From assembly GCA_965287045.1 (NCBI GenBank), contig OZ336885.1:49352001-49416000 (forward strand): DNA of 64,000 bases, read 5' to 3'. Each line of letters begins with the position of its first letter. Position 1 is the first letter of the stretch. The notes under the pieces are model-generated. The model was given only the letters and a program-made list of their open reading frames with translations, had not been told where the DNA came from and searched no databases. Source of the DNA: Carcharhinus amblyrhynchos (lineage: Eukaryota). The position numbers were made by a program, and so were the translations under genes. This document shows positions 1-64,000 of this stretch, one piece after another.

Positions 1-256
1 AACTACAGTTCAAATGTGCTTGATTTGGTACAAAGAACTTTGTAATCTCTTAATTTTGTAAATAAATGTTATATAAATGCAAGCTCTTATTTTAAGGGTG
101 TCAGTAAGAAACTGAAGGATTAAAAATAGTTGAGATAGATCGAAATAAAATGGATGTAATATAATTGATACCGAAGATGAAATTGGTATCTTCATGGGAC
201 TAAGAACTTTAAGAGATATACAAGGTAACGTGAAAACCCACCAAGTTTTAAGCTTT

Positions 257-563
257 TACAGAAGCGGCACCTTTAATCCAGCACCCTCGGGACCAAGCCC
301 ATGCCAGATTTTGAATATTGCTGGATTTCACATTGGGTGATTTGAACCATGGATAGTGCAGTTTGGGTCAGGTGGGGTCAAGGATCATTTGGAACGCAAG
401 CTGGAGCAAAATGCTAATCAGTAAAGTTGGTAACAAGTCACACCGCATCCCAGTGCAGCACTGAGATTTTAATTAAAATTGATGGATGGAGTATCATAAA
501 AATGTTCAGTTTTCACACATCACTGGTTTTTTTGGGTAGCCAGATTTGAAGTCTTTAACCTGT
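257..563. mobile_element. Possible old Tc1/mariner (Tigger-like) non-autonomous element
   Basis: Starts TACAG, has an ATCCAGCA...GCTGGAT internal inverted motif and ends ...GCCAGATT...CCTGT; resembles Tigger MITE architecture but is heavily diverged. Confidence 0.3.
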
Positions 564-1204
564 GTGTTGACTGACTTTCAAAAAGTCTGTGGGACTAAAA
601 AAATGATGCAGCTGTTAAATTAATTGTTCACATTTATTGTCTGAAACCAAAAGTTTTTATAGGTTCTCTGAGAAGAGCCATGAAATTGTAACATGAAGAG
701 GTTACTAAAGCGTGCATTAACAAAAAATCAAATCGAGCAGTGAGCATTAGGCCCAGATGAAGAAATAGGTGAAGTTATTAGTTTGTATATCAGGACCTGA
801 AGCAATACATGAATGGAAAGGTTGTTTTCCTCCAGAGTAATAGATAAAGAATATTCTTCCCTCAAAAGTAATTAAGGCTATTTCAACTTCTTTAAGAAAG
901 TGGAATGAATAACTGATCAGGTATTGGGCCTGATAGTTATAAGTTCTTAATTTCAGATTTTTAGTACTCTTCTGATTGAATAAAATGAATAACTTGCCAT
1001 AGTTTGAAATAACTTTACATACAGAAGCATTCATCAGTCCAGGTCTGAGGAAAATAGCAACATAGGACCTGGAATTGGCCATTTACACCTGCACTACCAA
1101 CCTACCAGCACCTCCACTTTCTCAGGAGGCTAAGGAAATTTGGGATGTCTACAATACTGGTGTTGTATACAATATATATCTACGTCAACTTGACTATTCT
1201 ATAC

Positions 1205-1326
1205 AATTATTTTATTTTTAAAATGGACCAAAGTTTTACCCTGATGAGCCATGATTCATACCAAAGAAACAATACTTTTCATTGCATACTAATACATGTG
1301 ACGATAATAAATCAAATCAAATCAAA
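1205..1326 (+). mobile_element. 3' end of Rex/Babar-type LINE
   Basis: Ends ...CATGTGACGATAATAAATCAAATCAAATCAAA, the reverse complement of the tail at 3075-3130 that is attached to a Rex-like RT. Confidence 0.6.
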
Positions 1327-2014
1327 ACTACCATTCAATGAGACCATTAGCGATTGGTGACCTAATTTATGTACCCCCTCTTTGCCCTATAACCCTCGAT
1401 ACACTTGTTTAACATTTGATGAAGCATCAAGTAACATTTGTGGAAAAGAATTTCAATCTTCTACCACTGTTTGTGTTTAAAAGTGTTTCCTAATTTCAAT
1501 TCTAAAAGTCTGGCATCAATTTTTAAACCATTCTGGTCCTAGACTCCAGGGGAAATATTACTCAATCTGCTGCCCTTAATATCTTGTAAACTTCGGTCAA
1601 TCATCTATTAACCTTTCAAGTCATACAGTTTACAACCCTAGTTAGTGCAATCTCTCCTCATAATTTAACTCTTGGGGCCCTGGGTATCACTTCAGTAAAG
1701 CTTTGTTACATCTCCTTCAAGGTCAATATATCTTTTCTAAGATTGTGACTCAATGCTGGATTTTAAGGCCTTGCCTGCCCAAAGGGGTATTATGGTCCAG
1801 CCAAAGTAAATGGTAATTTAAATGGCCCCTCCACATTCATTGCTGGGAGATGTGTGGTGGCAGCGTAGTACAATCCTGGCCCACGTTTCCTCCATCCAGT
1901 GTTCTATAAGCTGAAACATGATTTCTACCCCTTTATATTCTAGTCCTTTAGAGATAAAGGGCATGATTCCATATTCCAATTCTGTTCCTCCACCTAGTGG
2001 TGCACTAAGGCTGG

Positions 2015-2172
2015 CTTCACAGTCCTAAAGACGTGCTGGTTAGGTGTGTTGGCCATATTAAATTCTCCCTCATGTACCAGAACAGGCACTGGAGACTGGC
2101 AACTAGGTGATTTTCACAGTAACTTTGCAGTGGTAATGTAAGCCTACTTGTGACAAATAAATACATTTTAAA
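2015..2172 (+). mobile_element. V-SINE 3' half, alternative (non-HER1) tail
   Basis: CACAGTCCTAAAGACGTGCTGGTTAGG...CAGTAACTTTGCAGTGGTAATGTAAGCCTACTTGTGACAAATAAAT. Confidence 0.7.
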
Positions 2173-2179
2173 CTGGGCT

Positions 2180-2414
2180 CTGGTCTGTCACCAACGGCTC
2201 ATAGCTTGAGGGGTGTCACTTTGCATCAAGCGTCATTAACCAGGAGTCTCTCCTATTCTCACCGCCAGCCATTGGCATGTTTAGAAGGATTGATATGTTT
2301 AGAAGGTTGATATTCAATCTGACTGCATTATGATGCCATCACGTCTTGGGCTGGGACTTGAACTCGGAGCTTCTGGCTCAGGGGCAGGTATGCTATCCAC
2401 TGCGCCATAAGATC
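2180..2414 (-). mobile_element. tRNA-derived SINE (same family as 60971-61250)
   Basis: Reverse complement has A-box/B-box head ...GCGCAGTGGATAGCAT...GAGCCAGAAGCTCCGAGTTCAAGTCCC. Confidence 0.65.
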
Positions 2415-3073
2415 TGCAACATTCCATAAGGTTTTTGGCTATTTTCTGTAGCTGTTCATGATATTTTACTGATCAATGTACCTGGGCCCCTATGTCTCTT
2501 TGGATCCCACTCTTTCTCACCTTCCACTACTGAGAAAATATTGTGTGTCTGTCCTCTTTAAGTGCAAATTGGATGATTTCACATTTGCCTACATGGAAAT
2601 TCACTCGCCACTGTTTTGTTCATTCTCTTAATGTATCAATATCTCTTGGAAATGTTATGCTTCTACCTACATTGCTTACAATGCCACCTGTCTTTGTGGC
2701 ATTGAGACATTTGGATATAAGCCTTTCTATCCCAACATTCAAGTCATTAATAAATAATAGAGAATATTTGAAGCTCCAGTGCAGATCCTTGAGGGTTGCC
2801 GCTTGTCATGTGCTGCCAAATGGAGTATCAGCCCATTATCCCTACTCTCTGTCTCCTGCTGCTGAAGCAATATCCTAACCAGGTCAATCATTTTTCTTTA
2901 ATTCCTTGAGCTCTAAATTGAGCTAACAGTCTCTTATGAAGATCTTTATGTGAAAGTCCCTGTAAGTAACATTAATTGTTATTTCCTGCTAACAAATTTA
3001 ATCGACACAGTTCTACCGGTGCAATTGGCCTGAAACCAGATGTCTGATTGATATAGTGAGACAGTGCCTGCTT

Positions 3074-3885
3074 GTTTGATTTGATTTATTAATATCACAT
3101 GTATTAGTATGCAGTGAAAAATATTGCTTCTTGTGTGCTGTACAGACAAAGCATACCATTCATAGAGAAGGAAATAAGAGAGTGCAGAATTTAGTGTTAC
3201 GGTCATAACGAGGGTGTAGAGAAAGATAAACTTAATGAGAGATAGATCCATTCAAAAGTCCAACGTCAGCAAGGGAGAAGCTGTTTTTGAGCTGGTTGCC
3301 ACATGATCTCAGAATTTGTATCTTTCCTGTTGGAAGAAGGTGGAAGACAGTATGCCCGAAGTGTGATTATGCTGGCTGCTTTTATGAGGCAGCGGGAAGT
3401 GTAGACAGAGTCAATGGGTGGGAAGTTGGTTTGAGTGATGCACGGGGCTTCATTCGCGACTCTTTGTAGTTTTTTTGTGGTTTTGGGCAGAGCAGGAGCC
3501 GTACCAAGCTGTGATACAACCAGAAATAATGCTTTCTGTGGTGCATCTGTAGAAGTTGGTGAGAGTTGCAGTGAACATCCCAAATTTCCTTAGTCTCCTG
3601 TGAAAGTAGAGTTGTTGTGGGCTTTCTTAACTATAGGTCTGCATGGAGGGAACAGGACAGGTTGTTGGTGATCTGGACACCTAAAAACTTGAAGCTCTTT
3701 ACTATTTCCACTTCGTCCCCATTGATGTAGGCAGGGGCATGTCCTTCAATACACTTCCTGAAGTTGATGACTATCTCCTTTGTTTTGTTGGCATTGAGGA
3801 AGAGATTATTGTCATTGCACCAGTTCACAAGATTCTCTACCTCTTTCCTGTACAGTGTCATTGTTTGAAGCTGGCTCACATACAC
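3074..3885 (-). mobile_element. Rex1/Babar-type LINE, 5'-truncated, decayed RT C-terminus
   Basis: Translates YRKEVENLVNWCNDNNLFLNANKTKEIVINFRK...VKSFKFLGVQITNNLS; (AAATC)n tail. Confidence 0.8.
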
Positions 3886-3937
3886 TAGCTTATACATTCA
3901 TGACTGGTCAACCTAGTGAGAAACTCTCAAGGACATG

Positions 3938-4422
3938 AACATAGGAACATAAGAACATAAGAAATAGGGGCAGGAGTAGGCCATCTAGCCCTTCGAGCCT
4001 GCCCAGCCATTCAGTAAGATCATGGCTGATCTGAAGTGGCTCAGTTCCACTTTCCCACCCTCTCCCCATAACCCTTAATCCCCTTGCCTACCAAAAACCT
4101 ATCTACCCGCGTCTTAAATATATTTAGCGAGGCAGCCTCCACCACTTCAACGGGCAGAGAATTCCAGAGATTCACCACCCTTTGAGTGAAGAAGTTCCTC
4201 CTCAACTCTGTTCTAAACCGCCCCCCCCCTTATCTTGAGCCTGTACCCTCTAGTCCTACTGTCCTTTCTGAGCGGGAAGAGCCTCCCCACCTCTGTCCTA
4301 TCCATCCCTTTCATCATCTTATATGTCTCAATGAGATCTCCCCTCATTCTTCTAAACTCTAACGAGTACAAGCCTAGTTTATTCAGCCTCTCCTCATAGC
4401 TCAACCCCCTCAACCCCTCAAC
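3938..4422 (-). mobile_element. CR1 (HER1-like) LINE 3' fragment
   Basis: [30 protein letters not shown]; tail reads (ACATAAGA)n on the plus strand. Confidence 0.9.
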
Positions 4423-4661
4423 ATGAATATAATGGGTATAATATAGGGCTTGAAGCAAAGTGCTGCAGCTTGAACTACTGAGGCACCATGCTCCTCAAAA
4501 ACATCAAAGGACATGTAGATAGTGCATAAAAATGATATTGAAGTAGATGGTTAGACATGATCTTACTGAGTGGGCCCAAAGAGCTGAATCGTCTAACCCT
4601 ATTCTGATTTCTTATGTTCTGAAATGGCTAGCCTTCTGCATGCTATGTAACTTTGTATCAG

Positions 4662-4730
4662 GAAGAGGAGACAATGGATTCAAGAATGGAGAAGAGTTGA
4701 GCAATGGATCCTCAGTGAAAACTTCTTTCA
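4662..4730 (+). other. Candidate 69-nt exon (phase 1-1) of an unidentified transcript
   Basis: CTTTGTATCAG acceptor, CA|GTAAGT donor, open frame GRGDNGFKNGEELSNGSSVKTSF; no homology recognised. Confidence 0.25.
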
Positions 4731-4957
4731 GTAAGTTCTGATTGAACTCTGCATAAGAATGATAAGCAGTGAGGATCAAATTGTCATTTTTTTCAGGCCA
4801 GTCTTACTTCACCAGCCATCTTATATGATCCTACAGCAATCTGCTCCCTTAAAATGACCTTTTACAAAAATGCTCTCATTCAAGAAAAACAAAGCTCAGC
4901 TTTACTTGTGTTATATTTAACAAAGCTTAATATCATGCTCACGTTTGCAGTGATTGG

Positions 4958-5790
4958 ATCAGCTATAGTTCAGTGGTCACAAGTTCACCTCTGAGTCAGA
5001 ATGTCATGGATTTGAACTTTCTCTGAAGGCCTGAGAACATAATCTAGACTGACCCTCCAGCACAGTACTGAGGGAGTGCTGTCAGAGGGACTGAGGGAGT
5101 GCTGTCAAAGGGCCTGAGGGAGTGCTGTCAGAGGGACTCAGGGAGTGCTGTCAAAGGGACTGAGTGCTGTCAGAGGGACTGAGGGAGTGCTGTTAGAGGG
5201 ACTGAGGGACTGAGGGAGTGCTGTCAAAGGGCCTGAGGGAGTGCTGTCAAAGGGACTGAGTGAGTGCTGTCAGAGGGACTGAGGGAATGCTGTTAGAGGG
5301 ACTGAGGGACTGGGAGAGTGCTGTCAGAGGGACTAAGGGAGTGTTGTCAAAGGGACTGAGTGAGTGCTGTCAGAGGGACTGAGGGAGTGCTGTTAGAGGG
5401 ACTGAGGGAGTGCTGTTAGAGGGACTGAGGGAGTGCTGTCAGAGGGACTGAGGGAGTGCTGTCAAAGGGCCTGAGGGAGTGCTGTCAGAGGGACTCAGGG
5501 AGTGCTGTCAAAGGGACTGAGGGAATGCTGTTAGAGGGACTGAGGGACTGGGAGAGTGCTGTCAAAGGGCCTGAGGGAGTGCTGTCAAAGGGACTGAGTG
5601 AGTGCTGTCAGAGGGACTGAGGGAATGCTGTTAGAGGGACTGAGGGACTGAGAGAGTGCTGTCAGAGGGTCTAAGGGAGTGTTGTCAGAGGTACTGAAGA
5701 AATGCTATCAGAGCTTACAGCCAAGACTCCACCTGTCAGGTAAAGGTAAAAGATCATATGGTGCTATTTTGAAGAAGAGCTGGGAAGTTC
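4958..5790 (+). mobile_element. DeuSINE/SacSINE1-like SINE hosting a minisatellite
   Basis: tRNA-like head (CTCTGAGTCAGAA), then CAGTACTGAGGGAGTGCTG, resuming after the array with GTAAAAGATC...TTTTGAAGAAGAGC. Confidence 0.65.
5067..5712 (+). repeat. Minisatellite, 23-bp unit ACTGAGGGAGTGCTGTCAGAGGG
   Basis: Directly visible tandem array with variant units. Confidence 0.95.
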
Positions 5791-6099
5791 AAAAATCACC
5801 ATGAAGGACTTCTGCTTCTCAGCCTTCTCCTTTCTGAAGGCAGGCCCAGCAAGTACCAATGTTTTGCTGATATAAAGGGAAATGGCTGGGACTGTGAGCC
5901 TGGGCAGCTTTCTGCCCTAATCTGCCACCTCCAATTACAAGGGTTTCTTTCCTCATACACCCTCCTCAGGTTCACCAAGTACCCCAAAGAACTAAGAGCA
6001 GTCATGGTGAAGTTACGTGATTAGTCATGGTGAAGTAACACACTATGATGTTTTCAGAACGACTCATTTTGAGAAGAAGATTTGGACAAGGCAAGGAAG

Positions 6100-6446
6100 A
6101 TAGAACCATAGAACCCTACAGTGCAGAAAGAGGCCCTTCAGCCCATCAAGTATGCACCAAACACAATCCCACCCAGGCCCTACTCCCACATCCCTACATA
6201 TTTTACCCACTAATCCCTCTAACCTACGCATCCCAGGACACTAAGGGGCAATTTTTTAACATGGCCAATCAACCTAACCTGCACATCTTTAGACTGTGGA
6301 AGGAAACCGGAGTACCCGGAGGAAACCCACGCAGACACGCGGAGAACATGCAAACTCCACACAGACAGTGATGCGAGCCAGGATTCAAACCCAGGTCCCT
6401 GGAGCTGTGAAGAAGCAGTGCTAACCACTGTGCTACCATGCCGCCC
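6100..6446 (-). mobile_element. Full-length HE1-type V-SINE with CR1-derived tail
   Basis: tRNA head GGGCGGCATGGTAGCACAGTGGTTAGCACTG, V-domain GGGTTTCCTCCGGGTACTCCGGTTTCC, tail GGGCCTCTTTCTGCACTGTAGGGTTCTATG; ATAG on both flanks. Confidence 0.9.
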
Positions 6447-7734
6447 ATAGCTTACAATGGATTCAAGATCGGAATGTCTTCTAAGAGAGAGTATGCAGAT
6501 ATATTGTGGGCCTGCTAGTGTGGTGAAATACATACTCTGTTGCTGAGGGAAAGAGCAAGGGAGTCACTTTCAAACAGGAAAATACTCATCAAACAATGAT
6601 AGTCCATCTCCTCTTGCCAACTCCTTCAATAGATTTTGAGTCAAGAATCACCAGGGTCACCTCTTTAAAGGATCACATTGATGGCTATCCACTAGTGTAT
6701 ATTTAATTGTATCTCCTGAACACAACACAGCCAGATGTTAGAAAGTGATGGGCATCCAGCTTGGCAGACTGCCATGCCCATATCACTGCCAGTGTGAGTA
6801 CATTCCAATATCGCGTGCAACAGGCCAGAGATATCGATTGTTAAAGCAGCATCCAGAAAACAAGCTTGAGCGTGGCTTGTGGCTTAGAATGCTTCTCCGT
6901 GCTTTAGTAAGTTAGTTATCTCCATGCCATGACCAACAATCTCCAGCTTTGCTTTGCAATGAGTGCTGGATGGCTCCTGGAGCGGAGAAGGAATAGTTCG
7001 GATGTGAAAGCGGATCTCTGTTCCACTCTATCCCCCATAACATGGAGGAAATCAAATCTCAAATGTTTTGTGTTCAGAACAGGAAAATGCATCAATGATC
7101 TGAACTTGGTAATAACTGAATCCTCCAGCACTGAAGAAATTCCCACAACATTCAGTTGGTTAAGAAATGATAGAAGTTAGTGTTTACAATATCCTTTGAA
7201 GCTATTAAGTCACACACATGGCAGTTTGCAGGTGCATGGTTATATTAGACTCATGCAGTTCAGGATAATTATATTTCTCTTTCATTTCCAGCTCTGTTCA
7301 ATAACTGGTAGATAGAAAACGCTTCTCCAGTTTCACTGGGAGCAATCCTGAGCCCACACTGTCTGTCTGTGGGAATAGCAGTGGGGTCTTAAGATCTAGC
7401 AACACCTGGAAATTGCAAATCTTGCTGGTGAGACTGTGATTTCTGATTTTCACCAGCAACGTAATTAGGTTCATACCCATTATGGGGGGGGATGCAGGAG
7501 TGAAAGTGATGGGGGTGCTGATGATGGCTGTTTGGGAAGAATGTGGTGCCGGCAATCGCTATTTTGGTGGCGGTGACTGCCAGTGATGGCTCTTTGGGAG
7601 GGTCTGACGCTGGCGATGACTGTTGGTGGGGAGGGGTAGGGTGCAGGGGGGGTGTGCGGTTGGAGAGAGAGAGAGAATGGGTGATGCCGGCTTTGATTGT
7701 TGAGAGATGGGGGGTATCAGCTTTGATTACAAAG

Positions 7735-8035
7735 GCATTTTATTAAATGCCTATTTGGAAGTTTGTGTATATCACATCAGCCACACTACCCTCATCAACC
7801 CTCTCTATCCTCATCAAAAAGCTCAATCGAATTAGTTAATCATGATTTGCTTTTAATAAATCCATGCATTTTTTAACTGGTCGGCGCAACATCGTGGGCC
7901 GAAGGGCCTGTTCTGCGCTGTAATGTTCTATGTTCTATGCTAGTTTTTAAAATTAATCTACCTTACTCTAAGGGACTATTCATTTTGACCTGGATTATTG
8001 TTTTTAAAAGCTTTCCCACCATAGAGGTTAAACTA
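7735..8035 (-). mobile_element. Old CR1 RT fragment
   Basis: Reverse strand matches the QHGF..KSCLTNLIEFF region. Confidence 0.65.
7869..7938 (+). mobile_element. Very short 3' tail insertion of young CR1 subfamily
   Basis: AACTGGTCGGCGCAACATCGTGGGCCGAAGGGCCTGTTCTGCGCTGTAATGTTCTATGTTCTATG, matching the tails at 17573 and 48900. Confidence 0.85.
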
Positions 8036-8054
8036 AATGGGGGACTAAGTTAAA

Positions 8055-10230
8055 ATCAGGAAATTACAAGCCAGCGAGTGTAACTTCAGTGGTAGGAAAA
8101 CTATTGGAAAAATTCTGAGATACAGAAGTAGTCTCTACTTGGGGAGTTAAGGGTTAATGAACAATAATCAGCACGGTTTTGTCCAAGGGAAATCATGGGG
8201 CAATTTTCCAGCCTCGCCATGCCTGGCACAGATTTCACAATTCAGAATTTGTGGGCCTAAAAACAGTTTTCACATCTGGTGCCAAACAGTTTGCAATTGT
8301 CCTGATCCTTTTCTACTGGCACAAACTGGATCATGCCCAGAAAGGGCACAATGCTGGTTAACGTATTTAAAGTAGAATTTAAATATGTTGAGCCCAGCTT
8401 CCAGGATCTTCTGACCTTCAGATGTGGTGTGAGCCCAGCAAGAATCACCAAGAGTGATGGTCACACTGGGAGCCTCAGAGGCCACTGAAGCCCCCAGGTG
8501 ATCAGGGACATGTCTGGGCACTGCACATCTGGCAATGCTTACCTGGCACACTAGCATGGGCAGGTGGGCAGTGCCAGGTGGACACTGCCTCTGAGCCAGG
8601 AGCAGTGCCAATGGAGTGAGGCCTGGGGGGGGGGGGGGGGGGGGGGGGGGGTGGTTGTTGAGGCTATGATAGGGTGGTCGCGAAAGGGTGGCACATGAAG
8701 AAGGGCATGTCAGGGTCATGAAATGGGGACATGTTGGGGGTCATGAAGGGTGGGCATTGTCAGAGGCAATGAAGGGAAACCCATCTGGAGTCTCCCAGCG
8801 CACTGTGAGATTGGGATGACTTTTCAAAATATGCCCAATTGCTTTGCAGCTGGGCTCACTGGCATGTTTAGGCCCGTCTCTCCTAGAACCAGTGTGCAAC
8901 TCACCACTCACCCAAAGAATGACTTAGTATGGGACAATTACAATCTGTTCCATCACGATCTGTCTGGTTTTCTCGCCGTCATGATTCTTAGTCATTTTTG
9001 GGAAAATTCCACTCCGTGTCTTACAAATTTGATTGAATTTTTTGAGGAGGTGGTAGATAAGAATAGTGCATTTGACATAGTCCACATGGACTTCAGTAAG
9101 GCTTTTGACAAGGTTCTACTTGAGAGGCTGATGAAGGTGAGAGCCCATTGGATCCAGGGCAATTTGGCAAACTGGATCCAAAATCGACTTAGTGGTCAGA
9201 GTCATAGGATGATGATTGAAGGTTGTTTTTGTAAGTGGAAGACTATGTCCAGTAGTGCACCACAGAGTTTGATGTTGGGTCCCTTGTTTTGTAGTGTACA
9301 TTAATGATCTGGACACGAATGTAGGAGGTATGATAAGTGAGTTCACAGACAACACACAGAAATTTGCGGTGTGATAAATAGTGAGGAGCAAAGCCTTAGA
9401 TTACAGGATAATATAGATGGGCTGGTTAGATGGGCAGAACAGTGGCAAATGAAATATAACCCTGAAAAGTGTGGGGTAATGCATTTTGAGATGACTAACA
9501 AAGCAAGGGAACATACAATGAATGTTCAGACCCTAAGAAATACAGGGGATCAGGGGGAGCCTGGATCACAAGTGTGCATGTCCATAGATCTCTGAAGACA
9601 ACAGGACAAGTAAATAAGGTGGTTAAAATGGCATATGGGATGCTGGTTATGATGGAACTATATAAAATGCTGGTGAGGCCCCAGCTGAAGCACTGTATTG
9701 TAGTTCTGAGTGTTATACTATAGGAAAGTTGTGATTGCATGAGAGAAGGTGCAGAGGAGATTCAGCAGCATTTTGCCTGGGCAGGAGTGTTTCAACTATG
9801 AAGAGAGACTGGGTAGGCTGGGGCTGTTTTCCTTGGAGTAGAGAAGGCTGAGGGGGTCCTGATTGAGGTGTATAAAATCATAAGGGCTTAGATAGAGTGG
9901 ATTAAAAGTAACATTTCCTTTAGCAGAGGAGTCAATAATAGATGGGCATAGATTCAAATGAAGGAGCAGGAAGTTTATAGGAGATGTGAAGCAAAGTTTT
10001 TTCACCTAGAGGATGGTGGGAATCTGGAACTCACTGACTGAAAGGGTGACAGAGGCGGGAACCCTCACAACATTTAAGAAGCACTTAGACGAGCACCTGA
10101 AACACCATAGCATACAAGGCTACAGACCAAGTGCTAGAAAATGAGATTAGAATAGATGGGTGCTTGATGGATTGTGCAGACATGATGGGCTGAAGGGCCT
10201 CTTTCTGTGCTGTAAAACTCTATGACTCTG
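8055..10230 (+). mobile_element. CR1 LINE, 5'-truncated, decayed RT plus 3' UTR
   Basis: QHGFVQGKS / CLTNLIEFFEE...DFSKAFDKV / WQMKYNPEKCGVMHF; tail GGGCTGAAGGGCCT...CTCTATGACTCT. Confidence 0.9.
8197..9014. mobile_element. Non-autonomous DNA transposon (PIF/Harbinger-like) inserted in CR1
   Basis: Imperfect TIRs GGGGCAATTTTCC / GGAAAATTCCACTC, 3-bp TSD CAT/CGT; CR1 frame resumes (GKS|CLTNL); internal poly-G near 8625-8651. Confidence 0.75.
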
Positions 10231-10985
10231 TACACATTGAGCTTATATCTACATTTTTAAGTCCACTGTTATCCTAGATAAGGCCCCTCCAAGTCTATTA
10301 TCTATTTCACAAATTATAAACTGCTCAAACCTGTTTTCAAGTGGAGAGAGTTTAGATTAATTAGCCATTTAAAATTAAAATAAATAACATTTTTCTGGCA
10401 TCGCATCATCAATTTTTGTGGCCAAGTAATTTATTTTATTAAAAAATTATGTAAATGAGATTTAAATGCCTGTGTTGTGATTTATTGAAGAAGTAAAATA
10501 TAATGCATTTGTTCTCTTTAATGACAGAATTGTGCTTAGATTTATGTAGTGAGTAAAATGCTGCTGCTTTTTGATTGATTAATAAACATAAGAAAAAGCA
10601 AATTTCTTTTAAAACAACATAGCTTTAATTCCCTACCATCTGTACATATATATTACCACTATGTCATTGTTTTTCACTACACTTCCTGCCAATAAGTCAA
10701 AGGAGGACACATTGTAGTTTACACTCCTCATTGCTGAAGGGGTACCTAGGTAAGAGGGAGCATTCCACTGACACCCCCCACCCCATCACTCTTTGCCCAA
10801 TCAGCCAGGTCTCAGTCATGTATGATCAATATTGCAGCTTATTACTGTTGTCCAACAAAACCAATTTTGCACTTTTGCCTTCAGTGACTTTTGTTTTATT
10901 CATTAAATGAAGGATGGGGATGTGATTGGCTGAATTAATGCCCTATTTCCTGCAGCACTTTTCATTTCAGCTTGACCAGAAAGGT

Positions 10986-11119
10986 CAGCAAGAAGTCTCA
11001 CAACACCGGGTTAAAGTTCAACAGGTTTATTTGGTAGCACAAGCTTTTGGAGTGTTGCGGTGTCGATGGTGGCCATGACGTGGAGATACCGGTGTTGGAA
11101 TGCCGACATCTCCACATCA
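10986..11119. mobile_element. Penelope-like element terminal remnant
   Basis: AAGAAGTCTCACAACACCGGGTTAAAG...; 13-bp TSD TGACCAGAAAGGT (10973-10985 / 11120-11132). Confidence 0.8.
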
Positions 11120-11508
11120 TGACCAGAAAGGTGTCAGGATCTGCTTACTCTAGAATCTATCCCATGCCAGGCAACAATCATTTTCTTGAGCCCTAAATCT
11201 TTTCTGCACACGACAACAGGCAGTTGGGACTTTGGTTTGATGTTGTATCCAATACACTGTCTCTGACAGTGCAGCACTTCCTTGGTACAGTGCTGGAAAG
11301 CTGCTCTATAATTTACTGCTTTGGTTCCAGACCTTCTGATTCAAAGCTTATCTCAATAATTGTCACTTCTGAAGACATTGGCATCAGCTATAGTGAAACA
11401 CTGACAAATGTTAAAATTTTACTCATATATCTTTTCATTCAGCTCTTTTTAAGTAGTTCCTTAAGCAACAGAGTAACCTATAACCTGTGGTGGAAGACTG
11501 GAACATAA

Positions 11509-11634
11509 GGGGTGAATTTTACTGTCCCGTCTGCCATGGGAATTAGTGTGGGCAAAGAGGCAGACCATGGAAAGATCTATTGATCTTGGGCAGGATTTTC
11601 TGGTTTCGGGGCAAGCAAGATCAAAAAATCCCGT
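11509..11634. mobile_element. ~125-bp MITE (Harbinger-like family)
   Basis: GGGGTGAATTTTAC...AAAATCCC; homologous to 21535-21661, 37357-37471 and 56726-56862. Confidence 0.65.
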
Positions 11635-11680
11635 ACAATATGGGGATCATACCTGAGGAATGGTTAACTGAGTGAAAGAT

Positions 11681-14600
11681 GGGGATAATGAGGTTTGGTT
11701 GCACTGTATGGATGATAGTGAGGTTTGGTTGCAACATGGGGTGGTAGCAAGGTTTGACTGCACTGTGTGGGGGATAACAAGGTTTGATTGCACTGTGTGG
11801 GGGGATAGTGAGGTTTGATTGCACTGTGTAAGGGATAACAAGGTTTGATTGCACTGTGTAAGGGATAACAAGGTTTGATTGCACTGTGTGGGGAACAGTG
11901 AAGTTTGATTGCACTGTGTGGAGGATAGGAGGTTTGATGGAACTATGTGGGGAATAGTAAGGTTTGGCTGCACTGTGTGGGGGGATAGTAAGGTTTGGTT
12001 GCACCGTGTTGGGGGGATAGCAAGATTTCATTGCACTGTGTGGGGGATAGTGAGGTTTGGTTGCGCTGTGTGGGGGATGGCAAGGTTTGATTGCACTGTG
12101 TGGGGGATAGTGAAGTTTGGTTGCACTGTGTGCGGGATGGCAAGGTTTGATTGCACAGTGTGGGGGATAGTGAGGTTTGATTGCACTGTGTGGGGGGGAT
12201 AGTGAGGTTTGATTGCACAGTGTGGGGGATAGTGAGGTTTGATTGCACTGTGTGGGGGATAGTGAGGTTTGATTGCACTGTGTGGGGGGGATAGTGAGGT
12301 TTGATTGCACAGTGTGGGGGATAGTGAGGTTGGATTGCACAGTGTGGGGGATAGTGAGGTTTGATTGCACTGTGTGGGGGATAGTGAGGTTTGATTGCAC
12401 TGTGTGGGGGGGATAGTGAGGTTTGATTGCACTGTGTGGGGATAGTGAGGTTTGATTGCACAGTGTGGGGGGGATAGTAAGGTTTGATTGCACTGTGTGG
12501 GGGATAGTAAGGTTTGATTGCACTGTGTGGGGGGGATAGTGAGGTTTGATTGCACTGTGTGGGGGATAGTAAGGTTTGATTGCACTGCGTAAGGGATAAC
12601 AAGGTTTGATTGCACAGTGTGGGGGATAGTGAGGTTTGATTGCACTGTGTGGGGGATAGTGAGGTTTGATTGCACTGCGTAAGGGATAACAAGGTTTGAT
12701 TGCACAGTGTGGGGGATAGTGAGGTTTGATTGCACTGTGTGGGGGGGATAGTGAGGTTTGATTGCACTGTGTGGGGGATAGTAAGGTTTGATTGCACTGT
12801 GTGGGGGGGATAACAAGGTTTGATTGCACTGTGTGGGGGATAGTGAGGTTTGATTGCACTGTGTGGGGGATAGTGAGGTTTGATTGCACTGTGTGGGGGA
12901 TAGTGAGGTTTGATTGCACTGTGTGGGGGATAGTGAGGTTTGATTGCACTGTGGGGGGGATAGTGAGGTTTGATTGCACTGTGTGGGGGATAGTGAGGTT
13001 TGATTGCACTGTGGGGGGGATAGTGAGGTTTGATTGCACTGTGTGGGGGATAGTAAGGTTTAATTGCACTGTGTAAGGGATAACAAGGTTTGATTGCACT
13101 GTGTGGGGGATAGTAAGGTTTGATTGCACTGTGTAAGGGATAACAAGGTTTGATTGCACTGTGTGGGGGATAGTAAGGTTTGATTGCACTGTGTAAGGGA
13201 TAACAAGGTTTGATTGCACTGTGTAAGGGATAACAAGGTTTGATTGCACTGTGTGGGGGATAGTAAGGTTTGATTGCACTGTGTAAGGGATAACAAGGTT
13301 TGATTGCACTGCGTAAGGGATAACAAGGTTTGATTGCACTGTGTGGGGAATAGTGAAGTTTGATTGCACTGTGTGGAGGATAGGAGGTTTGATGGAACTA
13401 TGTGGGGAATAGTAAGGTTTGGCTGCACTGTGTGGGGATAGTAAGATTTGGTTGCACCGTGTTGGGGGATAGCAAGATTTGATTGCACTGTGTGGGGGAT
13501 AGTGAGGTTTGATTGCACTGTGTGGGGGATAGTGAGGTTTGATTGCACTGTGTGGGGGATAGTGAGGTTTGATTGCGCTGTGTGGGGGATAGTGAGGTTT
13601 GATTGCACTGTGTGGGGGATAGTGAGGTTTGATTGCACTGTGTGGGGGATAGTGAGGTTTGATTGCACTGTGTGGGGGGGATAGTAAGGTTTGATTGCAC
13701 TGCGTAAGGGATAACAAGGTTTGATTGCACTCTGTGGGGGATAACAAGGTTTGATTGCACTGTGTGGGGGATAGTGAGGTTTGATTGCACTGTGTGGGGG
13801 GGATAACAAGGTTTGATTGCACTGTGTGGGGGATAGTAAGGTTTGATTTCACTGTGTAAGGGATAACAAGGTTTGATTGCACTGTGTAGGGGGGATAGTG
13901 AGGTTTGATTGCACTGTGTGGGGGATAGTAAGGTTTGATTGCACTGTGTAAGGGATAACAAGGTTTGATTGCACTGTGTGGGGGATAGTAAGGTTTGATT
14001 GCACTGTGTAAGGGATAACAAGGTTTGATTGCACTGTGTAAGGGATAACAAGGTTTGATTGCACTGTGTGGGGGATAGTGAAGTTTGATTGCACTGTGTG
14101 GAGGATAGGAGGTTTGATGGAACTATGTGGGGAATAGTAAGGTTTGGCTGCACTGTGTGGGGATAGTAAGGTTTGGTTGCACCGTGTTGGGGGATAGCAA
14201 GATTTGATTGCACTGTATGGGGGATAGTGAGGTTTGATTGCACTGTGTGGGGGATAGTGAGGTTTGATTGCACTGTGTGGGGGGGATAGTGAGGTTTGAT
14301 TGCACTGTGTAGGAGGGGATAGTGAGGTTTGATTGCACTGTGTGGGGGATAGTGAGGTTTGATTGCACAGTGTGGGGGATAGTGAGGTTTGATTGCACTG
14401 TGTGGGGGGGATAGTGAGGTTTGATTGCACTGAGTGGGGGATAGTGAGGTTTGATTGCACTGTGTGGGGGATAGTGAGGTTTGATTGCACAGTGTGGGGG
14501 ATAGTGAGGTTTGATTGCACAGTGTGGGGGATAGTGAGGTTTGATTGCACAGTGTGGGGGATAGTGAGGTTTGATTGCACTGTGTGGGGATAGTGAGGTT

Positions 14601-15640
14601 TGATTGCACAGTGTGGGGGATAGTGAGGTTTGATTGCACTGTGTAGGGGGGATAGTGAGGTTTGATTGCACTGTGTAGGGGGGGATAGTGAGGTTTGATT
14701 GCACTGTGTAGGGGGGGATAGTGAGGTTTGATTGCACTGTGTGGGGGATAGTGAGGTTTAATTGCACTGTGTGGGGGGGATAGTGAGTTTGATTGCACTG
14801 TGTAGGGGGGGATAGTGAGGTTTGATTGCACTGTGTAGGGGGGGATAGTGAGGTTTGATTGCACTGTGTGGGGGGGATAGTGAGGTTTGATTGCACTGTG
14901 TGGGGGATAGTGAGGTTTAATTGCACTGTGTGGGGGGGATAGTGAGTTTGATTGCACTGTGTAGGGGGGGATAGTGAGGTTTGATTGCACTGTGTAGGGG
15001 GGGATAGTGAGGTTTGATTGCACTGTGTGGGGGGGATAGTGAGGTTTGATTGCACAGTGGGGGGGATAGTGAGGTTTGATTGCACAGTGGGGGGGATAGT
15101 GAGGTTTGATTGCACTGTGTAGGGGGGGATACTGAGGTTTGATTGCACTGTGTAGGGGGGATAGTGAGGTTTGATTGCACTGTGTGGGGGATAGTGAGGT
15201 TTAATTGCACTGTGTGGGGGGGATAGTGAGGTTTGATTGCACTGAGTGGGGGATAGTAAGGTTGGATTGCACTGTGTGGGGGGGATAGTGAGGTTTGATT
15301 GCACTGTGTAGGGGATAGTGAGGTTGGATTGCACAGTGTGGGGGATAGTGAGGTTTGATTGCACTGTGTGGGGGGGATAGTGAGGTTTGATTGCACTGTG
15401 TAGGGGATAGTGAGGTTGGATTGCACAGTGTGGGGGATAGTGAGGTTTCGTTGCACCTTGGGGGATAGTGAGGTTTGGTTGCATCATGGAAAGATAGTGT
15501 GGTTTGGTTGCACTGTGGGCATAATGAAGTTTGGTTGCCCTGTGGGGAGGATAGTGAGGCTTGGTTGCACTGTGTTAGGGGGATAGTGAGGCTTGGTTGC
15601 ACTGTGTTGGGGGGATAGTGAGGTTTGGTTGCACTGTGGG
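11681..15640 (+). repeat. G-rich minisatellite, ~30-bp unit GGGGGATAGTGAGGTTTGATTGCACTGTGT, about 130 units
   Basis: Directly visible; variable G-run length and recurring variant blocks. Confidence 0.98.
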
Positions 15641-16974
15641 TTAACGGTGAGTTGCATCTGCATTGTCCTCTTTGGGGACTGTAGCTACTAGCTTGAAGCC
15701 AGGTGGTGACGATGCAAGTTGTGTGAAAGATGACCAAAGAAGGGAGGGTCAGCGGGGAAGGGTGGGACAATGGCCAGGCCAAAGGCAGAAAGGTATAATG
15801 CAATCTGTCTGGGTGCCTTTAGGTTAAGGCATGCAGACCTTCGACGTCATGAGGTAATCGCAGGATCGGCAACTTCCTGCCCACCCCACCCCCTCATCTC
15901 CCCTGGAAGAATCTGGAAAATCTTCAGGAATGCATATCTAAGAAGCTGAACAGCTCATGGTCAGCAGGATTCCACCCCACCCGATAGCAGGAATAGCTCC
16001 CATTTCAGCACCCAGCACCAAACCTAGACTCCAGATTGAAAGATTCCAGCCAAGATTTCCCTTCATCTGCACTTCCCCTGCTTGAGGCTCACACATATAC
16101 CCTGTCTTTAAATTTGCTGCTGTTAATGCATTGGAATCTAATCACCAGCCGGTTTCATACAATGTGACTGGATAAATAAATAAACTGTTCAAGTCTGCTG
16201 TAGCATGCTGTGTGCTATTACTGAATGTAAACACAGCAGATGCTTGCTAATAAGCATCTTCCGTTAAAGAGGACATTTATTGATAGCTCTGATTCATCTT
16301 GGCTTTGTTCTAATGAGGAAATTTGGAGTTCTGTGCAACATATAGGCCTGTTGTTAGCTTGTACGAATTAGTTGCAAGCTACACTGCTGCCTCATTACAA
16401 TTGCAAAATGTAGCTGATGTAAGCATTTTACAGAAGAGCTACAGGCTTCGTTTCATTAGAATGAAGTTAACTAAGTACCTGACCTTTTTGTGAAGACTGC
16501 TGATTATGTTCTTCACAAACTGAATTAGTAGATGTAAGTACTCTGAATGATTGAAACTAGTATGATCTTTATAGAAGGATTTGCATATTATTTTTAACCC
16601 TGCTGCGGTTTACAATAGATTCATTTCAAAGGAGACCAATGGGTCAACTTTAACTTTTTTAGTGCCAATCACAAAGAAGTTGTTAGATGTTTAATAATGG
16701 GCATACACATACTGAGTCTCTTTAAAAACTCACAATATTGCTAATGGAGTTTGATTCGTCTCCTCTGATGTCAATGAAGTGACATCTCAACAATGCCATT
16801 TCCCTAATCAGAAGTTAGCAAAGGAAATAGGTACCAAAATATGTAATCTCATCAAGACTGCATGTTAAGCAGATGTCTTGCTGTGAATAGTCCAGTTTAC
16901 TAGAGAGTTTGAGTAATAAATAGTACTGAAACCAATCAATAAATGCCAGCCTGACATGCATCTAATAATATAAA

Positions 16975-17268
16975 AGAAAGACTTGCACTTTCATAATGCC
17001 TTTCATGACCTTTGAAAATCTCAAAATATTTCACAAATGCATACAATACTTTTTTGACATGTGATCACCTTCTGAGCGTAAGAAACATGGTAGCCAACCC
17101 ATGCCCAGCAAGGTCCCACAGATTGCATTGCAATACTGACCAGATAAATTGTGTTAGTGTTGAATGTGGACACTGAGAAAGAAACACCCATCTCCTCTTC
17201 CAATAGCACCGTTCAGATTAGAGGACAGGCAGGACCTTGACTTAACATCTCTTCTGAAGAATGGCACA
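16975..17268 (-). mobile_element. DeuSINE-like SINE
   Basis: Reverse complement of the CTGTGGGACCTTGCTG...TGGCTACCATGTTTC Deu-type core and GCAAGTCTTTC tail. Confidence 0.6.
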
Positions 17269-17572
17269 AAAGCAATGACAACCACTTGTGTTTACACAAA
17301 GCCTTTAATGTAATGAAAGGCACAAAACTCCTTACCCAAGAATTATCTATCTTTAACACTGAGCTAAATGATGGGCAAATAACCAAAAGCTTGGTCAAAG
17401 AGGTAGACTTAAGTGCCATGTTAAAGGAGGTGGGTGTGGTATAGGGAGGAAAGTACAGAGCTTGGAACCAAAGCAGTCAATGGCATTTAAATGAAGGTGG
17501 ATTAACAGTTACAGGGATGGGCAAGAGACCAGAACTTAAGGAATGCAGAGATTTCAAATGTTCTCTGGCTGG

Positions 17573-18479
17573 AGAACATAGAACATAGAACATAGAACAT
17601 TACAGCGCAGAACAGGCCCTTCGGCCCACGATGTTGCGCCGACCAGTTACAAAAACAATGACCCACTAGCCTATACCAATCCCTTTTCGTCCATAAACCT
17701 ATCCAGAGATCTCTTAAACGCCCCCAAACTAGGCGCATTTACAACTGCAGCAGGCAGGGCATTCCAATCTCTCACCACCCGCTGGGTAAAGAACCTACCC
17801 CTGACATCTGTCCTGTAGCTACCCCCCCTTAATTTAAAGCCATGCCCCCTCGTGCTAGCTTTCTCCATCCGAGGAAAAAGGCTATCACTATCCACCCTAT
17901 CTAAACCTCTAATCATCTTATATGTTTCAATAAGATCCCCTCTTAGCCGCCTTCTTTCCAACGAAAACAACCCTAAATCCCTCAGTCTCTCCTCATAGGA
18001 CCTCCCCACCATGCCAGGCAACATCCTAGTAAACCTCCTCTGCACCCTCTCCAAAGCCTCCACATCCTTCTTGTAATGTGGGGACCAGAACTGCACACAG
18101 TACTCCAAGTGCGGCCGCACCAGAGTAGTGTACAGTTGCAACATGACGCTGCGACTCCTAAATTCAATCCCCCTACCAATAAACGCCAAGACACCGTACG
18201 CCTTCTTAACAACCTTATCTACTTGATTCCCAACTTTCAGGGATCTATGTACACATACACCTAGATCCCTCTGTTCATCCACACTATTCAAAGTCCTCCC
18301 GTTAGCCCTATACTCAACACATCTGTTATTCCTACCAAAGTGAATTACCTCACACTTCTCCGCATTAAATTCCATCCGCCACCTCTCGGCCCAGCTCTGC
18401 AACCTATCTAAGTCTCCCTGCAGACTATGACACCCTTCCTCACAATCTACCACACCTCCGACTTTGGTGTCATCAGCAA
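17573..18479 (-). mobile_element. Young 5'-truncated CR1 (HER1-like) LINE with uninterrupted RT C-terminal frame
   Basis: ORF 17671-18483: ADDTKVGG...WRMEFNAEKCEVIHFG...[13 protein letters not shown]...FFTQRVV; GGGCCGAAGGGCC stem-loop and (TTCTATG)n tail. Confidence 0.95.
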
Positions 18480-18481
18480 CC

Positions 18482-19045
18482 AATGGGATCCACTGAGGAA
18501 GAGCATTTTGCCAACCTGGATGTGATCTTGAAGAGATTTCAAAAGGCAGGTGAAAAGAGAAAAGTACACCTTCTAAGTGAATGAGGTGGCTTATCTACAT
18601 TACGGAATGGGTGCACACGGGTTTTTACATCCCATGGAGAACATAATAAGAGCCATTAAAACAGGACTAGCCCTAGGAACACATCAGAACTCAAACCTTT
18701 CCTCGGGCTAGTCAACTACTATGGGTGGTTCCTCCCAAATCTATCAACATTGCTGGCATCTTTCATATTATTGAAGAAATGACAGAGGTGGTGCTGGAAA
18801 ACAGTACAATAAAACAAGCAGTTCAATCATCATGCTTGTTAGTATATTTTGACCCCACTAAAATTTGGTTCTCACTTGTGATGCATCCCTCCATGGGGTG
18901 GGAGCTGTGCTTTCCCATAGGATGAATGATGGATCAGCGAGACCCATTGGATGTGTATCAAGAATGCTTTCAGCTGCAAAAGAATATTCTCAAATTGAAA
19001 AGGATGGCCTCAGTTGAATTACCATTTTTATGGTATTAAAAAATT
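18482..19045 (+). repeat. 564-bp inverted duplicate of Gypsy pol segment 22955-23518
   Basis: Reverse complement matches by eye; identical 66-aa ORFs at 18725-18925(+) and 23075-23275(-). Confidence 0.95.
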
Positions 19046-19214
19046 ACAGAGGTTACAGAGATAAGGTATGGCAAAGTCATAGAAGAATAAAGAGTTCAGG
19101 ACTAAGACAGTGAAGTATCCTTAATTTGTTTTCTGGAGTGGAAGCTACAGCTTCAGACACCACTGCATTGATGCAATGGAGATTTCTGGAGAACGAAAAG
19201 CCTTGAAAATTCTT

Positions 19215-19598
19215 TTATTGAGAAAAGAGTACTCTAAGGTGTGACATATAGAGATCTTTAACATTTGAGGTAGGTTGCTGGGGTAGACGTGGAGAAGATA
19301 TTTCTAGTTTTGGGGAGTTCAAAACTAAGGCTGTTAAATATAAATTAGTTACCAATATATCCAATAAATAATTCAGGAGAAAGATCTTTCCCCAAACAGT
19401 AGTTAGAATGTGAAACTGGCTACCACAAAGAGTAGTCAAGACAAATAGAATAGATGCACTTCAGGAGAAACAAGGTAACTATATGAATGATAAAAGTATA
19501 GAAGGACATGTTGATAACATTAGATAAAGTAAGGTGAGAACCACCGTGACGTTGAATTGGTTAGTCTGTTTTTGTGCTGTAACTTCTATGTAATTCAA
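19215..19598 (+). mobile_element. Old CR1 3' fragment
   Basis: Degenerate LEKRRLRGD / FFPQTVVRM region and TGTGCTGTAACTTCTATG tail. Confidence 0.65.
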
Positions 19599-19801
19599 TG
19601 AAATCCACAGCTTAAAATCTTACAGAGTGCATTGAAATCAATTCTCCGAGCCACACATCATCCTGATTTGGAAATATATCACCGTTCCTTCATTGTCACT
19701 GAATCAAAATGCTGCAGCTCCCTCCCTGACAGCACTGTAGATCTATCTGCACCATATACACTGAATGAGTTCAAGAAGACAGCTCACCACCACGTTCTCA
19801 A

Positions 19802-20291
19802 CACCTGTGTTGATGTTTTTCTTTTTACTCCACAGGTGCTTCGGTCCGCCTTGTTGTCCAACAAGGGGCATACGCACGGTGGGTCGTGCGTGGGCTGCTC
19901 TTGGATGTTTCGAGAGTAGCCCAGTACTTTGCATTGTTTGTGTGCTCTTAAAACTGGACCAGCAGATGGGCACCATGACAGCTCAGTGACTATCACTGTT
20001 TGCTGTGCAGATACATGGATTTGGGCCAGTGTCTGTGGGAGTTCTCCCTGTGGTTGCATGGGTTTCCTCCGGGTGCTCCGGTTTCCTCCCACACTCCAAA
20101 GATGTGCTGTTAGGCTGATTGGTGTAACAAATTGTCCCTAAATTATTCTCCCCTTAATCTGGTTTCCAATGGGGGTACCATAAGCATAGACATGAGTCAA
20201 GGTTGGAGGAGGAAAAGCACATTCTTAAGATGGCGGCATGGGCTCGTGGGCCGAAGGGCCTGTTTCCCGTGCTGTGTTGTTCTTTGTTTTT
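19802..20291 (+). mobile_element. 5'-truncated copy (3' UTR only) of chimeric CR1 with embedded V-SINE body
   Basis: Homologous to 57590-58076(-); TSD GTTCTCAA (19794-19801 / 20292-20299); splits an older LINE 3' end (19645-19801 and 20300-20375). Confidence 0.85.
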
Positions 20292-21534
20292 GTTCTCAAA
20301 TAGATCAAATAGGGATGGGCAATATATACTGGCCTAGCCAGTGACACCCACATCCCATAAATGAATAAATTAATAAAAGATGCCTTTTGTTATTCCCAAG
20401 CTCCCCAGAACTGAATGTTGAGAAGTTGTGGTCTGTTGCAGGATTAGGGGGGTGAAAATTTAAAATGCAAAACCCCAGCCTCGAAGTTTGTCAGACATAT
20501 TAAGATATATTAAAGTCTAAAGTTTTGAGCAGGCTACAAGAAGGCAAAGATATTTCAGGCTTAAACACCCATTCTAGAACACCAAGGAAACACACAACTC
20601 TGACTTCTCAGGATCTCAAACCTGAAGAACTGTTCTCCTTAAAATGAGAAGAAGGTGTTGGAGCCTCTGCCAACAGCGGAGATTCCTTTACTGCAAAAAC
20701 CACATTAACCAAAATTAGGCTGGCAGGACATAAATAACTGTTATATCTTATTGCTTATCCTTGAGCCTTTTTTTTCCTTAAAATGGCGGGGCCATCAAGA
20801 ATGAATCATCTGATTCTGAAGAAATGCTGTTCTTCTGTGAATCAACCCAGTAGCAGTGTAAGAAATGGTTCAGTGCTTGAAGGACATGTCAGAGCCAAAT
20901 GATATCATAAACATGGATACGTTAATGGTGTGTCTTTAACAGCAGCAAAAGGCTTTATTTCCACGGTCCTGGTTCCATTAAGAGATTTTGTTGTACATGG
21001 TAAGCACTATGTAGAATGGCAGTATTAATAATTTATCACTGTCAGATGGTAAGTACTTGGCCAATGTCCAAATGATGACACTTCTCAAAATGTTTTACTT
21101 GTTTAGAGATAAAAGTATCCTAACCGAATTGCAGCAACTCCCCAAGGTTTTTCCTAAACTTGTAACCCCCATCACCTAAAAGGACAAGGGTAGCAGGCAC
21201 ATGGGAACACCACCATCTTCTGGTGTAAAGTCATACACTTTTCTGACTTGGAAATATATTGGCCATTCCTTCATCGGCACTAGGTCATAGTCCTGGAATT
21301 TGCTCCTGTGATAATTATAATGATTGATAACCATCCAGTTAACAAAAACAACTATTTATTGACTAACTCAAACTATGTACAGAATCCTTCAATATGCGTC
21401 TTCTCCATTCAGCTCTATGATCAATACTGATGGTAAAAGCCCTGGCTCAGCCCCAGGATTTGCATGCTCCCTCTGCACCCCTTTAAAGGGCTCGCTACTA
21501 CATACCTCTCCCTTAAAGTCCCTTATTATACAAT

Positions 21535-21661
21535 GGGCAGGATTTTCCAGCCGCGCTCACCCTGAAACCCGAAATCCCTGCCCGAGGTCAATGCGCCTTT
21601 CCATGGACCACCTCTCACCTACTACGATTCTCGTCATGGGCAGAACTGGAATGTTTTCTCC
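21535..21661. mobile_element. MITE (Harbinger-like)
   Basis: GGGCAGGATTTTCC terminus; 3-bp TSD AAT/AAT. Confidence 0.7.
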
Positions 21662-22277
21662 AATAGCTTGAAAAGTTTGGCTACTTAAACAACATGAGCT
21701 ATAATAAATAATTCTAGCAGCTCATCAGAAACCCAGTCTGCCAGGGGGCATTCGCTTTCTCTGATTATGATTATGATTCAACAGCAGAGGTTGATTCGAT
21801 TGGATTTTCTTGAGCCTGACTCTCCTCTTGTACAAGCACATTACCTTCCACTATTTCCATTGCTTCATTGTGATCAACACTTAGTTCTGCGGCAGGCTGA
21901 ATTTCCTCTTCACTCCTTTGAGCAATGACAATACTACTTTAGAATTTTGTCCTGAATTTCCACTTTGTAGTTCTCTGGGCCAGTTCTGGACACTGCAACC
22001 TGGGACCCAACTTGGTCTGTTTCCAAAATCTTTTATAAATACTGGATCATCTGATTCAAATGTTCTCTTGACTTTTGATCATGGTTCCTTTTCTGCGCAT
22101 GCTGTCTTGACTCCACCCTCCCTGCCAAACTTGGAACTATCAGGATCAACTTGGTCCTCATACCCCGACCCATCAGCAGTTCAGCAGGAATAATTCCAGT
22201 GGTCGTATGTGGTGGTCCTGTAAACAAGCAGAAATCTTGCTAACATTGCCTCAAGGGACTCCGTTGATAATTTCTTA

Positions 22278-22705
22278 AAAGTAAAGTTTATTTATCAGTC
22301 ACAAGTAAGGCATATATTAATTTTGCAATGAAGTTACTGTGAAATTCCCCAGCCCCCACAGTCTGGGGCCTGTTCAGGTCAAGGCACCTAACTAGCATGT
22401 CTTTCAGAATGTGGGAGGAAACTGGATAATATTTATTTATTTATTAGCATCACAAGTAGGCTTACATTAACATTGCAATGAAGTTACTGTGAAAATCCCC
22501 TAGTTACCACACTCCAGTGCCTGTTGGTGTACACTGAGGGAGAATTTAGCATGGCCAATGCACCCAACCAGCACGTCTTTCGGACTGTGGGAAGAAACCG
22601 GAGTATCCGGAGGAAATCCTCGCAGACATGAGAAGAATGTGCAAACCCCACACAGGCAGTGACCCAAGCCGGGAATTGAACCCAGTTATGTGGCACTGTG
22701 AGGCA
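22278..22705 (-). mobile_element. Two stacked V-SINE copies, alternative tail
   Basis: Repeated TTTATT..TCACAAGTA.GC..ACATTAAC..TGCAATGAAGTTACTGTGAAA tail and V-domain. Confidence 0.85.
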
Positions 22706-23840
22706 TCTCAAGTGCTGCCCACTTGAGATACTGGGGAGGTGGCATGCTTTCTGGTAATAGGAGGTGAATTAGGGTGTCTGCATGTACTGTGTGTGCCCCT
22801 GGCTGTGTTCAAAAGTTTAAGCTGCCAATATCAATGTCCATCATCATATTCTAGCAGGCATAATTGGGAAAATTGCTTTGTCTTCCTCATAAAGTCCTAA
22901 CAGAGACTTGTAGTCAGTTATGATGGTGAAATATCACCAGTAGATTTTTGATAAAATTTTTTAATACCATAAAAATGGTAATTCAACTGAGGCCATCCTT
23001 TTCAATTTGAGAATATTCTTTTGCAGCTGAAAGCATTCTTGATACACATCCAATGGGTCTCGCTGATCCATCATTCATCCTATGGGAAAGCACAGCTCCC
23101 ACCCCATGGAGGGATGCATCACAAGTGAGAACCAAATTTTAGTGGGGTCAAAATATACTAACAAGCATGATGATTGAACTGCTTGTTTTATTGTACTGTT
23201 TTCCAGCACCACCTCTGTCATTTCTTCAATAATATGAAAGATGCCAGCAATGTTGATAGATTTGGGAGGAACCACCCATAGTAGTTGACTAGCCCGAGGA
23301 AAGGTTTGAGTTCTGATGTGTTCCTAGGGCTAGTCCTGTTTTAATGGCTCTTATTATGTTCTCCATGGGATGTAAAAACCCGTGTGCACCCATTCCGTAA
23401 TGTAGATAAGCCACCTCATTCACTTAGAAGGTGTACTTTTCTCTTTTCACCTGCCTTTTGAAATCTCTTCAAGATCACATCCAGGTTGGCAAAATGCTCT
23501 TCCTCAGTGGATCCCATTATCAGAACATCTTGCCAGATAAATCCCGTAGCAAACTCTCCATTGTACTTTGAAAAGTGACACAAGCCGATGAGACCCTGGT
23601 GCTAGAAATGTGTACTGATATAACCTTTGTGCACATTGATGATGGTATACTGTCTTGGTGCGTTGTCTTGCTCTAATTGTTGGTAAGTTCATGACCAGCT
23701 TGGTATATGTTAAACCCTTAGCCCTTCGCATACAGGTCCTCTATTTCAGAGTTGGGTACCTAGCTAGCTTCACAGCCTGGTTTATTATCAGCTTGTAGTT
23801 GACATATATATGGATGATCTTGTCTGGTTTGATTATGGTA

Positions 23841-23983
23841 AACACAATAAGAAGTCTCACAACACCAGGTTAAAGTCCAACAGGTTTATTTGGTAGCAAA
23901 TGCCACTACCTGTTGGACTTTAACCTGGTGTTCTGAGACTTCTTACTGTGTTTACTCCAGTCCAATGCTGGCATCTCCACATC
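23841..23983. mobile_element. Penelope-like terminal remnant with inverted arms
   Basis: CACCAGGTTAAAGTCCAACAGG...CCTGTTGGACTTTAACCTGGTG; 12-bp TSD TTGATTATGGTA. Confidence 0.85.
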
Positions 23984-24378
23984 TTGATTATGGTACTATA
24001 GCACTGTCCACTCTGAGAATTACACAGGATTAATGATGCCCAAGTTTCCTAAATGTTTAAGCTGTGTTTCAGCTATTTCAAATAATGATAGGGCACAGGG
24101 TAGGTTTAAAACCTCAGGGTAGCTTCAGGATCAACATAGATCTTTCAATCTTTGATCATCCCCAACTCTTCTTGAAATACTTCTTGGTATCTTCTGAGGA
24201 CTTCATGCAGACCGCTCATTTATTTAACAAATTTTCAGCCAGTTTAATTTGATCTCCTGGAAACAGTTATGCCCCATCAAATTCGGTCTTTGGTCCAAAA
24301 CCACAATCAACAGTAGCTGAGCAGAAGTCTGTCTTTAGCTTACAAAAGTCATGTTTGTTCCTATGATTCGAATAACTT

Positions 24379-24381
<3 letters not shown>

Positions 24382-24455
<74 letters not shown>
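24382..24455. repeat. (GT)n microsatellite
   Basis: Perfect dinucleotide run inside the Gypsy protease region. Confidence 0.98.
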
Positions 24456-24457
<2 letters not shown>

Positions 24458-25199
24458 CTTGGCTGGGGTGTTATTCAATCTCAGGGATCGAAATCTTCCT
24501 TGGAGATACTGAAATGATTGTTCCCCAATGACTATGGCTGAGGCCACCATGTCCACCTCCATCTTCAATGGATGGCCATTTACCACTAATACCATTGTCA
24601 TTGAGACTACCTTGCCCACCTTTATGTTATTCATTCATAAAATGTTTTGATTCACCTTCTGGATGAAATGTACGGAGCTGGATTATTTACCTTGTTTGTA
24701 CTGGGAAGGCCTTGCTTGTTCTTATGCTTGTGCTTTACATGCCCTCTTCTCCCTTATGCTGCTTCTCTCTTTACTGAAGCCAGCACCCTCACTCTTGGCA
24801 CCACTGCTACTAGCAGTTTCCTACCCAATCTGGTGGACCTCGCCATTCTGCACACTTCGTATCTCTGGGATGACTTGCTCTGCACTTTCCATTGGTAGAG
24901 CCAATTCCAATGTCTTTTTCGGTTATTTATAACTCTGCTAACAACTTCTGTTCTGTATTAGTTACACCATACACCAGTCAGTCTCACAACATGTCTTGAG
25001 GGCTGACCCAAACTCACATTGCTTTGCTATTAGTCTTAATCTTGCCGCAAAGGCCACCTTTGTTTCTCCTGGGGCACTCCCCATTGAGTTGAATTTATAC
25101 CTTTGCAAAATTGCTGAGGGTGATAATGTCTCTTAACCAAGTCCACAAGTTCAGCCAAAATGTTGATATCAGGCGCATCCAGGGGTGTTAAATATCTAA

Positions 25200-25525
25200 T
25201 CACAGAATGACAGAATCCCTACAGTGCAGAAGGAAGCCATTTGGCCAATCAAGTCTGCATTGACTCTCCAACAGAGTATTCCACCCAGGCCCTTTTCCCA
25301 TAACCCCACATATACCCCGCCAAGCCCCCTAACCTACAAAGGGGCAATTTAGCATGGCCAATCCATTTAACCTGCACATCTCTGGACTATGGGAGGAAAC
25401 CTGAGCTTGGAAAGGAAATCCACTCAGACACAGGAAGAACATGCAAATGCCACACAGTCAGCCAAGGCTGGAATCAAACATGGGTCCCTGGCACTGTGAG
25501 GCAGCAATGCTAACCATCATGCCAA
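25200..25525 (-). mobile_element. HE1-type V-SINE
   Basis: tRNA head, V-domain and CR1-type tail. Confidence 0.85.
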
Positions 25526-26469
25526 ATGCTACCCAAAATAATCAAACTAAATATTGGGATCCCAACATGCACTACGAAATGTAACCTTCTTCTTATCCTC
25601 CCCCTTTATTCCATTAGCTTCGAAAAATATTGCAAAATCTCCACATACTGTAGCCAGTCTTTGGAATCCGCATCAAAGGGCTCCAATTTGCTAAAGATAG
25701 GCATGTTGCTGATTTCCTCTTTGTAGGTTGGTCCTGAGTGGACCTATGCTGGACAATTTCAAACAAGATCTCTACCATACTTTTTACTGTGATTTCAGGC
25801 ACTTGCATTTTCCTCTTCGCCAATGTGACAATTTTAATGATTGCCGACCACAATGTTAACAACAATGACAATCTATTATCTCAAACTATGTACAGTTAGT
25901 GCTTCAACATGCATATTCTCCATTCAGCTTTAGAATGGATTCCAATGGTAAAAGCCCATGCTTAGCCCCGGGATTCGCACACACCTGTCTCATTTGGTTA
26001 CCAGAACATATAACCCTACAGAATCTTGCTCCTTAAAGGGACTTGCTACCACAGCTCCCTATCAGCTCCTTGGGTATCCCAACACCATATGGACTGCAGT
26101 GGTTCAAGAAGGCAATAGCACACCCCAGGCTGAAAGAACAACATTCGCTGTCACCAATTTAATTGCAAGTACACCATCATTTAATCTGCCACGCTGACTA
26201 ATTCTCTAACATGTGCCATCTGATCTTCATCCATTGGTCAGCTCATCCCAGCTGTAGTGCAGTGTGTACATTATAATAAATGATCAGAGTACCATACTCA
26301 AGTTCAAACACACATTATTGTGATAAGCAACTCACCTCCACCTGAGCAAGGGCAATTTGGGATGGCTAATAAATGCTGACTTGCAAGCAATGCCCAATAC
26401 TCCTTACACTGAGCTAAGAAAATCAAGCAAGAAAACATTCACTCCATATATTCCATCCATTAAATTTAA

Positions 26470-26700
26470 TGTTTATTTATAGTCACAAGTAGGCTTATAT
26501 TAACACTGCGGTGAAGTTACTGTGAAAATCCCCTAGTCACCACATCTGTTCGGGTATACTGAAGGAGACTTTAGCATGGTCAATGCACTTAACCAGCATG
26601 TCTTTCGGACTGTGACAGGAAACCGGAATACCAGGAAGAAATCCATGCAGACATGGGGAGAATGTGCAAACTCCACACAGGCAGAATCGCACCCAGGTCA
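26470..26700 (-). mobile_element. V-SINE, alternative tail
   Basis: Same tail as 22278-22705 plus V-domain. Confidence 0.8.
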
Positions 26701-26847
26701 CAGATTCAAATGAGAGTTTTTGAACATTTCCCATCCTTGCTTTCTTGATGGTGGAATAAGTCATCGTAATGCTCTTTGTGGAATTTGTCAACACAGAAAG
26801 TAGTTGCTGCATTTCCTGTGTCACAACAATGGCTACACTTTAAAATT

Positions 26848-28520
26848 ATTTCTTTTTTTGTAAGTTTATTGAAAATTTTCTTATATTTTACATAGCAAAT
26901 AAACACAGATACAGATGCACACAGTGCTCATGACTGGGCACAGGGCTCCCCGTGGCCAGGGTGTGCTTCCTGGTACCCCTGGTACCCTACCCACCCACCC
27001 CAACCAAGTCCCATCTAATTGCACTGGTAATGACAGTAATAATATAAAAACAAAAAGGCAGAGGAACTGAGTGCCCAAGCAGCTCATTATAAACTAGTGA
27101 GTGAAAAAAAGAAAGACAGTGAAGGAGAGAGAAGGAAGAGAGTGAGAGGGAAAAGAGAAAATTTCTCGTGTTTGTCCCCACCTCAGGTGTACTCCAGTAA
27201 AGGGCCAGGGTGCGACCACCGGTGGGGGGGATGGGATTTTGTGTAGATTAAACACTAAGAATTCACTCCACATGGGACACGATCTCCATCTCCATTCCCA
27301 TCACGGTCACAGGAGTTATAACCTGAAAAGGTCTGTAGAAATAACAAACATTTACGATTTAACCTAACGTTCACAAAACCCATTATTACCTTTTCCTGAC
27401 CGACAATTCGATCCTGGTATAGCATGCAGATTCATAAAAAACAAAGATCAGTTTACATCCACTGTGCGGTCACCTGATTCAAAAATCTGCTTCACAAATT
27501 TCATCACTGCTGCCAGATCCGTGAACTTGTGCTTGGTCCCATTGTTGAGAGTAATCCTCAAGCAGGCTGGAAAGTGAAGCCCAAACCTGGCCCCAGGCAG
27601 TCATACAGAAGTCATTTGACATCAGCGGAGACCACCCTTCTCCTTGCCGCCACTGGGGTAAAATCTGGAAGTATTGACAACTTGTTTTCCTGTACCTCAG
27701 AGTGGTAGCCTATGCAGCTTGCCACAGGATTCTGTCTCGTGCCGAGGTGTAATGTATTCATGTAATAATGGGCCGAGGAGCTTCTCCCAGTCTGAGATTT
27801 GCCCGTAACACTGTGTCTGCAATCCACAAGCAGCTCATCCTCAAGTTCCAGCACATTCTTCAATAACCGAGTGACAAAGTCTGTGATATTTGGGCCCTCG
27901 ATTCCCTGCAGAAGGCCTATCAGGCAGATGTTATTTTGTCTTTGGAGTCCTTCTGCCTCGTCACATTTCTCCCTTAGGGACTTAACCTCCAATGTCAAAT
28001 GAGTAATTTGGCTCTTCAACTAGGAGGTAGTGTTTCCACTAAATGCCTCTGAGTCCTCAAGCTCCTTTAAGCAGTTCTCATGGGTGACGGTGGCACCTTG
28101 GAAAGATTTAAGAGACGGTCTGATTGCGTCTCTCAGCTTGTCTATCTTGGCTTGCAACTCAGTTGCCCACAAGTCCAATTTACTGTCTAATCTTTGCATG
28201 GCCTACATAATAGCTTCCCTGTTCTTTCACTCAACATGCTCCGTTCAGAGATCCCTCCAGGATTGCGTGGCCCCACTCTGCCCCTTTGGTCCCCCTCTTC
28301 AATTTTGGCTTGCCTCCTGCCATTTTGTCAGTGCCAGCATTTGTCGGCTTACCCATTTCCCCCAGCCTGCAGCACTATTTCTTGGTCCACGTATCAAGCT
28401 GTCTTGCTATTCAATCTACCAGAGTTCTTACACGGATTGCTTTTCACCTTATGTCACCCTTAATTGGGTGAACAGAAGCAGCAAAGAGTTCCCAGCTGAG
28501 TTGCAAGTTGCAATTCTTCT
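26848..28520 (-). mobile_element. L1-clade element with decayed ORF1 only, spacer and poly(A) tail (HAL1-like)
   Basis: EGLQRQNNICLIGLLQGIEG...SILPDFTPVAARRR...FGLHFPACLRIT (Transposase_22/L1 ORF1p); AATAAA plus A-tail at ~26850-26870; no ORF2 seen. Confidence 0.8.
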
Positions 28521-29399
28521 CCTTCACTTTAATTCACCCTTGGCTGACTGAAAAAAGAAACAACACAGTGTCCCCAGATTGATCTGACAGTTGCAGTTTT
28601 TATGACACAGGAGTTCTCCCCTGGGCTGCCCCACACCCTAAACGAATTCACACTTGACTGAGTGAAAAAAAAATACAAGATGGCTCCAGGCTGAACTGCA
28701 AGTCCCATCATGCCTTTCATTGAACTCTAGCTGCAAAAAAAGCAATCCAGAAATAGAAATAGCAGCTTCCAATTTGCAGCAGGACCTCATTGGCTTCTGC
28801 TTCCTACTTTAATTCGCCCTTTCTTAGGTGAAAAAAGAACAAAGAGTTTGCAGACTGAGCTGAAACCCACAGCTCCTCCCCGCTGAGCACACACAGTAAA
28901 TTCCATCCAGCAGGAAGGAATTTAAAAAATAACTCTTTCCAGCTAGACTTTCAAAGTTCTCTCTTTGCAACTGCACTGCAGGGATGTTTAAAGTTTGCCT
29001 GGTGTACATTAACCTCTTTCCAGACTGCAACAATCCTTTCAAAAAGGATCTTGCCATCTGAAGATCATGCTTCCTCTCACACTAGCACCACCTTTGATGC
29101 CTCTTAGTTCATCGGCTGTGAAATGCTTTGGGATGTCCAAGGCATCAGTGCAATTTTTTTTTCTTTTTTTGCTATTGTCAATGCTGAAGCAATGAAGCAG
29201 ACAATTTAAAAAGAAAATAGCCAAGTGCCAGAAGAAAAAAACACAGAGCAATGTAATACAGGCCTGCTGGGACAACACAATGTACTTGTTGGACTATATA
29301 AAGTCCTGCATATTGGGATCGCAAGAGGACAAATGGACAATGTCAGCACAGAGACACTGTGAAGGGAGCAGCAACATGAATGATTCCATGTACAGGGTG

Positions 29400-29995
29400 T
29401 CTTAGGAAGTCTTGCTAAAACTATACTAGTTACACCACACCTGGAATACTGCGAACAGTTTTGGTCCTCTTCTCTAAGGAAATATATACTAGCTTTGGAG
29501 GCAGTCCAGAGAAGTTTAACTAAGTTGGTCCCAGTTACGGAAGGATTTTCTGATGAGGAGAGGTTGAGTAACTTGGGCCTATACTCATTGGAGTTTAGAA
29601 GAATGAGAGGTTACCTTATTGAGACAGATAGAATTCTCAGGGAGCTTGAAAGAGTAGATGCCAAGAGGTTATTTTCCATGTGAAGAGCCTAGGACCAGAG
29701 GACTTAATCTCAGAGTAAGGGGTCACCCATTAAGACAAGAGCTGAGGAGGAATTTCTTCTCTCAGAGGGTAGTGAATCTGTAGAATTCTTTACCACAGAG
29801 GGCTATAGTGGCTGGGTCATTAAACATGTTCAAGGCTGAGATGGATAGACTTTTAATCAATAAGGGAATCAAGGGTTATGGGGAAAGTGGAGTTTAGGAT
29901 TATCTTATCAGATCTGTCACGATCTCATCGAATGGTGGAACAGACTAGATAGGCTAAATGGCACAATTGTGCTCCTATGCCTTATGATCTTATGG
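29400..29995 (+). mobile_element. CR1 3' fragment
   Basis: [11 protein letters not shown] / [19 protein letters not shown]. Confidence 0.85.
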
Positions 29996-30449
29996 TTCAA
30001 GGAGCATGAGCTATGAAAAATGGTTCTAACATTCAATTCCTGATGCCTAAAGACATCTCACTATAGTACATGAAAAATTAAATGGTGTCGTTAAGATAAA
30101 TCCTCAATATTACTTTTAAATAAGACAGGACAGCAGTACAGGAGATCATAAATATTAACTGGTGAAAAATAAAGTTAGATAAAAGACCAGTAGGAATTTC
30201 TCAATTCAACAGCAATAAAAGGCTCAGAATAATCTCCTAGGCTTTTTTTTAGGAACACTCAAAACAGCATTATCTCCATGGAATGATTCAGCACACTTGG
30301 AAGCCATTCAGCCCAGTGTGTCCTGTCGGCTCTGTGAAAGAGTTAACCAATTACTCTCACTCTCTTCCCCTTTCCTCATGGCCCTGCCAAATGTTCCTCT
30401 TCAATTATTTATCCAAATTCATGTTGAAAATTATTATTGCATCTGTTTG

Positions 30450-31635
30450 CAAGGGTGGGGTTATACACTTCGGTAGGAAGAGTAAAATAAGGAGATTTTT
30501 CTTTTTAAATAGTGAGAAAATAGAGAGACCTGAATGTCTCACTTGTACTTGAATCACAGAAAGTTAACATGCATGCACAGCAAACAATTAAACGTTGAAA
30601 AGGTTTTTTTGTTACAAAGGGATTGGAGTATAAGAGTAGTAAAGTCATTGCCACCATTGTGGAGATCATGCCTGGAGATGTGGATGGTTTTGGTCTTGTT
30701 ATTTCAAGAGACACATTGTTCCTTTAGATTCTAGAGGGAGTGCAATTTTATTTTGATGTAACTTTGTGCCAGACTGTCCTTTAGGGAATAGTGGTGGAAG
30801 GATTCCCAAGCTAATTATCAGCCTATTGAACTAAGTTATCAATGCTCCTTCCTTGGTCAAGAAGTCCTGACATTGGACTTGAAGTGGAGATGCTGGAGTT
30901 GGACTGGGATAAACACAGTAAGAAGTCTCGCAACACCAGGTTAAAGTCCAATAAGTTTATTTGATTGTGGGTTTACTATCAAGTAAACTTGTTGGACTTT
31001 AACCTGGTTTTGTGAGACTTTTTACAGTATTGGACTTATACCCAGAGCTTCTGGTCCAGAGGTAAAGGCACTATCACTCCACCACAAGATCTCTTATAGG
31101 AAATGCAATGAAGATTCACTAGATTGATTCCCACAATAAGATTATCCTATGAGGAGAAATGGTGTAGATTATGCCTTTATTCAGAAGAGTTTAAATAAAT
31201 GAGAGGTGATCCAATTGAAACAGTTAAAATGATCAAACTTTAAAATATAAAATTCACTTATCTGTTGAAGTGACAAATGAATCTGTCACCAAAATTATGG
31301 AGGGGCTGGAAACAAGAGAAGCTGAGAACATATTTTCCCAGACTGTGGAATCCAGAACATGGGATGTCACTGACTCAGAATAAGGAGACTAAAATGAGGA
31401 GATTTTTCTCATTCAGAGGATAGTGAATCTTCAAAATTCTCTACCTTAAACAACTGTGGATGTTCAGTCATTGAATATATCTAAAACAAGATTGATAGAG
31501 CTTTTGATACTGAAAGAATTAAGGGATACAGGAAGGGGGAATCAAGTTAGAATATCAGCCATTATCTTACTGAATGACTGAACAGGATTCAAGGGCCAAA
31601 TTGCCTACTCCTGCTTCTATTCATTGTGTCTTTAT
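30450..31635 (+). mobile_element. Old CR1 fragment interrupted by a SINE and a PLE remnant
   Basis: VIHFGRK motif at ~30460, FFSxRIVNL region at ~31400, CR1 tail at ~31590. Confidence 0.65.
30881..31028. mobile_element. Penelope-like terminal remnant with inverted arms, inside a minus-strand tRNA SINE (~30770-31095)
   Basis: GTGGAGATGCTGGAGTTGGACTGGG terminus; 9-bp TSD ATTGGACTT. Confidence 0.8.
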
Positions 31636-32279
31636 GTTTGTATTCTCTCAGCCATTTGAGATCCCAACACCTCACTGTGAAAAGAAATTTCTTTCTGTCA
31701 CATAACTAAAGTCCCTCATTCCTGAAAGAGTTCTCATCATTATCCTCTGCAAGACCTGGTATGACATCCTAGGTCAAGAGATTTTGAATAAGGAGTGAGC
31801 TTGTCTGGGCTGCAGGCTTGCTGTTCAGCTGCAAGTCTGGGCACACCTCCAAGGAACATGCTGCTGAGGAATGGAAAGCTGTATGGGAAGAAGAGCACTG
31901 ATCTGCGCCTCCCCCCCACCGCCCCCCCGCCACAACGCCCCAGCACATGAGCTCCATGGGCTGGAGCAGCAGGGAGTAAGAGGTATCAGTGGCACTGCAG
32001 GCAGGGAGGGAAGGATACTGTCAGTGACAGAGAAGAGAGGGCAAACATGCCAGCAAGAAATTAAAACAGTGATAGGCTAGTAAGTGGGCCGTATCAATAG
32101 CCCTCCTTCATCTCAGTGGACTGCAAGATCGAAATCAAACTTGTTCACTAATCATGACCTGTGAACAAGATTAAAAACATTTAATACCTGCCAAATATTT
32201 CGTAACAAGTTTAAGAAATTGCTTAACAATTCATATATAGTAACAGAGCTTTCATCAACTTTAAATGGTAGAAACAAGC

Positions 32280-32612
32280 ACAGATGGAAGCAGGGAAGTT
32301 CTTCCCACTGGCAGGTGAAGTCAAAACAAGCGGCAGAGCCTCAAAGTAAGGGGCAGCAGATTTAGGACGGAGTTGAGAGGAACTTCTTCACTGAAAGGGT
32401 TGTGAATCTGTGGAATTCCCTGCCCAGTGAAGCAGTTGAGGCTACCTCGTTTAATGATTTTGAGGCAAAGATAAATAGTTTTGAACAGTAAACAAATTAA
32501 GGGTTATGATGAGCAGGTGGGCAAGTGGAGCTGAGTTCACAAAAAAAAGTCAGCCATGATTTTATTGGATGGTGGAGCAGGGTCGAGGTTCCAAATGCTC
32601 CTGGTTCTTACG
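32280..32612 (+). mobile_element. CR1 3' fragment
   Basis: AACTTCTTCACTGAAAGGGTTGTGAATCTGTGGAATTCCCTGCC and CR1 3' UTR. Confidence 0.8.
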
Positions 32613-34124
32613 TAAAAGAAATATTTATGCTTTGATTAGACACAAAGGGAGTACACAGCTCTCACAGTCATATTGTGTGTAAGTAGCATGTACTTCACTC
32701 AACCTACCCTTGCTCTACGTGATTGTCGTTTTAGTCATATCAGTAGGAAAGAGACTGCAGATGGAAATCAGTGGAATGTGCCAAATCTGTGTGTGGGCAA
32801 TAGTCAACAAAATATCGTAGGCCACACTCAGAGCCTGATGGGCCGCATGTAACCACCACCCCCTCTCCCCAGGCCACCACTGAATTAAAGGATGATGAAG
32901 TGTGCCAAGTACAGAGGGAGAGCAGTTTAAGTTTAACCAGAGAAAAAGTAAATTGCCAGAATGAAATAGGGTGGAATAGTGCCAGCATGAACTTCAGAGG
33001 GTTGTGACAACATTTAACCTGAATAATTCCACAGTCCCATAACAAGGACTCATTTGAAAAGAGGGAATTTAATTTTTTATTTTTGACTACTGAAGGAGCC
33101 AGAACAATATACAACATGTCAAGAATTTTAATGCAACTGGCTGCCATTATAATAAATGGATGTATATGAAGCACAAAGGTTGGATGGAAGTTGTCCGAGT
33201 TTATTAATGTGAAAGCAGGCTGAGAGGTTCAAGGGGAATTAATAGAAAATCAAAATGTGCTAGAAATAGGAAAGCGATTTCAGGTCAAGTCAGATACATC
33301 AATACAATAAAAGGCCAATTAACTTGTGCACAATCCAACTTCTTCCACTATGCAGTGAGGTAGAAAATGCATTTCAATACAATTCACTGAGCGTGAGATA
33401 TAAAAGTTCCAAGGTGTAAGAGCAAGAAATTCCTGTGGGGGACTAGGCATGTGCAAAAAATTTTTGCGTCAAAATTACCACTTTTGTTCGTACATAACAT
33501 GACTTGTGGAGAAAGTCCCACTGGATGGCTGAACAAAGGATTCAACGTCAAATCCCATTAAAAGCATTCTTTTGCACACTCTCATCCTGAAATGAACTGA
33601 CAGCCAGATCTCAGGAGACAGACCATAAGCAGTGGAACAGAATGGTTCATAAGCTACAGGAAAAGACTTATAGCACAAAAATTTAGGGACTTGTGTTTTA
33701 ATCCAATAACAATTCATCTTAAACACTATAGCATAGTAAACAAAATGCTTGAAAAGGCGAAACATTGTTCCAATTAAAAAACACAAGCAAGTCAGAACTA
33801 ACCTTTTGTGTTCAATAATAATGTTAATTTCAATAATACTAGTGACTGTGCCATGCAGCATTAACTTCTTCAACTTTTCATTTGAAGACATCTTTAAACT
33901 AATTAGAGGGTCACTTACCACTCATTAAAGATGAGGAAATGGGTTAGTTTCTTTCAAAAGAGTTTCATCAGAAAGGGTAGTTATGGTAAACAAATTTGAT
34001 TTTTGCTTTGCGACATTTGTGATAAATTTGTGAATATTTGTTAAAAGACTGACCCTCCCCCTTTAGCAGTGAGGAGCCATTTGCTCGGAAGAGGGAAGCG
34101 AAGTAACACTTGAGTAATTATTAT

Positions 34125-34382
34125 TTATTTATTATTTATTAGTCACAAGTAAGGCTTACATTAATACTGCAATGAAGTTACTATGAAATTCCTCTAGTCA
34201 CCACAGTCCAGCACCTGTTCAGGTCAGTGCACCTAACTAGCACATCTTTTAGAATATGGTAGGAAGCTGGAGCACCCAGAGGAAACTCATGCAGACACAG
34301 GGAGAATGTGAAAACGCCACACAGACAGTGACCCAAGCCAGGGATCGAACGCAGTGCTAACCACTGTGCCAATGTGCCGCCC
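34125..34382 (-). mobile_element. V-SINE, alternative tail
   Basis: GGGCGGCAC..TGGCACAGTGGTTAGCACTG head, V-domain and tail. Confidence 0.85.
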
Positions 34383-36342
34383 CACTAATTATTTATATGG
34401 CCTTGGCAATTGTCCCTTTAAGGATCAATCTGAATGGTAAAGATAATATGACCTGAGGAACCAATTGGGGAGAAGGATAGGGATCACTCTGGGTTTGGGT
34501 TTCTGTTCCAGAACCATCTTGGGAGCTGGCTGCAGCCATAAGGCTGCAAGTCCATATATAGGCTTTACCTGCAAATAAAGATGCTGTTGTTTTTCCCTTA
34601 AGTGATGAACAAGAATTATTACATTGACAATGGGGATAAAAGTTAGCCTCGAACTGTGAGTATACAGTTTCTGTTGAAGTTGACACAAAAATGTTCCTAT
34701 ATGAATGGACAGGTCCTTTTGATGCATCTGTGGAGAATTGGACACCATACATGGAGCATTTGGGCAATTATTATCTGGCTTGCAGAATAGAGAAGGAGAG
34801 GGTAAAAATCCTCCTGAGTGTGTGTGGGATCTAGGCTTAAAATTTGATTCACAGTCGCACAACCCCAAGTGCCTAACTCCAAGTCATTAAGTGGGATTGT
34901 TAAATTGGTAAAGTCACAAAGTCATATGGCAAAAATGTAAGTTTAATTCAAGGAAAGAGCCCCAGGGAAACTATTGCTGTATATTCTATCAAACAGAAGC
35001 AAATCTCAGAGCACTACAACTTTAGAACCACTTTGAATAACATGCTGCAGGACAAATTCATCTATGGGTTGAATAATGAGGTTACTCAATGGAAGTTACT
35101 AACAGAGGCAGATACAAATTTTATGTGAGAGTTGGAGATAGTGCTGGCAATGGATAGTGGTGAAAAGGGTGCAAAATGACATCATTCACTAGTTTAGAGA
35201 AGGAACCTGCAGTCATCATGGTGCCAAAAATGAAAATGTAATAGTGAGTGACAAGTAAATTCAGCTACAAATAAAGTAAGAAGACTTAGAAGATGAAATC
35301 AATTGGCAAAGATTGAAGCAGAATGCTACCATCATGGAGGTAAATACTCTCCTGAACGCTGTAGTTTTAAAGAGGCTGAATGCTTTTCCTGTCATAGGAA
35401 AGGCCATTTAAGGCATCAGTGCTAAAGTAAGTCAAGTTTACCCAGAAGCCAATTAAGTAGTGTCACAAATATATAATGTGAGAGAAGCCAGCATCAATGA
35501 TTTACTCCCTGTTTAATGTGAAAGTGAACAAGGTAGCCCCTGTTACTATAAGGCTCCTGGTAAATGGAAAACCCCTTAAGATGGAAGTAGACACCTGGCC
35601 TATGTGAATCCAGAAGCAATCCACTGATACTGCAGAAGACCAGTATCATATGCATTAGTTAAAAAGGTGGATACTCTTTGAATTGAAGAGATTGGAAGAA
35701 TTGGGCATTATCCCACCAGTTCAAATTACGGAATAGGCAGCACTCATTGGCTGTCCACATTTGTGGAGACTACAAGTTAGCAGTTAAGCAGACTGTCAAA
35801 GTGGATAAATATTCAATCCCAAAGATTGAAGTCATATATGCAACACTGGCAGGAGGTCAATGTTATACAAAACTGGATATGAGTCACGCACATCAGCAAC
35901 ATGAATTGGATGAAATTTCTCAAAGTTATAGCACGATAAACATACACAGTGATTTGTTCCAGTATACACACCTGCCGTCGGGTGTGTTGTCAGCAAATGC
36001 AGTTTTCCAGAAGACAATGGAGAGTCTGCTGCAGTGTGTGCCATAAGTTGTGATATACCTTGATGATGTTATCATAACTGAATCAACAGAAGCCGAGCAT
36101 CTAGCTAACTTAGAAGAGATGCTGAAGAGATTTCAAAAGGCTGGAGGTCCCTTCAAAAAATGAAAATGTAATTTTCAAGCCGCAGAATTAGCCTATCTGG
36201 GGTACCATGTAGATACACAAGGCTTACACCCCATAAAAGGCAGAGTGGGAGTTATAAAGGAGGCACTAGCTCCCAAAAACACATCTGAGCTCATCATTTT
36301 TAGGAATGGCGAATTACTATAAGTATTTTGTAACCAAATTTC

Positions 36343-36568
36343 CTAGAATCCCTACAGTGCAGAAGGAGGTCATTTGGCCCATTGTGTGGTACCAACCACA
36401 CAATCCCACCCAGGCCCTATTCCTGTAATCCCACATATTTACCCTACTAATCCCTCTAACACTAGGGTCAATTTAGCATGACTAATCAACCTAACCCACA
36501 CATCTTTGGACTGTGGGAGTAAACCCAGAGGAAACGCATGCAGACGTGGGGAGAATGTGCAAACTCCC
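36343..36568 (-). mobile_element. HE1-type V-SINE (5'-truncated) in Gypsy
   Basis: CR1-type tail and V-domain. Confidence 0.8.
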
Positions 36569-37356
36569 TTATGGTCCCCTTGTAAATGCTATTAAAGAAA
36601 CACCAGCATTAACTTTGGAAGGCACCTGAGAAAGAAGGTTTCAACAGAATAAAGCAATTATTGCATTCTTTGAACTTGTTGGTGCATTTTGACCAATCTA
36701 AGAAATCGGTGCGAAGCAGTGATCCTCTGCATATAGCATTGGTGCAGTGTTGTCCAATGACGAGAGCAACAGATCCAAAAGGCCAATAGGCGAAGTCTCA
36801 AGAATCCTCGGAGGCTGAAAGAGGCTGCTCACAAATTGAGAAAGAAGAAATTTATATGGTAGGCACTTTACCATTGTTTCTGATCACAAACAACTTTGGT
36901 TCTTTTTAAAGAAGGCAAGGCTATTCCACCAGTCACATCAGCAAGAATTTAATGTTGAGTGTTAATTCTCTCTGCCTATGAATATACCTTCAAGCACTGA
37001 TCTGGAACACACATAGCGAATGTGGATGTACTAAGTCACCTAATTTATCAAGAGAGTATTGCACCTCCCCCAGTATCACAGGAAATTGTCCAGGCATTGA
37101 ATTTATTTGACACATTGCAAGTCTGAGCAAAACAGATCAATTACTGGACCAGCCTCACAGCACCCTTGGGAATGGCCTGGCCAGCCATGGGTATGAGCTC
37201 ATATTGATTATATTGGCCCATTCACAATGGGTACAATGTTTTTCACTCCTTGTCAATGCACATTCAAAGTGAACAGAAGTGTTTGAGGTGAAGCCTCCTA
37301 CATGGATGGAGAAATCATGCCAATGTTTTTCCACCCACAGAATACCTGAAGTCATA

Positions 37357-37471
37357 GGGTGGAAATTTCCTGTCCTGCCTGCCATGTGGGGGGGAGGAAT
37401 CATGCAAAGGTCCACTGACCTCAGGTGGAATTTTCCATTCTCGGGGCGAGTGTGACCGGAAAATCCCATCC
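37357..37471. mobile_element. MITE (Harbinger-like) in Gypsy integrase
   Basis: TIRs GGGTGGAAATTTCC / GGAAAATCCCATCC; interrupts PEVI|VSDN-like motif. Confidence 0.75.
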
Positions 37472-38011
37472 ACAGGTTCTGATAATTGAACAGCCTTCAC
37501 GAGTGCTGAGTTTCAGAACTTCACCAGTCTCAATGGTATCAAGCACATTAGGACTGTGCTTACCATCCAGCATCGAGTGGACTAACTTAGTGCAATATCC
37601 AAATCTTTAAGTCTGTCCAAAGAAGCATTCATGAGAGACCCTGGATATTAGAATCTCAATCTTGTTATTGGGTTATGGGACAACTCCACATGCAACAATG
37701 GGAGTCCTTTAACTGAGTTGCTAATGAACCATCATCTCAAAATGAGACTGAGCGTAGTGTTTCCAAATTTACCAGGAGAGTAGAAGCCAGCCAAAATAGT
37801 CAGAAGACAAGCCATAATTCATGTCAGTCAACACATCGTTTTCAATGGATTAATCTATGTATATGAGGAATTTTAGAAGTGGGTTGAGTTGGGTCCCTGG
37901 AGTTGTTGTATCCAAAACTAAACCCCTGTCTTATCAAATGGACGTAGAAGGAAGGATCATCCGGAAAGACATTGACCATTGAGAGAGCGAGAGTTGTCCC
38001 AGTAGCCAGTC

Positions 38012-38080
38012 TTGCTCTGAAAGCTCATGATACCAAATAAACCTGTTGGACTTTAACCTGTAGTGAGACTTCTTACTGTA
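38012..38080 (+). mobile_element. Penelope-like terminal fragment
   Basis: GAAAGCTC...CAAATAAACCTGTTGGACTTTAACCTG...GAGACTTCTTACTG. Confidence 0.7.
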
Positions 38081-40049
38081 TCAGGAGCTATACTGCATCT
38101 GTGAACATTGTCGACTATCCAAGCACTGAAGTAGCTGGTTGTCCTGTGGCAAACCAATGTCTCCATGGAAACAGAAAGGACTGAACATTCTGTACCTAAA
38201 GAGGTACCTGTCATTGTGGTTTCGGCTGACAGTAATCCTGAGGAAGTGACCCAGATAGAAGAGCTACGCACTCCAAAATGATTCCAAACCTCTGAAAGAT
38301 TTAGTTTATAATTGACTGATTTGTGAACTAAATGTTTAATTATCTGGGACTGTGTACATAAGTATTGACAATGTGATAAAAGGATTTAGAGGTGGAGGGA
38401 TGCAGAGATTGTTCTTTTAAGGATCAGAGTAAGGGTCACATGATCCATGAAACCAATCAGGGAGCAGGGTGGCAGACTGCCCTGGTGAACTTGGGTTTCT
38501 GTTCCAGAACCTTCTCAGCAGTTGCAATCCTCTGTATAGCTTTTACCTGTAAATAAATGTGTTGTTGTTTTTCCCTTCACTTGTGAACAATGACAGTCAT
38601 TCAGTGCGTCAGTAATGGCTCCGTTGAGCAGGGCATCAACACTTTACAAAGTAAAAATATACAGAAAATACGTGGGTATTAGAGAGAGCCATGGGGGGTG
38701 GATGAAGACAGTTTAACCTGCTGAAATAATTTATTAATGGAACAGTAACAGCCTCAACATGGGGCCTGTACTTAATAACACTTTTACAGAGTCTTTCTGC
38801 TAAGCGGCTGAAAGCCATGCTTATTTCTGCTGGTAGGTTCTTTTTAATATGCAAATTGTAGTTGTATGACACATACAAGACCTAGTTAACAGTTTAGAAT
38901 AAAACTGGTCAAAGGCTGTATCGTGCAATGAAGCCCAAGAACCCCAAACACACAAGCTTTAAATTATTTATCTGCTGTACTGGTGTGGCACAAAAACAGT
39001 CTGGGCCCTGGCACCGCCAGTTCTCTCACCCACCCAACATAATCATGACCAGTCCATGACTTAGCCTGGACCTACCTTGCTGCCAACTGTATGACACCAG
39101 CCTGAATCCTGCAAAACACATCAGGATTGCTACTGAAGGGGGTCTGATTTGAAAACAGGTTCTCAAAGTGGCTGCCATCACAGCTGTCAGATCAATGGGC
39201 TGGTCAATCAGTCATCCAAGGTTAGAATCAATTCCCATAATTCTGTGCGGTTGTTTAGTTCGTAAAGCTGACTCAAATGTTGAGATTTTTTTACTTAACA
39301 GCTATCCTGATGGTGAAATTCATTCAAAGCTGGAGACAATAATGAATAATGTTCTTGCTTCCAGTTTTCCTCTGCCTGTGCCTTGTGCTGACCCAAGTAG
39401 AATTAATGACTTTGATATAAGCTGGAAAGGCTGAAAGAGCTCAACCCAAACAAAAGAAATCTTAGTGAAAGTATTTATCGCAGAGACCTGATGAGATATG
39501 GATGGAGATTTATAAGGCATTGTAGGTCAATGTGACAGAGACATGAATGTTGGTTGCAAATATGTGAAATGGATAGTCACAATCAGAGCAGGTGGTGCAT
39601 CAAACCTACTCCAATGACTAGAGAGTCTAGGTTAGAAGATTCTACCCATCAATGACCAGCTAATCTCCTTGGAGAAGCAAATTAAACAGGGAGAACAGCA
39701 AGGTGACCAGTCCAGGAAATCAGGTGGACAATGTATTCATCATCTATTTATCCACCACCTGCAAGTTTCTGAAATCTTTGCAGCCTCTAATTCTAATTTT
39801 TGCACATCCCAATTTTATTATTGCAACATTAGTTGTCATACCTTCAGCTGTTTAGACCTGAAGCTCTGAAATGTCCTCACTAAAGTCTTAAGCATTTCCA
39901 ACTTGTTTCCTATATACTTTGTAAAACTTGCATCTATGACTAAACTAGTGGTAGTTGGGTCTAATATCTCCACATTTGGTTTGGTGCCTAATTTTATCTG
40001 CTAACAATTCTATGCCTTGCTTTGGGCCACTTTCTTGTTGCTTCTATGT

Positions 40050-41005
40050 TTTAGTGATGATGATGATGGAATTAGTACGCTCCAGGACTTCCAAATTTGG
40101 TGACCTTGTCCTGTCGAGAGATGTTTAGGACGCAGCTGAAATAGTGATGATTGCGACTATTGAGCCTTTTCTCTTGCTGGTATTTGTTGTCCAGGTCTCT
40201 CCACAGTACAGGAGTGTGCCAAGGACACAGGCTTGGTAGACTGACAGTTTGGTATTTCCAGTCAGGTTGCTGTTGTTAATTCTCTCCTCAGTTTGGATAT
40301 AACAGCTGCAGTTTTTGTGATGCATGTGTTGATTTCAGCATCAAATATCAGGTTACTGGAGATTGTGGAGCTTAGATATGTGAAGCTATCAACAGCTTCC
40401 AGGATCACATTGTCAATGCTGAGAGACACGTGGTGATATGGAAACATCCTGGAACATGACATTTGTCTTCCTGATGCTGATGGTCAAATCAAGTGCTTTA
40501 CTGGTGTGAAAGAGTCTGGCCATTTGCCACTGAAGTGTTCCTTGATATTGAATGCTCGTATGGCATTGCCAATGGACAACTCTCTGATGAGGAGTTGACA
40601 CACCTTTGTCTTGTTATTAAATGGGCAAAGCCAAACAACTTTCTGTCAGTTCTGATGTCTAAGGGCACTCCTCTGTAGATAACCTGAAGGCAAAGAATGC
40701 CAGATCACAATCCTGTTTGAACCCACTGCTGATCTCTGATGTTGCCTTATCATAGCTGACCTTAAAAATCATGTTATCATGAAAAGAGGAGATTGCATTG
40801 AGCAGCTTTGGCAAGCAGCCAATTTTTCCAGCAGCTTAAACAAACCACCTCTGCTCACATGGTCAAGTGCCTTGATGAGGTTGATGAAGGTCACATATGT
40901 TGTGGCCTTTTTGTTCACAGCATTTCTCTTAACAGCTGCTGGGACTGAGAAGATCATTTCATTTGGGAATTTTCCAAATCTGAAACTGCACAGGGATTCA
41001 GGCTA
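40050..41005 (-). mobile_element. RTE-clade LINE, decayed RT
   Basis: FINLIKALDHVSRGGLFKLLEK; LTISIRKTNVM; VDSFTYLSSTISS; TKLSVYQACVLGTLLYCGETWT. Confidence 0.85.
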
Positions 41006-41904
41006 GTAGCATTCTAAAGACAGATGCAGACAATGACTTTAAACTTTACAATGTGACCAGGATAAAAGAACACAGGTTCGAACCAGAACAGAAGGACTGA
41101 ATTTTCCAGGTTGCAATCTCTACATTGGCCACAGTTCCAGGTCAGAAAGCCAGAATTGGACATGATGAGATTTGAGTCACAATTTTCCTGGAGAATTAAG
41201 AAGCTGCCTCTGGCATACCCATCAATTGAGGATAGCTAACAGCAGCATAGAGGCAAGAGACCCTATAGAATGGCTTTCAGCAATGTTGGACCAGCAAACC
41301 CCTAGGAGAGGTGGATTCAGCTGAGATGGGCTGGAAATCTCAGCGATACCTCAAAATTCCATTGTTCTTTCTAGCAGTGGGAAAAAATGATAAATAATGC
41401 AGTTGCCGGGTCATCAGCGAGGATGGGGAGCATCTCCACAGGATGGCTTGTAGCAGTAGCTGTGGCCACCGTATCCCAGTGGCTGGCATGATTGAGTGGA
41501 GCTGCTGATTTCCCCTGGCAATTGCCAGGACACCACTTTTAGTTAATTGCCAGGCTCTGGCCTCAACAGGAAGGCCCAAACCACCACTGGGAAGGTCCTG
41601 GTGACACCATCAATTTTCTCCCATTTGGCCCATCAATCAATCTAACTGGTCACCTCTACCGGTTAGAACCCTGCTCCAACAAGACTATTGGGCGACATGG
41701 ACATATTGGGTCTGCTACCCGATGTGCTATTTGCCACCTTTTCTCACAGTTCCACCTCCAAACCTGCCTTTGTCTGCCTGGGAAAATCAAGTTCATAAAC
41801 TTTTGTACAATGAGTAATCATAAATAGACTTCAAGGTATTAAAGATAAAATCCCTGGAATCACACTTTAAGTACCCCATGTCATTCGGTCTGTGAAAAGC
41901 AAGT

Positions 41905-42225
41905 AGCGGCACTGTGTCACAGAGATTAGCACTACTGCCTCATAGCACCAGGGACCCGGGTTCAATTCTGACCTCGGTCACCGTCTATGTGGAGGTGCAC
42001 TTTCTGCCCATGTCTGCATGGGTTTCCTCTGGGTGCTCCAGTTTCCTCCCACACTCCAAAGATGGGCAAGTTAGGTGAATTGGCCGTGCTAAATTGACCT
42101 TAGTGTCAGGGGGATTAGCAGGTTTTATCTGTTATGGGAATAGGGTCTGCATGTGATTGTGGTTGGTACAGATTTGATGGGCCAAACTGCTTCCATCTGC
42201 ACTGTAGGACTTCTATGTTTCTATG
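41905..42225 (+). mobile_element. HE1-type V-SINE
   Basis: Head with GGGTTCAATTC B-box, V-domain, CR1-type tail. Confidence 0.85.
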
Positions 42226-42317
42226 AGCTATCAGGAATGACTGAATAGGTGGGGGCTGAGTTTGTTTATCAGAGAACTGGTGAGAATGCAGTACTTACTC
42301 TCGGAAGGAGGAGTTAA

Positions 42318-42660
42318 GTAAAGTTTATTTATTAGCCACAAGTAGGCTTACATTAACACTGCAATTAAGTTACTATGAAAATCCCATAGTCACCACACTC
42401 CAGTGCCTCTTTGGGTACACTGAGAGAGAATTCAGTATGGCCAATGCACCTAAGCAGCATGTCTTTCTGACTGTGGGAGGAAACCAGAGCAAATCCATAC
42501 AGACGTGGGCAGAAAGTGCAAACCGGCGTCCCCAGAGAAAATCCACGCAGACACGGGGAGGATGTGCAGACTCCACACAGACAGTCACTCAAGCTGGGAA
42601 TCGAACCCGGGTCTCTGGTGCTGTGAGGCAGCTATGCTAACCACTATACCAACATGCCAC
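42318..42660 (-). mobile_element. V-SINE, alternative tail, with internal duplication of the V-domain
   Basis: AAATCCA..CAGAC..GGG..GA..GTGCA occurs twice (42490-42575). Confidence 0.85.
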
Positions 42661-43954
42661 CTAAATATAGATTGTTTAATGGAAAGCTATGTAGATCCAC
42701 AGGACAGCAAGGAACAGAAGGATATACAGTCAGAGATCAATGAATTATGGTAGGCAGAAGTTTGTGTGGAGTATTAAAACGCGCACAGACCAGTTGGGCC
42801 AAATGGCTTGTTCTTTTTTATAGCCCATCCCTAATTGTCCCTGAAAAGGTGGTTGTGCCTTGAACCACTGCAGTCCCTCTGATGTAGGAACACCCACAGT
42901 GCTGTTAGGGAGGGACTAGCAGGATTTTGACCCAGCAACAGTGAAGGAACGGTGACGTATTTCCAAGTCAGGATGGTATGTGGCTTGGAAGGGAACTTCC
43001 AGGCAGTGGTGCTCCTTGTATCTGCTGCCCTTGTCCTCCTAGATGTCAGTGGTTGTGGGTTTCTGCATATTCAGCATTTAAGAACAATTAAAATCTATTG
43101 TGGAGTTTTTTTGGATGAGTGAATTAAGTTCAGCCAAAGGGATTCTATTGACCATATTTACCTCATGATCTGTGCATTTTTGCAGCGTGCAATATTTTAT
43201 TGTATTATGAGATAATAAATTTCACTTGGTTATTTTTCTCCAGGTGCTGAGGCATGCCTCTCAAGTTTCTGTATCTCTATCCCTGCTTGATAGCTGATCA
43301 CTTGATATGATTCCATCATCTCCGGTTGGAATGATGAATTGGTGAAGGCCATTTTGATATATTTTAAATCATCACCAAGCAGTCTGTCATTGACTGGCAT
43401 TTGTGAGAGTAATACTTCACTCCACTATGTGGACAATGATGGACTGAATGACCTTCTTCTGTGCTATAAATCTTTCTATGCTTCTGCATTAAGAGGTCTC
43501 CAAGGACAATTACCTCAGGGGATTATAGGAAAGTGGAGGAAGAAGATGGGATGAAGGTCAGATACTTCAATCACCACTCCCCCACTCCCCCTGCACCACC
43601 ACCGGCCCCCACCTCAGGTATATCATTCTTTGTGTAGTCAGAATCACAAGTCTGGCACAGGTATTTTTCTACATAAGCTGTCAACAGCTGAGTGATGTAA
43701 GGAGCTCTTTCTTTGCAATAGCTGACCTATCTAGCACAGTGTTCCTCAGCACACTTAGCAGATAATCACTGCTATTCACATAATTTCATCAATTTACCAT
43801 GACCTAGCTGCAGCACTGCTAGATTCAAATAATTATATTTTATGTTCTTGATTTTCTAAATGCTCTGGAAGTGATTGACCTTACAGAAGCATGATGCTAA
43901 ACGTCTTTGCAAAGTGAGAGCATCATGATTGAAGAGATTTCCAATCAATAAACA

Positions 43955-45060
43955 TGCTCACAGGATTCAGGGTGAGGTATCTAAATGGATACAAAATTAG
44001 CTTCTTGACAGAAGCCAGAGGGTGGTTGTAGAGAGTTGTTTTTCAAACTGGAGGTCTGTGAAAAGCGGTGTGCCACAGGGATCAGTGCTGAGCCCACTGT
44101 TATTTGTCATTCATATTAATGATTTGGATGAGAATATAGAGGGCTTGGTTAGTAAGTTTGCAGATGACACAAAGATTGGTGGCATAGTGGACAGTGAAGA
44201 AAACTATCTCCAACTGCAACAGGATTTTGATCAATTGGGCCAGTGGGCTGACGAATGGCAGATGGAGTTTAATTTAGACAAATGTGAGGTGATGCATTTT
44301 GATTGAACCAGGGCAGGACTTACTCAGTTAATGGTAGGGCACTGGAAACAGTTACAGAACAAAGGGATCTAATTCCTTGAAAGGGGAGTTACAAGTAAAC
44401 AGAGTGGCGAAGAAGGCATTCAGCATGCTTTGTTTCATCAGTCAGAACATTGAGTACAGGAGTTGGGACATCTTGTTGAAGTTGCATAAGACATTGGTAA
44501 GGCCACACTTGGAATACTGTGTACAATTCTGGTCCTCCTTTATTGAAAGGATATTACTAAACTAGAAAGAGAGCAGAAAAGATTTACTAAGATGCTACCT
44601 GGACTTGATGGATTGAGTTATAAGGAGAGGCTGAATAGACTGGGACTTTTTTCTCTGGAACATAGGAGGCTGAGGGGTGATATTATGGAGGTCTAAAAAA
44701 TAATGAGGGGCATAGACAAGATAGATAGTCAATATCTTTTCCCAAAGGTAGGGGAGTCTAAAACTAGACGACATAGGTTTAAGGTGAGAGGGGAGAGATA
44801 CAAAAGTGTCCGGAGGGGCAATTTTTTCACACAGAGGGTGGTGATTGTCTGGAACAAGCTGCCAGAGGTAGTAGTAGAGGTGGGTACATTTTTTTCTTTT
44901 AAAAAGTATTTACATAGTTACATGGGTACAATGGGTATAGAGGGATATAGGTCAAGTGCAGGCAATTGGGATTAACGTAGGGGCTTTTAAAAAAAAGGGT
45001 GGTATGGACGAGTTGGGCCAAAGGGCCTGTTTCCATGCTGTAAACCTCTATGATTCTATG
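43955..45060 (+). mobile_element. CR1 LINE, 5'-truncated, decayed
   Basis: SGVPQGSVLSPLLFVIHINDLD...KFADDTKIGG...WQMEFNLDKCEVMHF; [12 protein letters not shown]; (ATTCTATG) tail. Confidence 0.93.
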
Positions 45061-45494
45061 GCTCCCGATGTAACTGTTGCTTGCAGTTTGGTTCTTCTCT
45101 GGTTCAATAATGTTATTGACTTCTAGCCTATGGAATATGAATGAATTATTGCCCTCTCAGTTCCTTAGTATTCTGCATCCATTGCTCCTGTACAACTCTC
45201 CCAATCATACCTTACTATGCATTTTGACCAGCTTTTTGTTGCTCCAAGTTTTCAGATCATGATTTTTCTTATCTCATCTGGAAAACGTCCATGTAAAATT
45301 CTACGAACTGACCAATTTTTGTTATCTGTTTATTTTTCCTTCTAACTTTAACAACAAATTTTGACTTCTCAAATTGTCCGATTTGATTCAGGATCTCATT
45401 TGACATTGTGTCAGTTATTCCTGGAAGGAATTGGTCTGCCATTGCAGGGCAGCTTCCTCAGCCTATTTGGAGTCAGATTTGGAACTCATCCTCA

Positions 45495-45885
45495 AAAGTG
45501 TGACTCTGTCCGAATTAGAAGGTGTGTGTTCAAGTCCAACATCATCTCTTGAACATAAAACTCAATGTCGATACTGACTGCACAGCAGGAGGTGCTGACT
45601 TTTCAATGAGATATTAAATTAAAGCCCTTTCTACTCTCTTAAGTGGGGATGAAGGTTCACATAGCACTTTTTTGAAGAAGATCAGATGGGTTATCCTTGG
45701 TGTCTTGGTAAATATTTATCTTTCAACTAACATAAAAAAAAACTCACTGCCACACTGCTGTTTGTGAAAGCTTGTTATGCACTAATTGGCTACTGCATTT
45801 CTTACAGTACAACCGCGACTACACTCCAAAAGTGCAAAGAAATTTTGCCCTATGATGATGACATGTGCTATAGAAATGCATTTCT
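45495..45885 (+). mobile_element. DeuSINE/SacSINE1-like SINE
   Basis: GTTCAAGTCC B-box; TTTGAAGAAG; GCTGTTTGTG..AGCTTG...TTGGCT.CTGCATTTC core. Confidence 0.7.
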
Positions 45886-46269
45886 CATTCTCCTTCATCT
45901 TCATTAGAGCTGCAATATCCATCAGAATATCCAATTATATTAAAGTGAATGAATAACACCTCATCTTTCAATTAAAGTTTTCCAGCCTTGACACTGAGTT
46001 CAACAACTTCTATGATAACCACTGCTCCCATTTTCTTAATACTCTTAATGATAATGGTTACGTGTTGCCATTTATACTTCCTTTGAACCCAACTTTACTT
46101 TCTCTATTACACCATTACGGATTCTCTTTTACATTTTACCATCACCTCTTTTATTTAATTAATCCTGCTCTTAATTCTATTACAAGTCTTTCCATGAGTT
46201 TTCTCATTACCCTCACCCACCATTTCTACCTCTCTGTCTCTCTCTCTTGCTTTTTGAGTAGTATTCCAT

Positions 46270-46545
46270 AAGAGGGTGTTAGAAACAGAAGACCGCCATG
46301 TGTTGGTCCATGGCCATGCTTGCCAATGTACTGCATTGGTTTGCCGTTGCCTGCAGTTCTGGCTGATCCGGAGACTCTCCCACTCTTAACGCCTATCTTA
46401 GGGATATCAGAAGTATTTGCAGGTTGATCATCAACCTGTTTGGCCACATTATGAATGCAGTTCCTTGCCAGCTAGACTCAGAGTGAGACTCAGTCTCAGA
46501 ACTTTTGGCTCAGAAGTAGGAGCACTACCCACTGCACCACAGTTC
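46270..46545 (-). mobile_element. tRNA-derived SINE (family of 60971-61250)
   Basis: Reverse complement of GGTGCAGTGGGTAGTGCTCCTACTTCTGAGCCA head and shared body (AAACAGGTTGA). Confidence 0.6.
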
Positions 46546-47144
46546 CTCCCATTTTATTTCTTTCATTTTTTTTCTATACTTGTGAATAAACTATTAATTT
46601 TCTAATTTCTTCCAGTTCTGATAAGGAGTCACCAATTCTGCCTGACATGCTGTGAGTTTGTAGAATCTCCTGCTTTTATTTTCAATTTCTAACCACTACT
46701 TTTCTTTTGTTTAACCTGAAAATTGTCAGATTTTAAAATTTGTATTCCGTTGCAAGAGACAATGAATTGGGCCTAACAATTTCTATGTGCAGGAAGTAAT
46801 TGCAAAATGCCATGTTAAAACCCATTTCTGCAAAATTAAAAGCTTTAAAAAAATTAGAATCGTCTTCCAATACATTTTCATTACCTTGTAATTGCCTGGA
46901 TTCTTTGAGGCCATGAAAGACTCTTGTGCTAATTAATGACAAGGTTACAAAGGAAGACAGTTAGCCGAGCAAAGTAATTGCTATTTTTGGGTATTCAATG
47001 ATTAGTTTTGTCATACTGGAAACATTAAACATTGTTGTAGAAGAACACAATGTTGTATTGCTGGGGCTGGCCAAGGTTTGACAATATTACTGCAGTTTAA
47101 TAGAACTGAAAATGCAATTCCTAATTGTGAAATTAAGTATTCTT

Positions 47145-49198
47145 TTTAATTCATTATTGAAGTAGAAGTGTTGCTGGCAAGGGCCCACACTTGTTGCCCT
47201 AATTGCTCCTGAGAAGGTCATGCTGAGTCACATTCAGGCACTGCTGAAGTCCATGTGGTGAAGGCACACTCACAGACATGTTAGGGAGAAAGTTCCAGGA
47301 CTCAGGCTTAGTGGCGTTGAAGGAACAGCAATGTTGTTCCAAGTCAGTTTGTTATATGATTTGACAAGCAACTTGCAAGTGGTGAAGCCCTCTTGTGCCA
47401 ATTGCCCTTACTTCTGAATGGTAGAGGCTACAAGTTAGGAAGGTGTTGTTGAAGCAACCTTGGTAAGTTACTATGATGCATTTTGTACTTGGTACACACT
47501 TTGAGCATGTGGCCGAGGCAGTGAAGGTTTGAACTGCTGGATTATTTACCATCCAAATGCTTTTTCCTGAACGACATTGAGCTTCTTGTGCGTTATAGAA
47601 GCTGTATTCATCCATCACACTCTTGACTTGTGCTTTATAGATGGTGAACAGGCTTTGGAATATGAGGAGGTAAGTTACATTTGATAGAATTCCCAATCTC
47701 TGATATACTCTTGTAGCCAGAATATTTATATAGTTGGTTCAGTTCGATTTCTTGGCAGTCTCCAGGATTTTGATATTGGGGGAATTCAACAATGGTTATG
47801 CCGAGGCTCACACTTACTGGGGACAGTCATTGCCTGGCATTTGTGTGGCATAAATATAACATGACACTTGTCAGTCTAGATCTGAATGTTATTCTGTTGG
47901 ATGGAGGCATGGCCCACTCCACTATCTGAAAGTTGAGAATTGGATTCTGTGCAATCATCAATGAACGACCCCACTTCTAACCTTATGATAGAAGGAAGGC
48001 CAACGATAAAGTAGCTGAAGAAGGTTGGGCTAGGGCACTTCCCTAAGGAACTCCTGCAGAGATGTCCTGGGCCTGAGATGATTGGTCTCCCCAACAACCA
48101 CAACCATCTTCCTCTGTGGTAGGTATGACTTCAACCAGTGGAGAGCTCTCTCTGGTTCCTATTGTTTCAATTGTACTAGGGCTCCTTGATTCTACACTCA
48201 GTAAATCTTGATTCCAACTCTGGAGTTCAACTGTGACCATTTTTGGAACAACACTGCAATGAGATCTAGATCCAAGTTATCAGGTGAAACCAGAAATTGC
48301 ACATTAGTTAATAGGTTATTAGTAAGTAATTGCTGTTTGATAGCACTGCTGGCAAAACCTTCCATCTCTTTACTGATGATTGTGAGCTGACTGGTAGGGC
48401 GGTGGTTGCTGGTTTAGATTTGTTCTGCTTTTTGTGGACAGGGCATGGGCAGTTTTCCCCACCGCCTGGTAGATGCCAGTGTTGCAGCTGAACTGGAACA
48501 GCTTGGCTAGAGGCAAAGATAGTCCTGCAGCACTAGTCTTTAATGATACAATCAGGATTTTTGTGGGTCTTACATTCTTGTTGTATCTCATGCCTTCAGC
48601 CATCGTTTGATGCCATATGGAGTGAATCAAATTGATTGGTTTCTATATTGATGGGTACCTCAGGAGGAGGCCGAGATGTGTCATTCATGCAACTTTTTTG
48701 GCTAAAGTTTGTAGCTAATATTCCAACTTTTTCTTTTGTATTAATCTGCTAGCCTCTCCTATCATTGATTATGCAAATATTCATGGAGCCTACTCCTCCA
48801 ATAATGCGCCTACTTTGGGGGCGTTTAAGAGATCTGTGGATAGGTTTATGGATGAAAAGGGATTGGTTTAGATTAGTGGGTCAGTGTTTTTTTAAAAAAA
48901 ACTGGTCGGCGCAACATCGTGGGCCGAAGGGCCTGTTCTGCGCTGTAATGTTCTATGTTCTATGTTCTATTACCATTCATGGCTGGATGTGGAAGAACTG
49001 CAAAGCTTTGATCTGATCCATTGGTGGTAGATTCTATTTGGAACATGCTTCTTCCACTTTTTAGCATGCATATGGCCTGTGCAGTAGATTATCTAGTCTA
49101 ATACCTCATTTCCAGGCGTGATGGTGCAGCTCCTGGCAAGTTCTCCTGAAATTGTATTGAACTAGAGTTGGCCTTTGAAGCTTATTAGTAATGATGGA
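47145..49198 (-). mobile_element. Ancient LINE (CR1/L2 group) RT and 3' end
   Basis: ISAGVP, SFIDDCT, TIYKAQVKSVM, LAKLFQFSCNTGIY motifs; tail shared with 19645-20375, 21130-26110, 42820-43060 and 51665-52760. Confidence 0.7.
48800..48970 (+). mobile_element. Young CR1 subfamily 3' tail insertion
   Basis: Near-identical to the 3' end of 17573-18479. Confidence 0.9.
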
Positions 49199-50094
49199 TA
49201 TTTTATGTAAATAGCCTACATCCTAAGTTTTACATTTGATTTTGGCATGAGTGAGCACAAGGTGTTTCACTTCAGGTATGATTTAAGTGACCCACTAGGG
49301 AGCTTTTCTCAAACAAAGTTTATTTAAGAGCACAATGAAGAAGATATAATTAAAGAATTAGCATAACTTTTATCAATTACAAGATAAACCTGAACAGCTA
49401 GCTATCTATGCTGTTCCAAGTCAAACACCATCCCACAGACATATGCCCTTCTCTATATTTGGCACCAAAAGCAAGTATGCTCATCTGATGCTGGATTTTC
49501 AACTTTTTAATACCTGCTGTGAATTGGTTCTTTGAACGTTGGATTAAATCTCTGAGGCTTCCCAGTCCTGGAACTTTCAAAATGCCTCTAGAATGGGAGA
49601 AAGAGACAGAGACAAAGACACTGCCGCCTTCCACCAGCTTCTAGCAGCAACTGAGAAACAAAACTAATTGGAATGCTCTAAACAAAAGTTGTCCCCAGGC
49701 TTATCACCTGACCTACCAATCATCCACAAATCAAGCTCCACTTAGCAATTCCCAAAAGACCTTTAAGCCACAGAGCATTGCATTAGTTCACTTAAAATCA
49801 GCATGATGTCCATCATATTGCTTCTGTAACAATTAGAGGACACTGGTTACATGGCACCATGGACCTGGTAGGACCTGCTTGAAAAACTGCAGAGAAACAT
49901 GACTAATGGATGTCTATTTCTGGCCGGGGTCCAACATCCACTGTTGGGACCCAGGCCAGAAACTCCAAGGTATTTTATGTAAATAGCCTACATCCTAAGT
50001 TTTACATTTGATTTTGGCATGGGTGAGAATAAGATGTTTCACTTCAGGTATGATTTAAGTGACCCACTAGGGAGCTTTTATCAAACAAAGTTTA
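49199..50094 (-). mobile_element. LTR-like element, circularly permuted with 124-bp terminal redundancy
   Basis: Direct repeats 49199-49322 / 49971-50094; internal CA-TCCAC-TG junction with ~20-bp inverted termini; AATAAA on minus strand at ~49320. Confidence 0.65.
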
Positions 50095-50477
50095 ATAAAA
50101 CCACCCATTCTAACATAGATCTAGGAAAGTTCTCAAAGTGTTTCTGTTAAACTAGCTATTGAATTTATTGGTGATTTTCTTACATTTATGACCCCTGATT
50201 TTGGTCATCCTCACAAATGCAAACATGACCTTTCTGTCCATCTTTTCAAACGCTTTCATAACGAAAGACTATCATATCACACTTAACTAATGTTTCAGCA
50301 TTCCTGCTGCATGGGGTAAATTAGCTAAGTTTCTAACCGCTATCCAACTTTTTGTATTTGAATATGTGGCTCTGTAGAATTGAGTTTGATGCACCGTATA
50401 GGTTAGCACCTTATATGTCCTTATGGTTAAATAGCCTGTGGCCGCTCTGTATCTAAACTCAGCCATAAACTCAGCCA

Positions 50478-51000
50478 TGGGCTGCACGGTGGCACAGTGG
50501 TTAGCACTGCTGCCTCACAGTGCCTGGGACCTAGGTTCGATTCCCGGCTTGAGTCACTGTGTGTGTGGAATTTGCATGTTCTCCCTGTGTCTGCAAGGGT
50601 TTCCTCCAGGTGCTCTGGTTTCCTCCCACACTCCAAAGACATGCTGGTTAGATGCATTGGCCATTGGATGGCATGGTGGCAACAGTGGTTAGCACTGCTG
50701 TCTCATAGCGCCAGGGACCCGGGTTCAATTCCAGCCTCGGGTCACTGTCTGTGGGGAATTTGCACATTTTCCCTGTGTCTGCATGGGTTTCTTCCGGGTG
50801 CTCCAGTTTCCTCCCCCAGTCCAAAGATGTGCGGGTTAGGTTGATTGGACATGCTAAATTGACCCTAATATCAGGGGATTAGTAGGGTAAGTATGTGGGG
50901 TCACAGGAGTAGGGCCTGGGTGGGATTGTGGTCAATGCAGATTTGATGGGCCGAATGGCCTCCTTCTGCACTGCAGGGATTCTATGATCTATGATCTATA
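50478..51000 (+). mobile_element. Head-to-tail V-SINE dimer
   Basis: Tail-less SINE 50478-50663 directly followed by full HE1-type SINE ~50667-51000. Confidence 0.88.
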
Positions 51001-51945
51001 ATTTCCGCTTGGTCAAGTTATTAGAGGCAATTAGTGGGGGGCATATTTCAGCAGTGGTAAGGACCTTCAGGAGAGAAAGGAAACAATTATTTTTAAAGAA
51101 ATGCATTTATTTAGAATTATTCAGCCAACATGACTTGTGTGAATCCATGATCCCACAGTGACTTCATAGGTGTAACATCACATTCCCAATTTCTTGCCTC
51201 ACATGTTCTGTGTAAACAGCTTCCTTTTTGGAGTCCTGGATCTTAGAACTATCTGCCTTGGCTGAAAGGCAGAGAGTGAGCCCAGGTGAAGATCACTAAC
51301 TATATTGCTGTGCAGCTAACCCAGGGGATCGATCACTTATGATTGACATCTCCACTTGACAGCAGGGCTTAAATAAGGAAGTCACTGTGTAAAACATTTC
51401 ACATGGTGATGAGTACCAGCCCCCTCTCAGGATCACAGTGATCTCTACTGCATGTTGGGATGGTATGCAGGTAAGATTGGTCATGCCCGTCAGCAGAAAG
51501 CAAATCCATTTTAGTAAATGTTTTAATGTATCGGACAGGTAGACACATCTAATAAAGCACAATGATGACCGAAAGCACTGGTCTAAATTTCTGAAGCATC
51601 CAGTTAAAGAAAAATAATATCATAATATCTTTAAAAGTCATCGAATGGATCCACCTGGATTTTTTTCTTTATTCATTTACACGATGTGGGTGTAACTGGC
51701 TAGGCCAAAATTTATTGTCCTTCCAGAAGGTGGTGGTGAGCTGCCTTCTCGAACTGCTCCAGTCCCTGAGGAGTAGGTATATACAGAGCGCTGTTAGAGA
51801 GGAAGTTGCCTGATTTTGACCCAGCAACCTTAAAGGAATGGTGATATATTTCCAAGATGTGGGTATGCCGGCGTTGGACTGGCGTAAACACAGTGAAAAG
51901 TCTGACAACACCAGGTTTTAGTCCAACCTATTTATTTGATAATAT

Positions 51946-51984
51946 ACTCACAAGCTTTCGGGTTAGTCCCTTCGTCAGGTGAAT
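51946..51984 (-). ncRNA. Minimal type I hammerhead ribozyme motif (mirror copy)
   Basis: Exact reverse complement of 52431-52469. Confidence 0.75.
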
Positions 51985-52430
51985 GGAGAGTTCTGGCCTC
52001 AGACAGAGCATATAAAGCACAGACAGTTTAGAGATTACTGATTAGAATGCGAATCCTTACACCTAACCTGCTGTTCAAGACCTGAAGTGGCTGATAATGT
52101 GAGTGGAAGGAGCACTGATCACAGTTTAAAGAGATGTGTATTGTCTCCAGACAGTACAGTAAGTGAGGTTTTGCAAACCCAGGCAAGTCACGGGGGTTAC
52201 AGATAGTGTGACATGTAACCCCCGTGACTTGCCTGAGTTTGCAAAACCTCACTTACTGTACTGTCTGGAGACAATACACATCTCTTTAAACTGTGATCAG
52301 TGCTCCTTCCACTCACATTATCAGCCACTTCAGGTCTTGAACAGCAGGTTAGGTGTAAGGATTCGCATTCTAATCAGTAATCTCTAAACTGTCTGTGCTT
52401 TATATGCTCTGTCTGAGGCCAGAACTCTCC

Positions 52431-52469
52431 ATTCACCTGACGAAGGGACTAACCCGAAAGCTTGTGAGT
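52431..52469 (+). ncRNA. Minimal type I hammerhead ribozyme motif (PLE-associated)
   Basis: ATTCAC-CTGACGA-A-GGGACTAACCC-GAAA-GCTT-GTGAGT: core CUGANGA/GAAA, stem I, stem II and palindromic AAGCTT stem III. Confidence 0.75.
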
Positions 52470-53904
52470 ATATTATCAAATAAATAGGTTGGACTAAAAC
52501 CTGGTGTTGTCAGACTTTTCACGATATATTTCCAAGTCAGGATGGGATGTGGCTTGAGCAAAAACTTGATGGCACACACAGCTTTCATTGCATTGGCGGT
52601 GAAGGGATTGAATGTTTGAAGTAATGGATAGGGTGTCAATTAGGCAAGCTGTTTTTTTCTTGGATGGTTCAAGCTTCTTGAGTGTTGTTGGAGCTGTACT
52701 CATCCAGGAAAGTGGAGAGTATTTCATCACACTCCTGACATGTGCCTTTTAGATGGTCGCTATCCTCTACCTTGAATATAACCCAGAATACAGCCATAAC
52801 CTTACACAGTGTTCAAAACAATTTGCAACTCCTCAAACACTTAAGCAGTCCATGCCATATGCAGCAAGATCTGGACAACATTCAGGCTTGGATTGACAAC
52901 CTGACAAATACCATTTGTGATGTAGAGATGCCGGCAACCTGACAAACACCATTTGTGCCAGAGAAGTGCCAGATAATGGCCATCTCCAACAAATGAGAAT
53001 TTAACCATCACCCCTTGACAGAGAATGACATTACCATTATTGATTCCCTCACTATCAACATCCTGGTGGTTGACCAGAAAATAATTGGTTGTGATTGTAA
53101 TAGGATCAAAGAGCTTGCTGACAATTGCTTTTGAAGTTTGCACACTTAGAATATTTACTTGGGTAAGGCACTAGAGATATCTTCAGAGTGTCAGTCTTTG
53201 ATCACATCTGAGTTGGAAAGTCTTGGGTTTGTCGTTCTACTCTAGAAACTTGAGCACCTAATGGCATCTTAAATGGGAACAGAGGCCACCTAAATCAAAT
53301 CGCACTCAGGCACTGCACTGGTTGAGATAGAGTGATAACTATTTTTGTCTTTCTTCACACTGAAAACTGAAGCAGCAAGGAAACATTATACTTTAGGTGC
53401 ATTAAATGTGAGCAATGGGACCATGGCTTTCCAGTGCTGATGTGGAGTGAGCCCTTGGTGGATGAAGAGACAAAGCAGGAGTGATCTGAGTGGAACATGT
53501 GGCAAGTGTAGAATGTTTGGGAGAAACAGGTGACTTTGTTCCCAAAGCTCTCCACCACTTGAACCATCTCTGGCTGTGTTGTCCATAACTGAGAGAATGT
53601 AATTATAATGAATGGTCAAGAGCTCAACAACTCAAGTATCACATGACATGGCAAATGCAATAACAGAAATTTCGTGAGATGGTTCATGACCTTTACTTCT
53701 TTTGTAATTCCTATGTTTATGATATGCACAGTACTGCCATTTGATTCTTCTGCAGAGAAGAGAACTTCTCTCATAGTGCTTTCAAAACTGCTTTTCATTA
53801 CAATGAAATTACAATGTAATCACAACGATCTCTTTTGTAATATACAAAGGGAAATTGAAAACACATATTCTGGCCATTTATTAGTTATTTTTATGTCTAT
53901 CTGG

Positions 53905-54852
53905 ATTGATTAGTAAGTTTGCGGACGATAGAAAGATTGATGGATTTGCTGATAGTGATGAGGACCATCAGAGGATACAGCAGAATATAGATCAATTGGA
54001 GACTTGAACGGATAGATGGCAGATGGAGTTTAATTCAGACAAATGTGAGGTAATGCATTTTGGAAGGTCTAATACAGATAGGAAATGTACAGTAAAAGAC
54101 AAAACTCTTAAGAGTATTGATAGGCAAAGGGATCTGGGTGTACAGGTACACAGGTCACTGAAAGTGGCAATGCAGGTGGATAAGTTAGTCAAGAAGGCAT
54201 ACGGCATGCTTGTCTTCATCGGCCGGGGTATTGAGTTTAAAAATTGGCAAGTCATGTTGATGCTTTATAGAACCTTAGTGAGGCTACGCTTGGAGTATAG
54301 TGTTCAATTCTGGTCGCCACACCACCAGAAAAATGTGGAAACTTTGGAGAGGGTACAGAAAAGATTTACCAGGATGTTGCCTGGTACGGAGGTTGCCGAG
54401 TATGGTATAGTATGAGGAGAGGTTGGAAAAGCTTGGTTTGTTCTTACTGGAGTGATGGAGGTTGAGGGGAGACCTGATAGAAGTCTACAGGATTATGAGA
54501 GGCATGGACAGAGTCGATAGTCAGAAGCTTTTTCCCAGGGTGAAAGAGTCAATTACTAAGGGGCATAGGTTTAAGGTGCAAGGGGCAAGTTTTAAAAGAG
54601 ATGAATGAATTAGATTTTTTACACAGAAACTGGTGGGTGCCTGGAACCCATTGCTGGGGGAGTTAGTGGAAGCACATATGGTAGTGACATTTAAGGGGCG
54701 TCTTGACAAGTACATGAATAGGATGGGAGTAGAAGGATATGGTTCCCGGAAATGTAGGGGGTTTTAGTTAAGTCAGGCAGCATGGTTGGTGCAAACTTGG
54801 AGGGCCGAAGGGCATGTTCCTGTTCTGTAATTTTCTTTGTTCTTTGTTCTTT
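53905..54852 (+). mobile_element. CR1 LINE, 5'-truncated
   Basis: SKFADD; MEFNSDKCEVMHFGRSN...LEYSVQFWSPH; GGGCCGAAGGGC and (TTCTTTG)n tail. Confidence 0.92.
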
Positions 54853-56725
54853 GAGAGCAAGAGTTCACATTAGCTCTCTTTTATGTTGACACACTTTTAA
54901 CATTCCGCTTTGTTGGATTCAAAACTTTAAAAATGCTGGAAATTAAATGATGCAATCAAACTACACAGAAGAATTTTGTTACTTAGGATTAAGGTTCTAA
55001 ATGTAAGTGCGAGAGAAAAACATTTGTATTCTGGATTGGTAGTCAGGCAGAGTCCCAATTAGTTAGGTTTGGTAACCTACCAACCCAGAGCAAACCTTTG
55101 AATAGTGGTAGCATTCCCACCTTGGAGTCCAAAGATGCAGCTCTCAAACACCATTCCAAACTGTCCTGATGAGTGGAGACTAGAGGGTTTCATTCTGATT
55201 TCTGTATTGCCATTGAGCAGGGCTGGGAGATTCCCAGCTTATTAACTACTATATGGATGTCAAAGAGGGATTGCTCACCTAAGACTGTTAATCAGCCAGT
55301 GAATCCAGTCACTACTTCTCACCATTCTCCAGGAGAAGAGTACACAGATGTCAAAGGCCAGTACTAACAAAGAAAGCTCACTTCCTGGTTTGTTTTGTCT
55401 CATTTTGTCTAAGCAAGCAAGGACCCGTGCACAATAGAAAAATAATGTTTGTGCAGAGAAATGAAAATTACAGGCAGAATTAAATGTTCACCAGTTGGAA
55501 AGCCAACAACAAACACTTTTGGGAGGCCTAGGAAGAATGAGGTACTTATTAGGTATTGTTAGGCTCCTATTGAATTAAACTTGGTGTAGAACAGAATTCA
55601 CCAACATCCCCCACCGCGCCTCCCCCCGCCCCCCCACCCCGTCCCCGAGAGCCTCCAGCCAGTCAGAGGTCAGCAGTTTTCCAGTACCAGGGACTGAGGT
55701 CACTGCTGGTATAATTATGGGGCCTATCAGGATGATCGCTGACATACTCTGAGAGAGGTTAGGTGAAGCAGGATGGGCATCCTAGAAATGGGGGTGCCAG
55801 CAAGGAGGGATAGGGGTTGACAGCAAGTGAAGTAGGGTATCTTCTATTGGCACCTCCCCCTCCACCTTCCTAATGCCAAGTCCTCAGGGTTGGCCAGACA
55901 GGCAGTCCCACCTGGCAAGTTCCCCACTGGCCACTGGTAGATCTCCAGCAATGGTGGGATATGATCCTCAAGTGATCTTTGAATGACCTGAATTGGTCTC
56001 TGAACAGGATAGCTACTATCCAACCTTCCTACCCAGAGCTTGATCAGGAGCACAGAGGAGTCTCCACCCCACATCCTTCCATTCAATCAAATGCACCCCC
56101 AGCCTTCCAATGTACCTCTGGCGGTGGGGGTGATATAAAAACAACCCCTGCACCCCCCTCCCTTCCTCCAGAGTTTCTGCAGTTGTCAGGTATATGAATG
56201 CCACAATCTTGCTAGTGGTGCTTGCTTATTGAATTGTAGGTCACAGACTGGTCACATTGGCTCTCCAATTCACATTCCTGTCAAGCAAGGCTACATAGTG
56301 AGATGGCGTGATTGTTGAATAATCCCTTTGATGAATACCTTCGATTATGAGCAAGCTCAGTAGCTACTTGTGCCATGCCAGTCATCCATTTAGCATTACT
56401 TTTGGTTGATCTCACATGGGGGCATCACGTTAATATGTTTACTGCACAGAGCTGAATTATCATTTGGTAAATACTATTAGAAAGGACACTCAGAAGTAAT
56501 GCATTTTAATGTGTGTGTGGATGCTTTTTTCAAAGGCCCGATAACCACCCAGCTTAATCGAGTATTTCAGCAATTGTTCACAAATTCTGACACAGTTAAC
56601 TGAAGCCAAATGACACTAAAATAAGGCAAAATACTGTAAGTACTGGGGATTGGAAATGAAAACAAAAAGTGCTGGAAAAGCTCAGCAGGACTGGCAATAT
56701 CTATGGTGAGAGAAACTGAGTTATT

Positions 56726-56862
56726 GGCCAAAATCCTCCCGTTTCTCCGGCTGCAGGAATCATAATGGGCGTGACAGAAAATTTGCTGGTTCATTGAAAG
56801 GTCTGTTGAGCTTGGGGGAGAATTTGCATTCTTCTGGAGTGCGCAGCCAGAAAATCCTGCCC
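56726..56862. mobile_element. MITE (Harbinger-like family)
   Basis: Ends GAAAATCCTGCCC; body similar to 11509-11634. Confidence 0.55.
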
Positions 56863-57588
56863 AGTGTTTCTTAGGAACTGTATTAGATTAACATCCTCCA
56901 CACAGGGACAAGCAAATGTAGATTATATGATGTTTTACTCGATATGTCCATTCCATCCACATGTCCAACCCCATCACTCATCACCTCAATTTCCCATTCC
57001 ACTTCCATTCATCCCCACTTTGTACAGCTGCATTCATTTGAAGTCACTTGTTTCTTGTGTTCTACCGACTCTTATTGAATTGGCTCAAGACCTACAGAAG
57101 AGGACGAGGGGGATCATCCATTCGGCACTTCTGTCTGAAGATTGTTGCAAGTGCTACACCCTTATCTTCTACACTGATGCGCTGGGCTCCTCCATCATTG
57201 AGGATGGGGATATTTGTGGATCCTTCTCAGCAATTGTACCTTCATCCAAGTCATTTATATAAATTGTAAAAAGTTGATGCCACAGCACTGCGACACATCA
57301 CTTGTCATACCCTGCTAACCAGAAAAAGGCCCATTTAAGCCAACTCACTGTTTCCTGTTTGTTAACCAATCTTCAATCCATGCAATTGTTACCGCCGATA
57401 CCATGAGCTTTTATTTTCCACAATAATCTTTGATCTGGGATATTACTGGTTGTTTGGTTGGTTGAAAGAAACTCTGTAAAGCTACGCCATCAGGACTGTT
57501 GTGACCTGAGGGTAAGACAATTTGATTTGATTTGATTTATTATTGTCACGTGTATTGGAATATAGTGGAAAGTATTGTTTCTTGCATA

Positions 57589-58591
57589 CAAAGAACAAAG
57601 AACAAAGAACAACACAGCACGGGAAACAGGCCCTTCGGCCCAACGAGCCCGCGCCGCCGTCCCATTGTCTCAGTGACCTATTCATGATTTTAGTCTACGC
57701 CTAATGTGCGAGGATCAGGGAGGTCCAATATAGGGACAATTTGTTACCCAATCAATCAGCCTAAAAACACATCTTTGGGATGTAGGAGGAAACCGGAGCA
57801 CCCGGAGGAAACCCACGCAACCACGGGGAGAACGTGCAAACTCCCACAGACACAGGCCCAAATCCATGTGTCCGCACAGCAACAGAGATAGTCTCTGAGC
57901 TGTCATGTTGCCCTCGAGATGGTCCAGTTTAAGCACACTAACGACATGAAGCAATAGGCAACTCCCGAAGCAGCGTCCAAGAGCAGCCCACTACAACCTG
58001 CCGCATGCATGCCCCTTGCTGGTCAACAAGGTGGACTTAAATGCCTGTGGAGACAAAAAATTCATTATTAAACAGGCAAAGACTGTAACATCCCTGAGGC
58101 AAAAAACGTAATCCCAAGACTACAATGTTTAGTAAGGCCTGCTATATCCCCCTATATGTAGACCGCTCATGTGGCTGTCTAAGTGACTCTTAAACAACCC
58201 TAGCGTGCCCACTTCCACCACCTTACTCGGCAGTGCATTCCACACCCCCACTACCCTTTGCGTGAAAAACTGCCCTCTAATATTTGTCTTACACCTAGCC
58301 CCCCTCACCCTAAGCCCGTGACCCCTCGTTCTATCCATTTCTAATAGCGGAAAAAGCTTACCACCATTTACTCTATCTATCCCCTTCATAATCTTATAAA
58401 CTTCTATTAGATCCCCCTCAGCCGACGTCTCTCAAGGGAAAACAGCCCAAGTTCGTTCAATCTTTCCTCGTAAGACAGCCCTTCCATACCAGGCAGCATC
58501 CTGGTAAATCTCCTCTGCACTCTCTCCAGGATCTCTACATCCTTCCGGTAGTACGGCCACCAGAACTGGACGCAGTACTCCAAGTGAGGCC
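57589..58591 (-). mobile_element. CR1 LINE (RT C-terminus, one frameshift) with ~540-nt 3' UTR containing a V-SINE body
   Basis: [11 protein letters not shown]...FFTQRVVGVWNALP...stop at 58129; UTR homologous to 19802-20291; (TTCTTTG)n tail. Confidence 0.9.
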
Positions 58592-58602
58592 TATACATCA
58601 GA

Positions 58603-58710
58603 ACTCCCACCCACCTAACGAAGGAACAGCCAGTTCCAAAAGCTAGTGGTGTTTGCTACAAATAAACCTGTTGGACTTTAACTTGATGTTGTGTCGCTTC
58701 TTACTGTGTG
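58603..58710 (+). mobile_element. Penelope-like terminal fragment with degenerate hammerhead
   Basis: CCAC-CTAACGA-AGGAA...TTCC-AAAAGCTA-GTGG followed by AAATAAACCTGTTGGACTTTAAC. Confidence 0.75.
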
Positions 58711-59204
58711 TACTGATGGTAACCATACCTGTGAAACTTGAAGGTCAAAGTTGGTTTCAGATAGGATTCCTAAACAACTCTGCATGAATAAACAACATAT
58801 TGTGGAGCTGTGTACCTAAATAGTGCCACACTTGTGTAGTAAGTGAAGCGGATGCATGTGGTAGCCTAAGACATATCTTTGTTATAACAACTATGTAATG
58901 TGAAATTTACCTTTTAATTTGAAGAATCATGTGCCCATTCACGTTTATTTTATCTCGACTTTGATTTGCATTGGTTACAAAGTGCAATCCTGTGAATAAT
59001 TTCTTCATTTAGGGGTCATTCAGGAAATTTCATTAATTTGGTTTATAGTTATCCCTCCTCCCCCAAGAATCATAATAGCATCATTTGCCATAACAAATCT
59101 TAATTTGGAGAAAGGAGACTTTTCACCAAGGGCTGTGAAAATTAACAGATTAACTCATTGCAATTAATCTATTAACCATTTTAAATGAAAATTGGATGAT
59201 GTAC

Positions 59205-59480
59205 AAATTGTGGGTTTTTCACATTCTCCCTGTGCCTGTGTGGGTTTCCTTCAGATACTCCTATTTCCTCCCAAAGTCTAAAGATATGAAGGTTAAGCGG
59301 ATCGATCATGCTAAACTGTCCCCGAGTATCCCAAGATATGTAGGTTAAGGGGATTAACAGGGTAAATGTGTAGGATTACAGGGATAGGGCCTGGTTAAAA
59401 TGCTCCATCTGAGAGTCAGTGCAAACTTGTTAGGCCAAATGGCCTACATCTGCACTGCAAGGATTATATGATTCTACGAT
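59205..59480 (+). mobile_element. HE1-type V-SINE (5'-truncated)
   Basis: V-domain and CR1-type tail. Confidence 0.8.
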
Positions 59481-59711
59481 GATACATAGAATTTACAGCA
59501 CAGAGTAAGGTCATTTGTCTCAGTTTTGAGCTAATTTGTGTACAACATAGAAATATCTTCCTATGCTATTTAATCAAATTAGAAGCACAGGGCATGATTT
59601 TATGGCCTTATTCATTCTGGAACCGTAAAATCCCACCTGAGGTCAATGGACCTTTCCATTGTCTGCCCCTCTGATTCCCGTGGTGGTGGGGGTGCGGGGG
59701 GGGGCAGTAAA

Positions 59712-60005
59712 CTAGGAGCAGGAGTTGGCCATTTGTCCCTACCAGCCAACTCCGCTATTCAATACAATCATGGCTAATCCTCTATCTCAATGCTATAGGC
59801 TCACTTTCTCCACATACGTGTTGAGACATTAAAAACAAAAAAAAATTACATATCAATTTCTTGAATATATTCAGTGAGTTAGCCTCCATACATTTCTGTG
59901 ATCAAGAATTCCATAGGTCACTACCTTTCCAATGAAGAATTATTTCCTCATCTCAGTTCTAAATGATCTACCCCATATCCTGAGACTATGTTCCCTGGTT
60001 CAAAA
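59712..60005 (-). mobile_element. CR1 3' fragment
   Basis: AGGAGCAGGAGTTGGCCATT...CATGGCTAATC...GAATTCCA; same type as 3938-4422. Confidence 0.7.
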
Positions 60006-60970
60006 TTCTCCAACCCATGTTCAGCCTGTCCAGTCTTGTTCGAATTTTACACATTCAATCAAATCAGCTCTAAAACTTCTGTTCTATTTTTCTTCCCCCA
60101 TGTACTTACCTATGTATTCCTCAAATGCATCTGTGCTATAGTTAGCTGAACTACTTCATAGAGTAAAATGTTCTACACCACTCACTGGGCAAAGAAATTC
60201 CTTACTGAATTTATTAGATATGTCATATTCTGACCCCAGTCTCAGATTTCCGCGTAAGTAGAAATATTTCTATTTTCCACCATTAAAAAAGGATTGTATT
60301 TATATAGAGCTTTTCATAACCTCTGGATGTCTCAAACTGCTTGACAGCCAATGAGGAACAATTCTGTTGTAATATAGGGGGGAGAAAAGGGAGACACATG
60401 TGTACTGTCACACCCATTGCTGGAATGTGCAGTTTGAAAATATAAGGTGCACTCTCATATTTAATAGTGACCAGCAGCTGGAAATAATGAATGACCTGCC
60501 TGTTTACATCCTGCCCAATTGACTCCCACAGTGGTCAATGGAAACAAAAACTGAGCAGGCCAGAAGCTGGGTAGCCAATCCACCAAAGCTGATTTTCTGC
60601 CTGGTAAATTTGAAGCAAGGGCTCATGTTTCCTGAGAATGTGATTTAGTTCAGGGGAATTGTGTGGAGAATGTACCACAATGCAATCCGATTTCTTTCAC
60701 ATCTCACATGGCTAATGAGCCTTTCTAAGATGTAAATGTTGTAAAGTTCACTAATCCAATTGTAGCATGCATGTTTTAAAAGAAAATAGTCCCAAGAAAT
60801 TTGAGAAAGATCAATTTTTACTCGTAGTTCCTTGAAATTCTAAGAAAATATTTTATGGAGAAATGTCAGTATATTTTTAATAAGGAAAAATAAGCCCTAA
60901 ATAGGTGATATGGGAAGGAAGCACCTCATCAAATTCCTAGCGCCTTAATGCATTTTGAGCAAATCAAAGT

Positions 60971-61250
60971 AGGAGCTCTTGTGATTCAGTGGGTAGCAAC
61001 CCTGCTTCTGAGCCAGAAGCTCCGGGTTCAAGTCCCACCCCAGGATTTGATGGTCAAGGAAGGTGTATTCATAACATGATCAAACAGGTTGAATATGTCA
61101 ACCTGCAAATCCTTCCAATGTGCCAGTTGATGGGTGGTAACAGTGGGAGAGACTCCTGGTCAACCACATTTGGTATGAAGTGATGCCCCCTCAAGCTATA
61201 AGTCCCTAGTGACTGGCTAGCGATCTGTTCCAGGAATTACTAGCTATTGA
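60971..61250 (+). mobile_element. tRNA-derived SINE, non-V family
   Basis: CAGTGGGTAGCA A-box-like and GGGTTCAAGTCCC B-box; related copies at ~2180, ~30770 and ~46270. Confidence 0.75.
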
Positions 61251-61276
61251 AGCAGACAAATCACTTGAAAACTTTA

Positions 61277-61590
61277 GGGTGGCAGAATGGTTAGCACTTG
61301 TGCCTCACAGTGCCAGGGACCTGGGTTCCTGGCTTGGGTCACTGTTTGTGTAGAGTTTGCACGTTCTCCCCTTTTCTGTATGGGTTTCTTTCAGGAGCTC
61401 CGGTTTCCCCCAATCCAACGACGTGCATGTTAGGTGGATTAGCCATGCTAAATTGCCCCATAGTGTCGGGGGGACAAGCTAAGGTAAATGCATGGGGTTG
61501 TGGGGATGGGGCCTGGGTGGAATTGTGTTCGGTACAGACTTGGTAGGCCAAATGGCCGCCTTCAGCACTGTAGGATTCTATGATTTCTGT
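61277..61590 (+). mobile_element. HE1-type V-SINE
   Basis: Head, V-domain, CR1-type tail. Confidence 0.85.
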
Positions 61591-62051
61591 GAAATACTAT
61601 TGATACTTAGATAAATATAGCACGCATCAAGATCCCAGAAGCGGCAACAAGGTGATGGGGTTGGTTGATCTATGTATTAGTGTTGGGTCTGTAAAGATTC
61701 CTGGTCAGAACAGCAGGAGAATTCCCTTTCCTTCTTCATTAGAATGTCATGGACCTTTTTTAACCAATAATGAACCATCATGGTAAAAATACGTGCAAAA
61801 ACATTGATGATTATTAACAAGGATACAGCAGGAAATGTAACAAATTTATTGCTGTTGTAAATTACACTTTCCAGATAAAATTAGGCATTTAACAGATTTG
61901 TGCACTCAACTCAAACTGCCACTAAAATCATTGACTCAGTGAATAGATGTTTACTAATGAAAGTGACGCAAAACCAAGATGGAAGGTTAGATCAAATGTG
62001 CAGAAAAAAACCCTAAATATTTCTCAAGTGAAGAGAATGAGAGAAGACCGT

Positions 62052-62395
62052 TGGGGGATGGTGGCATAGTGGTAGTGCTATTGAGCTAGTAATCAAAAGG
62101 CCCAATCAAACCCTTGGGAACATGGGTTCAAATCCTGCCATGACAATTGGTGGAATTTAAATTCAATTCATAAATCTAGAATATAAAGCAAGTCTCAGCA
62201 ATGGTGATCATGACAACAGTCAATAATTGCAATAATAAAAAAACCCATCTGGTTCACTTATGTCCTATAGGGAAAGAAATCTTACATTTTATCTGGTGGT
62301 TAACTCTTAACTGCCCTCACTTCAAGGGTAATCAGGGTGAGCAATAAATGCTGGCCTTGTCAGGGACACTTACATCCCATGAGAAATAAATAAAA
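62052..62395 (+). mobile_element. tRNA-derived SINE sharing the tail of the ancient CR1/L2-group LINE
   Basis: TGGCATAGTGG A-box, GGGTTCAAATCC B-box, tail CAAGGG...GCAATAAATGCTGGCCTTG...CATCCCATG. Confidence 0.75.
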
Positions 62396-63469
62396 GTAAT
62401 TCTTGTCTTGTGAAAAGAAAACAACGACTGGGCACTGTGGAGCTAACATTTTGGTAAACTGATTTTGAGAAGAAGTAGGCAACCAAACAAGCATCTTGTG
62501 AGAGGATCAAAGGAAGACAAATTAATGGAATGGGGTGGGGACAGAAGCTGCCAAATGAATTCATGATTGGAGCCAAATGGAAGCGGAGCAGCAAGAGTTT
62601 CTTACCTCACTATGTTTGAAAACCAAATATCCAATGGTCTGTGAAACAGCTCTAAGATAAAACATTACTTTCTCTCTGAACTATTTTTCAATTGCTCAAT
62701 GATTACTTGTGCAAGGTAAAGAGTTTCAATTGCTTACAGTTTCTTCCATTGATACATGAAATGGTTTGCTCAGTGAAGCTTTTATAGGGCAGCAGTAAAA
62801 TGAGTTTCTGTGAGAAATGCATAATGTATAACTCTTTCAAAGTTTATTCATACATGATATTGTTACTGTAAAGTTCATTGATCCTGTACAGAATGTATAC
62901 TAGGCAAAAAGGCAGCAAATGTCATAGACTAGCATGGAAGTTACTTTTTTATTTGCATATTCTCATACCCATATTGATTTTTACCCTTTGAGAAATACTG
63001 GGGGAAGTGATGAAAGGATTCCTGAGTTGATTATCAGCCCATTGAACTGTTTTATGCACTCTCCTTCCCTGGCCAACAGGTCCTCATATTTGACTCAACC
63101 CCTGAGTTTTTGCCCCAACAGCAAGGGCTCCAGCACTGTGCCACAAAGTCATAGAGACTATAACTGGCCATTGAGTGTAGTTGGAAGTTCATTATATGTA
63201 TGTAGGAATGAATGCTCATTGAGGGTATGTGTAGGGGTATAGATTGGCATGGGAAACATAGGTAAGATCTTTTGAATTTACTTTTCAAAAGTATTCCTTT
63301 CCAGACCATGGTTCATGACCTTTTGAAGTGTTTTACTTATTTATCTTTATTACCATAAAATGTCAAACACAGGCACAATATTAAAATCAAAAACAGCAAC
63401 AACAAAATCAGTCAATATGTGCCTAGAATTTATATTATCTTTCCAATAAGTCTTCTAAAAGTCATTACA

Positions 63470-63910
63470 TTCAGAACAAAATTAAGCAAAGCATTCCAAG
63501 TATGCTTTGGAATATGTGAAAAGAAATTGTGAATATCAATTGTGAACTAAATTTCTGCCATTTAAACTGATGACCAGGCAAAATACTGTAATTGCAAGTG
63601 AATAACTTTTTAGGCTTAGAGATAGTATGGCCATGCATCACTTTACAAATTTCAATTAAATCAAAAATCAGTCTTCCCTTTTCTGAAGATTGTAATCCGA
63701 GAATTCTTAAATGCTCCACATAAGGTATTCTATTCATGTCTTTCATTTTCCTGGTTACACATCTTTTCACTTTCTGTATAAGCTGTAAATCGCTCTGAAA
63801 GTCTGGATTCCAAACTGTGGATGCATACTCCAGATGTGGGCGTACCAGCTGCTTATAGAGTTTAAGATAAGCGCTGGCATCCTGAATCAAAAATGATGCA
63901 TTCAGCACTT
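63470..63910 (-). mobile_element. Ancient CR1-clade RT fragment
   Basis: LKLYKQLVRPHLEYASTVWNP...LRILGLQS.EKGRLIFDLIEICK. Confidence 0.8.
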
Positions 63911-64000
63911 GTAAACATTTATTATCAGCGGTACTGCCTGAGCCATATGATTCATAAACATCAGATTGCTTCTGACAGTCACACAAAAACCCTTGGAACC

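Follow-up and report, generated by a model that had tools for sequence, protein, structure and literature searches.

A young CR1-type LINE and a 564-nt inverted copy of DNA from 3.9 kb downstream lie joined in the genome of the shark Carcharhinus amblyrhynchos, and both are missing from the corresponding site in two related organisms. On balance, we favor the view that the two parts entered as one event and that host break repair generated the copy on a DNA template, most probably with the resected far end of the break folding back on its own strand. That a single event on a DNA template took place, whichever end did the copying (foldback and cDNA-side copying together), is probable. Coordinates refer to the window, the whole 64,000-nt stretch of DNA analyzed.

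Structure of the insertion and its empty site

The features of the insertion are as follows, with their basis in parentheses.

17573–17576, plus strand: AGAA occurring in target site and LINE tail alike, likely the TPRT priming microhomology, with a target duplication of 0–1 nt (empty-site contigs, letters)
17577–18479, minus strand: young 5'-truncated CR1-type LINE with four AGAACAT units (17573–17600), a 3' UTR, a stop codon at 17671–17673, and an open ORF2 C-terminus (ORFs, Pfam, protein matches)
18480–18481, plus strand: extra CC at the LINE 5' joint, without microhomology (sibling comparison; junction unique in the assembly)
18482–19045, minus strand: exact inverted copy of 22955–23518, 564 nt (pairwise identity; about twofold contig depth in carriers)
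19046–19049, plus strand: extra ACAG, forming with the preceding TT and following AG a repeat of flank TTACAGAG, a templated end-joining scar (junction contig 19016–19678 in runs X1, X2, and X4)
19050–22954, no strand: right target flank and 3.9-kb spacer, intact, carrying the template TTACAGAG at 19053–19060 (empty-site contigs)
22955–23518, minus strand: source of the copy, lying between RT and RNase H in the decayed pol of an old LTR retrotransposon, presumably Gypsy-type (frames, Pfam; one copy in relatives, single depth in X5 and X7)
23050–23057, plus strand: CCAATGGG within the source arm, identical to 18480–18487, a weak candidate for a snap-back template of CC (sequence match)

The LINE shows four 7-nt tail repeats, 5' truncation at 18479, and a target duplication of 0–1 nt, and it retains an open ORF2 C-terminus of 268 aa (17674–18477, minus strand). 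Its nearest copies within 1.86 Mb showed 97.7–98.8% identity. Sibling copies carry an A beyond 18479, so that 18479 is the truncation point and the CC at 18480–18481 is extra, as had been predicted for this minus-strand element; the LINE-CC-copy junction occurs once in the assembly. The RVT_1 match was weak in the truncated piece (E 0.02) and reached E 2e-32 in a longer sibling that is 96% identical. The best named protein matches were to shark and ray sequences (55–72%) and to bird and turtle RTs (about 40–58%), and we take the latter to be CR1. These protein matches would fit assignment to a CR1-type LINE, the clade label being putative.

Pairwise alignment of 18482–19045 with 22955–23518 revealed exact reverse complements over 564 nt (0/564 mismatches) with 3909 nt between them, in agreement with the predicted copy of DNA about 4 kb downstream; the 0/564 differences correspond to an arm divergence below 0.53% at 95%. 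The reading frame of the source arm is broken in all six frames. PF17919 (E 1e-11) and PF17917 matched it at 22986–23138, with one of the five stop-free source pieces giving a match; the domain is an LTR-type RNase H, and among LTR groups the source is presumably Gypsy-type. A search of the 2.9-Gb genome, in which the window sits on a 70-Mb contig, returned 43 matches to the source, and all except the two local arms were 64–79% alike (40 of 137 candidates scored). Given a decayed source and such distant relatives, the arm identity cannot stem from separate insertions. Independent Gypsy insertions, which the original prediction had excluded on the grounds of a stop-ridden pol, are accordingly ruled out as its origin, no genomic relative of the source exceeding 79% (40/137 candidates scored).

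An allele lacking both the LINE and the copy is present in other species: in two relatives, with contigs of 824 nt (X5) and 827 nt (X6), position 17575 abuts 19050, and the flank contig of a third, X7, likewise begins at 19050. Compared with X5 and X6, no target bases were lost at insertion. The empty site reads GGAGA/AGG (17575 to 19050), leaving only ACAG (19046–19049) as extra sequence at the distal joint. The small duplication predicted there stands; the flank join proposed as GGAG/GAGG is corrected by these contigs. Flank divergence was 16/1187 (1.3%) to X5 and 23/1235 (1.9%) to X6, which together with the empty sites makes the insertion younger than both splits.

The absence of both parts from the two relatives' empty sites, with no target loss, makes one event by far the best reading, as originally claimed; by chance, a local copy would be expected to land no more than 5 nt from a young 5' end 0.02 times in a 1.864-Mb sample. 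Searches with the flanks gave little sign of the single old repeat of which they had been proposed to be halves (the left flank had one weak match and the right flank no match), but the single-event point holds because the empty allele shows it directly.

Local copies elsewhere in the genome

The survey comprised 1.8 Mb fetched beside the window and from three other contigs (1.864 Mb including the window), with BLAST run in the fetched stretches. Three LINE families and one SINE together had 105 young copies (at least 90% identity and with a 3' end), of which 98, either truncated relative to a reference copy or SINEs, were retained and 7 dropped. An exact local match of at least 25 nt just past the 5' end was found in 3/98, two of them in one cluster of neighboring LINE copies. 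With these two set aside, only one young truncated LINE or SINE copy (1/98) in the 1.864-Mb sample carries a local 5' insert, that at 17573–19050. The 3'-side control gave 1/98, in the same LINE cluster as the two discounted 5' matches.

Local duplications in DNA outside young repeats (at least 93% identity, at least 40 nt, within 30 kb) were counted after removal of tandem arrays and of pairs with close distant relatives. There were 20 in 1.864 Mb, 11 direct and 9 inverted, with a median length of 118 nt and a median gap of 782 nt; one 42-nt pair among them may be two SINE pieces. The 564-nt pair is the longest, the farthest apart, and the sole one at a young 5' end. The other 19 (11 direct, 8 inverted) adjoin no young LINE end, and several interrupt older repeats. 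These copies without a young LINE end favor general break repair on DNA over a jump of reverse transcriptase onto RNA, and since they are direct about as often as inverted, foldback is not the sole route by which they arise.

Local templated copies were unevenly distributed, with 19 in 1.264 Mb of contig C16 (48.75–50.02 Mb) versus 1 in 0.6 Mb of contigs C1, C5, and C10 (binomial P 0.004), and this unevenness may track the break or recombination rate. Within the window, 49199–49322 and 49971–50094 form a direct local copy (124 nt, 96%, 648 nt apart) with no adjoining young repeat. At window 1100–1330, an older LINE fragment lies between a pair of ACTACCA motifs, and its inner ~430 nt have given way to 112 nt copied in inverted orientation, at 99% identity, from a source 1.3 kb upstream (L050:9709-9820), likely by a later repair event.

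On a more speculative reading, less likely than not, templated break repair has left a dense fossil record in the shark genome (~10 local copies per Mb, concentrated in certain regions), and about 1% of its young CR1 insertions may be accompanied by foldback copies that have kilobase loops and exceed in size those described for L1. If so, a genome-wide count of side, orientation, and scars would show which end does the copying in the germline.

Copying mechanism and alternatives

The insertion comprises 904 nt of LINE with a 4-nt match between tail and target. The LINE would have nicked the plus strand after AGAA, reverse transcription would have proceeded to 18479 from a cDNA primed at 17576 and forming the plus strand, and the second strand would have been cut nearly flush. 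The far end would then have slipped by 9 nt, adding the short TTACAG repeat, undergone resection of at least 4.5 kb, and paired by 2 nt (AA) with its own strand at 22955, after which 564 nt would have been copied. Joining of the new end to the cDNA end without homology would have left CC, and the gap would have been refilled. The template of the insert would be the source minus strand if read from the far end and the plus strand if copying ran from the cDNA end. A foldback of the far end requires nothing extra, since resection there lays bare the minus strand.

Such a course has been modeled for human L1, with resection, self-annealing by about 2 nt, synthesis, and homology-free joining to the cDNA (bioRxiv 10.1101/2024.12.14.628481; earlier version PMC11702581). 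The shark copy is inverted and on the 5'-joint side of the same target, as reciprocal-end foldback predicts, and its joints show 2 nt of homology (AA) at the fold, after the short repeat, and none, plus CC, at the cDNA joint (18479/18482). The L1 reciprocal-end inverted duplications described in the available text of the preprint likewise have the copy on the 5'-joint side at the cDNA end, a 2-nt fold homology, and none at the cDNA joint. We favor foldback because of this match in side and orientation and in both homologies, with the side and orientation evidence coming from one case. The L1 duplications differ in arising from small hairpins, whereas the shark case is an inherited CR1-type LINE with a 3.9-kb loop and a retained spacer; large L1 hairpins gave inversions instead of duplications in the accessible parts of that preprint and of PMC10191854. 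In the latter, a somatic survey, foldback inverted duplications of 52–220 bp were recorded four times (n = 3 plus 1; 0.3% and 0.1%). This 'process C' resembles the shark case as a rare, short foldback inversion at the 5' joint (1/98 in the shark), but the shark event is germline, non-L1, and 564 nt long. Its size, beyond the published 52–220 nt with small hairpins, counts against the foldback reading. Folding revealed no stable hairpin at the far end (z 0.2).

The short sequences at the joints are compatible with either direction. At the distal joint, TTACAGAG occurs twice (19044–19051 and 19053–19060), an 8-nt flank repeat expected by chance 0.0005 times within 20 nt. Short repeats of this kind are scars of synthesis-dependent end joining (SD-MMEJ), and the available text of PMC5728401 allows a trans interpretation of loop-out events as well. 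Because the scar can form by loop-out or in trans, it gives no direction of copying; judged by sequence, the junctions would fit copying from either end, and the distal repeat would fit a final join on the cDNA side equally well. Read in trans, the distal repeat favors the direction of the original prediction. Snap-back templating of CC by CCAATGGG would weakly favor foldback; chance would produce the match 0.01 times over 564 nt of a single strand, and more often if several ends and strands are allowed. Among templates for CC sought locally, the best matches were weak, at 8–9 nt.

In a rather unlikely alternative, the event would also be single and DNA-templated, with the cDNA end gaining CC, extending on the source plus strand (a resection-released piece or an invaded duplex), and joining the far end by repeated 2-nt pairing. 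The absence of homology and the two extra bases at the cDNA joint accord with this course, and such a joint suits an end-to-end jump by a non-LTR reverse transcriptase. The string TT-ACAG-AG would be the simplest trans templated insertion in the terms of PMC5728401, and inserts from cleaved single-stranded DNA flaps have been inferred for L1 (PMC11702581). However, a free plus-strand piece or homology-free strand invasion is required, a joint with zero homology was taken as end joining rather than template switching in the L1 study (bioRxiv 10.1101/2024.12.14.628481, available text), and CCAATGGG within the arm weakly favors a free 3' end on the other strand. Of the two branches of the original prediction, the copying of local DNA through repair is supported as the likelier. 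The prediction omitted the published alternative in which the far end, instead of the cDNA, does the copying by folding back.

The RNA branch of the original prediction, in which reverse transcriptase would have left the LINE RNA for a nascent transcript of the local plus strand, is improbable. One switch of somatic L1 onto local pre-mRNA is reported in the accessible text of PMC10191854, and CDH22 lies upstream on the plus strand, so that read-through RNA would have the right strand. However, no gene was found over the insertion site among 137 exon-like candidates within ~150 kb searched with Pfam, a screen that misses short or non-coding exons: none of the 137 (0/137) puts a gene across the site, and Pfam matched three of them, one as an exon of a cadherin, one as part of an integrase, and one weakly as a DUF. 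The cadherin exon belongs to CDH22, whose last coding exon, with the stop, ends 97 kb ahead of the site. Similar inserts, moreover, arise in the same genome without any LINE end.

We give a similarly small chance to a two-step history, in which the LINE came first and a later break removed its 5' part, repair then adding the copy. Later replacement does occur, as the LINE at window 1100–1330 with its inner part replaced by a local copy shows, but here the deletion must end exactly at the old target joint without flank loss, and both steps must postdate a split at ~1.3% divergence.

Read data bear on the integrity of the assembly. The carrier runs X1 and X2 derive from sample S1, which may be the assembled sample, and X4 from sample S2, which has its own variants. 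An unbroken contig from 19016 crosses the distal joint in all three, with 30 letters on the copy side, one letter short of our bridging rule. Arm contigs in carriers had ~1.6–1.9 times the depth of the flanks (12.7 vs 6.8–8.2, 16.4 vs 9.6, and 27.6 vs 15.6–17.5), and arm depth was single in relatives (X7: 9.2 vs 8.4). The left flank continues into the LINE tail, and the carrier arm contig continues into the outer flank of the source. None of the contigs listed for X1, X2, and X4 contained the junction between LINE and copy, and bin depth showed no extra cover there; the assembler could have dropped a short low-depth link beside a very deep repeat. An assembly artefact, which the 100% arm identity, this missing junction, and the possible origin of X1–X3 from the assembled sample would suit, is very improbable in view of three runs, including one of the separate and variant-bearing sample S2, that give both the distal-junction contig and double depth, the left flank entering the LINE tail in the same carrier runs, and the single depth and empty site of relatives.

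In the collapsed arm contig of S2 (X4), G occurs at window 18554 and 18629, in one or both arms, where the assembly and relatives have A. A-to-I editing was considered for these two A>G differences and rejected; the run is presumably DNA, and they were taken as variants.

Relation to known systems and sequence context

The shark insertion, with foldback as the preferred reading, is an example of a known LINE by-product, new in element and lineage. Only its size is unusual, with 564 nt and a 3.9-kb loop placing it toward the upper limit of what has been reported. For the zebrafish LINEs ZfL2-1 and ZfL2-2, extra 5' nucleotides are templated from flanking DNA by annealing and DNA polymerase, and the shark ACAG is of the same kind, whereas no inserts of hundreds of bases from kilobases away are described in the available portions of these reports (PMC4245944; PMC4760211). 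SD-MMEJ (PMC5728401) and yeast foldback inversions (PMC11724301) share the short repeat scar and the inverted local copy, but, in the text available, involve no retrotransposon and are mostly 5–34 bp in yeast. A literature search, with most subscription journals and supplements outside its scope, returned no report of a LINE-fused inverted local copy for CR1 or sharks. Complex 5' joins known from human L1 in tumors and cell lines also arise with CR1-type LINEs in a cartilaginous fish, where they have been inherited and would involve at least 4 kb of resection or looping.

Judged from its sequence, the product appears to be a passive scar. The single insertion looks neutral and is usable as a lineage marker; its value comes from belonging to a large set of events that can be counted. 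Young repeats in the region often form nearly identical inverted pairs less than 20 kb apart (for example, 664 nt at 99.8%), so that the 564-nt pair is not an unusual substrate for the inversion or dsRNA formation proposed for it.

The plus-strand gene CDH22 (L042:5862-6164 and upstream) is more than 470 kb long and ends ~80 kb before the window. The SLC12 and TNF receptor families, whose members we presumed from synteny to be neighbors, gave no match when searched near the site. The LINE family of the insertion has two more young copies in the window, both very short, at 7869–7939 and 48803–48970. A young insert at window 51857–52522 consists of a perfect 309-nt inverted repeat with a 12-nt gap, bounded by a duplication of 14 nt (51843 and 52523). 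A YIG-like motif in an ORF of related copies suggests a Penelope-like element. Two tandem arrays are also present, one of ~4 kb (window 11681–15640) with a 30-nt unit and a strong G skew, and one of ~0.7 kb (window 5062–5736) with a 23-nt unit.
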